Shown: positions 1 to 64,000 of the stretch, one piece after another | How the letters are laid out: each line of letters begins with the position of its first letter | How positions within the stretch are numbered: the first letter of the stretch is position 1 | Source of the DNA: Leptolyngbyaceae cyanobacterium | GTDB lineage: Bacteria > Cyanobacteriota > Cyanobacteriia > Phormidesmidales > Phormidesmidaceae | DNA length: 64,000 nucleotides | Assembly (NCBI GenBank): GCA_965263355.1 | Contig: CBDHHL010000032.1 | Coordinates: 1,344,001-1,408,000, forward strand | Direction of reading: 5' to 3' | Position numbers and translations under genes: made by a program | Notes under the pieces: generated by a model | What the model was told of the DNA's origin: nothing | The model's database searches: none | The model's input: the letters and a program-made list of their open reading frames with translations, nothing else

Positions 1-934
1 ACAGTGAGTAAACCACCCAATAATATCGTTCTGATTAATCTCATCAATGGCCATAGCGATGGCATCGTTGAGTTCATCATAGGTTCGAGCAGCTTGGGTT
101 CTTAGGCATTCTTTAATTTTGGACCAACCGTTTTCAATTGGCGAAAAATCAGGTGAATAGGGAAGCAGGTAGACCAACCTAGCCCCCACCGCTTCAATCG
201 CCTCGCGTACACCCTTGACCAGATGAGACTTAAAATTGTCCATCACCACACAAGCGCCTTCCCAGAGCTGAGGAACCAGACACTCGTCAATGTAGGTTCG
301 AAAGGTTAAGGCATCCGTCCCCCCTTGCCACGTCATGGGTGCGATAAAGCCCTTTGCCCAACTCAAGGCCCCAATCATGGTCACGTTCTTACCTCGAGTA
401 CTCGGGGCTTGTCCATAGGCACGTTTTCCTTTCTCAGCGCGGGCATATCGACGGGGCATCGCGATATTGCTTCCAGCCTCATCCAGGAAAATCAAATCCT
501 TGAGCTTCACCTCTCCAATCGTTTGCCAGTACTCTGTTCTTAAGGTTTGGACTCGGTCGGTGTGACGCTCGCTGGCGTGCAGTGTTTTTTTTGCGGGTTA
601 ACCCCAAGGTTTGAGTAATTCGTCCCATCGTTGATCGGCTCACCCACACGGCTTCTTGCTTATCAACTAACACCTGAAGTTCCTCCAAGGTAGCATCATT
701 GTTGGCTTCAATCAGGGCCTTAACCCGCTCTCGTTGCTCGGCATTGAGCAGGGGAGGATGACCACCACCATGCGCTTTCGGTTCAATCCCTTCACCCTGA
801 CGCCATCGTTTGAGTAATCGTTGGACGCTGCTCAAACTGACTTGAAAGCGCTTGGCTAACTGACGTTGAGACATCCCTTCGTCTGTGTGAACGTCAATGA
901 TGCGCTGGCGTAAATCAAGAGAAAGAGGCTTCAT
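1..934 (-). CDS. IS630 transposase, split ORFs joined by -1 frameshift at an A8 run (585-592); 3' end outside window
   Basis: MKPLSLDLRQRII...LTRKK then, in the -1 frame, KTLHASERHTDRVQ...DEAG...MDN...SPIENGWSK. Confidence 0.85.
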
Positions 935-1002
935 TGGAATACGAATCAGTAGTGGCTTTAGGGTTGCTGATATTGTATTCAAAACAAGCAGGAAACGCTA
1001 TA
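1..1002 (-). mobile_element. IS630-family insertion sequence (partial, runs off window start)
   Basis: HTH ORF A plus a DDE ORF B in the -1 frame (IFLDEAG...VVMDN...YSPDFSPIE). The element end TA|TAGCGTTTCC at about 999-1002 fits the TA target of IS630. Confidence 0.9.
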
Positions 1003-1088
1003 GCTGCGCACCCAGGGTATCGATAGTGCATGACTGTTAGCTATTGAAAAAGAGCTAACGTCAACATCCCAGGCATTATCTGTTTAGC

Positions 1089-1505
1089 TCATTCCACAGC
1101 CAATGACACTCGCTTACCCCCAATACCTCGCAAGTCGGCCAACAATTTGGCCACATCCGAGTAGGGCAGTGTCCGATCTGCCTTGAGCAGGACAAATCCC
1201 TCTGGGTTCTCGGCAAAATAGGTTTGAATAATTGGCGCTAGGGCTGGCGTTGTAATGGCCTCATCGTTATAAACCGCTTGACCATCTTCCCGCAAACCAA
1301 CCACCAATGGCTCCGTCTTCTCAACCACCTCTTCATCCACCCCCGACACCGCCTGGGGTAGGCTTACGCCAAAAATCTGCACACCGCTCAGTTCCATGGA
1401 AATGATGACAAAAAATGTCAGGACCGTCATCAATACATCCATCATTGGCACCAGATTCACCTCGGGCACCCCTCCAGAATTCTGATGGCGAGACTTTAAG
1501 CCCAT
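1089..1505 (-). CDS. exbD: Biopolymer transport protein ExbD/TolR
   Basis: EVNLVPMMDVLMTVLTFF TM motif; LKADRTLPY. Confidence 0.9.
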   Translation of the reverse strand: MGLKSRHQNSGGVPEVNLVPMMDVLMTVLTFFVIISMELSGVQIFGVSLPQAVSGVDEEVVEKTEPLVVGLREDGQAVYNDEAITTPALAPIIQTYFAENPEGFVLLKADRTLPYSDVAKLLADLRGIGGKRVSLAVE

Positions 1506-1508
1506 CGT

Positions 1509-1940
1509 TTACTCCTCCTCAGGATCTTCTAACGCCAGCGACACCCGGTCACCCCCGACAGCGCGCATATCCCCTAAAAACTGCATCACATTCTCGTACG
1601 GCAGCTCCTGATCTGGCACCAGATATACCGTTTTCTTGGGATTTTTCTTTAGATAGTTATCGATTTCTAACGCTAACTGCTGGCTATCAATCGGCTGTCC
1701 ATTGAGGGATGTCTGCTGCTTCTCATCCATCTCCACAATAAAAATTTCCTCGGCAGAGGGTAGCTGGTCCGGTGGAATATCTTCCGTTTGCTCCGGCGGC
1801 AGCTCTACCTCGATTAATTGCTCGCTACCTAAAGAAACCGCAATTACTACAAAAAAGGCTAGCACACCCATCATTACAGTGAGCATTGGCACCAGATCAA
1901 TGGTGGGAATTTGACTTTCCTGGCGTTTACCTAAAGGCAT
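1509..1940 (-). CDS. exbD: Biopolymer transport protein ExbD/TolR (second copy)
   Basis: IDLVPMLTVMMGVLAFF; PDQELPYENV. Start set at MPLGK (1940) because the longer track start lies inside a REP palindrome. Confidence 0.85.
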   Translation of the reverse strand: MPLGKRQESQIPTIDLVPMLTVMMGVLAFFVVIAVSLGSEQLIEVELPPEQTEDIPPDQLPSAEEIFIVEMDEKQQTSLNGQPIDSQQLALEIDNYLKKNPKKTVYLVPDQELPYENVMQFLGDMRAVGGDRVSLALEDPEEE

Positions 1941-1965
1941 AATTTTCTCTATCGCGGTTTCTTGG

Positions 1966-1997
1966 TTGTAGGGGCATTGCATGCCACGTCCCTACAA
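1966..1997. repeat. GTAG-type REP-like palindrome
   Basis: TTGTAGGGGCATTGCATGCCACGTCCCTACAA; related copies at 8869, 45890 and 47496. Confidence 0.75.
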
Positions 1998-2012
1998 CAA
2001 CAACGACACATA

Positions 2013-2714
2013 CTATTGATAGGTTGCGGCTGTGGATACTGGTGTTTCTTCAGGGGTATGGCCATTTTCTGAGGCTAACAACGCGGGCTCGTACCAATTT
2101 TGGCGATAGATTAGCTCTAGCTCATTACCGGCTTCTGAGAAATAGTCTGCTTGTTGGCTTTGGAGAGAAACGAGCACTCGTAGCACTAGCAACGCCAAAA
2201 TGGCGACAACCATGCCTGCGGCAGTGGTAATCAGGGCCTCTCCAATACCGGCAGCGGCTTTACTGGCACCTTCACCGCCGCCACTGCCGCCAATGTCTAA
2301 ACTGTAAAAGGTGGCGATTAGACCGGTTACGGTCCCCAATAGACCTAACAGTGGCGATATGGCTACGATGGTTTCCAGGAGCTTTTCCCCCTGGCGCATT
2401 TTGACAAATTCGCGGTCCGCAGCGGTTTCCATAGCTAGACGGAAGGTTTCAGGGGAGGCATTGTTTAACCGCAGGGGGGCGTAGAGAAAGCGACCAATGG
2501 GGGTATCGTGGTGTTGATTTGCGATCGCAGCCGCTTCATTCAAATCCCGTGGGGCCGCTGCTAATACATCGTTGACAATTTTGCCCTCACGGCGCAGCAA
2601 ATCGGACCAAAAGCGCGTCCGTTCCAGCGCACATGAAATCGTTAGCACCGAAGCGCCAACAATAGGCACCATTACTGGGCCACCCTTAGCGAGAAAGTCA
2701 AATACAGTTGCCAT
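2013..2714 (-). CDS. exbB: MotA/TolQ/ExbB proton channel protein
   Basis: GGPVMVP; SPLLGLLGTVTGLI; GIGEALITTAAG; lies upstream of two exbD genes. Confidence 0.9.
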   Translation of the reverse strand: MATVFDFLAKGGPVMVPIVGASVLTISCALERTRFWSDLLRREGKIVNDVLAAAPRDLNEAAAIANQHHDTPIGRFLYAPLRLNNASPETFRLAMETAADREFVKMRQGEKLLETIVAISPLLGLLGTVTGLIATFYSLDIGGSGGGEGASKAAAGIGEALITTAAGMVVAILALLVLRVLVSLQSQQADYFSEAGNELELIYRQNWYEPALLASENGHTPEETPVSTAATYQ

Positions 2715-2767
2715 AGCCTATATCCTGGATTACGTTTGCCTATCAGGTCTGTCCAAAAGCTTAAAGT

Positions 2768-3502
2768 CTACTGACGATCCCCTTCATCCTCCTCTTCTTC
2801 TTCAGCCGCTGCATCAGGCGCTGGATTCGCGGCTGTCGTCGAAGTATCAGGAGGTGTTTCACCGTCTGCCGCCGTCGGGGTATTGGTGGGTGGGGTAGCG
2901 GTAGCGGTACCACCATCATTAGTAGCTGAGGCAGCACCACCAGTAGCAGCAGCTCCCTGACCTGCAGACGCGGTAGTAGGCGCGGCACCAATAACCACTT
3001 CCTGCCATTCCAGATTGCTCTCGCCATTGACCTTGACAAGCACCGACTCAACGCGACCGGCAGCCACGGCTCCAGCCCCGATAACATCACACTCAAATGA
3101 GTCGCCCCGCTTATTCACTCGGTACGTATCCCGACAGTCAACGGCTAAACTCTTACCAACGGCATCTCTAATCTCGTCTTGAATCTGTTCCTCAAGGGAT
3201 GCCAGGTTGATCAAAACTTTAGAGCTGGGCACATCCCAACTAACTGTGCCTTGATCATCCTGCTGAATGACATTAACCGTAAACTCTGACCCATCTGGTA
3301 ACACGCCGACACAGCGAAAGTAAAATTCCGCCTGTTTAGCGACACGATTTGGGCAAATTACGTCCTTCAGGGTAAGCCGTCGCCCCTGGCGCTCAATGTC
3401 ATCCTGGATATCAGCCTCTATGCGAGACATATTTAGATGGCTTGAACAACTGCTGAGAAGAACTAACCCCAGTAGTGCCCCCATCCGTACAATGGCGACC
3501 AT
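2768..3502 (-). CDS. Lipoprotein, DUF4333-like, with acidic low-complexity tail
   Basis: Lipobox LSSC; two Cys-paired repeats (VICP...FRC, VDC...FECDV). Start uncertain (3529/3502). Confidence 0.65.
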   Translation of the reverse strand: MVAIVRMGALLGLVLLSSCSSHLNMSRIEADIQDDIERQGRRLTLKDVICPNRVAKQAEFYFRCVGVLPDGSEFTVNVIQQDDQGTVSWDVPSSKVLINLASLEEQIQDEIRDAVGKSLAVDCRDTYRVNKRGDSFECDVIGAGAVAAGRVESVLVKVNGESNLEWQEVVIGAAPTTASAGQGAAATGGAASATNDGGTATATPPTNTPTAADGETPPDTSTTAANPAPDAAAEEEEEDEGDRQ

Positions 3503-3617
3503 TCTGCGACAACGAAAAAAGTTAATCAAGGTTTACTATAACGGGGGTATCTAGGAGCCAGGTAAAGGTCCGGTTAAGAGAACCTTGAGTATTGTGGAAA
3601 ACCCTGAGATTTCCTTT

Positions 3618-3645
3618 GTAAAGGCGTTCCATGGAACACCTCTAT
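3618..3645. repeat. REP-like palindrome (GCGTTCCATGGAACGC subtype)
   Basis: GTAAAGGCGTTCCATGGAACACCTCTAT; same family as 3930 and 49257. Confidence 0.7.
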
Positions 3646-3655
3646 AAAAAAATAC

Positions 3656-3929
3656 CTAACCTTTCATCTGCCGTACCAGATGTTGCAATTCTGGCAAAAT
3701 CAAAGACTTTACTGCTAGCGCTACTACATTGCTAGACCCTGGTAGCAAAAAATTAGTGTCGATTGATACACCCCTGCAGTTACCCTGGAGGCAATTGCCC
3801 TAGACCCAATTTCAGCATAGCTAAGCTGACGAAAAATTTCGCCAAATCCTGGAATTTCTTTTGCTAACAGGGCTGCGATCGCAGCATAGGTCGTATCTCT
3901 CGGCGCGATCCCAGTTCCCCCATTACAAA
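3656..3929 (-). pseudogene. MogA/MoaB molybdenum cofactor biosynthesis protein, C-terminal remnant with frameshift
   Basis: GGTGIAPRDTT...EIPGFGEIFR...SRA motif, then a shifted frame LPGSSNVVALAVKSLILPELQH. The N-terminus is absent. Confidence 0.85.
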
Positions 3930-3959
3930 TGTCGGGGCGTTCCATGGAACGCCCCGACA
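3930..3959. repeat. Perfect 30-bp REP-like palindrome
   Basis: TGTCGGGGCGTTCCA|TGGAACGCCCCGACA. Confidence 0.8.
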
Positions 3960-3969
3960 GAAAACAAAA

Positions 3970-4302
3970 TTAACTCTTAGTAAAGCCCAACCCATGCTCC
4001 TCGGCATAGCGATTCATAAAGCGCATAAAGCGCTCCCATTCAGCCGGACTTTTGAGTAATAGCCGAGCTTCTAAAGCAGCAGGGGCTCCATTGATAAACT
4101 TGGCATTGACTTCTCGGCTGGTGATCATACCTTCTTCATCGACTAGATACAAGCCAGTCACCTCAAAGCCTTCCTCCATAAGGGCCTTAGGCTCATCAAA
4201 ATAGAATGTCGCAGTGCCGTCTGAACCATCCTTAGCACGGGTTAACCGCACATCGGGAATAACTTCCTCAGCTACACCCTGAGCAAATTGGATTTCTGCC
4301 AT
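3970..4302 (-). CDS. psb28: Photosystem II assembly protein Psb28
   Basis: MAEIQF...[13 protein letters not shown]...[12 protein letters not shown]. Confidence 0.95.
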
Positions 4303-4393
4303 TGCACTGTCCTCTAAATTAATAACTACAAGCCGTTTGTTACAAAGCGTTAAGTTCTATCATCTCATCATATGAGTGTTGTTTAAAACACGA

Positions 4394-6556
4394 TTAGGAA
4401 ACAATCACCTGATACGGTGATGCCATTGGTGACATACGTCGTTGCAACACCAGTCCTTGGTACACCATCGCGGCAACTTCTCCACAGGTCGCTACGCGAT
4501 TTGGGGTTAATAGATCTAGGTTTGGATAGTTAAAGACAAGGCCAAGTTTGGTTGCAGTTGAGATCGCATTCACAGCATAGCGAGGCACCTGGGTCTGGTC
4601 TTGATAACGGACAAGTAAACCAGCGGGATCCTTAACTCTAAGCCGTAGACCACTCACTAAGGCTAGTAGCACCTGAATTTTAAGGATGACTTGCTCCGGG
4701 GCAAAGGTATAGTCTGGAAACCCTGACAAAAACTTGGCGCGATAGGCCGTATGGATTGCCTCAGACGCCCAATGGGAGGCCGGGACATCACGAAATGCGA
4801 CGGGATAACGTAGAGATTTTGGCTCAAAGGCAGCCACTAGTAAATTGGCAAATTGGGCACGGGTCATGGAGGCATCAGGCTGACTGGATAATTCCAATAG
4901 ATTTTGAGCCATTAGGGGCTGTAAAAAGTCATCGGCCCAATGGCGGCTGGCCACCACCGTATTACTCGCGGCTGTGACTGCATTGCTCACCGATCTTCTG
5001 ACTGGCTGCACAATGTAAGGAGAGACTAGGGGCTGCATTCGCCCTATATTGACCAAACACTGATACACCAATGCCGTTGTTTCAGCACGGGTAATTGGCT
5101 GCATCGGTCGCAGTGCTGCCACATCGGGATGGTTGACCACAATGCCACGCCGAGTAGCCGAGGCTACTTCTTCTACCGCATAGGGAGGCACCTGGGCACG
5201 ATCGCTATAGACACTAAGCTCTGAGGTCATCCCTTCCCCTAAACTCAAACCATTGATCAGGGCCACTAATGCCTGGGCACGGGTCATTGGGTCATTGGGT
5301 CTAAAGGTATTGTCTGGAAAGCCAACAATAAACCCCTCGGCCTGGGCTTTGTAAATCACCGTACGCGCCCAAAAGTCTGACGATATATCTCTAAAAGGTT
5401 TGAATCGACGGCCATTGTTACTGCTAGCTGGAAAGGTAGCCATTACCAGCGCGGAAAATTCAGCCCGAGTGACTAACCCGTTGGGCCGAAATGAGCCATC
5501 AAAAAAGCCTTTGACCAGGTCTGCCTCTGCCATGGCATTGATAAAAGGAGCAGCCCAGTGACCAACCACATCACCAAAACGACTGTCCAAATTCAGGGGA
5601 GGGGGCACAGGGGAATCTGGAGTAACCGGGGCTGGCTTGGGTTGTACCCGTCCCAATAGCATCTTGGGTACCGCGACTGGATCCGGTATTTCGCTAGCGA
5701 CATAGCGAATGGCTCCTTTGGCCCGATTGGGATTGATATAGTTGCCAGCACTGGTGAGGGGTTGTCGGCTCTCATTTTTGATATCCCAATGGCCATTATC
5801 GCGAAACTCATTGTCCCCCAGGTCCTGACTCTGTCCCACGTCAGGCTGGGCCGTATCTTGCACCCATAAACCCGATGTTTCATTGCGACGCACTCGATTT
5901 TGACGGAGTACAGGCCGAGCTGAGCGTGATAAGACAATGCCAGCCCGATTGTTAACCACTTCGTTATCGATTAGTAATGGAGCGGCTTGATCACTGATGG
6001 CCACACCATAGCCAGTCTGTTCAAATCGGTTTTGGCGCACTTCTCCCTTAGACCTACGCACCATAAACAGCCCACTGGCTTGATTCTGAAAAAATTCGTT
6101 GGCTAACAGCACAGGTACGGCATTATTCGTTGCAAATACCCCATCCCGTCCACAGCCCTTAAATCGACAGCGGGTCAGCAGTGCGGAGCCCTGCTCTAGC
6201 CAAACACCCACCCCCTGGGATTGAGGATTGGTGACTGTCACATTACGTACCTGGGCTCCATTTTGAAGCTCTAGGGTGACCGCCTGGGCACCAAAATCCT
6301 CGGTGGCTAGCAAGCCACTGCCGCGAATGATTACATTGCCGCCCACCCCCACTATCGTTACCCCCGAGCGGATGATCAATGGAAATGACTCCCCGCTACC
6401 ATAGGTCCCAGCCTCTAGCTGTATCGTAGTGCCACTAATCGCTCGCCCCAAAGCCTGGGTCAACGTATTAAACGGTGCTTGGCGAGTGCCATTTCCTTGG
6501 GCACCACCAGCACGATTGACATATAGAACAGAGGCGGTAGCTTGCACCATGGCCAC
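4394..6556 (-). CDS. DUF1565/right-handed beta-helix protein with C-terminal SLH domains
   Basis: GNGTRQAPFNTLTQAL...LEAGTY; parallel beta-helix repeats; SLH motifs GFFDGSFRPN, TRAQ, GFPDYTFAP. Confidence 0.85.
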   Translation of the reverse strand: MAMVQATASVLYVNRAGGAQGNGTRQAPFNTLTQALGRAISGTTIQLEAGTYGSGESFPLIIRSGVTIVGVGGNVIIRGSGLLATEDFGAQAVTLELQNGAQVRNVTVTNPQSQGVGVWLEQGSALLTRCRFKGCGRDGVFATNNAVPVLLANEFFQNQASGLFMVRRSKGEVRQNRFEQTGYGVAISDQAAPLLIDNEVVNNRAGIVLSRSARPVLRQNRVRRNETSGLWVQDTAQPDVGQSQDLGDNEFRDNGHWDIKNESRQPLTSAGNYINPNRAKGAIRYVASEIPDPVAVPKMLLGRVQPKPAPVTPDSPVPPPLNLDSRFGDVVGHWAAPFINAMAEADLVKGFFDGSFRPNGLVTRAEFSALVMATFPASSNNGRRFKPFRDISSDFWARTVIYKAQAEGFIVGFPDNTFRPNDPMTRAQALVALINGLSLGEGMTSELSVYSDRAQVPPYAVEEVASATRRGIVVNHPDVAALRPMQPITRAETTALVYQCLVNIGRMQPLVSPYIVQPVRRSVSNAVTAASNTVVASRHWADDFLQPLMAQNLLELSSQPDASMTRAQFANLLVAAFEPKSLRYPVAFRDVPASHWASEAIHTAYRAKFLSGFPDYTFAPEQVILKIQVLLALVSGLRLRVKDPAGLLVRYQDQTQVPRYAVNAISTATKLGLVFNYPNLDLLTPNRVATCGEVAAMVYQGLVLQRRMSPMASPYQVIVS

Positions 6557-6715
6557 TAAAACTAAACTGATGGTAAAAAACTGATGGATAATCCACTCAG
6601 GGTAAAGGCAAAGGCATGTTGATACAACCTTATTGTTTAATAATTGACATTAAATCTTATCCACGCCCAGAACGGTCATCTTTCCTGAGAAGACCCTACA
6701 GGTTTCAACCTGGAT

Positions 6716-7033
6716 GTGGTTTATCAATTGATAATTATGCTGACTGTTATTGCCATTGCTAATTGTGCGATCGCGCTACTATGCATTGTGCTTAGCTGGC
6801 GGGTTGCTCGGTTTGGCAGACAAGTCAATCAGCTTAACCATAAGCTCAAACGTTGGACAGTACTATTAGAAAACGCCTTAGCTCAGCAGACCCTAGCCAT
6901 TACCGCCAGACGAACCGATCTCCATCAATGGCAGCTCATGCATCTGAGCTGGCAACTCCAACAGCGACAGATAATTCAAATAGCTAAATTGCTACAGCTA
7001 GTTTGGCTGTTTAGCAAACGTCGATTGTTCTAG
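6716..7033 (+). CDS. Hypothetical membrane-anchored protein
   Basis: N-terminal hydrophobic helix; first gene of a co-oriented cluster. Confidence 0.55.
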   Translation: MVYQLIIMLTVIAIANCAIALLCIVLSWRVARFGRQVNQLNHKLKRWTVLLENALAQQTLAITARRTDLHQWQLMHLSWQLQQRQIIQIAKLLQLVWLFSKRRLF

Positions 7034-7104
7034 TTATTCTCCCATTGGTCATTTTCCCTTGACCCTTGCCCCTTGATTAGTGGGAAAGGCCCACTCTAAC
7101 TCCT

Positions 7105-7422
7105 ATGTCACAAAATAATTCCGATAAATTCATTGGTGGTCTCTTGGCAGGCACCGCCATTGGCACTGTCATTGGTATCCTGATTGCTCCGCGCAGCGGC
7201 AAACATACCCGTAAGGTGCTAAAAAAGTCAGCCGATGCTGTACCTGATATCATTGACGACCTCTCCACTAGCCTGCAGTTTCATGCTGATCGGCTTTCCC
7301 ACACTACATTGCAAAATTGGGATAGCACTCTGGGGCGGCTCAAAGAAGCCTTAATTGCTGGTCAGGCAGCTACCCGTGAAGAATTTGCCCAAACCGCAGT
7401 GACCGAACCCAAGCGTGACTAA
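7105..7422 (+). CDS. YtxH-domain protein
   Basis: FIGGLLAGTAIG..IGILIAPRSGKHTR. Confidence 0.85.
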   Translation: MSQNNSDKFIGGLLAGTAIGTVIGILIAPRSGKHTRKVLKKSADAVPDIIDDLSTSLQFHADRLSHTTLQNWDSTLGRLKEALIAGQAATREEFAQTAVTEPKRD

Positions 7423-7945
7423 TCCTGTGATTTGGCTAGGACTCTCTATTCTACTTCTGGCCATAGGTCTAGCAGCTTTAGTATGTGTCTCTATCCCAGC
7501 GCTGATCGGTTTAGCCAGGGCAGCACGCAGTGCTGAAAAGTTTTTTGACACCCTAGACCGGGAGCTGCCCCGTACCCTGGAAGCGATGCGCCATACTGGC
7601 GATGACCTCAGGGGTTTGGCTGATGACATGACCGATAGTGTAAGTAGTGCTCGTAACATCGTTAGACAGGTGGATCGCAGCCTCAGCGATGTGCGCCAAC
7701 AGGCCAATCATGCTAAACGCACAACTCGCAGTGTTGCTATTGGGTTTAGAGCCGCTTGGCAGGTGTTAACCAAACCAACTGGCTCTCGTAAGCGCAGACG
7801 TCGACCGCCACCGTCCAAACCATCACCTAAACCACTGCCAAAACCGCTGGCAGACGCCCCTGCCACTCACCCTTCAAGCCCTTACTCATCCACTAATCCT
7901 GCTCCTAGTAGCAGCACTACGAAGGAGCGTCTCGACAGGCAGTGA
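7415..7945 (+). CDS. DUF948-like membrane/coiled-coil protein
   Basis: PVIWLGLS...ARAARSAEKFFDTLDRELP; overlaps the YtxH stop. Confidence 0.7.
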   Translation: MTNPVIWLGLSILLLAIGLAALVCVSIPALIGLARAARSAEKFFDTLDRELPRTLEAMRHTGDDLRGLADDMTDSVSSARNIVRQVDRSLSDVRQQANHAKRTTRSVAIGFRAAWQVLTKPTGSRKRRRRPPPSKPSPKPLPKPLADAPATHPSSPYSSTNPAPSSSTTKERLDRQ

Positions 7946-7999
7946 TTGACGGAAACCTGTTTTCTTCTTTACATTAAAGATAGGTAAATAAGTGTAAAC

Positions 8000-8821
8000 A
8001 TGATGAGCCTACGCTTTAGGAATTGGTTGCGAACTTCTTTATTGGGAGGTTTGCTAGTTTGTTGTATTGCTTTCACTACAGGGATGACAGCTACCGCTGC
8101 CTATGCTTACAACAATCCAGAGTTATTACCCGATGAACCGACAATGGTAATTGACCTGGCAAAACTTCTCACCAATTCTGAGGAAGAGTATCTGAATAAA
8201 CATCTGCCTGAGTTTGAAGCAGAAACGGGTTGGAAGCTTAGGGTACTCACCCAGTTTGATCAAACTCCAGGGCGAGCAGTGAAGGATTTTTGGGGGCTAG
8301 ATGAAAAAAGCATCATGCTGATCGCTGACCCCCGTGGCGGCAATATCCTCAACTTTAGTGTTGGCGATGCAGTGTATCCGTTATTACCCCGTGTATTTTG
8401 GATTGAGCTACAGACGAGGTTTGGCAATCAGTTTTTTGTGCGGGACCATGGTGAAGATCAGTCCATAATGCAGTCGATTGAGTCCCTGGAAACATGTCTG
8501 GCGCGGGGTGGATGCTCAGTGGTACCTGGCTTACCCAGGGAACAGTGGATTCTAACTTTAATTACATCTGTGCTGGGTGGTATCATATGCGGCTTTGCAG
8601 CCCATCCAAGGAAGGAAGGTCAAGTGTTTTCCTGGCAGTGGATGCTGATATTCTCTCCCCTGTGGGGCATGTTATTTATCGCGTTTGGCATTGGCCCGGT
8701 GGTGACTCGCACTCAAGACTGGTTACCCCTAATGCGTAACTGTGCCGGGTTTATCATCGGTGCATTGGTTGCCTTCTTGAGCCCTACATTTGCTGATTCG
8801 TCTGCTAGCGGCGAAGTATAG
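8000..8821 (+). CDS. TPM-domain (thylakoid-lumen-type) membrane protein
   Basis: Signal peptide; VIDLAKLL...FEAETGWKLRVLTQ...FGNQFFVRDHGED; C-terminal TM helices. Confidence 0.8.
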   Translation: MMSLRFRNWLRTSLLGGLLVCCIAFTTGMTATAAYAYNNPELLPDEPTMVIDLAKLLTNSEEEYLNKHLPEFEAETGWKLRVLTQFDQTPGRAVKDFWGLDEKSIMLIADPRGGNILNFSVGDAVYPLLPRVFWIELQTRFGNQFFVRDHGEDQSIMQSIESLETCLARGGCSVVPGLPREQWILTLITSVLGGIICGFAAHPRKEGQVFSWQWMLIFSPLWGMLFIAFGIGPVVTRTQDWLPLMRNCAGFIIGALVAFLSPTFADSSASGEV

Positions 8822-8868
8822 GGCATACATCGGCCTATATAGATTGAAATCAATGGGTTTTACCATAG

Positions 8869-8896
8869 GTAAGGGCATTGCATGCAATGCCCCTAC
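8869..8896. repeat. GTAG-type REP-like palindrome between convergent genes
   Basis: GTAAGGGCATTGCATGCAATGCCCCTAC. Confidence 0.75.
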
Positions 8897-8911
8897 GGAT
8901 AGATTTTAGAT

Positions 8912-10528
8912 TTAATTTGCCTCGGGTAGTGGTTTAACCCGTCTGCCCCTAGGGAGTTCTACAAAGATGTCATAGCGAAGGCTGCGCTCGTTTTGAACTC
9001 GGGTAGTTATGCCAATACTTTTAATGGCTGAAATCGCAGGTGCATCAGGCAGTTTGGGAAAGGGCAGTATGCCTTGCAAGTCGTCCAGTTGTTCCATGTC
9101 TAGAAAGAAGTAGCCATTGTTATCTGACGGCGAGATGTCTAAAAGGGTCTGAAAGGCGCGATTGGACTGGAGGGGTTTAGTTGGGCGTGGTGCGATCGCA
9201 TCCAGTACATCTGACCCCATGCCAAAAAAGGTAACGTTTTGATCTAGCCAGCCATGCCCCATGGCAATCCCACCATAGTGAGACACCAACTGATTGACAG
9301 GCTGAGATGCGACCTCGTTGGACTCTAAATCAAAGCTAAAGCGACTGATCATCACTTCGTTTAACTCCGCCCACGTCGCTTCGGCTGCCTTGCGATCGGC
9401 CACCTCCGCCACCAGAGCCAGTTGCCCCATAGGGATAGCCGATTCGCTCGTCTTACTTGGGGGTAATAAACCAAAGGCCACGTCACCTGAGAGCCAAGGT
9501 AAAACATCATTGGCAAAATCCAAGCCTGTTTGAGTCTTGAGCCCCTTGACCAGGGAGTCCACAGAAATAGGCAACAGGGTATTTAATCGCTCAGCACTCT
9601 CCAGGGCTTGCCAAAGCGGCCCAATATTAGCAGTGGATAGCAGCAGCACAGTGGAGTCAGGCAAACGCTGGGGTGCCAACGACTGGGTGTTGGTCATATC
9701 CCGATACACGGGCTCGTCCTCAGGCCCTAACCAGGTTGAGGCTTCAATCTCTAGCCCATTGGGTAAAGTATTTGCGGCGGCCACTAAACCATTGATCCCA
9801 GGCAGGCTATCACTCTCCGCCAACGCTGTAGCCGCCACGGGCACATTCACATATAGCTGCATAAGTGCCGAGGGCATTTTCAACTGCTTGAAGGCACGCA
9901 GATAGGCATCGTTATCAAGCATCGACACGCTACCCTCAAAGCTATCGATCACCGCCTCAATGCTTTTAGTGCCTGAGGCTAGCACCAACCATTTATTGCC
10001 TAAGACGCTACTCTCAAAGGTTTCACCCCGAGCTGTTTCGATGGACTGGATGCCAACCCCCTTGTAATCACGCCCCACCCAAGTAGTACCTTCTTGGGGA
10101 GTGGCCATCAATTCCTGGGCCTTGGCTGGATCAGCAATGGGTACCACTAGGACCATTTCTGTGGCTGCTTGCCCGCTGCTTGGCAAAAAAGCAACGGTTA
10201 CTTGCTCGCCAATCCAGGGCTGAATATCAGTCTTAAAGCGATAACCATTAGCGCTGATAATGCGATCGCGCCACGTGGCCAGCCACCGATCCAAAAATCT
10301 TTGAGACTCTGGTGTACCTAGCTGACGCAAACGGTTCCACTGATTTTCATCCGTAGTCAGGGTCAGGGTCACCAATGCATCATCTGGCACCAATTCCATG
10401 CCAGCCGGGAACTTCACCCCAGCTGAAAGTCGCTGAATAATGCCAAAATAGGCGGCTGCACCGCCAAGTACCAATAAGAATGCTGTGCTAATGGTGACCA
10501 GCAGGGGGGGCCGTTGCTTGAGAACCAT
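8912..10528 (-). CDS. DUF3352-domain protein
   Basis: N-terminal TM; DIQPWIGEQVTVAFL; DVLPWLSGDVAFGL; NNGYFFLD. Confidence 0.8.
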   Translation of the reverse strand: MVLKQRPPLLVTISTAFLLVLGGAAAYFGIIQRLSAGVKFPAGMELVPDDALVTLTLTTDENQWNRLRQLGTPESQRFLDRWLATWRDRIISANGYRFKTDIQPWIGEQVTVAFLPSSGQAATEMVLVVPIADPAKAQELMATPQEGTTWVGRDYKGVGIQSIETARGETFESSVLGNKWLVLASGTKSIEAVIDSFEGSVSMLDNDAYLRAFKQLKMPSALMQLYVNVPVAATALAESDSLPGINGLVAAANTLPNGLEIEASTWLGPEDEPVYRDMTNTQSLAPQRLPDSTVLLLSTANIGPLWQALESAERLNTLLPISVDSLVKGLKTQTGLDFANDVLPWLSGDVAFGLLPPSKTSESAIPMGQLALVAEVADRKAAEATWAELNEVMISRFSFDLESNEVASQPVNQLVSHYGGIAMGHGWLDQNVTFFGMGSDVLDAIAPRPTKPLQSNRAFQTLLDISPSDNNGYFFLDMEQLDDLQGILPFPKLPDAPAISAIKSIGITTRVQNERSLRYDIFVELPRGRRVKPLPEAN

Positions 10529-10585
10529 GGGCGCTAGCAGGAGACAACGCTGCTAATCTATCATCGGTTTACCCAAATGGCACAT

Positions 10586-13339
10586 CTATTCAGCCTCGCT
10601 ACTAGTGCTTTTTTTACGCTGGGTTGTGGATTTTTTGGCCGCTGCTGTACTGCTTTTCTTAGCAGTACTAGCCTTCTTAGTTGTGGTCTTTTTAGCCGTA
10701 GATTTAGCTGTCGACTTTTTGGCCGTTGTTTTTTTAGCCGTCGACTTTTTGGCCGTTGTTTTTTTACGGGTTGTCTTTTTCTTGGTAGCGGCCTTGGCCG
10801 CAATAATTTCTAAGGCTTCCTCCAGGGTGACATCCTCAACCTGCTTGCCCTCGGGCAATGAAGCATTGACCTTTTCGTACTTGATGTATGGGCCATAGGG
10901 GCCATCATAAATATTGATAGGTTCTTCAGAGTCAGGATGCTTACCCAACTCCCGCAACGGTTTAGCCGCTTTACGCCCCCGACCCCGTTTTGGCTGTGCC
11001 AGTAGCTCTAGCGCCCGCTCCAAAGTAACCGTCAGGACATCATCGTCTCCTTTCAAAGACCGATAATCCTTACCGTCTTTACCTTGGTCATGGACAACGT
11101 AGGGCCCAAACCGTCCTAGACTAGCTTTAATTTTTGCCTCCGTTTCTGGATGTAGCCCTAGCAAACGAGGCAACGATAGCAGCCCCACAGCCATTTCCAA
11201 ATCCACCGATTCGCGGGTCACCCCCTTGGGCAACGATACTTGCTTGGGCTTCGGGTTTTCCTCTGTCTTGTCCCCCAACCGAACATAGGGACCATAGGGA
11301 CCAATTAAGGCATATATAGGTTCGCCAGTTTCAGGATGCAAACCCAATTTTTCAGGGCCCTCGGTCTTTTGTTTGAGTAATACCTGCACCTGAGCATCGT
11401 TCAAATCCGCCGGGCTGACATCCAGCGGAATGGAGGCACGAACAGTTTCGCTTTCACTGTCCTCCTCCTCACTGACGGCCTCAATGTAGGGGCCATATTT
11501 ACCAATGCGCACCTTGGCACTAAGGTCCGATAGGTCAACCGTGCGTGCTTCTGTGGGATCAATCTGACTCTCTCGGGCTTCTACCTGCCCCGCTAATCCC
11601 TCTTCACCGGAGTAAAACCCCTTGAGGTAGGGCAGCCAATCGGCTTCTCCCGTAGAGATTTCGTCCAGGGTCTGCTCCATTCGAGCCGTAAATTTGACAT
11701 CGACCAAATCTGGAAAGTGCTTATCTAGCAGTTCGGTCACAGCAAATGCCGTAAACGTCGGCATTAAACTGTTATTCAGTGGATGCACATAGCCGCGGTC
11801 GATAATAGTCCCAATCACAGATGCATAGGTACTGGGCCGACCAATGCCTTCTTTTTCAAGGGTCTTAACCAACGTCGCTTCTGTGTAACGAGCAGGGGGC
11901 TTAGTTTCATGCCCAATGGCCTCCAGCTCCTTACAGGTAGGGTGATCCCCTTGCTTAAGCGGTGGTAGAGTCACTTCACGATCCTCCAAAGCGGCATTCG
12001 GATCGTCTGAACCTTCCACATAGGCTCGGAAAAAGCCGGGAAAATCAATCCGCTTACCCGTGGCCTTAAAGATCGCATCATCCACTTCAATGCTGACCGT
12101 GATATGGGTTTGGCGTGCATTGGCCATTTGGCAAGCCACCGTACGCTTCCAAATCAAGTCATAGAGGCTGCGCTCACGATCCTTCAAACCAGTTTCCTGG
12201 GGGGTACGAAACGTATTCCCGGCTGGACGAATTGCTTCATGGGCTTCTTGAGCGCCCTTGCTCTTAGTCGCGTACTGGCGAGGTTTAGGACTGAGGTATT
12301 CCTTGCCATACTTTTGCTCTACACAGGCCCGAGCGGCTGTAATCGCCTGTTGTGACAGGTTGACCGAGTCCGTCCGCATGTAGGTGATAAACCCTTTCTC
12401 ATAGAGGGACTGGGCCGTGCGCATGGTGTCACGGGCCGATAGGCGCAGCTTACGATTGGATTCTTGCTGCAGGGTAGAGGTGGTAAACGGGGGAGCAGGT
12501 TTAGGATTCGAAGACCGTTCCTCTAGATTGGACACCGTCCAAACACTGGCTTCTAAGCGCTGCTTTAATGCCTGGGTCTGGGCTTCATCCAACAACACCA
12601 CATTGCGACCAGCGGCAATTTGTCCCGTATTTTCGTCAAAATCACTACCGGTGGCAACACGGGTCCCTCCCAGACTAATCAGCTTGGCCTCAAAAGGACT
12701 GTCACCCTTTTCCAAAGTAGCTTTGAGGTCCCAGTAAGTCCCTTGTTTAAAGGCTCTGCGATCGCGCTCCCGTTCCACTAGCAGTTTTACCGCCACGGAC
12801 TGCACACGCCCCGCTGACAGCCCCCAAGCAATTTTTTTCCAGAGCAGTGGGGACAGGGTATAGCCCACTAATCGATCCAGAATGCGTCGAGTTTCCTGGG
12901 CTCGCACCAGCTGATCATCAATATCGCGACAGCTGTCCAACGCCTCCCGAATAGCCTCTTCAGTGATTTCATGGAACACCATGCGCTTGGTGGGGACTTT
13001 CGGCTTCAGCAACTGGAGTAGATGCCAGCTAATACTTTCACCTTCCCGGTCTTCGTCAGTAGCCAGGACGAGTTCGTCGACTCCCTTCAAGGCATCCTTC
13101 AGCGCCTTGACCACCTTTTTTTTGTCCTTGGGCACCAAATAAAGGGGCTCAAAGTCCGCTTCCACATTAACCCCAAGCTGTGCCCACTTCTCACCCTTGA
13201 CACTGGCCGGAATTTCGCTGGCCGACTTAGGTAAATCGCGCACATGCCCCATTGAGGCTTCAACACGGTAGTCTTTGGGCAAATAATTGCGGATCGTTTT
13301 TGCCTTTGTGGGTGACTCAACAATGACAAGTGTGGCCAT
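10586..13339 (-). CDS. topA: DNA topoisomerase I with Lys-rich C-terminal tail
   Basis: [38 protein letters not shown]-terminal GRFGPY repeats. Confidence 0.97.
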
Positions 13340-13960
13340 ACAGCTGAACTGAAAATAATATCGAACTACGCTTAACTGAAACTTGGCCAACGCCCTAGAT
13401 CCCAGGACATTAGCCGAAACCGATTCGTCATAACCAAACGACCTAGCCGCTTGATCACTAGAAAGAATGCCCGCAAGGACAAGAATGACGACGGTTTTTT
13501 ATGGCTAACTATACATAACCATTGCATCCAGCTCAGAATTTATCAAAGGGATGGAGAAAGGTTGAGTAGCAAAAGCCGCACCTGTTAATTACAGAGATTT
13601 TTGCAATAGCCGCCCTTATATATCGATAGATCGAAATGGCGAATTTCGTCCACCTCTAATCTAGAAAAGTCCTTGATTTTCTGACTACTAAGCAGGAAAT
13701 ACCTCGGCTTCATCAGAGCAAAATTTGGACTAGAGCTATTCCCACAGACTAAATTCAGAGACTTTTGCCACCATCTATCAAAGAAATCCAGAAAAATTGA
13801 AAAGAAAGAAGATTCCCTAAAAAGACAGCTTTTTAGGGAATTTGTCTAGATTTCTAGTCATAGAATTTCATCTGATTCAGAAATTTTCCCTGGCTAAACC
13901 ACAAGATGAGCGAGAATACTAAGGTAAGATGCCAAATGGAAATACCCAACCACTGCGCCA

Positions 13961-15538
13961 ATGGATGTTACAAGCCTCGCTGCCCAGTTAAATACAGGCA
14001 CGATTCTGCCTGAATTGATTGTCATTGTGACAATTCTAGTGATTTTGGCAGGTGATTTAATTGTCGGACGCACAGCGTCATCACGCTGGGTTCCCTACGC
14101 GGCCATTGGCGGCTGCTTAGCTGCCGTTGCGGCCCTAGCACTGCAATGGGATACGAGTAATCCCATTGCATTTTTTGGTGAATTTAACAGCGATGACCTC
14201 AGCATCGTCTTTCGCGGCATTATCGTGCTGTCGGCAGCGGTGACCGTGCCCATGTCAATTCGCTATGTGGAACAGTCGGGCACTGCTCTAGCGGAGTTTT
14301 TAGGAATCTTATTAACCGCTACCCTGGGGGGCATGTTCTTGGCGGGGGCCAATGAACTGGTCACCATTTTTGTCTCCCTGGAAACACTAAGTATTTCCTC
14401 ATATCTGCTGACCGGTTACATGAAGCGCGATCCCCGCTCTAATGAAGCCGCTCTTAAGTATTTGCTGATTGGAGCAGCTAGTTCAGCCATCTTCTTATAT
14501 GGCATTTCGCTACTGTATGGTCTGTCCGGTGGGGAGACCAGGCTGAGTGCGATCGCAAGTAACCTGGCCACTGATACTAGTGACAGCTCCATTGGTCTTG
14601 TCATCGCCCTAGTGTTTGTCATTGCAGGCATTGCCTTTAAGATTGCCGCTGTTCCCTTCCATCAGTGGACTCCCGATGTCTACGAGGGATCGCCTACGCC
14701 CGTGGTAGCCTTTTTATCCGTTGGTTCCAAAGCGGCTGGTTTTGCCCTGGCTATTCGCCTACTGGTCAGTACATTTCCTTTGGTGGCCGACGAGTGGCGC
14801 TTTGTATTCACCGCCCTGGCCATTCTCAGCATGGTCTTAGGTAACGTAGTCGCCTTAGCCCAAACCAGCATGAAGCGCATGTTGGCCTACTCTTCCATTG
14901 GTCAGGCAGGCTTTATGATGATTGGCTTGGTAATTGGCACTGATGCTGGTTATGCCAGCATGATTTTCTACCTGATGGTATATCTATTCATGAACCTGGG
15001 CGGTTTCACCTGCGTGATTCTTTTCTCTTTGCGCACAGGTACCGACCAAATTAGTGAATACGCTGGACTGTACCAAAAGGATCCGCTATTGACCTTATGT
15101 TTATGCCTCTGTCTGCTGTCCCTTGGTGGAATTCCTCCCCTGGCAGGCTTCTTTGGTAAGCTCTACATTTTCTGGGCGGGTTGGCAAGCTGGAGCATACA
15201 ACCTGGTATTGATTGGCTTAATCACCAGCGTTATTTCCATCTATTACTACATCCGCGTAGTCAAAATGATGGTGGTCAAGGAGCCTCAGGAAATGTCCGA
15301 ATCGATCAAAAACTACCCAGCCCTACGGTGGGATTTGCCAGGTATGCGCCCCCTGCAGGTCAGTCTAGTGATAGCGGTTGTGGCGACATCCTTGGCAGGA
15401 GTGTTATCCAATCCACTCTTTACCCTGGCCAATGATTCCGTCATCAAGACTCCCCTACTGCAAGCTGCCAGCAATGATGTTCCTGCTAATCAGCCTACTG
15501 TCGCAGTCATCCTACCTGAACCAACCACGGGTAATTGA
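13961..15538 (+). CDS. ndhB: NAD(P)H-quinone oxidoreductase subunit 2 (NdhB/NuoN)
   Basis: [45 protein letters not shown]. Confidence 0.97.
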
Positions 15539-15540
15539 AC

Positions 15541-18330
15541 TCAATCCATAACGTTATTGAGCTGATGCATCGGAAACATCACCGAGCTACGAACTCGATT
15601 ATCGTTTAGCTTTTCAAGGATAAATTCTCCTCCTAAGCGCATCATCAGAGAGCGACAAATCGCCAGGTTGAGTCCAGGTGGATGCTCTAATGGCAAGTCT
15701 GCCAAATGATCTTGCCGATAGCCTTGGGCCAGGGCATCGATGATTGCATCATCCATATCTCCATCGTCTGTAATCGATAACTCTATCCATTGCTGTTCTA
15801 GGGGACGACTCCAAATATCCACCCGTCCTTGGGCAGGAGAACGCCGACAAGCTGCTGAAATCAGCTCGTAAAGAATAAACTCAATCTTCTGCATCTCGCC
15901 CTGGAGGGCCAAGTTGCTATCACAATGCACCTGGGTCCAAAGCTGCTTCTTTTGTACCTGGGTTTGAACCCGCTTCATCAATCGATTAAGCAAACCAATT
16001 AGAGGAACCTTACGAGGATCAGATGCCATTGCCCATCGCTCTCGGCTTGTCAACCGAATTAGCTCCTTTTCCATGCTGGCCAAACGGTTTTCGATTGCAT
16101 GGAAATAAGGCTGGTTCCCGACATCAGGCAATTGCTTCAAATTGGTTAGTTGGCGTCGAGACTCTCGCACCTGGCGTCGAATATCATCCATATGATGATG
16201 CTTATACCAGTTCAGTTCCGTCAGCTTATTTTTCTGATCATATAAACGACTCGTCAACAATAAATGACGACGGCACCAGGCTAACTGGTGTACTAACACA
16301 GCCAACATACTCATCTGCTGGTCGGAAAAGCGACGATCCCCTTGATCCGCCAGCACAATGGCACCATTAAGCGTATGCTCAGGGGATGTTCTCAAGGCCA
16401 CCACCAGCAGTTGGGCTTGGGCCGGGCAACGCAGCCATTGACGGGTAACATCAGGCAGGTCTTCAAACTCCAGTTGAATCACACCATCGGTCTGAATGGC
16501 CCAATTAATGACAGCATCGCTCTCTACCAAAATCGGTGGATTGACCTTAGCCGCAAACTGCTGATCTCGAATAACAGTAGATGCCAATCGCGCTTCTTTT
16601 TGACCATTTTCCCAAACGATCATGGCCACCAACGGCAGTCGTAATAGCTGACTAATGTGATGGGTGGCGGCCTTTTCTAGCTGATCCACATCAAACGTAC
16701 GTTGCAGGTTACGTACGCCCCACTGCATCGTGTCGTGCATTTGAGATTGCTGCTGGGCCTGACGCTGTAACGACCACTGATGCAACACCAAACCAATCTG
16801 ACGCCCCACCGATTGCAACAAGTCCTGGTCTGTTTGGTTCCAGCGTCGACTACTGCTATCAGTCACCACCAGCACCCCTTCTGGGGCTTTACCCGGCGAT
16901 AGGTTACAGGCCATTACCGCCTGCATCCCCATCTGTGAAAACTGAGGATGCCATGCCCGTAGCTTCAGATCGTCATCTAAGTTTTCAATACAAACTGGAA
17001 CCGCCTGCCGCGTTAATAGTTGCCAATCAATATCGTGCAACGAGCGCCACAGGCCATGGGTATGCTTGCTCTGGGTACCGTGGTGCTGATACCCCACCTC
17101 AAAGCCACCACATTCTGGATCAGGAATCAGCACCAACAAGCCGTCGATTTCGAGGGCGGCAATCAGCTGTTCTCCACATTGGGCCATGACTGATTGCCAA
17201 TCGCGATCGCCATGAATACTTTGGGCGATTCCCACTGATAGCTGATGATTCGCCTCTAAATTAGCCACCTGTTCCTGCAAAACTGAGGTTGGCATCCCTA
17301 GACTGACCACCTGCGCTGCCGCCGTCAAATATCGTTTTTCTGGTACACTCCACTGCCGAGGTTGGGAAGCTTCCACCACCAAAAAGCCCAGTAAATCCCC
17401 TTGCATCGAAATCGGTGCCACCATTAACGAGGGTTTTTCAAACGCCTGCTTTAGAGATTCAGTCACCGCTTCGGGATGGGAGTCATTGTCTTCCCCAATG
17501 ACAATGACGTCACCACAGGACAATGTCTGATAGACCTCCTGGTAACCGCTGGCGGACAGTTGTGTTATAGCTGGCTGCTGAGTCGTATAAGCATGGCGAT
17601 TGTGGCCACCGTTCGCCACCCGATGCCAGAAAAAGCGCTCCTGGGGTTCAAACCAATACCCACGGGTACGACTAGGCCCAACAAATCGATGGGTAGCATC
17701 GACCACGGCCTGCAGCCTGGGGTCTAACTCTTGAATGGTTTCTAACTTAGTCAAAAGCTGAAAAAATGGCTGAGAAGGCCGTTTTTCTAGTTGCTTCTGA
17801 TAGTCTTGCAAGTATCGATGGAGGATGGTTGCTAGGGTAGTAACTAAGATAGAGAACGTCTTTTTTTGCACACCAGACTTTAAAGACGCCCCACGACGAC
17901 TTGCCGCCAACAACAAAATTCCTAAACATTCATCCTGACGCTGAATCGGAAAAACCAGGGCATCGTGTATGCTCAGCCGCTTAGCAATGGCTTTCCATTC
18001 CCCTGCCCGATAGGACTCTTGTAGGTCATAAACAGCCGCTGGTGCGCCCCGTTCAATTACCTGCTGCAGTGCATCATCAGGCTGAAGCTTTATTTTTTGC
18101 CATAAAAAACTTTTGTCGCCATTCAAAAAGGCGGCTTGAGTCTTCAAACTCTGATCGTCTGCATCGTATAAACCAATCCAACAAAGTTCATGGGGATACA
18201 GCTGCTGCATATAAACAGCCATTTCAGCTAGCTGGTCGTCAACTGTATCCTGTTCCCACACGGTCTTAAGAACTTGGCCCAAATTAGCCAAATGTTGTTC
18301 ACACGTCGCTGGGGGTAAGGGGCTGACCAT
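15541..18330 (-). CDS. Multi-GAF-domain protein with degenerate histidine-kinase-like C-terminus
   Basis: Repeated GAF motifs (LVFPI, LMVAPISMQGDLLGFLVVE...RQWS); HATPase-like ELSITDDG...GLNLAIC..LGGE. Confidence 0.8.
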   Translation of the reverse strand: MVSPLPPATCEQHLANLGQVLKTVWEQDTVDDQLAEMAVYMQQLYPHELCWIGLYDADDQSLKTQAAFLNGDKSFLWQKIKLQPDDALQQVIERGAPAAVYDLQESYRAGEWKAIAKRLSIHDALVFPIQRQDECLGILLLAASRRGASLKSGVQKKTFSILVTTLATILHRYLQDYQKQLEKRPSQPFFQLLTKLETIQELDPRLQAVVDATHRFVGPSRTRGYWFEPQERFFWHRVANGGHNRHAYTTQQPAITQLSASGYQEVYQTLSCGDVIVIGEDNDSHPEAVTESLKQAFEKPSLMVAPISMQGDLLGFLVVEASQPRQWSVPEKRYLTAAAQVVSLGMPTSVLQEQVANLEANHQLSVGIAQSIHGDRDWQSVMAQCGEQLIAALEIDGLLVLIPDPECGGFEVGYQHHGTQSKHTHGLWRSLHDIDWQLLTRQAVPVCIENLDDDLKLRAWHPQFSQMGMQAVMACNLSPGKAPEGVLVVTDSSSRRWNQTDQDLLQSVGRQIGLVLHQWSLQRQAQQQSQMHDTMQWGVRNLQRTFDVDQLEKAATHHISQLLRLPLVAMIVWENGQKEARLASTVIRDQQFAAKVNPPILVESDAVINWAIQTDGVIQLEFEDLPDVTRQWLRCPAQAQLLVVALRTSPEHTLNGAIVLADQGDRRFSDQQMSMLAVLVHQLAWCRRHLLLTSRLYDQKNKLTELNWYKHHHMDDIRRQVRESRRQLTNLKQLPDVGNQPYFHAIENRLASMEKELIRLTSRERWAMASDPRKVPLIGLLNRLMKRVQTQVQKKQLWTQVHCDSNLALQGEMQKIEFILYELISAACRRSPAQGRVDIWSRPLEQQWIELSITDDGDMDDAIIDALAQGYRQDHLADLPLEHPPGLNLAICRSLMMRLGGEFILEKLNDNRVRSSVMFPMHQLNNVMD

Positions 18331-18498
18331 AGAAACTCGGATTTAGTGCTTTTTATCCTAACGACTAAAAGTCAAAAATTAAATACATATGTCTTATATA
18401 GCAACTATTATCTCCAATAGCTGCTAACTCTAAATCAAATGCGCCTAGCTGCTCAAATTCAACGATATAATCCACAGGTTTGTTAAAAGAAGTCATTT

Positions 18499-19665
18499 GT
18501 GTTGCAAGACGTATACAAATTTAGCTTGTTACCCTTGCTATTCCAACGTGCTCAGGCTGATCCAGAAATAGTCCATCAGCATGTTCTAAAGACCCTTGCT
18601 TGGATAGCCCAACCGCCTAAGACTGCGCCCTATTGGAGCCAACCTATGCGCCGCTTTGCCCAAGCCTGGTGTGAACGTAGCTGCCAGATGGTATCACCTC
18701 GTCTCAGGCAGTGGCTATGGCGGCAATCTTTTGCCAATCCTCTGGGTTTGGCCGCTGGCTTTGACAAAGATGGCTTAGCAGCTGCTTGTTGGCCGCTCAT
18801 GGGATTTGGGTTTGCGGAGCTGGGTACGGTTACCTGCCATGGTCAACCAGGTAATGATAAACCCCGCTTGTTTCGTTTACCCCAGGACCAAGCAGCGCTT
18901 AACCGTATGGGGTTTAATAATCAGGGCTCGGCAGCACTGGCTGATCGGTTGAACAACCTGCCTATGATAGCTGAGTACCCCAGGGGAATTAATTTAGGTA
19001 AGTCTAAGGTAACCCCCCTGACAGAAGCAGCGGCTGATTATTTGCAAAGCTTCCAACGGTTAAAAGGCTTGGGTAATTATTTTGTGGTGAATGTATCATC
19101 ACCAAATACACCGGGGTTGCGATCGCTTCAGGCCAAATCCCAACTCGAACCGATTCTCGCCACCCTACAAGCCGCCAATACCGAGCAAAAACCACTGCTG
19201 ATTAAAATCGCCCCAGATCTAGCCTGGGAAGACATCGACGACATTTTAGAACTAGCCCAGCAACATCGTCTGGCAGGCATAATTGCCACCAATACCACCA
19301 TTACCAAAGAGCAGTTGGTCACCAAGCATTTAGACAAAACAGGAAACCTAGTTGTCGATGAAGCTGGCGGTATTAGCGGTGCCCCCGTACGACAACGATC
19401 AACAGACGTGATTCGATACATTTACCAAAAGACCCATGGACAGTTACCCATTATTGGCGTAGGCGGCATCTTCACCGCTGATGACGCCTGGGAAAAAATC
19501 ACCGCAGGCGCATCCCTATTACAGATCTACACCGGTTGGATGTATGAAGGCCCATGGATAGTCAAAAATATTTTGAAGGGTTTGCTCCAAAAGCTCGACG
19601 AACAAGGGTTAAATAATATCCAGGAAGCCATTGGATTAGCCACCGATCCCCCCAACGTAGGGTGA
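18499..19665 (+). CDS. pyrD: Quinone-dependent dihydroorotate dehydrogenase
   Basis: [40 protein letters not shown]. Confidence 0.95.
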
Positions 19666-19881
19666 GTTGAGACACTAAACCCAACAATGCCAATACCCCA
19701 ACCCCAAATCCATGGGTCAAAATTTCCCATGGGTCATATGCTTAGCTACCGATCCCCCCAACGTAGGTTGGGTTGAGGCACTAAACCCAACAATGCCAAT
19801 ATCTATCCCTCAGATTTGTTGGGTTTCACAAGATTTCTATCCCTTAAATTTGCTAGGTTTCATGAGTTCAACCCAACCTAC
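19636..19881. repeat. REP/REPIN-like cluster with a ~60-bp direct duplication
   Basis: 19636-19695 is near-identical to 19742-19801 (GTAGGTTGGGTTGAG..AAACCCAACA); an inverted copy ends ...TTCAACCCAACCTAC at 19881. Confidence 0.75.
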
Positions 19882-20702
19882 AGGATTTTATCCAATCCGT
19901 ATAACAACGACTTCAAGGGCAATACCTTGCGAATACTCAACAACACACCGGGCATAAAACAGACCCGGTCCATGGCATCATGGCGCAGGGTGTACACCTG
20001 ACCAGGAGCCCCAAACATGATTTCCTGATGGGCCACCAACCCCGGCAACCGTACACTGTGAATATTAATCCCCTCCTCGGTAGTGCCACCCCGTGAGCCC
20101 TTCAGGGTTTCCGTTTCTTCCACCTGGGGAGGATTAAACGACTGCTTTACCTCCTGCAACATTTGCGCAGTTTTAACCGCCGTGCCACTGGGCGCATCTG
20201 CTTTACGATTGTGGTGCAGCTCAATAATTTCCACATGGTCAAAATATTCAGCCGCCCTGAGCGCCGCCTGCTGCATCAAAATCACCCCAATAGCAAAGTT
20301 AGGAATAATCAAACAGCCAATACTCGCCTTCTCAGCAAACTCCGCCAACTCAATAATTTGCTCAGCCGTTAACCCCGTTGTCCCCACGACAGGACGAACA
20401 CCGTAGGCAATCGCCGCCCGTACCTGCTCATAAATTTTGGCCGGGTGAGTCACATCCACCATCACGGCATTGCCCTCACTCTGAGCCATCACCAACGTAG
20501 CTTCCAAGTCATTCGTGACCGGCACTTCCAAAGGGCCACAGCCTGCCAACTCACCGATATCTTGACCAATCGCTTCAGGCTTGCGATCAATGGCACCGAC
20601 TAATTTCATATCGTCAGCCCCAGCAATGGCCTTGACAATTTCACGCCCCATGCGGCCCATAGCACCATTGACCACGACAGGAATTTGGGACTGATCGCTC
20701 AT
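19878..20702 (-). CDS. dapB: 4-hydroxy-tetrahydrodipicolinate reductase
   Basis: [31 protein letters not shown]. Confidence 0.97.
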
Positions 20703-20908
20703 AAGTTTTTTAGGACAGGGTTACAGTCAGATATCTTACAACCGCACTATGTAATTTTGGGGGCTTAGTAATTTTGAGTCCTTAGTTTTGGGTTCAGCGC
20801 TCAGCTAAGTAGGTCAGTTCAATCTACTAAACTTAAAATTCAAAACTCCCGCATAGTAGTTCTTATCGATAATAATAAAACCTGTTCATCACGCTGGAGT
20901 CGAAGCGG

Positions 20909-21748
20909 ATGCTGGCAAATCTGTTGGCGGTGGTAGTTGGGTTAGGAAGTCTAGGATTTTATCTGGCAGCCTTTATTTTGCCAGAAGTGCATCGGCGATC
21001 GGACTTTTTCTGGAGCGGTGTCGGTATGTTTTATGCCGTGGTACTGTGGTACTGTGCTCGGCAAATGAATGGTGCGGTACTGCTGGGGCAAACGGCTTCG
21101 GTTGGTTTATTACTGTGGTTTGGGTACCAAACCCTGCTAATGCGTCGTGAAACCACACCGCCAAACCAGCAAACCCCAATTCGATTTGGCAAGACTGATA
21201 ATAATCGTCTCCATGGCGGTGCAAGCCGTCCCATCGCCAAAGACTATGAATTTGTAGAAGATGGAGTAGAAGATATTATCGCTCAGGAACCGGCCCCTGA
21301 CAGCCCCATCTTGCTCAAGCCAACGGCAGATGATTTTGCCCCCACAATGGTAGTTCCTGCAGCAATGCCTAAGCCTAGCATTGAGGAAGCCCCTCCAGAA
21401 GAATCCCAGCCAACCATAGAAACATCCGCTGACAAAGCTACCCAAAAGAGAGAAAAGCCAAATCCCATCGCAGCTGTTGGCATTTTTGCAGGGTGGCTTA
21501 CGGAAATTGTCACTCCCAAAAAGAAAGCCCCTAAACCGATGATTGAGTTGCCTTCGAGGCCACCGTCTATTCCTAAATCAGATCAGCCCTCTAACAACAA
21601 TAATCCATCAACAATAAAACCAACCAGAGCAGAACAATTTGAGCCCGACTTAACATCAAGCAATGATGAGTCATCATTGCCACTCACACCTCAGCAACAA
21701 GATAACGATGAGGACAGCAACTGGCCTGATGAGGACTTTTGGGACTAA
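20909..21748 (+). CDS. ycf66: Ycf66-family protein
   Basis: PEVHRRSDFFWSGVGMFY...LLGQ; Pro-rich disordered C-terminus. Confidence 0.75.
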   Translation: MLANLLAVVVGLGSLGFYLAAFILPEVHRRSDFFWSGVGMFYAVVLWYCARQMNGAVLLGQTASVGLLLWFGYQTLLMRRETTPPNQQTPIRFGKTDNNRLHGGASRPIAKDYEFVEDGVEDIIAQEPAPDSPILLKPTADDFAPTMVVPAAMPKPSIEEAPPEESQPTIETSADKATQKREKPNPIAAVGIFAGWLTEIVTPKKKAPKPMIELPSRPPSIPKSDQPSNNNNPSTIKPTRAEQFEPDLTSSNDESSLPLTPQQQDNDEDSNWPDEDFWD

Positions 21749-22053
21749 AAATCTCCTCAGAAACTGAAGACAACAACAGGCATGGAATTTGCATAGAAAT
21801 ATAGGAAATTTAAGGAAACAGAATAAAACTCTCTTAGCGCCTTAAATCATGTATCTTCAGAACGCTCAAATTGCGTGAAATCATGTAGATCGACTTAATT
21901 TTTTCCATACTTAGAACAGTCGCAAAGTATGAACAGTTATAGAAAATACGCAAATTTGCGTAATTCTTGTTGGAACCACTTAAAGATAGCTATTCATCGT
22001 GTTTTATGACTTATAGTCTAAATGTTTATAATAGCATTGCTTAACAGGCCCAA

Positions 22054-23247
22054 TTGAAGACGATAGAAGTCATGAGAGCTGAAGTTGCCCCATCGAACGT
22101 ATTTGTTTACGAACTGGATAAAAAGATTCAGTATGCTAAACATGAGCAACTGACTGGCATTCTAGCGATCAAAAGTGACATTATTCACCAGTGGCGCTTA
22201 TATTTTTTAGCCGGACAACTGGTATGGGCAAATACGAACTTTCATCCAAAACGTCGTTGGTATCGCCAGCTATTGCAACATCGAGCTGATTTGCGTAAGC
22301 ATGGTCTAAGTACAGATCCCGCTGACTGGACGTATCATCGACTGGCACGGTTAGTTATCTGTAAAAAAGTCAATCGGCAACTCTTCTCGGATATTGTAGC
22401 TGGGTGCATTTCAGAGGTTTTGTTTGATCTCCAACAGCAGGTAACGCTAAATTGCCAACAAACCAGGAAAGGCTTGACTTATCATATTAAGGCTCAAAAA
22501 GCCTGTGAGTCTTCCTGTATAAATCTGCAAAATATTGGTCTGTGGGTTCAGGCTAAGCGTGAATGGCACGCATGGAAAGAAGTCGGGTTCACCCAGATAA
22601 GCCCTGCCGATGCTTTGGTAATCAAGGATTTGGCAACTCTCGAAGATCTGGCACCGCCAAGGCTCTTCAAGTTTTTGAGTGGGTTAGCCGATGGTCGCCA
22701 AACCCTGAGAGATTTAGCCCTGAAGGCCAATCAACCCCTGATACCATTTGTGCAATCACTTTTGCCACACATCCACAATCAGGCATTGAAGCTAAAATCT
22801 GTAGACGACAAAATCACTAAGTCGGTCATTTCAACTCCAGATAACATTTCTGTTAAGCTAGCCCAAACTAAGATTCCGAAGGATGCCAGGATTGTTTATG
22901 TTGACAACAATTTGGCCGATAGTCAGAAAATGGCAACCATTATTAAATCGGCAGGCTATCGCTACACCAATATTGCCGATCCGCTTGAGGTGCTAAAAAA
23001 GCTGGTTAAGCTCAAGCCAAAGGCGATTTTTTTGAACTTAATGATGCCTGTAGTAAACGGCTATGAGCTGTGCGCTCAAATTCGACGCATATCAGACTTT
23101 AAAGAGACGCCTATCGTGATGGTGGCTGATGGACATAGTATTACTGACAGGGTGCGCGCCAAGATGGTTGGAGCATCAGAGGTTTTGAGTAAGCCTATTA
23201 AGCCGAAGAATGTACTCAAGACTTTAATTATGCTTGAAATGATTTGA
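22054..23247 (+). CDS. PatA-type response regulator (PATAN/DUF4388 plus atypical receiver)
   Basis: QLTGILAI...WRLYFLAGQLVWA; C-terminal REC MMPVVNGYELCAQIRRISDFKETPIV...RAKMVGA. Confidence 0.85.
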   Translation: MKTIEVMRAEVAPSNVFVYELDKKIQYAKHEQLTGILAIKSDIIHQWRLYFLAGQLVWANTNFHPKRRWYRQLLQHRADLRKHGLSTDPADWTYHRLARLVICKKVNRQLFSDIVAGCISEVLFDLQQQVTLNCQQTRKGLTYHIKAQKACESSCINLQNIGLWVQAKREWHAWKEVGFTQISPADALVIKDLATLEDLAPPRLFKFLSGLADGRQTLRDLALKANQPLIPFVQSLLPHIHNQALKLKSVDDKITKSVISTPDNISVKLAQTKIPKDARIVYVDNNLADSQKMATIIKSAGYRYTNIADPLEVLKKLVKLKPKAIFLNLMMPVVNGYELCAQIRRISDFKETPIVMVADGHSITDRVRAKMVGASEVLSKPIKPKNVLKTLIMLEMI

Positions 23248-23384
23248 CAAGAGTCAATGCATGAGATCTCTCCAAAGATCCGTCAGCTCAACTAACAGGA
23301 TATCGGGCAAAAATTTAGTTTACCCTTTTACCTTAGAGATAGTTAGGAATTAACTAGCTTCATTCTGTTCCATATGTGTACTTC

Positions 23385-23658
23385 CTAAGGCTGTGCTTGA
23401 AGTATAAAAAGGTTACGAACGGTTCGGTTTACAAAACTCAGATAATCGTCAATCTCTTCATAGCTATCCAACTCATGTTCCTCGTCCTGATTAAGTGGAG
23501 TTTCCTTTTGCTTAAACAAAAGCTCTTCAATGCGAGTTTGAACGTTACTAGATACACGAAAAATAGGGATGCCTTCCTCTAGTTCAATACGAACTGCTCC
23601 GTCAATAGGCAAAGTCCCCTGGTAGGCTATGTAATTTTGGCAAAACAGGCAGTGTCAT
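23385..23658 (-). pseudogene. Small conserved hypothetical (antitoxin-like helical) protein, probably frameshifted near its 5' end
   Basis: ATG at 23658 (MTLPVLPKLHSLPG) is 1 nt out of frame with ...PIDGAVRIELEEG...EEHELDSYEEIDDYLS; G4 run near 23617-23620. Confidence 0.5.
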
Positions 23659-23813
23659 GGCTATATCTTAAATAGCTTTGATAAATTATAGCGCTGGCAT
23701 TCAAGCCCAGTCGCCTAAATACATTTGCCTATCCTTAAAAAAATTGCTCCATGCCCAACTTCTAAGGCAGAATGACGAGAGCGTAATCAATTCCCTTAGT
23801 TTTTTCCTGCACC

Positions 23814-26729
23814 GTGACTGATCCCAAAAGCGCCGACGCTAAGAGCTATAAGGACACTGTTCTACTGCCCAAGACCGACTTTAGTATGCGGGCCAACGCC
23901 GTTAAGCGCGAGCCAGAGCTGCAGGCATTTTGGGATGACAGCAAAATTTATCAAACCCTGTCCCAGGAAAATTCAGGGGAGGTGTTTGTGCTCCACGATG
24001 GGCCGCCCTATGCCAATGGCAACCTCCACATGGGCCATGCCCTGAATAAGGTGCTGAAGGATATTATCAATAAGTATCAGCTATTGCGCGATCGCAAAGT
24101 CCGCTACGTCCCCGGTTGGGATTGCCACGGCCTACCCATCGAACTAAAAGTACTGCAAACCATTGACCGCAAAGAGCGTGCTAACCTCTCCCCGCTAGAA
24201 CTACGCCAAAAAGCCAAGGAATTTGCCCTAGAAACCGTCGAAAAACAAGCAAAGGGCTTCCGTCGCTTTGGCGTCTGGGGCGACTGGGAACACCCCTACA
24301 TGACCCTGCAGCCAGAATACGAAGCCGCTCAGCTCGACGTCTTTGGCCAGATGGTACATAAGGGTTACATCTACCGAGGGCTAAAGTCCGTCCACTGGAG
24401 TCCATCGTCTCAAACCGCCCTGGCCGAAGCTGAACTGGAATATCCCGAAGGTCACACCTCTCCCAGTATCTACGTGGGCTTCCCCATGGTGAGTGCATCA
24501 GACAGTGCCAAGGATGCCTTAGCCCCTTATATGGATAACCTGGGCGTCGCTATCTGGACCACTACGCCCTGGACCATTCCTGCCAATGTGGCCGTTGCCG
24601 TCAACTCAGAACTGACCTACACCGTTGTTGAGGTGGCTTCCGGGGCTCCTTACCAGTATCTAATCGTCGGTAAGGACCTGATTGAAACCCTGGCCAATAC
24701 CTTTGACGCCGAACTGACCGCCAAGGTAGACATCAAAGGTGCAGACCTGGCTGGGTCCACCTACCATCACCCGCTCCACAGCAAAGAAGACACCTTTAAT
24801 CGAGAGAGCCCCATTGTGATTGGTGGCGACTATATCACGACTGAATCCGGTACCGGCCTAGTGCACACAGCCCCCGGTCACGGGATGGAAGACTTTGGCG
24901 TTGGGCAGAAATATGGCCTACCGATCCTTTGTCCCGTAGATGAGCGCGGGACGTACACCGCTGAAGCAGGCAGCTTTGAAGGATTAAACGTTCTAAAAAC
25001 TGCAAACGAAGAACTGATCAATGCCCTGACTGAGTCGAATACGCTGCTCAAGCATGAACCTTATGTCCACAAGTATCCCTACGACTGGCGCACCAAAAAA
25101 CCCACCATCTTTCGGGCGACCGAGCAATGGTTTGCCTCGGTAGAAGGGTTCCGAGACGACGCCCTAAAGGCAATCTCCGATGTGCAGTGGATTCCAGCCC
25201 AGGGTGAAAACCGCATCACTCCCATGGTGGGCGACCGGTCTGACTGGTGTATCTCTCGTCAGCGCAACTGGGGTGTGCCCATTCCAGCCTTCTACGATGA
25301 AGAGACTGGTGAGGTACTAATGAACCAGGAAACCATCGCCCATGTGCGAGAGATTTTCGCTGAGCATGGGTCCGATGCCTGGTGGAGTATGTCTGTTGAA
25401 GAGTTGTTGCCTGAACGTTATCGCAACGACGGGCAAACCTATAAGCGCGGTTTCGACACCATGGATGTGTGGTTTGATTCCGGGTCTTCCTGGGCGGCGG
25501 TGGCTGACCAGCGAGACGCGTTGAAGTATCCGGTGGATCTGTACCTGGAAGGGTCTGACCAGCACCGGGGTTGGTTCCAATCTAGTCTGTTAACTAGCGT
25601 CGCCACCCATGGCTATGCGCCCTACAAAACCGTTCTCACCCATGGGTTTGCCCTGGATGAAAAAGGTCGCAAGATGAGTAAGTCCATCGGTAATGTGGTA
25701 GACCCCTACGAGATTATTGAAGGGGGCAAAAACAAAAAGCAAGATCCGCCCTACGGTGCCGATGTACTACGTTTGTGGGTCTCTTCAGTAGATTATTCGT
25801 CTGATGTTCCCATTGGTAAGACTATTCTCAAACAGCTGGCAGATATCTACCGCAAGATTCGTAATACGGCGCGATTTTTGTTAGGGAACTTGCATGACTA
25901 TGATCCAGACAAGGATGCGGTGCCCTACGATCAGCTACCTTCCCTCGACCAATACATGCTACACCGCATGACAGAGATTTTTGCGGAGGTGGAATCTGCC
26001 TTTGATACCTACCAGTTCTTCAAGTTTTTCCAGACGGTGCAAAACTTTTGTGTGGTGGATCTCTCCAACTTCTATTTGGATATTGCCAAAGATCGTTTGT
26101 ACATCAGCGATGCAGCGTCTTTACGACGGCGCAGTTGCCAAACTGTTCTGGCAGTTGCTCTGGAGAATTTAGCCAAGTCTGTTGCTCCGGTGTTATGCCA
26201 TATGGCCGAGGATATCTGGCAGTTTATGCCCTATGAAACTGGCACCAACTCTGTTTTTGCAGCGGGTTGGGTAACGATTGATCCTCAATGGAAAAAGCCA
26301 GAACTGGCAGATACCTGGAACCAGTTGCGAGAGCTGCGGGATGAGGTGAACAAGGTACTGGAACAGGCGCGCTCTGCAAAAGAGATTGGTTCATCGTTAG
26401 AAGCCAAGGCTCTGATTTATATTGCTGATACCCAGCTCAAAGAACAATTAGCAGTGATGAACCCCAGTGATGCTGTGGCGGAGGGCTCCAGTCATGTGGA
26501 TGAGGCGCGATATCTCTTTTTAGTCTCTCAGGTGGAGATTTTGGACAGTGCAGATGGGCTAAAAGATATAAAGTATCGCAGTGAGTCCGATGCGTTTGGT
26601 ATCGGCATTGTAGATGCGGATGGGAAGAAGTGCGATCGCTGCTGGAACTACTCCACCCATGTAGGCGAATCAGCAGAGCATGAAACCATTTGCGAGCGTT
26701 GTGTAGATGCCTTAGCGGGCAAATTCTAA
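23814..26729 (+). CDS. ileS: Isoleucine--tRNA ligase
   Basis: HDGPPYANGNLHMGH; WTTTPWT; KMSKS; C-terminal CDRCW..CERC zinc finger. Confidence 0.98.
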   Translation: MTDPKSADAKSYKDTVLLPKTDFSMRANAVKREPELQAFWDDSKIYQTLSQENSGEVFVLHDGPPYANGNLHMGHALNKVLKDIINKYQLLRDRKVRYVPGWDCHGLPIELKVLQTIDRKERANLSPLELRQKAKEFALETVEKQAKGFRRFGVWGDWEHPYMTLQPEYEAAQLDVFGQMVHKGYIYRGLKSVHWSPSSQTALAEAELEYPEGHTSPSIYVGFPMVSASDSAKDALAPYMDNLGVAIWTTTPWTIPANVAVAVNSELTYTVVEVASGAPYQYLIVGKDLIETLANTFDAELTAKVDIKGADLAGSTYHHPLHSKEDTFNRESPIVIGGDYITTESGTGLVHTAPGHGMEDFGVGQKYGLPILCPVDERGTYTAEAGSFEGLNVLKTANEELINALTESNTLLKHEPYVHKYPYDWRTKKPTIFRATEQWFASVEGFRDDALKAISDVQWIPAQGENRITPMVGDRSDWCISRQRNWGVPIPAFYDEETGEVLMNQETIAHVREIFAEHGSDAWWSMSVEELLPERYRNDGQTYKRGFDTMDVWFDSGSSWAAVADQRDALKYPVDLYLEGSDQHRGWFQSSLLTSVATHGYAPYKTVLTHGFALDEKGRKMSKSIGNVVDPYEIIEGGKNKKQDPPYGADVLRLWVSSVDYSSDVPIGKTILKQLADIYRKIRNTARFLLGNLHDYDPDKDAVPYDQLPSLDQYMLHRMTEIFAEVESAFDTYQFFKFFQTVQNFCVVDLSNFYLDIAKDRLYISDAASLRRRSCQTVLAVALENLAKSVAPVLCHMAEDIWQFMPYETGTNSVFAAGWVTIDPQWKKPELADTWNQLRELRDEVNKVLEQARSAKEIGSSLEAKALIYIADTQLKEQLAVMNPSDAVAEGSSHVDEARYLFLVSQVEILDSADGLKDIKYRSESDAFGIGIVDADGKKCDRCWNYSTHVGESAEHETICERCVDALAGKF

Positions 26730-26772
26730 CCCTGAGCTAGGATCAGCCATAGTCCTGTCAACTTGACTGTAG

Positions 26773-27366
26773 ATGCCGTATAGCAAATTCAGCTTACAGA
26801 AAGTACAGCAAGAGTTTGGCCTCATTATCCATGAAGCCATCCATTTTTTACCACAATTGCCTACCGTCTCGCCGGATTCCCTATTAACTGCAACATTGGC
26901 AGATAGTCTTCCCTTAGCCCTGGCCCAGGGAAATGAGAAGGCACGTAGCGAATGGATTATTAATCCAATTTTGACGGCAGTACGGCGATTGGCCAATACC
27001 AAAGTCAGCGTATTCTCGGGCAAAGAGTTTAACGTTGATTCAGAGCGCGACCTGGTGGGTTATGTGGATTTTTTGATTGCCCGCTCCCCCAGGTTGCTAG
27101 TGTTAGAATCGCCTGTGGTGATGATGGTGGAGGCAAAGCCAGAAAATCTAAATGCAGGTTTAGGCCAGTGCTCTGCTGAAATGGTAGCCGCACAAATTTT
27201 TAATCAACAGCCGGAAAAAACAATTTATGGCTGTGTTACTAACGGTGAACTCTGGAAATTCCTTAAACTTCAGGGAACAGAGTTGACCATTGATTTAGAA
27301 GCCTATAGCCTGGAGCCGCTGGAACGCTTACTGGGTATCTTGATTTATTTAGCCTGTGAGGGCTAA
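26773..27366 (+). CDS. Cyanobacterial hypothetical protein, PD-(D/E)XK-like
   Basis: NEKARSEWIINP; VDFL...VEAK..NLNAGLGQC; YGCVTNGELWKF. Paralogous to 46212-46712. Confidence 0.7.
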   Translation: MPYSKFSLQKVQQEFGLIIHEAIHFLPQLPTVSPDSLLTATLADSLPLALAQGNEKARSEWIINPILTAVRRLANTKVSVFSGKEFNVDSERDLVGYVDFLIARSPRLLVLESPVVMMVEAKPENLNAGLGQCSAEMVAAQIFNQQPEKTIYGCVTNGELWKFLKLQGTELTIDLEAYSLEPLERLLGILIYLACEG

Positions 27367-27391
27367 CTATTTGCGACTGGAACTCTTCCAC

Positions 27392-27997
27392 TTACCAAAC
27401 TTGAGCCATAGGCAATGTAAAACCTGGTAGTTCTGGATCACCGCTAACAGCATCAGGATTTTCAAGTATCTGAGAAGCTTGATTAGGGCGATAAACATAA
27501 ACTGTATGATTCTTACGATCAATTAACCACCCCAGCGATACGCCATTATCCATATATTCCTGCATCTTGGTTTGCAGGCCAGTCAGAGTATCACTGGCCG
27601 ATCGTCGTTCAATGACAAAATCAGGCGAGATCGGGGCAAAGGATGCCTTTTCTTCTTCGGTCAAGGTATTCCAGCGTTCTAATTTAATCCAGGCTGCACC
27701 GGGTGAACGAGTTGCACCATTGGATAATGTAAACCCTGAGCTAGAGTCAAAACCTAACCCGGTAGCATCCTGTTGGGTCCATATCCAAAGAGAGGCGGCT
27801 AAATTAAAGTTACGGTTCCCAGTATCTGAAAATGCGGGTGGCATAATCACCACATCCCCTGTGGCTGTACGTTCAATGCATAAATCCCGATTGGCCTGAC
27901 AAAAGGCGTAAAATTCATCGCGGGTCATGGGAGCAGCCGTGGGTAGCGAAACGGTTAAGGGAGTTGTTTCCGTTTGGATGCGTAGGGTCGTTGTCAT
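27392..27997 (-). CDS. Uma2-family endonuclease
   Basis: ERTATGDVVIMPP; FDSSSGFTL; PDFVIE; KMQEYMDNGVSLGWLID. Confidence 0.9.
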   Translation of the reverse strand: MTTTLRIQTETTPLTVSLPTAAPMTRDEFYAFCQANRDLCIERTATGDVVIMPPAFSDTGNRNFNLAASLWIWTQQDATGLGFDSSSGFTLSNGATRSPGAAWIKLERWNTLTEEEKASFAPISPDFVIERRSASDTLTGLQTKMQEYMDNGVSLGWLIDRKNHTVYVYRPNQASQILENPDAVSGDPELPGFTLPMAQVW

Positions 27998-28111
27998 TGC
28001 TATGGTCCCTTATGCCAAGCGATACCGTTGCTTAGATTCTAGCGTCTCCACAGGAGTGCCTTCAACACGAACAGCATAATGCTGATGCAGACGATTGGTA
28101 AAATAACTGGT

Positions 28112-28339
28112 TAGGGGCTAGCAGCCAAATAAAATACCAGCTTGAAAATATGCTTCAGACTTTCCTCACCTTAAGAAGGGGAGGTGCCGTAGGCGGAGGG
28201 GTTTTGACCGATAACGCTAACTGTCAATAACCCCCTGTAAGTCCCCCTAAGCCCTCTGGGCAGGCTTCGCCAACGTAAGGGGGACAGCAGATCTCAAACA
28301 TGTTTCAAAACGGTACATTATTTTCAGGCAGACGCCTTA
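28112..28339. mobile_element. MITE-like small dispersed element with nested palindromes
   Basis: TA at both ends; ~60-bp imperfect TIRs (AAATAAAATACCAGCTTGAAAATATG vs AAATAATGTACCGTTTTGAAACATG); internal GTCCCCCT...AGGGGGAC stem. Confidence 0.6.
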
Positions 28340-28420
28340 CAATACGATTTATCAAATATTGGTGTGCTAACCCCTACGAGATAATCTCCTTTAGGAGCAC
28401 TAACTACAACTGGTCGAACT

Positions 28421-29023
28421 GTGGATATTCAAATTCGTGAATCAACGTCTGACGATCTTGAGAAAATAATAGAATTACAGACTATTGCCCTAAAAACGTT
28501 ATCAGTCAGTTATAACGCGGCTCAGATTGCGTCTCTGATTCGCAGTCAAACCTCCTGGAGATATTCACAAGACGAGTTATCTGTCGTAGCAGAACAAAAC
28601 CGTCGTATTATCGGCGTTGCCTCTCTTCTTGTTCTACAAGAAAGGATCAGTGGCGTCTATGTTCATCCAGATTTTATGCGTCAGAACATAGGCTCTCAAC
28701 TGCTTAAGCATATAGAGGATATTGCCATTGAGAAAGAATGCAAAACCATTTATGTCACCTCATCATTAGACACCGTCGATTTTTATGAGGCTAATGATTA
28801 CAAAAGGATTCGTCCTTCAGGTTTTTATTCGGAACGACGAGTCTGGATACCGTGCATCAATTTAGAGAAACAACTGATTGATGCACCAAGATTTAAAAAA
28901 ATCTTGCAGTATATTGTTTCTCGACTAAGGCCAGTTTTGTTATTTATTGCAGTTACAGCTGTGGTAGCTTTCGTATTAATTACCGTACTCTATATATTCA
29001 GCGTGGTTTTCAATGTATTATAG
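28421..29023 (+). CDS. GNAT-family N-acetyltransferase with C-terminal TM helix
   Basis: VYVHPDFMRQNIGSQLL; VDFYEANDY. Confidence 0.85.
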   Translation: MDIQIRESTSDDLEKIIELQTIALKTLSVSYNAAQIASLIRSQTSWRYSQDELSVVAEQNRRIIGVASLLVLQERISGVYVHPDFMRQNIGSQLLKHIEDIAIEKECKTIYVTSSLDTVDFYEANDYKRIRPSGFYSERRVWIPCINLEKQLIDAPRFKKILQYIVSRLRPVLLFIAVTAVVAFVLITVLYIFSVVFNVL

Positions 29024-29180
29024 ATAAACTCAGTATAAAAACGCTCTGATGGCTCAGGCCTTTTGGTTTTTATAACTTTTATAAGATTTTTGCGTCTAAA
29101 ATTTCGAATTTCTATGTTTAACCCCTGACCTATCAAGATAGACAGGCTATAGTAATGGCGAACTCTCCCATGCCCTATCA

Positions 29181-30281
29181 ATGCGTAAAGTTCTATTTCT
29201 TGCTTCTAATCCTAAGGATACGGGTCGTCTTCGATTAGACCAGGAACTGCGGGAAATTGATGAAGGGCTTAAACGAGCCAGTCGTCGGGATGACTTTCAA
29301 CTGGCTCAGCGGTTAGCTGTGCGCCCACGAGATTTTCAGCGGGCTATGCTAGATGAAACGCCACAGATTGTCCATTTTTCTGGCCATGGTGCAGGCGCAG
29401 ACGGTATTTGTGTGGAGGGGCCAACGGGTGAGGTTCAGTTAGTCACTGGTGAAGCTCTGGCAAATTTATTTGAGCTTTTTTCAGATAGTTTAGAGTGCGT
29501 GGTTTTGAATGGGTGTTATTCAGAACTACAGGCAGAAGAGATTAAGGCCCATGTTCCCTATGTGATTGGGATGAATCAGACGGTGGGAGATACGGCAGCC
29601 ATTGAGTTTGCTGTGGGGTTTTATGATGCCTTAGGTGCTGGGCAATCGGTTGAAAAGGCATTCAAATTTGGCTGTGTGGCGATGACCATGGCCGGTACTG
29701 GGGAGCAGCATAAGCCTATCTTACTCAAAGGTACTGCTATGGTTACAAAATCGACTCAAGCTGAAAGCAGTGCTTCTGGTCAAGTAAATTCAGTCGCTGA
29801 ATCGAAGCCAGAACCTGCGGTATCTATGAAAAAAGATGCTCTGGAAGTATTTTTCTCCTACGCCCATGAGGATGAAAAGTTGCGGGATAGGCTAGCCACG
29901 CATTTAAAACTATTGGAACGACAAAAGGTGATTTCGGCCTGGTATGACCGGGATATTACAGCTGGGGATGAGTGGAAAACAGAGCTTTTAGAGCAGTTGG
30001 AGCGGGCTGATATTATATTGTTGCTAATTAGCTCAGATTTTCTGGCTTCAGATTTTTGTTGGGGTGTGGAGCTAGAGCGGGCTATGAAACGACACACTGA
30101 AAAATCGACCTGTGTGATTCCGATTATTTTGCGGGATGTTGACTGGACAAGTGCACCTTTTGCCAAGTTGCAGGCGTTACCGAAAAATGCGGAGCCAGTA
30201 ACTAACTGGACAAACCAGGATCAGGCATTTACGGATATTGCTAAGGGCATTCGTAAAGTAGCTGAACGTCTAAAAAAGTAG
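29181..30281 (+). CDS. CHAT-domain plus TIR-domain protein
   Basis: KVLFLASNP..LRLDQE; IVHFSGHG; VVLNGCYS (His/Cys dyad); VFFSYAHED; LLISSDFLAS.FCWGVEL. Confidence 0.9.
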   Translation: MRKVLFLASNPKDTGRLRLDQELREIDEGLKRASRRDDFQLAQRLAVRPRDFQRAMLDETPQIVHFSGHGAGADGICVEGPTGEVQLVTGEALANLFELFSDSLECVVLNGCYSELQAEEIKAHVPYVIGMNQTVGDTAAIEFAVGFYDALGAGQSVEKAFKFGCVAMTMAGTGEQHKPILLKGTAMVTKSTQAESSASGQVNSVAESKPEPAVSMKKDALEVFFSYAHEDEKLRDRLATHLKLLERQKVISAWYDRDITAGDEWKTELLEQLERADIILLLISSDFLASDFCWGVELERAMKRHTEKSTCVIPIILRDVDWTSAPFAKLQALPKNAEPVTNWTNQDQAFTDIAKGIRKVAERLKK

Positions 30282-30326
30282 ATGCCCCAGAGACTAGAGA
30301 GGGTACTGAGACAGTGCCCATGGGGG
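30272..30326 (+). promoter_or_regulatory. Candidate -1 programmed ribosomal frameshift signal (A_AAA_AAG plus downstream stem-loop)
   Basis: Heptamer at 30272-30278 in the correct phase just before TAG; the -1 frame is open into the NB-ARC ORF; stems CCCCA/TGGGG and GGGTACTG/CAGTGCCC. Confidence 0.6.
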
Positions 30327-31151
30327 AGTTGCTTAATGTGCCTACATTGCCGGATAACTTTTTATCTAGACCAGAGGACTTGGCGGCGCTGAAGCTGCAA
30401 ATATTGGGCCAATCGCAGCAGGCTGTTGCCGTAACGGGTAAAGCCGTTGGTGGTGGCAATGTCAGCATTCAGGGGATGGGAGGTATTGGCAAGTCGGTAT
30501 TGGCAACGGCACTGGTGCGAGATGAGGCGGTACGTTGTGCTTATCCGCATGGATTGTTTTGGGTTACGCCAATTATTGTTTGACTATAACTGGCTGCAGG
30601 CGCAGCTAAACGCTAATGGTATCAATGGCCTGCTGGCGGACTATGACTGGCTCACTGATGACAAGACTCTCAGACTGTTGCAGAGTACATTGCGATTGTC
30701 GGCTCATGTGTTGACTACGAAACCACAACAGCTTAACCAGAGGCTTTGGGGACACCTGAGAGATAGACAACAACCAGACGTTGACAGCTTGTTAAATCAG
30801 GGTGCTGCGCAACAACAGTCTATATGGCTGCGGCCCCAGAAAGTCAACCTGACAGCTCCTGATGGGCCAATGATCCGCACCCTGGAAGGTAGACAACAAC
30901 CAGACGTTGACATAGCTCCAGGGTCCAGGGTCAATTCAGTGGTGATGAGTGCTGATGGCAGCCTCGCCCTCTCCGGCTCTGACGACAATACGTTGAAGCT
31001 GTGGGGTCTGACCACAGGCAAGTGCTTAGCTACCTTCTGTAGCGATCATCCATTCTATTCCTGTGCCCTGTCTGCCGATGGTAGCACCATTGTTGCTGGC
31101 GATGCGGCAGGCACTGTGCATTTCTTTTCTGTTATTGAGCCTGGCAACTAA
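30314..31151 (+). pseudogene. NB-ARC / APAF-1-helical / WD40 (NLR-like STAND) gene collapsed by internal deletions
   Basis: VPTLPDNFLSR; P-loop GMGGIGKS; GLFWVT, then a frame jump to LLFDYNWLQ..LLADYD; only about 2 WD40 repeats remain (SGSDDNTLKLW; AGDAAGTVHF). Confidence 0.85.
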
Positions 31152-31755
31152 ACGTTTGTCATATTTGGTGTTTAGGTTAAGACCGAGTGAGGAAGAAATG
31201 AAGAAGAAAACAATAGCAGGGTAACAGCTAGGAATAGCCCAGTACGTTGGCTTATAGGACGGCGTTCCGGCCCTGCCCATAGGGAAACCCAATAAGCCTA
31301 AATTGCAAACCTTGTTGTTTCCAGAAAAGGAACTCGGAGGATTACCCCTACAAGATGATCTAATTTTGAATCAGGTTGAAGAAATTAGGATTTCACCTAG
31401 CACAAATCAAAATTTCACAAAAAGGACTGTAATCACAGATATTTTGGGCTTTAAACATAAAATCCACAATTATTGTGTCTTTATGTTAAGTGACCGTAGA
31501 ACTTGCCATAGATAGGTGTTCACATATCAATTCTATTTTTATTCTTAAGTGAAAAGCACAGGTGTTAAACATCGACCCATGAAGTACGTAAAAAGTTTCA
31601 TATACATTACGTAAAGACAGCGTGGTGAAAGCCTGGTTGCCAATAGTCTTTACAGTCTGCACTTAGGTCATTTCTTAAAGTCCTGAAATGCCCTCATCAA
31701 ACTTATATTACCTACCCAACTAATAAATATGCTGACGCTTACTTGTATCGATGAT

Positions 31756-34752
31756 ATGGCAAACAAACAGATATCGGTGGCGTTTCCCCATCGGGAAATA
31801 GCTGCTAAGGCTAAAACTGTTATTTTTGATTCACAGATTGAAGACCTAAACCTACTATTAGATGGTTTACATGGCAATGTTCAGGCCCATGTGCTTAACC
31901 AGGACCATGATGGTTTAGAGCAGATAACAACATTTCTGCAGCAAAATCCGAGCCAGGATTTAACCCTGATCGCCCACGGCTTCCCCGGTGGTATACGCCT
32001 TGGCTCTAGCCTATTAGACCGTAAGACCTTAGACCATTACGCCCAACAACTGCAGCAGTGGTTTGTGCCAAATGGCCAAGCTCAACTGACCCTGATGGCC
32101 TGTAATGTAGCTCAGGGCAGTGTCGGTCAAGCGTTTATCCAGCAGCTGGCTGATATCACCTCGGCTGAAATTATTGCGAGTTCTCAAATCCTGGGTAATG
32201 GTAACTGGCTACCCGCTGCTAACGCTCTATTTACAACAGAAACCCTAGATTGTTATCGTAGCACCCTAACCTGGACTGGGGTAGGCCCCACCCTTGGTCA
32301 AGATATTGCCAATGAATTTGACATTGAGGTGGACAGTCAAGGAACACCTTACATTATCTTCCAGGATGGCAGCAACGACTCAAAACTCACGGTTAAACGG
32401 TTTGATGGGACCAATTGGGTCGATGTCGGTACACCAGGATTTCCTGGCGGTGATACTAGCTTTGTAGGGTTAGAGTTTGACTCTAATGACACGCCCTATA
32501 TTGCCTTTAGAGATAGTGCAAACAAAAGTAGAGCTACCGTAATGCAGTTTAACGGTAGTGATTGGGTCTATGTTGGCGACCCTGGTAAGGCTTCTGTGGG
32601 TGGTTTGAAGGATATTAGCCTTACCTTTGATGGGGATACGCCCTATATTGCCTACACCGATAGAAGCCAGAATAGCGGAGCTACTGTGCGAACCTTTGAT
32701 GGCACAGCTTGGATAGATGTTGGCCAGCCTGGGTTTTCGAGTGGTGCAATTGAGGCAGCTGACTTGAATGTGGATGGCAATGGTATTCCCTACATTGCTT
32801 ATCTTTCGCTAAGTGGCCTCACAAATAAGGTCACTGTGCAACGGTTTGTTAATGGTCAATGGACTGTTGTTGGTACGGAGGCATTTTCTGCTGGAGCCGA
32901 GTCCTACGCACCCGACATCGAATTTGACAATAATAATGTGCCCTATATTGTTTATCGTGCACGGGGCAATGGTGAAGGTAATAAAGCAATTGTAGAAACA
33001 TTCAACGGCACGGACTGGGTCCGAGTTGGTAATTCTGGTGCTTCTATTGCAGGCGGATTTCATCCTGATCTGGAGTTTGATAATAATAATGTTTTACATG
33101 TTGCTATTGTCGATCAGGCTAAGAAAGATAAGGTTTCGGTCAGAGTATTAGAGGGGAATAATTGGGTCTATTTTGGGGATGATGGATTTTCCATTGGTCC
33201 GATGAACTTTCCTGACCTTGAGTTTGATGCTAACAATATTCCCTATGTCCTCTATCGAGAGACCTTTGATGATACAGGGGCCAGGATTGATAGCGCCGTT
33301 GTTAAACGTTTGGGAGATCCACCTGTCATTGTTGATGAGATTGCGCCTGTACTGGCAAGTATTCGTCGTAAAGACCCCATAGATGAAATTGTTGAGGGCG
33401 GTACATTAGTTTTTGAGGCGACGTTTAGTGAAGCGGTGGTTGATGTTGACCCAGAGGATTTTGTTATTAATGGTCTGCCAACAGCCACCATTGATACTGT
33501 TACGGCCATCGACAGCACCCGTTATGAAATTTCTGTCATAGTAGGTGCCAGCAACTCTCTTGACGGAGTTGTTGGGCTTGATTTAGCTGGGGGCTCAGAT
33601 ATTACTGACATCGCTGGCAATGGCTTAAAGTTAGTCGAACCTGCCATTGATGAGGTTTATAAGATTGTTCAGCCAGAAATCCCAGTACTTCCCCCTGAAC
33701 CAGAGGAGCCGCCAGTAACTGAACCAGAGAAGCCGCCAGTAACTGAACCAGAGAAGCCGCCAGTAACTGAACCAGAGAAGCCGCCAGTAACTGAACCAGA
33801 GAAGCCGCCAGTAACTGAACCAGAGAAGCCGCCAGTAACTGAACCAGAGACTGAAATACCTTCCGTAAAGGATGATGATGTGACTGGCCTACTTGATATA
33901 GTACCGGCTATCAATGGTGTGGAAGTCACAGAATTGGGTAGTGATAATACGATCCGGTTAACGTTCTTGCAAGGAACAGTTACTAATGTCACTGAGGTTC
34001 TGATTTTTAGTGAGGCCAGTTCTGTTAATGGGCAGAACGAGATTGTTGGTCAGTTCTCACTACTGAATTATGCAGAATTGTTGATGGACCCTGTGCCTCG
34101 TTTCACAGTCGATAGTAACGCTGTTGCCTCCGGCGATAAGTTCCGGTTTGCTATTCAGGATGATGGTGCGACTTTGTTTGCAACCCCGACAACGCTATCT
34201 GAGTCTGCAGCGCGGCTAAACTTTGGTAATGGTTTTAGTTTTAATGTGGAGTTGGCAACCGAAACTGACACTACGAATCTGTTGGTCAACGATGCTCAGT
34301 CGATTGATTTAACTGGACAAGCGTCCACGATTGCGATGGAATTCTCGGCACATCGTGAGGCGGCCATGGACAATACGGTTGATTTGTATGCAGTTGATTT
34401 TGCTAATGGCGGCATCATTGATGAGCTTACAGGACAAACGCTAATGCCTGGAGATCCGGGGTATAAGGAAGCTGCGATCGCAAACCGATTGAACCTTAAC
34501 CTATCAGGCACAAACGGTGACGAAAATACCGTTGTCGCCCCAGTTACTGGTGGCATGCATCTGGGGATCTTTGTCATAATCGATGGGGTAGATCCCACTA
34601 CTGACGAAGTCTTCTTCAGCTATACCGGTGCTAATACCACCAAGCATGATTACATCAAGCATCTTGGCGACAATGCCTTTGGCATCGAGGATCAGTATGA
34701 CCTTGGCGATCGAGACTTTGATGATTTGGTTATTCAATTCTCCGTTGTCTAG
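31756..34752 (+). CDS. Large extracellular protein: DUF4347, beta-propeller-like repeats, Ig-like domain, Pro-rich linker, DUF4114-like C-terminus
   Basis: LIAHGFPG..MACNVAQG (DUF4347); six repeats of (P/H)YI....V..F(D/N)GT.W..VG; FEATFSEAV; GIEDQYDLGDRDFDDLV. Confidence 0.8.
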   Translation: MANKQISVAFPHREIAAKAKTVIFDSQIEDLNLLLDGLHGNVQAHVLNQDHDGLEQITTFLQQNPSQDLTLIAHGFPGGIRLGSSLLDRKTLDHYAQQLQQWFVPNGQAQLTLMACNVAQGSVGQAFIQQLADITSAEIIASSQILGNGNWLPAANALFTTETLDCYRSTLTWTGVGPTLGQDIANEFDIEVDSQGTPYIIFQDGSNDSKLTVKRFDGTNWVDVGTPGFPGGDTSFVGLEFDSNDTPYIAFRDSANKSRATVMQFNGSDWVYVGDPGKASVGGLKDISLTFDGDTPYIAYTDRSQNSGATVRTFDGTAWIDVGQPGFSSGAIEAADLNVDGNGIPYIAYLSLSGLTNKVTVQRFVNGQWTVVGTEAFSAGAESYAPDIEFDNNNVPYIVYRARGNGEGNKAIVETFNGTDWVRVGNSGASIAGGFHPDLEFDNNNVLHVAIVDQAKKDKVSVRVLEGNNWVYFGDDGFSIGPMNFPDLEFDANNIPYVLYRETFDDTGARIDSAVVKRLGDPPVIVDEIAPVLASIRRKDPIDEIVEGGTLVFEATFSEAVVDVDPEDFVINGLPTATIDTVTAIDSTRYEISVIVGASNSLDGVVGLDLAGGSDITDIAGNGLKLVEPAIDEVYKIVQPEIPVLPPEPEEPPVTEPEKPPVTEPEKPPVTEPEKPPVTEPEKPPVTEPEKPPVTEPETEIPSVKDDDVTGLLDIVPAINGVEVTELGSDNTIRLTFLQGTVTNVTEVLIFSEASSVNGQNEIVGQFSLLNYAELLMDPVPRFTVDSNAVASGDKFRFAIQDDGATLFATPTTLSESAARLNFGNGFSFNVELATETDTTNLLVNDAQSIDLTGQASTIAMEFSAHREAAMDNTVDLYAVDFANGGIIDELTGQTLMPGDPGYKEAAIANRLNLNLSGTNGDENTVVAPVTGGMHLGIFVIIDGVDPTTDEVFFSYTGANTTKHDYIKHLGDNAFGIEDQYDLGDRDFDDLVIQFSVV
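33695..33850 (+). repeat. In-frame 24-bp tandem repeat, ~6.5 copies (EPEKPPVT)
   Basis: Unit CTGAACCAGAGAAGCCGCCAGTAA. Confidence 0.95.
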
Positions 34753-34816
34753 TTTGATTTCCTAGGGTACCGCTCTCTATAGGCTGCTTATCCCATAGAG
34801 CAAAAATAGTACCCCT

Positions 34817-34847
34817 ACGCCTGGCTGGATATCCAGCCAGGCGTTTT
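34817..34847 (+). terminator. Probable rho-independent terminator
   Basis: ACGCCTGGCTGGAT|ATCCAGCCAGGCGT followed by a T run, 65 bp after the stop. Confidence 0.65.
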
Positions 34848-35475
34848 ATATGCAAAGTCGCCTAAAAAAGTTACGGGTTGACTCATCCCGTGCACTTACC
34901 TCCAACCCCTTATTTTCTGGGCAAAATCACCTACAGCTTCATCTTAAAAGGTTATCAGTATTCAAAGAAAACCTTGGTACACCTTTATACATGGAGAGCC
35001 AAACCCAAATGCTAGAAGGCTTTGGGGGTTTTTAAAAAACTTAGAAAAATATCCGGGTAAATCCGTAACTGTTCGAAGAGTAGAACGGATAGAATGCCTT
35101 GCTAGGGGCTATATCAAATCAAGTTTATCGTTCTTCTGTAGTCAGCATACCTGACTATGGTCAACTAATATCCAGGTTTTATAATCTCACAGCTTGACTA
35201 GCTTCCTCGCCCCAGGAAGCTAAGGGGCCATTGAGAAACACTGCCCGGCAGGATAGTGGTTTTTGCCTGGTATTCAACAAAAAACTCCTTAACTTTTGTT
35301 GATGCTGGCCCAGATATGGGAAAGCATTAGCTAGCGCTGCTTTATCAGCAATCAATCCGCGACTAATCCAGCAGTCTCAGATTGCAATGAGTTTAGTGCA
35401 TCTCTTAATTATATCATTAGCCTCTATGCGCTTTCTATTATCTGTCTTATCCCACATTCCCCTTAGCGAATTGTC

Positions 35476-35769
35476 ATGAAACAACAACGCTTTTGGCATA
35501 CCAAACGCCGTTGCCATATGTACCTGCCCGTTTCCAATTCTCCCGGCATGTTTATGTTCATGGGTAAACCGTGGAGTCCTAAGGCCTTACAAGCCCTAGG
35601 GTTTGTCCAAGAGCCCAACGAACAAAAAGTCGAACAGCCCAAACTTGTCTTTGGCGATCCCGAACGATTTCAGGGATCGTTCTGCAAGACTCAAGGCAAA
35701 GGATCCTCTCCATCTTGGGGAGCCATTGGTGGCTCTGGTGGCAAGGTAGGTCGAGCCCCTAAGAGTTAG
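35476..35769 (+). CDS. Hypothetical small protein
   Basis: 97-aa ORF followed by hairpin GTGCTCCCT..AGGGAGCAC (about 35794-35823); no recognisable family. Confidence 0.4.
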   Translation: MKQQRFWHTKRRCHMYLPVSNSPGMFMFMGKPWSPKALQALGFVQEPNEQKVEQPKLVFGDPERFQGSFCKTQGKGSSPSWGAIGGSGGKVGRAPKS

Positions 35770-36013
35770 CTTTGACTGCGCTCAGCTATAGGAGTGCTCC
35801 CTCTGACTGCACCCAGGGAGCACTTACGTTTATTACTTTCCCATTATCAGCCCTAGATGGATGATGGGACACCCTTAATATTTCGTTGAAAAATGCTATT
35901 TTTCAAAAGACTAAGGCATATTGCTTAAGGTTTATTTCAGATAGCTATTAGCGCTCAACCGTATGAGATCCTAGGGTACTCACGGATTCGTAGCATTTTA
36001 GACGCGCTTTTAG

Positions 36014-36988
<975 letters not shown>

Positions 36989-37092
36989 TTACTCATCTAT
37001 AAACAGATCCCAAAAAATCATCTTTCCTAGGGGCCTTTCCTGTACCATTGCCTGCGGGTTAACCCAACGCAGTTTCGGCACAGAATATCCCC

Positions 37093-37965
37093 ATGGCACA
37101 AGCAGACATCGGTATCATTGGCGGCAGCGGCCTTTATCAAATGGATGCCCTAACCGATATGGAAGAAGTAACCGTAGACACGCCCTTTGGTCAACCATCT
37201 GATGCCTTTATTTGCGGCCAGTTAAACGGTACACCGGTTGCCTTTTTGGCGCGCCACGGGCGTGGTCATCGGTTAATGCCAACGGAGCTTCCCTTTCGGG
37301 CAAATATCTATGCCATGAAAAGCCTCGGGGTGAAGTATTTAGTGTCGGCCTCGGCGGTGGGTTCCCTCAAAGAAGAGGTGAAACCGGTGGACATGGTAAT
37401 TCCGGACCAGTTTATTGACCGGACAAAAAATCGGGCAGCCACTTTTTTTGGGGATGGGATTGTTGCTCACATTGCGTTTGGTGATCCCGTTTGCAAAAAC
37501 CTGGCCACTATTTTGGGTGATGCTGTGGAAAGTCTAAATTTGGCTGGTGTGACGCTGCATCGGGGGGGGACCTATGTATGTATGGAGGGACCCGCCTTTT
37601 CCACTAAGGCAGAGTCTCATTTATATCGCAGCTGGGGGGCAACGGTGATTGGCATGACCAATCTGACCGAGGCAAAACTGGCACGTGAGGCGGAGATTGC
37701 CTACGCTACCTTAGCGATGGCAACTGACTATGACTGTTGGCATCCAGACCATGACAGCGTTACGGTGGACATGGTAATCGGTAATTTGCAGAAAAATGCT
37801 GTTAACGCCCAGCTAGTGATTCAGGATGTAGTACATCGACTAACGGAGAATCCACCGTCATCGGATGCCCACTCAGCCCTAAAGTATGCTGTCCTGACAC
37901 CATTGGATCGGGCTCCTATAGAGACAAAAAATAAACTAAAGCTTCTACTAGAGAAGTATATGTAA
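37093..37965 (+). CDS. mtnP: S-methyl-5'-thioadenosine phosphorylase
   Basis: [32 protein letters not shown]. Confidence 0.95.
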
Positions 37966-38253
37966 CGTTTAATAACCAATCGACAACGGCTGTAATCTAA
38001 ATGCATCAAGTATTTTTGATGCATAGTTTTGATCCCTGTGCCATATATCAAAGTCTAGACTCTGGCGATTTTTGTAGGTTTGTATAGTTTTAATAAAGCT
38101 ACGAAAACGTAGTTGAATTTTCGGACTCAATCTCGCTAAAAGTTACGGGTGCCTTCCTTTTGTTTAAGGGAGTGTTTTACTGTTTCGATCTGGGTTAAAG
38201 TTCATCTGCAAGGATACAGGGCTAATCTGTTGTGCGATCGCATATCTCAGTCA

Positions 38254-39330
38254 ATGGTAGATTCTTTAAACGTTTCCAATGCTGAAGATGAATCGCCATC
38301 GTTGGGTGTAGTATATTCTCCCGATGATGGTGGTACATTCAAAGTAGCTATCTCTAATCAGGATGCACGTGTTTCCCCATCTTTAAATGACATCCCAAAA
38401 GAGACTTTCGCGATTAAGTCTAATGATTATGAAATGCCCAGGCATTGGCTGCAACGGTCTACCTCGTTATCGTTAGGCTCACTGTTGCTAACGGCAAAGG
38501 TGACCGCTAAGACCCTGCAGGTGTCTGGAGCCACGGACTACAATTTTTTGGTGATGCTGCCTGAGCAGACCAATGTGGACCTGACTGATTTGGGCACAGG
38601 TGAAGTGTTGGTCACTGGCCCCCATGGGTATTGTCAGGCTGCCAGCTTTGTTGCCATGAGAGGACATACCATTTGTTATCGCATTAATGCCCCAGATAGA
38701 ATCTGGACCCAGGCTGATAATGGTATTTATCGAATTCATGTAGGGTGTGATGAAGTCGGTTCTCCTGGCATGATACAAGCTTTTCTAGTGGAGATTTCAG
38801 AGAATATCGGTGATTGTCTGATGCAAAACGGTTGTTTTGAGAGCGGTTTGACCCACTGGGTAACGTTTGCAGGGACTGAACAGGTTGTCGCAGAGGCATA
38901 CGTCGGCATGGCAGCCTTGGTACTGTCCACTATGGATAGTGGTACAAGTCAAACTGTGGGTGTCAAACCCGGCGCTATCTATCAGTTAACCGGCTATGGT
39001 CGATCCACTTGCCAGGACTACAGCTCCTTTGGGATGACATTTTTTGATGCCAAGGGTAGTTTGTTATTGCGGACGGATGTGGGGCCGATTTACGCGACGG
39101 GCTGGCAAGATTATTTTGTTGTTGCGATCGCACCCACCAACGCCGCCTATGTTCAAGTATGGACTTATCAAAATTCTGATCAAGGAACAACCCACATCGA
39201 TAGTCTATCGCTGCAACAAATCCACGCAGACAACCTACCTCCTGTACAGGTGAGTCGGTTCTCTTTGATCAATGCTCCTTTAGCAGCAACGGATACAACC
39301 TTTTTACCAGTGTTTAATGTTGAGTTTTGA
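38254..39330 (+). CDS. Hypothetical protein with C-terminal carbohydrate-binding-module-like jelly-roll domain
   Basis: MQNGCFESGLTHW...QTVGVKPGAIYQLTGY...APTNAAYVQV..IDSLSL. Start uncertain. Confidence 0.6.
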   Translation: MVDSLNVSNAEDESPSLGVVYSPDDGGTFKVAISNQDARVSPSLNDIPKETFAIKSNDYEMPRHWLQRSTSLSLGSLLLTAKVTAKTLQVSGATDYNFLVMLPEQTNVDLTDLGTGEVLVTGPHGYCQAASFVAMRGHTICYRINAPDRIWTQADNGIYRIHVGCDEVGSPGMIQAFLVEISENIGDCLMQNGCFESGLTHWVTFAGTEQVVAEAYVGMAALVLSTMDSGTSQTVGVKPGAIYQLTGYGRSTCQDYSSFGMTFFDAKGSLLLRTDVGPIYATGWQDYFVVAIAPTNAAYVQVWTYQNSDQGTTHIDSLSLQQIHADNLPPVQVSRFSLINAPLAATDTTFLPVFNVEF

Positions 39331-39497
39331 ATTTTTAGTTGAAACCATCACTCAAAACAAAGGCCCAAGGTCATGGGCTAACAACCGTTCCGGACATAGG
39401 CAAGGATAATTTACACCAGGACATCCCCCATGTAGTGCTGAAGGGTTACCAATGGTTCTAGAATGCCTAATGTATGGAGACCCTTCTGGAATACATT

Positions 39498-40076
39498 ATG
39501 ACCGGTGAACTTGGTTATTCTTTACCCCCAGCTGTCCGTCGGATTGCCAATAACTTTCGCCTGGTGGGTTGGGTTGGCTTTTGGGCTCAGATTATTTTTG
39601 GCGTGATCGCTGCTTTACTTTTTGTCGTCTCTTTACTCGGTTTACTAGCCGTTGAGCGTGAGGCAGGGACGAACCCTGTGTCTAGTGTCTCAGTATTTTT
39701 GACAATATTAGGGGTGGTTGGTGTATTCGTAGGCGCATTTTGGGCGTTTCAATATACCCGATTTGCTAGGAAGCTTAAATCCAGTAACCCTGATATCCGA
39801 CCAAAACCTAAAAATGCAGCCCAAATGGTGACCACGGGTTTGGGTATTAGCGTTTTAGGTATGTTTTTGGGGCTCCTAGGAGCAGGTTCATCGGTGGGCC
39901 GGTTATTTATTAAGGTAATTTCATTACCCCCGGCTGGCACTCTTGTGAGACCTGACCAGGCGATTGAACCCGTTGATGTTTTTTTGATCCAGTCAACTAT
40001 CATCACGCTTTTGTGCCACTACGTAGGGATTGTTGGCTCACTATGGTTATCCCGTACCATCAACAAACAATCGTAA
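39498..40076 (+). CDS. DUF3611-family (Tic21/PIC1-like) membrane protein
   Basis: GWVGFWAQII; GMFLGLLG; VDVFLIQ...HYVGIVGSLWL. Alternative start 39474. Confidence 0.8.
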   Translation: MTGELGYSLPPAVRRIANNFRLVGWVGFWAQIIFGVIAALLFVVSLLGLLAVEREAGTNPVSSVSVFLTILGVVGVFVGAFWAFQYTRFARKLKSSNPDIRPKPKNAAQMVTTGLGISVLGMFLGLLGAGSSVGRLFIKVISLPPAGTLVRPDQAIEPVDVFLIQSTIITLLCHYVGIVGSLWLSRTINKQS

Positions 40077-40197
40077 TTCCGGTTAGACGGTCTCAAACCA
40101 GCCAATGACGTAGCCAGTGTCACAGTTGGCACGTTCGGAGCACTGATTTAATACAGCTTGGCTAGAGTAAAGTTATAGCCTTGTTTCTGGGAGGTGC

Positions 40198-40362
40198 ATG
40201 ATGCAAAAAAACCTATGCGTATGCGGCAGTGCTGACAAGTCAGCCCGTATTTGGTTGCTGTATCTACAAGGACGACTTTCTCCAGTACAACTGTTGGCCC
40301 TATGTAAGCTTTCTTTAAAGGACAATGACATTAGTCATGGCCAGCAGTCGTCTGCTGCTTAG
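40198..40362 (+). CDS. Unannotated 54-aa small ORF
   Basis: GGGAGG RBS directly before ATGATG; MMQKNLCVCGSADKSARIWLLYLQGRLSPVQLLALCKLS... Confidence 0.4.
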   Translation: MMQKNLCVCGSADKSARIWLLYLQGRLSPVQLLALCKLSLKDNDISHGQQSSAA

Positions 40363-40445
40363 AACGGCGTCAAGCGTAGAATAGGGATTCGTCACCAGGC
40401 AGATCTAAAAGTAGCCTCTACGATTCCCTATTTTGACTACCCTCT

Positions 40446-41294
40446 ATGAAATCATTGGCAGATCGCATACCAGCACCAACGCTGGTGATTTTGGCTGGAA
40501 TGGCGGTGCAGCTAGGGGCTGCCCTGGCAAAGTCCGTATTTGAATTGGCTGGCCCCTTGGGCACCGTGTTTCTCCGCGTGGCTCTCTCGGCAGTTTTATT
40601 GTCTATGCTGTGGCGACCTGGTTGGCAGGGACCCCGTAGTCACTGGTTCCTGGTAATGGCCTATGGTGGCATATTAGCGTTGATGAATATGTCTTTTTAT
40701 TTGGCCATCGATCGTATTCCCCTGGGTATTGCGACGGCGATTGAGTTTACTGGTCCCCTAGGGCTAGCGGTGATCAAGTCGCGCCGTGGGTTAGATGTTG
40801 TATGGGTAACGTTGGCAGCTGCGGGGGTAATTTTGTTAGCTCCTTTGCAGGGAAGTGATTTGGACCCCATGGGGCTGGGGTTTGCTGGGCTAGCCGCCCT
40901 GGCCTGGGCCGGTTACATTTTGCTGGCGGCGGCGACGGGCAAGGTGGTGCCAGGGATTGAAGGCTTGGCTTGGGCGATGGTGTTTGGTACCTGTATTTTG
41001 CTGCCCATTGGTATTGGCGCTGCAGGAACAGCCCTACTGGATATTCGTTTGCTAGGGATGGCCGCGGCGGTGGCAACCCTCTCATCGGCTACCTATGCTT
41101 TGGAGCTAATTGCGTTGCGGCGGTTGCCAGTGAATGTGTTTGGCGTATTGCTTAGTGTGGAGCCGATGTTAGCTACTGCGTCTGGATTTTTGGTTTTGGG
41201 GGAAACATTAACGGTGCGATCGCTAGTCGCCATTGTCTTAATTTCCATTGCCGCCGCTGGTGCTGCCCGATATAGCGTGCCGATTGGCGAATAA
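40446..41294 (+). CDS. EamA/DMT transporter, RhtA-like
   Basis: VQLGAALAK; RIPLGIATAIEFTGPL; FGVLLSVEP. Confidence 0.88.
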   Translation: MKSLADRIPAPTLVILAGMAVQLGAALAKSVFELAGPLGTVFLRVALSAVLLSMLWRPGWQGPRSHWFLVMAYGGILALMNMSFYLAIDRIPLGIATAIEFTGPLGLAVIKSRRGLDVVWVTLAAAGVILLAPLQGSDLDPMGLGFAGLAALAWAGYILLAAATGKVVPGIEGLAWAMVFGTCILLPIGIGAAGTALLDIRLLGMAAAVATLSSATYALELIALRRLPVNVFGVLLSVEPMLATASGFLVLGETLTVRSLVAIVLISIAAAGAARYSVPIGE

Positions 41295-41404
41295 ATCAAT
41301 CAATAAAAAAGGTGGGCAATGCCCACCTGACGTTGAATCATCCTAGAAAAGTTGGCACTGCTCAACTCTGCAACCAAATATCAGCTATGGTTAAAGCGCC
41401 ATGT

Positions 41405-42571
41405 TCAAACGACTGCTTCATTCAGCAATTCAGTGATGGCACGATGCTCAATGGGGGGCTCAGCTAAGACTTCTTGGCGGGTATCGGTAATTAGCCAGTC
41501 TAACGCCGCCTCTTGCATATCAATGGATGCACCAGTCTTGTCTACGCAGTAACGACCAAATACTAGCTTATCAATTAGACGGACGCCGGGGCCGATGCGA
41601 GAGTATTCAAAGATTACGCTCTTGTCCACCAGGGCACCGCTACAGATGCAGCAGTTGGGGCCAATCATACTAGGACCAACGATGGTCGCTCCATCTTCGA
41701 TTTCCGCCATTCCACCAATGTAGACCGGACCTTCTATGTTGATCTTGTCCCAGTTGGCTTTAACGTTCAAACCAGTGAAAACACCGGGTCTCACTTCCTG
41801 ACCAGGAATACTAACGCCTTTGACTTGACCAGTGAGGACATCCTGGATTGCTTGCCAATAGTCGGGCACCTTACCAATGTCCACCCACTCAAAGTCCATG
41901 GTGATGCCATAGAACGCTTCGTTAGCAGCCACTAGCTTAGGGAAAAGGTCGCCACCGATATCAAACTCTTGACCGGAGGGGATGTACTTAAAGATGTCAG
42001 GTTCAAAAATATAGATACCTGTATTGATATCAGTACTAAGTGCTTCTTCTACCTTGGGTTTTTCTTGGAACGATTTGATCCGCCCTGTGTTGTCTGTAAC
42101 GACGACGCCGTAGCTGGGCACCTGCATCAGGGGAACTGACTTCATCACGATGGTTGCGATCGCACCCTTTTCTTTGTGCTGACGTACAGCCTCAGTCAAG
42201 TCAAGATCGATCAGGGCATCTCCGCAGAGCACCACAAAGGTATCGTCAAAAAAGGGTGAAAAGTCTTGAATTTTGCGCATACCACCAGCAGAACCCAGGG
42301 CATCCCCTACGAGTTCCCCATTGGTAATGCGGCCTTCAAACGAATAGGCTAGTTCAACACCAAAGCGTTGACCATCTCTAAAATAGCCTTCAATTTCATT
42401 AGCAAGGTGGCTGACATTTGCCACAACTTGAGTAAAGCCGTGATGTTTTAGTAGCTCTAGTAAGAACTCCATCACTGGCTTTTGCAGGATAGGAATCATC
42501 GGCTTTGGAATGGTGTACGTGATGGGACGTACACGAGTGCCTTTCCCCGCGGCCAAGATCATGGCTTTCAT
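41405..42571 (-). CDS. cugP: Cyanobacterial NDP-sugar pyrophosphorylase (CugP type)
   Basis: MKAMILAAGKGTRVRPITYTIPKPMIP; GSAGG; C-terminal hexapeptide repeats. Confidence 0.85.
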   Translation of the reverse strand: MKAMILAAGKGTRVRPITYTIPKPMIPILQKPVMEFLLELLKHHGFTQVVANVSHLANEIEGYFRDGQRFGVELAYSFEGRITNGELVGDALGSAGGMRKIQDFSPFFDDTFVVLCGDALIDLDLTEAVRQHKEKGAIATIVMKSVPLMQVPSYGVVVTDNTGRIKSFQEKPKVEEALSTDINTGIYIFEPDIFKYIPSGQEFDIGGDLFPKLVAANEAFYGITMDFEWVDIGKVPDYWQAIQDVLTGQVKGVSIPGQEVRPGVFTGLNVKANWDKINIEGPVYIGGMAEIEDGATIVGPSMIGPNCCICSGALVDKSVIFEYSRIGPGVRLIDKLVFGRYCVDKTGASIDMQEAALDWLITDTRQEVLAEPPIEHRAITELLNEAVV

Positions 42572-42964
42572 AAATGCTCTCTCTATTCCTTAATTAACAG
42601 CTAAGGGGTAAAAATAAACAGACGTTGCTGAACACTGACAGCAACGGCAACAAGCGCATAGCTCTAATTCATAAATTGACAGACACTATCGCAAGACAAA
42701 TGTTGGCATGACTCTAAATTTTGAATGCCGCCAAAATTTGCCATTGCCGATAAAAACTGGCATTTACCAGGAATAAAAAGCTCGGCAACGTCAAGATAGT
42801 AACAAGGGTGCTAATAGTATACCCATGCATATTGATGGACTTCATTCTTCCCTCATAGATGCCCGGACAAATATTGATTTTTGTATATACACGCCCAGAC
42901 ATGACACCAACTTAACGTCTTTCATTAAGAACAATTCCCTAATAGGCCGTGTAATTCTTTATCC

Positions 42965-43819
42965 TTAATCGGGAAGTACGTAAGCCGGAACCTCATCTAG
43001 GGTGGCTTCGTTTAACTGTCTGACTTTGAGGTCACGATAAAAGCGTTCCTGGGCAAGCTCTACTTTAGATTGAGACGATAAAAAGAGGAGTCCCCAAAAT
43101 ACGCCTACTTTTTCATGCCGATAATCTTCATCGGTTAATTCTTGAGTGATGGGCCCCCCCAAGACATCGGGACGGAAATGGGCCCAATGTTCTAACAGTC
43201 GCTCAAAATCCATCCATTCAATGGCACTTTCTAGCTCCTCCCAGTAACGATCTAGAAATGTAGAAAGGGCCTCGGCAATTTCCGATAAATTTTCCTGGTG
43301 GGCTAGCTGAGCAATGGTACTGATGGCTTTACGTTTGGAATGGGGTTTGGCCCCACGATGGCGATTACGCGGTGTAGGATTTGCCATGGCAACGGCCATC
43401 ATTTCTAGCTGAGTGATCAGTTCTTGGAGGGTGACATGGCGTTTTTCCGGCGGACTGGCCACCGCCCGTCGGTGAATATAGTGCTCTAGATTTTTAGGCA
43501 ACCGTTTGGCGTAACCCTGGGGTTCAAAGGATTCTTCCAGGTCTTCAAATTCCACCACTTCTTCTTCGACTTCAGCGCGGATCAGGGTATCGGCCTTAAG
43601 TAGCACTAGCATTGAGGCATAGAGAAAGGCTTGGCCCGATTCAGATAGGTTTTTTTCATAGGGAGAGCGACCGTTGGTGGCGATAGGCGCTTGCTCCTTT
43701 AGGCTTTTAAGAAACCGGTCAACCACATCAATGACATTGACATCCCACGGGTCGATTTCGCCCCGCTCTGAAAGATCAATGAGAAATGCGATCGCACGTT
43801 GCGCTAAGGAATTAGCCAT
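42965..43819 (-). CDS. scpA: Segregation/condensation protein A
   Basis: GEIDPWDVNVIDVVDRFL; LYASMLVLLKA; VGVFWGLLFL..Q.KVEL.Q. Confidence 0.9.
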   Translation of the reverse strand: MANSLAQRAIAFLIDLSERGEIDPWDVNVIDVVDRFLKSLKEQAPIATNGRSPYEKNLSESGQAFLYASMLVLLKADTLIRAEVEEEVVEFEDLEESFEPQGYAKRLPKNLEHYIHRRAVASPPEKRHVTLQELITQLEMMAVAMANPTPRNRHRGAKPHSKRKAISTIAQLAHQENLSEIAEALSTFLDRYWEELESAIEWMDFERLLEHWAHFRPDVLGGPITQELTDEDYRHEKVGVFWGLLFLSSQSKVELAQERFYRDLKVRQLNEATLDEVPAYVLPD

Positions 43820-44216
43820 AGACACAGCCTTGTAGGTTGGTTAGCTGACGCTACATCTAGCGTGAACAGATGCACTATAGCTTAGAAGAATTGAAATTTC
43901 AAAAAAAAGTGTCAAGTTCAGTTACAAAGACCCATAGACCAGTTTGAAAACAGCCCAAAAATGTCTGCTGAACAAATGTTCTAGAGGCACTAGAGTTTAG
44001 AGCATCAATTTTTTTTGAGCAATAAAAAAGGAGACGCAATTCAGGCATGGCCGAATCCATTACCCGCTTTACGCCCCCTTATACCTCAATAGTTCGATAA
44101 CTATTGAATTTTCAAGCTAATTCGAACTAAAAATTTTACTGAATGAGTCTAGACATAAGGACTAATCATTTGGCTGAGCCTATCAAAGCCCGCTGCCCAT
44201 TAACCATTTGCCTAAC

Positions 44217-44573
44217 CTAAGCCACAGCCTCTTCTGTGGCTGCATCCTTATTAGCGGACCCTGGAAGCATGGGTTGCAGGTCTTCCAGCTCTACCCGATA
44301 GCGCTCAACATCTTCTTCTAGCTGCTGAATACGCATTTCCCGCTGTTTGACTTGAGGACTGATATTAAAATATCCCTGTACCTGCACCCATACACTAAAT
44401 ACCCAAGCAAGAACAGCCCCTATACCAAGAGCAATGATTAGCTCTACACATAGCGGCGCTTCAATATCTACCCCACTGATAATGTGAATAGTTGCGGGGT
44501 CCGTATTTTCAATGCCAAACATTACGAGGGCCAAGCAAATGACAAAGATGACGACAAAGTTAATCTGTCGCAT
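44217..44573 (-). CDS. LapA (DUF1049) family protein
   Basis: MRQINFVVIFV...ENT; two TM helices plus a coiled coil. Confidence 0.8.
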   Translation of the reverse strand: MRQINFVVIFVICLALVMFGIENTDPATIHIISGVDIEAPLCVELIIALGIGAVLAWVFSVWVQVQGYFNISPQVKQREMRIQQLEEDVERYRVELEDLQPMLPGSANKDAATEEAVA

Positions 44574-44670
44574 AACAGCAACCTCAAATCGTATTAATTG
44601 GATCAGGTATAGGCTACTACAAGACAGCCAGAATCGGGAGAAGGTTTTTATTTATTAAAAGACTGTCTCA

Positions 44671-45345
44671 TCACCGACTTAACCCATGCCGTACTCCGTA
44701 ACCACCCGCACACAGCAGCGTAATGACTACTGCACCAATGCCAATAGGACTTGGTACCCAAAACGTTGTATCAACCTTATTCACTTGTCCAGGCGTCAGG
44801 GACCACTGATTGTGTTCCCCCATGGCACCAATCTCAATACTAAGATTTAGGGTGCGCCACCGATCTAATGCTCCGCCAGCCCCGATGGCCTTATCGGCTT
44901 TGAGGGCAGTCAGATCAATATCTGCCTGTAGATGATTTAGTAGTGCCACGCCCCAGTTTTGCTGGGTAAGGTCCATATGTGCCAGCAGTGGTGGCGCTCC
45001 CGGCACCTGGGTCATAAGTCCATCTTTAGCAAAGATCTGGTTAAATTTCTCGGTTAAGTCAACACCGTTATAGAAATCAATGCGTAGCTGGAGGCTGCCA
45101 TCATCCAGGGATGTGGCTTTACCTGAAAAGCTTTTCGCTTCTTCAATAAAAATTTGCAGCCATTGCTGTCGAGCCTCGCCATTGAGGGCAACAAATTGAT
45201 TATCCAGATGTAGGGTTTGGATCAATACACCATGGGTTTGACTATCAAACTGGATGCCTAATTGATAATCAATACATCCTGTCAACCCAAGGGCAAGGAC
45301 TGTCAGCACGATTAGCCGAATGATCAGGCGTTTCAACTTAGCCAC
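44671..45345 (-). CDS. DUF3153-like lipoprotein
   Basis: Lipobox LTGC; WSLTPGQVN...WVPSPIGIG C-terminal anchor. Confidence 0.75.
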   Translation of the reverse strand: MAKLKRLIIRLIVLTVLALGLTGCIDYQLGIQFDSQTHGVLIQTLHLDNQFVALNGEARQQWLQIFIEEAKSFSGKATSLDDGSLQLRIDFYNGVDLTEKFNQIFAKDGLMTQVPGAPPLLAHMDLTQQNWGVALLNHLQADIDLTALKADKAIGAGGALDRWRTLNLSIEIGAMGEHNQWSLTPGQVNKVDTTFWVPSPIGIGAVVITLLCAGGYGVRHGLSR

Positions 45346-45839
45346 CAAAGCCCCCCTAATATAATTGCACTGCCAATCAGGGCAAACCAAACAAAGCCAT
45401 TATCTTCGGTGTTGACTTCGCTTAATGGTAAGGGTGGGGGTGGGGGCTTGAGGCGACGGGGCTTGGTCGGTGGGGGTTGCCAGGGCTTTTCGTCGCTATC
45501 GTCTAACGTGGCCAAATCTGGAATTTTAGTGAGCCATTCTTCCTTAGCCTGCAGTTTAGGAGCCTGGATAATATAAAGCAGTTGTTTGCTTTGTTTTCTA
45601 ACGTCTAAATTTGGATGAAGGGCCAGTTTGCCACATAGTTCGATGGCTTCCTGACGACGATCGGTTGCAGCGAGCGCATTGACCAACCAAAGCTTTAATT
45701 CACCGTCTAAGGAAATATCGGGCTTTTCGGCAATGCCCTGCTCAAAGGCTTGGACGGCATCTGCGTACCGACCCCGCTCAAAGGCCTGTTGCCCCAGTTG
45801 ATAGGCGGCTTGGGCACGCTGATTGGCTACATCTGGCAT
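45333..45839 (-). CDS. TPR-containing membrane-anchored protein
   Basis: GQQAFERGRY; LLYIIQAPKL...EWLTKIPDL; C-terminal TM. Confidence 0.8.
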   Translation of the reverse strand: MPDVANQRAQAAYQLGQQAFERGRYADAVQAFEQGIAEKPDISLDGELKLWLVNALAATDRRQEAIELCGKLALHPNLDVRKQSKQLLYIIQAPKLQAKEEWLTKIPDLATLDDSDEKPWQPPPTKPRRLKPPPPPLPLSEVNTEDNGFVWFALIGSAIILGGLWWLS

Positions 45840-45889
45840 TGCGGCTAGTCTCTGGTCTAATATCCTGCTGCTCAGATATTTTACGGTGT

Positions 45890-45917
45890 GTCGGGGTGTT
45901 GCATGCAATGCCTCGAT
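45890..45917. repeat. REP-like palindrome
   Basis: GTCGGGGTGTTGCATGCAATGCCTCGAT. Confidence 0.65.
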
Positions 45918-46008
45918 ACTAAAAAAACGGGGTTTTAGGTGTTAAGGAGCATAGTAGTAAAAAATAGTATTTCGTATAAGTAGAGAAAGACTTAGGGATC
46001 TATGGGAT

Positions 46009-46239
46009 CTATCTCAAAATCATCAAATAGTTGAACATCATAAATTTGTCGCTAAGACGGTCAATAAACTGTGCTAACACCAGTCCAGGGTCTGCCCCAT
46101 TCGTTTGGCGGATATACTCATCCAGGCGTTTATCAAACCAAATAAACGCTTTACGCAAGCGGTGTTCTGAGGCTCGAAACCCTCGTTGGGGAAGTTTATC
46201 TACTAGCGGCACTAGATAGGTTTGATAATAGCCATCGTT
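46009..46239 (-). pseudogene. Internal fragment resembling a DUF262/GmrSD-type restriction protein
   Basis: NDGYYQTYLVPLVDKLPQRGFRASEHRLRKAFIWFDKR...DRLSDKF resembles the DUF262 region that precedes the FETLNARG motif (recalled, not searched). Confidence 0.5.
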
Positions 46240-46712
46240 CCTTCGCCATTGGTAACAATGCCGTAACTATCGATATCTCGACCGATCTGATGGTTATTCC
46301 ACTGACAGGCCGCCATTTCTACCAAACACTGGGCCGCACCCTGCTCAAAGTCATCCTTTTTCGCTTCAATTACACACACCAACGGTGCTTCTGGCCGCTC
46401 TGCAATCAAGTAATCCGCATTGCCGCACACATCTTCCCCTTCCAGGTAAGCGCCTTTCCATACTTTAAGCTGGGGAATTTCTTCTAAACCTTCTTCACAA
46501 ATCGCATCAATGAGTAGGGTTTTGGAAACCTCCATGCTTTCTAAGTCAAAACGCTGTAGTCGTTCCAAACGCTGTTGGAAAAATTCACTAATGGGTACTG
46601 GTTCGGCCTCCAACTGCCAGCGCTTTAACTCGGTAATGCCCAAGTACTTGACAGCATCCTTATAGGAAAAGCTAGAAAAGCTCTTTTTCCGATTCTGTGG
46701 GGTTGAGGTCAT
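46212..46712 (-). pseudogene. PD-(D/E)XK-like hypothetical protein, 3'-truncated
   Basis: ADYL..IEAKKDDFEQGAAQC...YGIVTNGEG, then abrupt loss of the W(K/Q)F tail seen in the 26773 paralogue. Confidence 0.6.
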
Positions 46713-46764
46713 GGGCAAGGATGCGAGCACGGCATTAAAGGACTAAGGAAATTTTAGAAAGATG

Positions 46765-47476
46765 TTATTCCAATCGCCATTGAATCGTAAACAAATGCTT
46801 CAGCTCACTTTTTTGTTCTAGCTGAACCTGCAACTTTTCGATTAGCTCATCCCGCTGGGCATCCACCTGATCTTGAGCATCAAACAAAGATCGCCGTTTC
46901 TGATTACGCTGTTTTTCCAGCTCCTTTACCTTGCGCTTCCCCGCCAGCTGCCCCGCCAGATCCAATGCCGCCGTTGCCGTACGCTTCGTCGATCACCACC
47001 AAATCCCATGGGGTGCGGGCAATGTCGGATTCTTTATTGCGGGCAAACTGGTAGGAACAAATTGCGATCGCATCCTCACCGTCAAAGGGCGATAAATTTC
47101 CTGCTTTTTTGGCAGCTCGGTAAGATTTAGTTTCTAATATTTTCCCTGGCAAGAAGAATTTTTCGCTTAGTTCTACTAGCCACTGCTTTCTCAGGTTAGA
47201 AGGGGTGAGTACTAAAATTCTGTGTTTACGCTCGGCCCATTTTTGGGAAATAACCAGACCCGCTTCAATGGTTTTACCCAATTCCACCTCATCCGCTAAC
47301 AACGCCCCTTTAGATAGCGGTGAGCGAAACGCAAACAGAGCTGCATCCACTTGATGAGGGTTGAGATCTACCTGCGCCCCAGCAAACGTACTCGCCAGCT
47401 TTTCCAACTTGTCAGTAGAGCACCGCCTGGTTAGCTCATAGGCCAAATATTGAGCATGGTAGTCAGTGAGGGGCAT
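46765..47476 (-). pseudogene. SNF2-family helicase, internally deleted (N-terminus to Walker B fused out of frame to the extreme C-terminus)
   Basis: LNPHQ; LLADEV(E)LGKT; LVVIDEA, then a jump to ...KRRSLFDAQDQVD...LFTIQWRLE. Confidence 0.85.
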
Positions 47477-47490
47477 AGGTCGAAGTTAGC

Positions 47491-47528
47491 CATCTGTAGG
47501 GGCATTGCCTGCAATGCACCTACAGATG
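47491..47528. repeat. GTAG-type REP-like palindrome downstream of chlB
   Basis: CATCTGTAGGGGCATTGCCTGCAATGCACCTACAGATG. Confidence 0.75.
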
Positions 47529-47544
47529 ATGGAGGTTGGATGAA

Positions 47545-49071
47545 TCAAGCTCCGACTGCTTCTTTAGCGGCATACATTACCTCGGCGGTAATCTCTGTAT
47601 AGCCTTGCTCGCGGGCAAATTTTTCGGTGTTGCGCTTGACTTTGCCACGGACAAAACCAGGTACCCGCTTTAATTCGGTAAGACCATCGGGAGTCCAGTT
47701 AAGGTCGGCATCGGCAGACAGGGTTTGGGTAATGGCCTCTTTGGTGTCATGACCGCCAAAGATTTCCAGCAAGTGGTCTTCCATGCCAAGGGTGAAGGAG
47801 TTGTAGATTAGGTCTACTAGCTGGTTAGCTCCTTCGTAACCGAGGAAAGGACGGTAGCCAACCGGAAAGTTTTGGACGTGGATGGGAGCGGCAATCACAC
47901 CACAGGGGATGTTGAGTCGTTTGCCTACGTGGCGCTCCATTTGGGTACCAAAGATGGCAGCAGGTTCGAGCTGGGCGATTTTATCTGCGATCGCACCATT
48001 ATCTTCACTAATCAGCACTTCATCACAGTAGCCTTCAACTTCCTGACGGAACCAGGCAGCGTCATACTTGCAGTACGTTCCCGCCAGCACCACCTTAAGT
48101 CCCATCTCCCGTGAAAGTACCTTGGTCAGGGCTGCCGCATGGGTATTGTCCCCAAAGACAACGCACCGCTTACCCGTGAGATTTTGGCAGTCAATAGAGC
48201 GAGAGAACCAGGCGGCCTGGGAAGCAAACCGAGTTTGGTCATCGATAAACTGGTCATAGTTAGCATCCACCCCCCGCTCATTCAAAAGCTTTTGGATAGC
48301 ACGGATACAACGGGCCGTTTCCACTACACCCATGGGGGTGATATCCACATAGGGCATCTCAAACTCACGCTGTAGATATTCAGCGGTCAGTAACCCAATC
48401 TCCCGATAGGGGATCAGGTTAAACCAGGCTTTGGGCAAGTTTTTGAGTTCTTCCACCGAAGCCCCTTCGGGGATCACCGCGTTGACCTGAATACCCAGGT
48501 CTGCCATCAGGCGCTTTAGCTCAGTGATGTCATGGTTGTTGTGGAAACCCAGGGTGGTAATGCCAATGATATTAACTGAGGGTTTTTCTGTTCTGCCTTC
48601 GGGTAAATTTCCCTGCTTGGCCGCTTTCTTAAGATAAAATTCAACAATCTGTTGTAGTGTGCGGTCAGCCGCCTGTAGCTCGTTAGCACGATAGTGATTA
48701 ACATCCGCTAACATCACATCACCCTGGGCATCGAGCTGAGCCCGCTCAACAAAATTAGCCAGGTCTTCTTGCAGAATGCTGGAGGTGCAGGTGGGGGTGA
48801 GAACGATCAGATCAGGGCTTTCTTCCTTATCTTTACGGGTAATATTGTCGACAACTTTCTCTTGAGACCCCCGAGCCAATACATGACGGTCAACAACGCT
48901 GGTGGTTACCGGTGTAAAATCTCGCTCACGGGAGAGCATAGAGCGCATGACATTAAAATAATCATCCCCTAGGGGGGCGTGCATAATGGCATGGACGTTT
49001 TTGAATGAGCTGGCAATACGCAATGTGCCAATGTGGGCAGGTCCTGCATACATCCAATAGGCCAGTTTCAT
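47545..49071 (-). CDS. chlB: Dark-operative protochlorophyllide reductase subunit B
   Basis: [31 protein letters not shown]-terminal PCP_red [14 protein letters not shown]. Confidence 0.98.
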
Positions 49072-49256
49072 AGAAAGCGCTCCGGTGAAAAGACTCTGAG
49101 GTGGACTAGGGCAATGTCCCGAGCTTCGGGAACCCGATCCTCAGAATATGGGAGTCGCCAGACAGGCACTGCCATTGCTCAATGATTCGCAACGGTTTGT
49201 AAGAATAGGTTACGGTTGGCGGAGTGGATGATTCAAATAAATTGCCGATATCCCAT

Positions 49257-49281
49257 GTAGAGGCGTTCCATAGAACGCCTC
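49257..49281. repeat. REP-like palindrome
   Basis: GTAGAGGCGTTCCATAGAACGCCTC. Confidence 0.65.
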
Positions 49282-49405
49282 AAATAGATCCATATAAAGA
49301 TTTCATGTACTTCCCAATGCCGTCCCGATTGTTCTGGAACCGTAGCATTAGCATGTGGAGTACTCCTTATCGGCGTAATAAGTAAGTATTCCTTAGGAGG
49401 CCACT

Positions 49406-50194
49406 ATGCGGTCTATTGTTAGCAGTCTAGGTGTAATGGGTGTATTGCTGGGACTGGCCATGCCCGTATCAGCCGAAGTGCTGCTACAGTCTGGTGCGAC
49501 AGAAACAAAGTTGATAACATCCGATTCGCATCGGTCGATGCGCCATCAGCTGACTGCTGAAGCAGGGCAAACGGTTGCAATTAGACTTAAGCTAGCAAAT
49601 AACAATCCTGGTATTGTCAGTCGTGTTGCTGTATATGTTGCAGGAAAGTACACGCCTCTGGTAGTTGCTAACCAGGTGAGCTATCGTACCGTTGATCCCA
49701 CCCAAAAATCACAGATCAGTCACCTTGTTGTATTAACGTTGCCTGGAGAACAGGACGGTGTTGAGAACAGCTATGAGATTGAACCTCTGTTTGATTATGA
49801 TATGGAGCCGCCATTTGCTGTGAGCAGTGATAGGTCGCTGGCTGATGTGGCTGAGCCTTCTACGGTGCGCTATCGAATGACCGTGGAGACAGCAACGGTG
49901 TCTCAGAAATTGTTGCTAGAGGCTCAAGCACAGCAGACTCAAGGAGATTATCAGGGTGCGATCGCACTCTACACCCGTGCCATTAACCTCAATCCTGACA
50001 TTGCTGACTTTTACGCCCAGCGTGGCAGTGCCTATCTGGCGTTAAGTAATGCCCCTGAATTATCGCCTACGGTTCAGCAGTCCGTGGTGACCGATTGGGA
50101 AACAGCGGTCCAGCTCTATGAGCAAGTGGGGCATAATTCAGCTGCCAATGCGTTGCGTTCTCAGCTAAATCAGTTGGCAAAGCAAGGCCAATAG
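49406..50194 (+). CDS. Secreted TPR-containing protein
   Basis: AGGAGG RBS; signal peptide; GDYQGAIALYTRAINLNP..AYAQRG-like TPR. Confidence 0.75.
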   Translation: MRSIVSSLGVMGVLLGLAMPVSAEVLLQSGATETKLITSDSHRSMRHQLTAEAGQTVAIRLKLANNNPGIVSRVAVYVAGKYTPLVVANQVSYRTVDPTQKSQISHLVVLTLPGEQDGVENSYEIEPLFDYDMEPPFAVSSDRSLADVAEPSTVRYRMTVETATVSQKLLLEAQAQQTQGDYQGAIALYTRAINLNPDIADFYAQRGSAYLALSNAPELSPTVQQSVVTDWETAVQLYEQVGHNSAANALRSQLNQLAKQGQ

Positions 50195-50428
50195 CAAGCC
50201 AATAGCAAGACCAATAGATTGTTCAATAAGACAATTTTTGTCGAGGCATCCCTTGTGGGTGCCTTGTTTTTTGTGGATGCTTTTCTAGCGCTCACCGATG
50301 TTGTGAACTATGGGGACAAAGCGATATTATTTATGGCAAGTTAAGACCCAGCTTGCCGTGGGCAGTTATACCTGCTAGCCACGCATACCTATCATCAGTA
50401 ATGCTTTCAAGAGAAAGGACATGACATC

Positions 50429-51838
50429 GTGGTTAAACAACCGACTATCAGTGCCTCGACATCTACTGCGCCCCTCACCCTCAAGACAAAGCTGGGGTAT
50501 GGCGTTGGTGAAATTAGTAAAGAGATTCCTAACAGCATTCTGGTTTTCTTTTTACTATTCTTTTTTACCGATGTTGTCGGTCTGTCACCTGGGTTAGCAG
50601 GAAGTGTGTTGCTCGTGGGTAAGGTGTGGGATGCAGCCAATGATCCCCTGGTGGGTTGGCTTAGCGATCGCACCCAATCACGATGGGGCAGGCGATTTCC
50701 CTGGATGCTATGGGGAGCAGTGCCTTTAGGGGTAAGTTTCTGGATGCTCTGGCTGATTCCTCCATTGAGTAGTCAGTGGCAACTGTTTATTTATTACACG
50801 ATTGTATTATTCCTTTTCTTTGCGGCTCTGACCGTCGTTGCGATTCCCCATTCCACGCTGGCAGCTGAACTCACCCAAACCTATGATGAGCGCACCCAGT
50901 TGGCTAGCTTTAAGTCGGCCTTTAGCATTGGCAGTAGTATTCTTGGTCTAATCATTGCCCAGATTGTTTTTGCGATGGTAGCCGATGTAGGTCAGCGCTA
51001 TGCATTGCTGGGGGCTATTTGTGGCGTAATTGTGATCGCGGCTGTATTTGGCTGTATTTGGGGGACTTACCATCGCTTTTGGCAACTTCAGGGGGTTAGG
51101 ACTGAGGCAGTTAGTTCTAACCCCATTGTTCAACAGGTACTCGACATTTTGAAATTACGTCCTTTTCTCTATCTGATGGGGGTGTATTTCTGTTCCTGGG
51201 TGGGGTTGCAAGCGACGGCGGCAATCTTGCCCTACTTTGTGATCAACTGTATGGAGTTATCGGATCAGCACTTTACTCAAATGATCCTGGCGGTTCAGGG
51301 CACAGCGTTGATCATGATGTTCTTTTGGAGTCCCATTGGCCAACGGATTGGCAAGCGAGCTGTCTATTGCTGGGGGATTCCTTTGACGATTGCAGCCCTG
51401 ATGGGGTTGTTTTTGTTAAAGCCAGGACAAACTGGCTTGATGTATGGGTTGGGTGTCCTGGCTGGCATGGGGCTTTCCACAGCCTACCTGGTACCCTGGT
51501 CGATGCTGCCTGATGTGCTTGATCTGGATGAGCTGCAGACTGGTCAACGGAGAGAAGGTATCTTTTGTGGTTTGATGATTCAGTTGCAAAAGTTTGGCAC
51601 GGCTGTGGCGGTTTTTATGGTGGGCAAAATGCTCGAAGGTGCGGGCTATATGTCTCAGGGTAATAGTGAGCTGGCGATTACTCAGCCGGAGAGTGCGTTG
51701 ATGGCGATTCGATGGATATTGGGACCGTTGCCAGCGATTGTGTTGCTGGCTGGGATCTGTTGCGCTGCCATTTATCCAATTACGCGTCAACACCATGATG
51801 AGATTTTGTTAAACCTCAAAACATCTCGGGAAAGTTAG
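50429..51838 (+). CDS. MFS transporter, GPH (MelB-like) family
   Basis: KLGYGVGE; WDAANDPLVG.LSDRT.SRWGRR.PW; ELTQTYDERT; GQRREG. Confidence 0.9.
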   Translation: MVKQPTISASTSTAPLTLKTKLGYGVGEISKEIPNSILVFFLLFFFTDVVGLSPGLAGSVLLVGKVWDAANDPLVGWLSDRTQSRWGRRFPWMLWGAVPLGVSFWMLWLIPPLSSQWQLFIYYTIVLFLFFAALTVVAIPHSTLAAELTQTYDERTQLASFKSAFSIGSSILGLIIAQIVFAMVADVGQRYALLGAICGVIVIAAVFGCIWGTYHRFWQLQGVRTEAVSSNPIVQQVLDILKLRPFLYLMGVYFCSWVGLQATAAILPYFVINCMELSDQHFTQMILAVQGTALIMMFFWSPIGQRIGKRAVYCWGIPLTIAALMGLFLLKPGQTGLMYGLGVLAGMGLSTAYLVPWSMLPDVLDLDELQTGQRREGIFCGLMIQLQKFGTAVAVFMVGKMLEGAGYMSQGNSELAITQPESALMAIRWILGPLPAIVLLAGICCAAIYPITRQHHDEILLNLKTSRES

Positions 51839-52188
51839 AGTTCTGGACAGACATAAGGTCCCTTACAATCATGGTGATATCAAGTTTGAAACAGTTTTTG
51901 ATAATGAAATGGCAAAAAAAGAAACAGGTATCCAATACAGTCAGGTGCAGCCATCCTGCCTACTGGAGAGAGATAAACCGTTTCAAAATCTACCTTAGAT
52001 CTTGCACCTGGTGATGAAGCATGGCCCACCTTGAACTAAAAGTTCCAAGGCTAATCGAATCAAAACCCACTAAAAGGGGGTAGAGGATCCCTGAAAGCTC
52101 TAAATGTAGAGCGTTTAATTCAATCTTGTCCCTTTAGTGGACAGCCCTCAATTAGCGTTGGATTTTGAATCCAACGTGGGTTTAAGGC

Positions 52189-52677
52189 TCAAAACCGACT
52201 TGGTGCAAGATCTGAGCTACCAATTAACTGGGTATGATTGCTCTGTATAAGTCTGCTAAATTTGCTTCTTGATATAAACCTTGTCCACGTCCAGAACTGG
52301 AGTTTTTCCGTAGGGAAACTACAGGTTTCAACTTGGACGTGGTTTAACGCAAGTGAACTATAGCGAGAGGTATCTTGTCTAGTTTCTGGAAGATATAGAC
52401 TTAATCCACATAACTCCTCTGAATTATTATTTCCAAGCGAAAGGCTACCAAATAGTTCCCCACCTGTCTTGTGGGATACAATAATTGATAAATTTAGGAA
52501 ATCAGAAAACTCAGCTAACTCGCTCTGACTTTGATTGCTAACGGTTGAAAGATAGCCAAGTAGCACAAGAGCATCACAATGTTGCTCACCAAAATAATAG
52601 TAAGTTGGAATGTCTGGGTGTTCAATTCCTATTAAATGGCTACTGAGAATTGTCCGCAGTAAACTTGAGAGTCTCTC
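52189..52677 (-). pseudogene. Hypothetical ORF lacking its own start, probably the distal part of the IS-interrupted gene at 53013-53126
   Basis: An open frame of about 160 codons whose track start codon lies inside the IS4 left end. Confidence 0.4.
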
Positions 52678-53012
52678 CTGCCAGGGTGACATGTCGCCTG
52701 AACACCTCTTGAATCAAGGAATTGGAGAAAATAGGAGAAAAAAGATAGGTTTCAAGGACAAACCTTTAAGAAACAATCGTTACAAGCCTACATTGCTAGA
52801 CCCGAAGCGGTTCAATCCACCCAAAAACGACATAGTGCGTTTCGAGTGGGCTTATCGGCATATCGTTGGGTTGGGATTGGGGATGTTGTTTTACATGAAT
52901 TAGCCCTTGCTTTAATGAAACTCAGTCCCAATAAGCTCCCCGAATATCAACGTAGTGAAAGAGCTATGAGGCTCGCCATTTCTGGATTATAGCCGCTATG
53001 TCGCCCTCTCAG
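52678..53012 (+). mobile_element. Internally deleted IS4-family element (mini-IS, 335 bp)
   Basis: TIRs CTGCCAGGGTGACAT / CTGAGAGGGCGACAT (12/15 identical); contains the transposase C-terminus RHSAFRVGL...LMKLSPNKLPEYQRSERAM at 52753-52992. Confidence 0.75.
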
Positions 53013-53126
53013 GGGACTGACACAACCTTTTGGCGGAATATGATCGCGCGTAAGATTAGATTCTTTACCACAAATGTTGCAATAACCAACCTTGTCACCC
53101 TTATATTTGACTTTCTTACTCATCAT
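53013..53126 (-). pseudogene. N-terminus of an HNH-type endonuclease cut by the mini-IS4
   Basis: GYCNICG....LTRDHIPPKG, i.e. CxxC...DH motif. Confidence 0.6.
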
Positions 53127-53374
53127 TATCATTCGCAAAATTTAATATTTGTGGCCATAGCCCATGATGTCTATCTAATTAAAAGTTGACCATTAAAGTG
53201 AGGCTGAAATTTTCCAGCATCTGGGCTAAATATAACCAAAAATGAGGGGAGGTATTAACTGTAAAACAAAAAAATATCTCTGTGGAAATGATAAAACTCT
53301 ATTCTTGTTTATTCGCTTTCTTTCTGCTAAAAGTCGAAAGTTCTCAATACTTGAACGCTAACCATTTATTTGAG

Positions 53375-53460
53375 CCCTAACTCGTGAAGCTGAGCGGCAG
53401 TCAATATTTTGGGACGATGCCTGATTGTAAATTTCCGTCCGCTCCTGCGTAGGGTTAGGC
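53375..53460 (-). other. Integron attC recombination site (single, no integrase in window)
   Basis: Minus strand GCCTAAC-cctac-GCAGGAGCGGACGG ... CTGCCGCTCAGC-ttcacga-GTTAGGG; 86 bp; 44 bp after the stop of the 53505-54479 ORF. Confidence 0.75.
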
Positions 53461-53504
53461 GGCAGGGATTACGGAATTTTTCCGTATAAAAATCAAAAAT
53501 TTGG

Positions 53505-54479
53505 TTAGCCTAATTCGATTAATTCCCTAGCCAATTCAATTGATTCATTATCAAGTCTCGATTTATTCCTGCTAAGGATATAGACCAATGCTTTATGATT
53601 GAGATTCTCCCGAAAAATACGCTTCATGGTGCTGATTCTTGTTTGAATTGAGCTGTAGGTGTATAAGCCAATCGGAATTACATTCAACAAGTCTTTACCA
53701 TTTGCGTATGCCTCGTAGTAATCAATAAAGAATTTTTTACCCATTTTACCCAAAAGGCTTTCAAGAAGTATTTGTTCATCTTCAGAAATAGAAATCTCTT
53801 CTCGTTGTTGCTCGATACCCTCTCGCGTCAAAAACGAAATGCTATGTGCAAGCCCATTATCTTGGCTTTTTCCCAGAAAGAATAGATGCCTAAATTCTTC
53901 GATTTCTGGGATTTCAGGAGCAAGCTGGCCATAAAAGTTATAAATGGAAACACATTTTCGCTGGATTGATTCCTTAACTATTTTGACAACGGGATGCGAT
54001 TCTGGGTCTTTATCCATCAAATAATTGAAATGGGCTGGAATTAAGACAACATTCCATAGCGAAGAAAAGAACAGCGGATGAGAAGCGAGCCCCCATACAT
54101 GAGAGATAATGTAGTTCTTTACTGTACTATTTTTGCCTGCACTGATAGTTTGACCCAGATATTTTTTTATTGAGCGTCTGTTCTCGTGATTACCATCATT
54201 GTCAATCTTAATGTTGAATGACGGGTAAGCGTTTAAACGTGCTTCATTAGATCTAGTTACCGCAATAGCCTCGGCTTTGTTCTTAACATCTAAAGCATCA
54301 TGATGGGATGGAGAGTATCTAATAGGAAATTTTCCACCAGTTTTATACAGCTTAATCATTTCCTGAATTCTTAACTGAACGATCTCTGGAGGAATGAACA
54401 AAGTACTTTCCAGAAATGCTTTCAAAAAATCATTTTGACTTCTGTAAAGTGAAACGAGCTGATCTATCCCATCAATCAT
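53505..54479 (-). CDS. Hypothetical cassette-borne protein, possible His-Me/HNH-like nuclease
   Basis: AT-rich 324-aa ORF with GGAGAAG RBS; SHVWG..HP.FFSSLWNVVLIPAHFN.LMD motif. Confidence 0.6.
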   Translation of the reverse strand: MIDGIDQLVSLYRSQNDFLKAFLESTLFIPPEIVQLRIQEMIKLYKTGGKFPIRYSPSHHDALDVKNKAEAIAVTRSNEARLNAYPSFNIKIDNDGNHENRRSIKKYLGQTISAGKNSTVKNYIISHVWGLASHPLFFSSLWNVVLIPAHFNYLMDKDPESHPVVKIVKESIQRKCVSIYNFYGQLAPEIPEIEEFRHLFFLGKSQDNGLAHSISFLTREGIEQQREEISISEDEQILLESLLGKMGKKFFIDYYEAYANGKDLLNVIPIGLYTYSSIQTRISTMKRIFRENLNHKALVYILSRNKSRLDNESIELARELIELG

Positions 54480-54608
54480 ATTTACTTCTCCAAGTCAGGC
54501 CTTTAGTGTCCGTTAATTTCCTTTGTAGAGATGCCTATTCACTCTAAAGTTGCCCAGATATAGGAGTAGATCTTTCGGCAATAGCCCAGCAGTCGGGTAA
54601 GGAAACAT

Positions 54609-55893
54609 TGTAGTGACCCCCAAAATTAGGACAAAATTAGGACAGGACTGAGAGAGCGTAAGCTAGAGTCCAATAGGGGGAAAGAATATGGCCAGCAAAC
54701 CAAGAAACTACAGTAGCGAATTTAAGGCAAAAGTCGTGCTGGAGATCGTCAGCGGCCAACGGAGTGTGAGCGAAGCCAGTCGAGTTCATAAAGTCCATAC
54801 GTCAGTGATAATCGTTGGCGTAATGAATTTCTTAAACAAGCGCACTTAGCGTTTGGCGGCAAAGGAGGAGACAATACATCAGCCGAGCGAATAGCCGAAT
54901 TGGAACGAATGGTGGGGCGCTTAACGATGGAGTTAGCGGTGGCAAAAAAAGCTTCAGACTTGTGGAATCTGAGCGGAAACGAGTCATGATTGAGCAGTTG
55001 AAAGCCGACTATCCGATCCAGGTCATCTGTGATGTGATTGGTTACAGTCGCAGTCGGTATTACTATCAGACAAAATCAGACAACAAAACACAAGAGGAGG
55101 AACTGAAAAAAGCGATCATCAATGTGGGGGGTCGTTATCCTACCTATGGTTACCGACGGATTACCAAACAATTGCAACGAGAGGGATGACGGGTTAATCA
55201 CAAACGTATCAGCCGATTAATGAGAGAATTAGGACTTCTTGCCAAGCGACGAGTAGGTCGGAAACGAACAACGAATAGTGTGCATGGCTATAAGCGGTAT
55301 CCTAATCTGGTCAAGGGGTTGGTCGTAGAGCGTCCAGAGCAGGCATGGGTGGGCGACATAACCTATATTCGATTGAAGGATGAATTTGTTTATTTAGCGG
55401 TTTTAATGGATGTATTTACCCGCAGCATTCGAGGCTGGCACTTGGATAGAACAATGGAGAAACAATTAACGATAACAGCCTTGGAGAAAGGACTGAACCA
55501 GTATATTCCCGAGATTCACCATTCAGACGAAGGGGTGCAATACGCTGCTAATGCTTATGTTCATCTATTGGAGGAGAATGAGATAGCGATTAGTATGACG
55601 GGTGTCGGCAAAGCCTATGAGAATGGCTTTGCTGAACGACTGATGAGAACAATTAAAGAAGAGGAGGTTGACTTATCGGACTATCGCAACTTTAATGAGG
55701 TGTATAACAGAATAGAAGAGTTTTTAGATGAGGTGTATATGAAGAAGAGAATTCACTCTTCTTTGGGCTATTTGACACCGAGTGAATTTGAAGCGAAGTG
55801 GAGGAAGAAAACCTGAATTGTCTCAGATTGATACATGTCAGTCTAGACTTGCTGTGAACTAATTTTACTGTCCAAGATTAGGGGGTCACTTCA
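54609..55893 (+). mobile_element. IS3-family insertion sequence, inactivated
   Basis: TG...CA ends with IRs TGTAGTGACCCCCAAAATTAGGACA / TGAAGTGACCCCCTAATCTTGGACA; orfB motifs WVGDITY, HHSDEG, ENGFAER, HSSLGYLTP. Confidence 0.93.
54688..55816 (+). pseudogene. IS3 transposase orfAB with a frameshift in orfA and an in-frame TGA in orfB
   Basis: YSSEFKAKVVLE, shifting frame near 54810; TGA at 55187-55189 within YGYRRIT..LQREG*RVNHKRI. Confidence 0.85.
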
Positions 55894-56031
55894 AATCTGC
55901 TTGCAAGTAAACCTGTACTACTATGAAGGGAGCAGGGAACGGGGATGGCGATTCGAAATTTACGTCAACAGCTGGAGGATTAAAGTGAAGGAAAGGCAGG
56001 AAAAAGAGAAAGCAGAATAGTTGAGATATCA

Positions 56032-56714
56032 TCATAGCAAGATTCTATATTCAAGCGTATGATGCCTCAGAAATAGTCTGTAGTTATGCCTAACCCAGTC
56101 CTCACGGTATATATGCTGCTCATTTGTTAAATAATATTTATAATCTAGCCTAGCTTCAGATTCAGACCTACGTGTCTCCTGTTGAGTGTTGACTATAGGA
56201 ATTGATTTACACATTAAGGCTTCATAAAAACGCATACTCCAAAGTTCATCGCCTCCTGGGCATAACGTAAATTTACTTCTGCACAATGTCTGAAAATAAT
56301 TTCCATCAAAAAAATTCTCTGTTTTATAGGATTCTCCTTAGGGACAAAGCCCTTTTTCTTAAGAGTAAAATCAAAATTGCCCATCACTTTATAATTCTCT
56401 TTTGTGTTCTTGTCTGTAAATTGTAAGTAGGATGAGTCGGTGAATTTACTTTCAATAAATCCTATGATCCACTGTCTATTCAATTGAGTCTTTCTATCTG
56501 TTTTGTAGCCGCCAATAAAGCAATAATCTATCGTCTTCTCAAAATCAAATTGCTCAATACGCTTATAAAAACGTCGAGGATACAGAGCAAACTCTTTATA
56601 GTAACCGCCTCTAAGTCTATCTTTTAAGTGGCTGAAAGCACGAAATATAAGATTCTTCTCATCTCTAGACTCGCAGTACCACATTCTTAGCTTAGAAGGA
56701 AAGTCTGCTTTCAT
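56032..56714 (-). pseudogene. Exostosin/GT47-like glycosyltransferase, split by a 1-nt frameshift
   Basis: IDYCFIG in the first frame; SKFTLCPGGD..WSMRFYEALMCKSIP in the second; the shift lies next to a T7 run (56308-56314). Confidence 0.7.
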
Positions 56715-56809
56715 AATGGCCTTTACTACTAAAAGTTATACAAGTTTTATTTACTAGTACCATACTATAGCTATTGATAATCTTTTTAGTACTATCTCAC
56801 ACCATAAAC

Positions 56810-57403
56810 TTACTTCTTACCTTCTAACTCTTCAGGAAGTTTAAACCCACCTGGAAGAACCTTTGGAAAATCGCAATCTGGAATAGGTTTTTCTAAGAAC
56901 GGGCATAATTTTTCCCATCCCTCACCTGCTGTTATAGAGATTACTAAGAGATCACTATCCCGACCACGAAAGTAATTGCGAACATTGTATTCATGACAAT
57001 CATAGATGTAGGAAAATTGTGCCTCATTGAAAAAAACAACCCCATAAGCAGCGAGTTGTGTTTGATCATAGAATGAAGCTGCATTATCTAGCCTTTCCTT
57101 TTGATGAAAAAATTTTCTACAACTATTTAGCCAGTCAGACTTGTTTCGAGTGGTTAAGATGAACTTTGATCCTGGGTATCTGCCATCAAGTGCAGGATAG
57201 AATGCCCCTATGGGCAGATCTGTTACAGCATCAAAATTAGCAATATAGTCATATGAGAAATCTCCTTCAAACCACTTAGATAACCCTTGCCTTCGCAAGT
57301 GTCGATATGTTCCGGATCGATAACCTAGTATATGTAAGGCTGCAAACAGTGAGGTAGTGCCTGTCTTAGATAGGCCAATCCCAAAAATCTTTTGATTTTC
57401 CAT
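56810..57403 (-). CDS. Sulfotransferase-family protein (Sulfotransfer_4 type)
   Basis: KIFGIGLSKTGTTSL; DAVTDLP; YPGSKFILTTR...WLNS; GEGWEKLCPFL. Confidence 0.88.
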   Translation of the reverse strand: MENQKIFGIGLSKTGTTSLFAALHILGYRSGTYRHLRRQGLSKWFEGDFSYDYIANFDAVTDLPIGAFYPALDGRYPGSKFILTTRNKSDWLNSCRKFFHQKERLDNAASFYDQTQLAAYGVVFFNEAQFSYIYDCHEYNVRNYFRGRDSDLLVISITAGEGWEKLCPFLEKPIPDCDFPKVLPGGFKLPEELEGKK

Positions 57404-57617
57404 AATAATTGTTTTCTTAATCAAAAATTGTCGATAGCAACGAGAGACCAGCTATGATATCAGCTAATAACTGAAGGCTTGAGCTAAATTGGTATTCACC
57501 CGAAAGTTCATCAAATTGAACCAAACTGCATCGTGCCAGAGGACAACCAATTTATCCGTTTCGAGAAAAAAATAATTATATCCAGTTCTACAGTTGATCT
57601 AAAATCAGTGGCAAAGT

Positions 57618-58010
57618 TTAGAACTTATCACTGTGGTCCCGATAGTAAAACTCCCGAGTAAAGAAATTAGGCTGACTTCGATCTTTGACTTGATGAAAAG
57701 CTACAACACTCCAAAGACCTCTCGCTAAATCTGCTGCTAAACAAGACTTAAGCTGAGGTCGATCATAAACAGCATAAAATGCCTTCTCGCCAACATTATC
57801 TAGAAAGGGCATCAAGACCGTCTCACCCCAGTCTTCACCTAATCCTGCCCGAGAAACATGAATAATTAAACCCTCGTCTCGTTGAGCTAAGCTAAATGCC
57901 TGAATCCCCTGACTTTTAGGATTGAAGTTTACCCATTTACCCAACTCAGGGGTAAAATCAACCGTCATACCTGCCTGGGGTTCAATGCCATAGACCTCTT
58001 GTCGTTCCAT
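57618..58010 (-). CDS. Uncharacterised domain protein (type B copy)
   Basis: GKWVN...EDWGE...AFYAVYD...GLW...NFFTREFYYR; GGAGA RBS before ATG 58010. Confidence 0.7.
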   Translation of the reverse strand: MERQEVYGIEPQAGMTVDFTPELGKWVNFNPKSQGIQAFSLAQRDEGLIIHVSRAGLGEDWGETVLMPFLDNVGEKAFYAVYDRPQLKSCLAADLARGLWSVVAFHQVKDRSQPNFFTREFYYRDHSDKF

Positions 58011-58011
58011 A

Positions 58012-58419
58012 CTATAGGCTTCTCCGAAAAAAATCGCGGGTATGGTGGGGGATGCGGCCACTGCCATCGTGGTAAGAAACATAGGAATAAATCACCAAAA
58101 TTCCTAGCTTCTGGTTAGCTGCTAAATTAACACGCACCCCATCTAACTCATAACAAGTAGAAAAACCATTGGCAACTAACGCCTGTCCCATCACATAGGG
58201 GAGCGCCTCAATCTCACCCCAGTCTATGGGCTCTGGGGTATTTGCACCATAGCTTCTTATTAAGAGAGATGTGTCCTGACTTCTGAGGGTTGTTCGTACA
58301 ATATAGCGGCTATGCCCCTGTAGATTTATCCAGTCTCCCACCAATGGAGAAAGATTCAATTGTGTGGTTTCTGAGGGCCGTTGATCGGCTTTCATGTAGC
58401 AAGAATAGGAAGTCATCAA
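58012..58419 (-). CDS. Uncharacterised domain protein (type A copy)
   Basis: PLVGDWIN...YGANTPEPIDWGE...DGSGR.HHTRDFFRR. Confidence 0.75.
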   Translation of the reverse strand: MMTSYSCYMKADQRPSETTQLNLSPLVGDWINLQGHSRYIVRTTLRSQDTSLLIRSYGANTPEPIDWGEIEALPYVMGQALVANGFSTCYELDGVRVNLAANQKLGILVIYSYVSYHDGSGRIPHHTRDFFRRSL

Positions 58420-58423
58420 ATGT

Positions 58424-59200
58424 TTACTTTGTGGATGTGTCTACGCAACAGAAAAACTCTCGACGCAGAAAGTTTGGTTGAGATAACGCTGAGTCGCTTA
58501 CATAGTGCGTTGCCAATATCCATAGACCTTTGTTGGTGTTAGCGGCTATATACAGTTTATGGGTATCAAACTCATAGTCTGCTAAAAATGCTCGCTCTCC
58601 TTTGGCATCAATAAATGGAGTGGCTTCAACTTCTCCCCAATCTTCTGGTGCTAACATCCCTTGGGGATGAAAAAGGAGTTGCTGCTGGAGTTGTCTGAGG
58701 GTAAACTGTCGAATTCCCTGGCTATCGGGTTTAGAATTTTCCCAGGTGCCAAGAACAGACTTAAAGTCGATAAAGTCTGATGTATCCAATATTGAACGAC
58801 GAAAAAATTCACGGGAAAAATGGTTTGTTCGTCCACTATCGTCTAAATAGCGAGTATTCACCATAATTTCCACTATGCTGCCCATAAAGCGACCCGAAAA
58901 ATGAATCTCGGTAGTCTCAAAACAATAGGTTGCCTGAAACCCACTAATTTGGGTGGACGCACTTGAAATGTAGGGGGTTATCTCCACTTCTCCCCAGTCA
59001 ATGGGATTTGGATCATTGGCTCCGTAAGTCCTTAACCACAGGCAACCATTTTCTGTTCTAAAGGCTATCTTAACAAGATACTGGGTCTCATCATTGACAT
59101 TTAACCAGCTGCCAATCAAGGGTTTGATATCAATTGCAGGGGCAATCAATGCTTGCCGATCAGCTTGCATGTAGACATTAAAAGATGAATTATGTTGCAT
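58424..59200 (-). CDS. Uncharacterised two-domain protein (A-B fusion)
   Basis: PLIGSWLN..YGANDPNPIDWGE..DDSGR.NHFSREFFRR plus LGTWEN..EDWGE..GLW..NFLRREFF. Alternative start 59221. Confidence 0.75.
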   Translation of the reverse strand: MQHNSSFNVYMQADRQALIAPAIDIKPLIGSWLNVNDETQYLVKIAFRTENGCLWLRTYGANDPNPIDWGEVEITPYISSASTQISGFQATYCFETTEIHFSGRFMGSIVEIMVNTRYLDDSGRTNHFSREFFRRSILDTSDFIDFKSVLGTWENSKPDSQGIRQFTLRQLQQQLLFHPQGMLAPEDWGEVEATPFIDAKGERAFLADYEFDTHKLYIAANTNKGLWILATHYVSDSALSQPNFLRREFFCCVDTSTK

Positions 59201-59226
59201 AGCGTCACCATAAAAGAGCATCTAGA

Positions 59227-60042
59227 TCAGCAACGTTGGCCTTTTACATAGGCGGCTGTAATTGGATTTTGCGGACTTTCAAAGATCTGTTCTGTGGGAC
59301 CCGCTTCGATCAGCTGACCTCGACCAGATTGCACCCAAAAAACGCCAACATAATCTGCAATCCGCCTTGCTTGAGCAAGATTATGGGTAACAATTACCAC
59401 AGTATAGTCTCCCCGCAGACCAACAATAAGATCTTCCACAGCACCACTGGAAATAGGATCAAGAGCACTGCAAGGCTCATCCATTAGCAATACCTCAGGG
59501 TGTAGGGCCAAAGTACGCGCAATACATAGCCGTTGTTTTTGCCCTCCTGAAAGCCTTAAGGCAGAAGTCTTCAAACGATCACTAACCTCATCCCAAAGTT
59601 GAACATCACATAATACCCGATGTACTATCTTGTTGATCTCATCACGATTCTTGACCCCATGCTCTTTTAAGGGAAAAGCAATATTGCGCCAGATAGAAAA
59701 GGGAAATGGATTGGGTTTTTGTAAAATCATCCCCACCCGTCGCCGCAGGGCAATGGTATCTGTTTTAGGATGGAGAATATCTAAATCTTCGAGATAAACC
59801 TTGCCCGAAACCTGGCAGCCAGGGGTCAAATCCGTAAGACGATTTAGGCAGTTGAGAAAACTTGTTTTCCCACACCCGGATGGACCAATGAGGGCTGTAA
59901 TTCTGCCTTTAGGAATGGAAAATGTAATATTTTCTAAGGTAAGTTTAGAGCCATATGATAGACAAAGACGTTCTGTAACAAGATATGCCGAAGGCGTGGT
60001 AGATTTGGTTCGGCTGAGTTTTGGTGTGGATAGTTTATGCAT
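59227..60042 (-). CDS. pstB: Phosphate ABC transporter ATP-binding protein
   Basis: GPSGCGKT; QKPNPF; LSGGQKQRLCIAR; DEPCSALDP; VTHNLAQA. Confidence 0.92.
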   Translation of the reverse strand: MHKLSTPKLSRTKSTTPSAYLVTERLCLSYGSKLTLENITFSIPKGRITALIGPSGCGKTSFLNCLNRLTDLTPGCQVSGKVYLEDLDILHPKTDTIALRRRVGMILQKPNPFPFSIWRNIAFPLKEHGVKNRDEINKIVHRVLCDVQLWDEVSDRLKTSALRLSGGQKQRLCIARTLALHPEVLLMDEPCSALDPISSGAVEDLIVGLRGDYTVVIVTHNLAQARRIADYVGVFWVQSGRGQLIEAGPTEQIFESPQNPITAAYVKGQRC

Positions 60043-60085
60043 CCTTATCCTGCAGCATATTGAGATAATATCTGATCAAATTGCT

Positions 60086-60964
60086 TTAAAGGTGAATACT
60101 ATGGCGGAGCCATTGATTGCCAATCCAGGTGGCGGTTCCATTGATTAAAAATAGGAGTAGTACCAATACCGTGGCAGCGGTGTAAGCATTGCGATCGCCC
60201 CCAGGCACATTCATACTTAAATCAAAGATATGGAGTGATAGGGAACGTCCTGAGTCCAATAGCGACGTGGGCAGCCGATCAACATAGCCACTGGTATAGA
60301 TCAAAGCAGCCGTTTCAGCAACTGCCCGACCAAGGCCTAGAATAAAGCCCGCTACAAGACTTGGCATGGCAGCTGGTAAGAGTAATTGAATCAGGGTACT
60401 CGTTCGAGAAATTCCCAGGGATGCTGCACCAAAACGATACTCCCTTGGAATCGCACATAGCCCTTCTTCAATTGACCGGATCAGGATAGGCAAAACCATA
60501 CAGGCCAGCGTTAACCCTCCCGACAAAATAGAAAATCCCATACCCAGCAGGACAGAAAAAAAGGCATTCCCAAAAAGGCCAAAGACAATCGACGGCACCC
60601 CTGCCAACATATCTAAGCTACGACGAACTAAACGACCAAACCAATGATTGGGCTCCGTAAATTCAGACAATAAAATGGCTGTGCCCAGCCCTAACGGCAG
60701 AGAAACCCCTAAACAAACCCCAAGCAAAAGCAGCGTAGATACCAGAATGGGACCAATACCCCCGGAACGCCCTGCATCTTCTGGGGCAGCCGTTAGAAAC
60801 GTCCAGGACAGATGTCTCAGACCATGCCAAAGAATATCGCCAATAATCCATCCCACAAAGATGACAACACTTAACGCAGTGAGCCAGGCACAAACGCCCA
60901 ATAGCTGGTCACGATAAGCCAACCTTTGCCGATGATTGGAAACCTGGAGAGCATTTAGATGCAT
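60086..60964 (-). CDS. pstA: Phosphate ABC transporter permease PstA
   Basis: GGIGPILVST; LAGVPSIVFGLFG; GRAVAETAALIYT. Confidence 0.92.
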   Translation of the reverse strand: MHLNALQVSNHRQRLAYRDQLLGVCAWLTALSVVIFVGWIIGDILWHGLRHLSWTFLTAAPEDAGRSGGIGPILVSTLLLLGVCLGVSLPLGLGTAILLSEFTEPNHWFGRLVRRSLDMLAGVPSIVFGLFGNAFFSVLLGMGFSILSGGLTLACMVLPILIRSIEEGLCAIPREYRFGAASLGISRTSTLIQLLLPAAMPSLVAGFILGLGRAVAETAALIYTSGYVDRLPTSLLDSGRSLSLHIFDLSMNVPGGDRNAYTAATVLVLLLFLINGTATWIGNQWLRHSIHL

Positions 60965-60979
60965 TGGATTACCTGTGTA

Positions 60980-61858
60980 TTAATCATAAATTTCTCCTTC
61001 GGCAATCGTCTCTGCTAATAATGCCAAACCTAAACTAATGCCCATCAACAGCAAACCGCTGACAAACAGTGCTGCCCGATGCTGGTTCAGAGCAAAGGCC
61101 ATTTCCAATGCAATATTAGCGGGTAAGGTACGGATAGGATCAAATAATGATGTAGGAATTTGGGGAATATTACCGCAGACCATCAACATAATGATAGTTT
61201 CTCCCAATGCGCGCCCCGTTCCTAACAAAATACCTGTAAACAGACCCACGCGAGCTGACGGGACAATCACGCCCCAAATTGTGCCCCAGCGAGAGAATCC
61301 CAATGCTGCCGTATCTTGCCAATAGGTTTGTCTGACTTCAACCAGATTGGCATCAAACGTTAGCGTAATAGTAGGGAGAATGAGAATAGCCAATAATAAA
61401 ATCCCTGCTAGTAAACTACTGCCAGGGGGATGCAAGTGATTGATCATAGGGACCACGACCACCAGCCCCCAAAATCCATACACAACGCCGGGAATTCCAG
61501 CCAATACCTTTAGAAGATTCCGATAAAACGTGGCTATCGGTCCTGGAGCATAATAATTACAGAATAACCCCGATAAAATCCCTATGGGAATGGCTAGTAA
61601 TACTGCACCAATCACGACGGCCAATGTTCCAATAATCATAGGCGTCATTTGATAGAGGTTTTGAGAGGGTTGCCAGGTACTATCACTCAAAAACCGTAAC
61701 CAATTGACCGATTGTAAAAGGGGCCAGGCCTCCCAGAGTAAAAAAAAGGTAATGAAAACAACTAAAGCGCCAACTAGAACTGCAATAGTCCGCAATATCC
61801 AAACTAGAATCTCATCAGTTCTTTGGGGAAACAAAGCCTTGCTTCTCAATAAGATCAT
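60980..61858 (-). CDS. pstC: Phosphate ABC transporter permease PstC
   Basis: LAGIPGVVYGFWGL; GRALGET; HRAALF. Confidence 0.92.
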   Translation of the reverse strand: MILLRSKALFPQRTDEILVWILRTIAVLVGALVVFITFFLLWEAWPLLQSVNWLRFLSDSTWQPSQNLYQMTPMIIGTLAVVIGAVLLAIPIGILSGLFCNYYAPGPIATFYRNLLKVLAGIPGVVYGFWGLVVVVPMINHLHPPGSSLLAGILLLAILILPTITLTFDANLVEVRQTYWQDTAALGFSRWGTIWGVIVPSARVGLFTGILLGTGRALGETIIMLMVCGNIPQIPTSLFDPIRTLPANIALEMAFALNQHRAALFVSGLLLMGISLGLALLAETIAEGEIYD

Positions 61859-62657
61859 GGTTATTTTCCGCCAGGACAAAGTCTATAAATTGCTGTGCTA
61901 AGGGCATTGGGTCACTATTAGTAATCAAATTCAACTCTCGAAGTAACGGAAATGTACCATTGGCAACATTATTAGTCGTGGGTTGAATTCCGTCTAACGT
62001 TAAAGATTTGATCGGTACGCCTTGCTGAGCATCGTATTCTGCAGAACCGATGGATACATAGCCAATGGCATTGGGATTTCCGGCAATTGTTTTAATCCCC
62101 TGTTGATTGTCACCAATGATTACATCTGCTTGCATAGAGCCATTGTCCAAACCTAGGTACTCTAAAAAGAGAGCGAGGGTAGAATGCCCTTCTGCTTTGT
62201 GAACTACCGTAATGGCAGCGTCGTTCCCTCCCAAGTCCTGCCAGTTATTGATTTTATCTGTGTAAATGGCTTGAACTTGAGCTTTAGAAATTTCAGTAAT
62301 GGGGTTATCAGCATGAACAATGATACTGATCCCGTCCATCGCGATGAGAAAAACCTGCAGGTTAGCCTCTTCTTGCGGCGTCAACTGACGAGACACCATG
62401 CCAATATCTGCCAGCCCCTGTTGAGTGTCAACCACCCCTCGCGTTGATCCCCCGGTATGGACATCAACCCGAATTTGAGGATTTTGAGCCTCAAAGCGCT
62501 TGCCCATCGTTATCGCTAGGGGAGAGATCGTACTTGCCCCAGTCAGCGTCAGCTTTTGGAGAGAGGCCTCTGCTTCAGATGACGGCTTAGCACAGGCTTG
62601 TGTCGACAAGCAAAGTAGCATTCCCAAGCTTATCCAGCGCAGTAGAGCAGATTTCAT
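61815..62657 (-). CDS. pstS: Phosphate ABC transporter substrate-binding lipoprotein
   Basis: Lipobox TQAC; LTGASTISP; GGSTRG; ADIGMVSR; IAMDGI; PNAIGYVS. Confidence 0.88.
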   Translation of the reverse strand: MKSALLRWISLGMLLCLSTQACAKPSSEAEASLQKLTLTGASTISPLAITMGKRFEAQNPQIRVDVHTGGSTRGVVDTQQGLADIGMVSRQLTPQEEANLQVFLIAMDGISIIVHADNPITEISKAQVQAIYTDKINNWQDLGGNDAAITVVHKAEGHSTLALFLEYLGLDNGSMQADVIIGDNQQGIKTIAGNPNAIGYVSIGSAEYDAQQGVPIKSLTLDGIQPTTNNVANGTFPLLRELNLITNSDPMPLAQQFIDFVLAENNHDLIEKQGFVSPKN

Positions 62658-63260
62658 GACATTACAAGTGATATTACAAGCACAGATTTCATGACATCAA
62701 GAGATGACGGCTATACTCAATAAACCTAGCCTGTGCCCAGAACCATCGTTTGCTTATAAAGACAACCAAAGGTTGAAATCTGGGCGCAGATTAACATACT
62801 CCTACCATTTACAACCGTTATGTACAAACGTTTGGCAATTTTTTGACTGAATTATAGGGCACATTTTAACAGTCAACCCTTAAGGTCAAAGCTGTCTAGA
62901 TGACAATCTTATTTTTTAAGAAAGTAAATTACTCACTTTTCTCACCTCCCTATGGCTTGCCACTAAAAGGTTTGATTTAGAAGACCATTTCTTAGTCTAT
63001 TTTTTTGCTAACCTAAGCGTTTATAAGATAAAACCTAAAAAAGGTGAGAAAAGTAGTCTATAGGAGAAAACTGGCTTGTGCGATTCCTATATAGCTATTA
63101 ATATCAAATGGCTCAGCATCACACCTTTTTTATTTAGGTTTAAATTAATTATTTGACTGAGTGTTAGCCGTTAACCTTGAGTGGAAGCGCACTAGAATTA
63201 CGGTTTCAATTTAATTTTAAGAACAATTAGGCTACCACTGAAAGTCATTGGGATTTCTAC

Positions 63261-64000
63261 ATGATTCTTGATTTAGCTCCCGATAAGCAGGTCTATGTGG
63301 AACGTATTAGGGAACTAGCAGGCCAGGACTTTGCGTCTCGTGCGGCGGAGTGTGACGCTACAGCTAGTTTCCCTAAAGAAGATTTTGAAGCTCTTCTGCA
63401 AGCTGGCTTGATTGCCCCTGTTGTTCCGACTGAGTATGGTGGCTTAGGTCTCAGGCATGGGGACGATATTTTTACGCTCTGGCTGATGACTAAGGAGTTG
63501 GCCAAGGTCAATTTATCTCTAGCTCGTTGTTGGGAAGGGCACACTAACTGTCAGGCTTTAATTGCAGGCATGGCCAATGAAGACCAGAAAAAACGATGGT
63601 TTGAAGGTATTGTTAAGCGGGGAGATAAGTGGGCAGGTTGGAGTGGAGAGCCCCAGTCTAAAATTCCTGGTCAAACGTCGAAATTTGGGACAACAGTCCA
63701 GGTGGTAGATGGGGGATATATGGTTAGTGGTACGAAGGTATTCGCTACCAGTGCTAATCAAGCTCAGTGGGCCATTCTTCTTGTTAATCCCCTAGGAACA
63801 GGAGGTGCCCGTCATGGTAATGGTTCAGCAAAGTCAGTCCTAATGCTAGCCTGCGACCTATCGGATCTCAGCATCAGTTTTGATGATAGTTGGTGGAAGC
63901 CCATCGGTATGAAGGGGACTATTAGTTATCTTGTTCGCTTTGAAGAAACTTTTATTCCATCAGACAACTTAATTGGTTATCCTGGGCAGTATCTGTTGGA
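63261..64000 (+). CDS. Acyl-CoA dehydrogenase-family flavoenzyme (partial, runs off window end; absent from the ORF track)
   Basis: FASRAAECD...FP...VPTEYGGLG; SLARCWEGH; SGEP; VSGTKVFATS; WKPIGMKGTIS. Confidence 0.88.
   Translation, partial: MILDLAPDKQVYVERIRELAGQDFASRAAECDATASFPKEDFEALLQAGLIAPVVPTEYGGLGLRHGDDIFTLWLMTKELAKVNLSLARCWEGHTNCQALIAGMANEDQKKRWFEGIVKRGDKWAGWSGEPQSKIPGQTSKFGTTVQVVDGGYMVSGTKVFATSANQAQWAILLVNPLGTGGARHGNGSAKSVLMLACDLSDLSISFDDSWWKPIGMKGTISYLVRFEETFIPSDNLIGYPGQYLL

Follow-up and report, generated by a model that had tools for sequence, protein, structure and literature searches.

A candidate programmed -1 frameshift between a CHAT-TIR effector and an Apaf-1-like sensor in cyanobacteria

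The analysed stretch of DNA (the window, 64,000 nt from a Leptolyngbyaceae cyanobacterium) carries on its forward strand an intact ORF for a CHAT (caspase-like)-TIR effector of 366 amino acids (positions 29181-30281). Pfam places CHAT at residues 22-161 and TIR_2 at residues 223-331. His69, Cys112 and the TIR residue Glu297 are invariant in all 11 aligned homologues and presumably have catalytic roles. As the first-pass annotation had reported, the ORF ends with CTA AAA AAG TAG, and the sequence confirms a slippery heptamer A_AAA_AAG (30272-30278, forward strand) that includes the final two sense codons. With a -1 shift, the ribosome would decode GTA (Val) at the zero-frame stop TAG (30279-30281). 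The annotation was also right that the -1 frame is open into an NB-ARC P-loop. This frame (30266-30583, forward strand; KKVDAPETR...GMGGIGKS) encodes a linker and the first part of an Apaf-1-like NB-ARC domain (Pfam E 1.3e-5), with the Walker A motif GMGGIGKS at 30473-30496. A single copy of the 10-mer AAAAAAGTAG is present in the window, against 0.24 expected. Since such a 10-mer is not rare in 64 kb, the window by itself is weak proof and the case is made by the relatives.

We found no Rfam match in window positions 27000-37000 at E 0.1. The promoter and terminator scan gave seven promoter-like sites against 5.0 expected, and no terminators on the forward strand. Among the PADLOC 2.0 models, no NTPase model (Avs and similar STAND systems) matched; the matches were limited to ThsB1-like TIR, chat and repeats.

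The syntenic orthologue in Leptothoe spongobia (L001), whose downstream neighbours are common to the window, has the identical 12-nt junction followed by an intact -1 frame of 1106 codons. This frame encodes an Apaf-1-like NB-ARC-WD40 sensor with NB-ARC, helical domains and WD40 propellers, as in AP-ATPases, and human Apaf-1 is its top match in the PDB (E 6.6e-48). The CHAT-TIR proteins of the window and L001 are 70% identical, with dS ~1.6 and dN/dS 0.135. For the window's -1 ORF (30266-30583) dN/dS against L001 is 0.198, and the sensor frames of two further relatives, L142 and L144, give 0.10 and 0.08 against L001. Purifying selection at dS ~1.6 with the junction kept is not expected of a broken gene. 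The A_AAA_AAG heptamer is identical in L001, L021, L142, L144, L231, L242, L247, L273 and the second site of L045.

In the window the sensor half is decayed, as the first-pass annotation had cautioned, and comparison with L001 shows that the decay goes beyond its wording. About 940 nt are gone at 30564/30565, corresponding to L001 sensor residues 103-414 with Walker B included, and this deletion shifts the frame, so that the -1 ORF stops at 30581-30583. Most of the NB-ARC domain is thereby lost and the NTPase is incomplete. What follows is an out-of-frame remnant (30565-31151, forward strand, stop at 31149-31151) of the post-NB-ARC helical region and the last WD40 repeats; Pfam detects WD40 in the third frame (30435-31151). 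Nearly all WD40 repeats are gone near 30890-30930. We compared the window with contigs of four public runs (X1, X3, X4 and X5). The first deletion is real, since the contigs of all four span it. The junction is covered by X1, X3 and X4 (X1 is possibly the window's own source), and none of these has an indel in the A6 run; sample X3 has one additional base within the TIR region. About 27 nt of the window (30891-30917), with a 22-nt repeat of 30765-30786, are missing from the X1 and X3 contigs and are either a strain variant or an assembly artefact of the window.

The locus is best explained as a decayed form of an effector-sensor locus of cyanobacteria. The proposal that one transcript gives CHAT-TIR as well as CHAT-TIR-NB-ARC-WD40 is supported as a reading, but in this strain the shifted product would be truncated to 467 amino acids (366 + 101). 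At this length no working sensor would be made, and CHAT-TIR is the sole likely functional part left by the deletion. Sensor loss at such loci is recurrent, since in L255 and L258 CHAT-TIR stands directly before the same DUF4347-type gene and the sensor is absent. In the window this gene (31729-34752) encodes a protein of 1007 aa (DUF4347...DUF4114) that carries a PPVTEPEK tandem repeat; it sits between the locus and the neighbours shared with L001, and is absent there in L001. Contraction of the sensor repeats is common: the close relative L143 and the proteins P0007 and P0008 have an intact NB-ARC and only about two WD40 repeats (577 aa).

To place the junction among its relatives, the sensor side was surveyed in 241 loci and the window, and 32 loci sharing 300 identical nt were dropped, leaving 210. 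In 31 of the 32 the upstream 80 nt are the same as in the representative. The exception is L143, a near-identical sibling of L142, in which a nonsense change destroys the heptamer. At least 100 in-frame residues precede the NTPase in 135 of the 210 loci, and 15 have a shorter N-terminus of their own with a start codon. In 49 an upstream ORF overlaps in the -1 phase (L042 is ambiguous); nine are short and by our rule lack such an overlap, and two are truncated. Among the 72 loci with an upstream CHAT/TIR homologue, 46 are in the -1 phase, 21 are fused in frame, four are in +1 and one is separate in frame 0. The phase is thus not random, and the homologues are not simple in-frame fusions with A7. 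Fifteen different spacings between stop and NTPase occur in the -1 class, which means that the phase survived many indels. Coupled bacterial genes also tend to the -1 phase, so the argument turns on the motif and not on phase by itself.

Of the 49 split loci, 46 have an upstream ORF that terminates in a shift-prone motif (A_AAA_AA[ACG] in 36, C_CCT in 10). Among 144 other long gene ends, taken from the cyanobacterial loci and the window as a control, one does so. The single control match is itself a -1 junction with a hairpin, leading from CHAT-TIR to NB-ARC-TPR on an Acaryochloris plasmid; L273 is likewise a CHAT-TIR to NB-ARC-TPR junction, with A_AAA_AAG. At least three types of signal occur in the family: A9-10 runs (30 loci, mostly Nostocales), C_CCT with a covarying hairpin (10 loci) and A_AAA_AAG (six loci). 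Many of the 30 A9-10 junctions of the Nostocales type are closely related in the tree, so these loci are not independent. The tree was built with FastTree from 128 rows, omitting rows below 212 bits as well as the window and L144, which are too short. Motif classes are interleaved with fused loci in it, and the same class stands before different NTPase clades. Since the tree is unrooted and its clades were not formally tested, we claim no order of events.

Structures downstream of the heptamer differ between the classes. In the window, the stem that the first-pass annotation had described is present: CCCCA (30285-30289) can pair with TGGGG (30321-30325) around the hairpin GGGTACTG-AGA-CAGTGCCC (30301-30319). 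The predicted outer stem (30285-30325, forward strand) begins 6 nt past the heptamer, and the whole fold is the predicted MFE structure (-18.7 kcal/mol), but its stability does not exceed that of shuffled sequences (z -0.86, with 37 of 200 shuffles equal or better); the window passes our hairpin rule (-16.7). The outer stem is not conserved in the two closest relatives, L001 and L144, and we rejected it as a conserved stimulator for both: the proximal stem is weak in L001 (-2.2) and absent in L144. The inner 8-bp hairpin is kept in the window, L001 and L144 with one-sided changes only. It lies 22 nt from the heptamer, covers a GTG at 30314 and abuts an ATG at 30320, and it may hinder internal initiation instead of stimulating the shift.

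Across the A_AAA_AAG class, four of six loci pass the hairpin rule, but 19 of 30 control positions also pass, so structure is only suggestive in this class. Unrelated hairpins start 4-7 nt past A_AAA_AAG in L021, L142, L231, L247 and the second site of L045, and L247 and L296 both retain a stem of 11-12 pairs although several stem positions differ between them. The C_CCT class has an 8-pair stem about 5 nt downstream, with 80 of 80 cells paired in the RNAalifold register and a median of -18.75 kcal/mol against -9.2 at control positions, and all ten loci pass the rule; a downstream structure is clear in this class only. Two pairs of this stem are compensatory (both from L103), and six of 500 shuffles score as high. 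In two subtypes of the A9 class the hairpin rule was passed by 0 of 17 and 6 of 13 loci. By inspection, the 28 nt upstream hold no conserved SD-like run in six loci. An SD-like stimulator is not required in all known -1 cases.

From these comparisons it is highly probable that the junction is a site of programmed -1 ribosomal frameshifting which yields a free effector and an effector-sensor fusion. Most ribosomes would terminate at TAG, yielding free CHAT-TIR. Some would slip back one base on A_AAA_AAG, with two Lys-tRNAs re-pairing on AAA AAA, and would read GTA in place of TAG to continue as ...ERLKK-VDAPETR. In the intact L001 orthologue the resulting CHAT-TIR-NB-ARC-WD40 fusion would have about 1470 amino acids. 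We infer that shifting occurs, and its rate and purpose, from what the loci display: the sequence, the phase, the conserved motif, the absence of start codons in most relatives and purifying selection on both frames. The computational evidence thus supports the frameshift interpretation of the first-pass annotation, with corrections on the stem, the signal types and the truncated product. The shifting would set the effector:sensor stoichiometry, as that annotation had suggested, and the locus may have a role in defence.

Alternatively, effector and sensor could be separate, translationally coupled genes, with the sensor starting at the GTG (30314) or ATG (30320) of the -1 frame (30314-30322, forward strand) and the -1 phase being the usual coupled phase. 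We consider this unlikely. GTG-CCC-ATG is retained in the window, L001 and L144, the public L001 protein (P0005) is annotated from this Met, L144 has GAGGT 7 nt before the ATG, and the loss of the proximal stem in L001 and L144 points the same way. Caspase-bDLD3 and AP-ATPase genes have also been described as an operon, according to the accessible text of Kaur et al. 2021 (PMC8195603). However, the window, L001 and L144 are the only three of the 49 split loci with an ATG before the domain; in the other 46 the sensor frame has its first ATG at model position 38-55, level with the P-loop or slightly ahead of it. No ATG, GTG or TTG precedes the NTPase in 36 of the 49, and in 22 the stretch ahead of the domain's conserved start is free of all seven start codons considered. 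L142, a sister locus, has neither the GTG nor the ATG but does have the heptamer and a hairpin, and the inner hairpin covers the GTG. Nor would coupling account for the shift-prone motifs that close 46 of 49 upstream ORFs. In the window's subclade, coupled initiation could run beside frameshifting and give three products. Three products, OrfA, OrfB and OrfAB, are known from IS3.

A change of frame made by RNA polymerase or in the DNA, that is transcriptional slippage or phase variation in the A run, is likely for part of the family, but quite improbable for this locus. The Nostocales junctions have A9-A10 runs, with the hairpin in none of the 17 loci of one subtype, and A8 and A11 variants lead to in-frame fusions (L125, L132, L139) or to the +1 phase (L127, L223). 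Such variation in run length (A8-A11), with fused and +1 variants, fits polymerase slippage or phase variation, and the accessible part of PMC3711429 links A-runs longer than seven to polymerase slippage. The A9-10 junction type may therefore work by transcriptional slippage or DNA phase variation. The window's run, on the other hand, is only A6 followed by G, is invariant in all six loci of its class and is unchanged in the X1, X3 and X4 contigs, while the C_CCT class has no run at all and a covarying hairpin at ribosomal spacing.

That a one-base deletion in an A7, either an assembly error or an old inherited mutation, broke an in-frame fusion is very improbable: in-frame fusions do exist (21 of 72 loci; also P0092, P0093 and P0107, which are CHAT-TIR-NB-ARC-TPR proteins), the window's sensor is decayed and X3 has its extra insertion in TIR, but the A6 in the contigs of three runs and the identical L001 junction led us to reject the assembly error, the orthologue keeps this junction at dS ~1.6 with the downstream frame intact and dN/dS 0.08-0.10 (L142 and L144 against L001), and three motif classes stand before several NTPase clades.

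The loci were also surveyed from the effector side, with CHAT-TIR as query in 172 related genomes. Among the best 30 loci, 16 continue for at least 80 codons in the -1 frame and none in +1. Seven of the 16 were already counted and nine are new, leading into NB-ARC, AAA_16-like or NACHT NTPases. In L242, L255 and L258, also among the best 30, a motif is kept without a sensor, and three more loci are interrupted by contig ends; in L288, too, the motif is kept without a downstream sensor. Judging by these four loci, the motif can persist after its use has ended, or can be retained in part for the sake of the protein's end. In a phylum-wide sample of 30 loci, gathered with the TIR domain alone as query, most were fused or standalone, and two continue in -1 into an NTPase, both with an A-rich heptamer (L279, L296). 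The device is thus common in one group of effector modules but is no general feature of TIR genes. Genes of the NACHT, AAA_16-like and NB-ARC-TPR kinds also follow this cassette. On the Calothrix sp. 336/3 plasmid (L272:6072-6114) a CHAT-TIR gene closes with A_AAA_AAG TAA, and its -1 frame continues without a stop into a CHASE2 gene whose annotated start is GTG. From this one example, the cassette may not be restricted to STAND partners.

The upstream ORFs end directly after an interaction domain, TIR or, in five of 20 scanned, bDLD3. As to purpose, the fused copy on an oligomerised Apaf-1-like NTPase could recruit free identical modules homotypically, comparable to CARD-CARD contacts in the apoptosome. 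A single gene would in this way replace a two-gene design with a duplicated adaptor. L035 has this duplicated design with the NTPase studied here, in two genes that each carry an adaptor-like module (55% identical), and L064 has a single copy of a related module (43% identical) and a C_CCT shift. This pair of examples suggests that frameshifting could replace the duplicated adaptor. The module (~75 aa, ...ALMDWAE...G.GL..L; L035:2264-2840, L064:5618-5932) has no Pfam match and resembles effector-associated adaptors; it is duplicated in the two-gene loci and single in the frameshift loci. A wider reading, for which we see the balance as even, is that frameshift cassettes are a portable joint in multicellular cyanobacteria. 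They would end CHAT, TIR, bDLD3 or EAD-like modules and move with the module onto Apaf-1-like, NB-ARC-TPR, NACHT, AAA_16-like and perhaps CHASE2 partners, giving a free effector and a same-module sensor: a bacterial apoptosome with its "procaspase" and "CARD-bearing scaffold" from one reading event.

As in dnaX and IS3-type frameshifting, an X_XXZ_ZZN heptamer lies here in phase ahead of the zero-frame stop, and the -1 frame continues without a stop into conserved coding sequence, in a phase that is conserved in homologues. To our knowledge, few cellular (non-mobile) bacterial genes use -1 frameshifting. In E. coli, A_AAA_AAG ranks with the three most efficient heptamers and C_CC.U belongs to the six active tetramers (PMC4066793). 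The dnaX and IS1/IS3-family cases (PMC4066793; PMC5009743) share A_AAA_AAG or Z_ZZN at the end of the first ORF, in many members a hairpin 4-10 nt 3' of it, and short plus fusion products. Unlike them, the present candidate concerns a chromosomal immune-type gene pair. Its family has three motif classes, an SD-like stimulator is not clearly seen upstream, and the proximal stem is weak in the window's subclade.

A 2026 survey (PMC13581612, accessible text) names cyanobacterial Apaf-1 orthologues with caspase-like N-termini. These bacterial orthologues have the same NB-ARC, helical domains and WD40 propellers, and the closest are in cyanobacteria, but they are described there as single polypeptides, whereas here the effector is joined out of frame. 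The word "frameshift" appears once in that text, for phage tail chaperones. Kaur et al. 2020 proposed, in the part available, that duplicated adaptor domains couple effectors homotypically to core NTPases (PMC7159879), and the corresponding text of Kaur et al. 2021 places caspase-bDLD3 genes in operons with AP-ATPases (PMC8195603). Both EAD/bDLD systems share with ours the operon of effector and STAND NTPase and the proposed homotypic adaptor, and the caspase-bDLD3 and AP-ATPase pairs are these very loci (bDLD3 in five of 20 upstream ORFs scanned). In the accessible text of both papers, however, the pair is two genes and "frameshift" is not mentioned; here one adaptor copy would serve both products. 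The available portions of a 2016 review (PMC5009743) and of the GeneTack paper with supplements (PMC3711429) gave nothing when searched for STAND genes. The literature searched, mostly outside subscription journals, held no report of such an effector-sensor frameshift or of -1 frameshifting in NLR-like immunity; the GeneTack database might list such loci.

If the frameshift reading is true, many cyanobacterial STAND proteins would be mis-annotated as effector-less with truncated N-termini (e.g. the Acaryochloris pairs annotated as two genes), which would affect surveys that class STANDs by fused effector and attempts to clone and test them. It would also offer a simple testable way to set the scaffold:effector ratio in the closest bacterial relatives of Apaf-1. 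For experiments the window copy is ill suited, and L001, the Acaryochloris plasmid loci or the Calothrix/Nostoc loci would serve better.

Several minor observations were made along the way. In L262, L263, L266, L269, L270 and L271 a CHAT module ends with C_CCT, one further codon and TAG. The hairpin there has the form GCCCCTYC...GGAGGGGC, and the -1 frame leads to a NACHT NTPase; these loci are a large sister family of the C_CCT class. Near position 1410 of L105, a 142-codon ORF is followed by a single in-frame TGA and then a start-less NB-ARC frame, so that the TGA is either a nonsense change or a possible readthrough site. Window positions 31229-31302 belong to a dispersed repeat (about 75-100 nt) that recurs on many contigs and also lies upstream of the L001 CHAT gene; it has no Rfam match. 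Finally, a 97-aa ORF (35476-35769; MKQQRFWHTKRR...) is conserved in L001 and lies upstream of a gene that we take to be protochlorophyllide-reductase-like.
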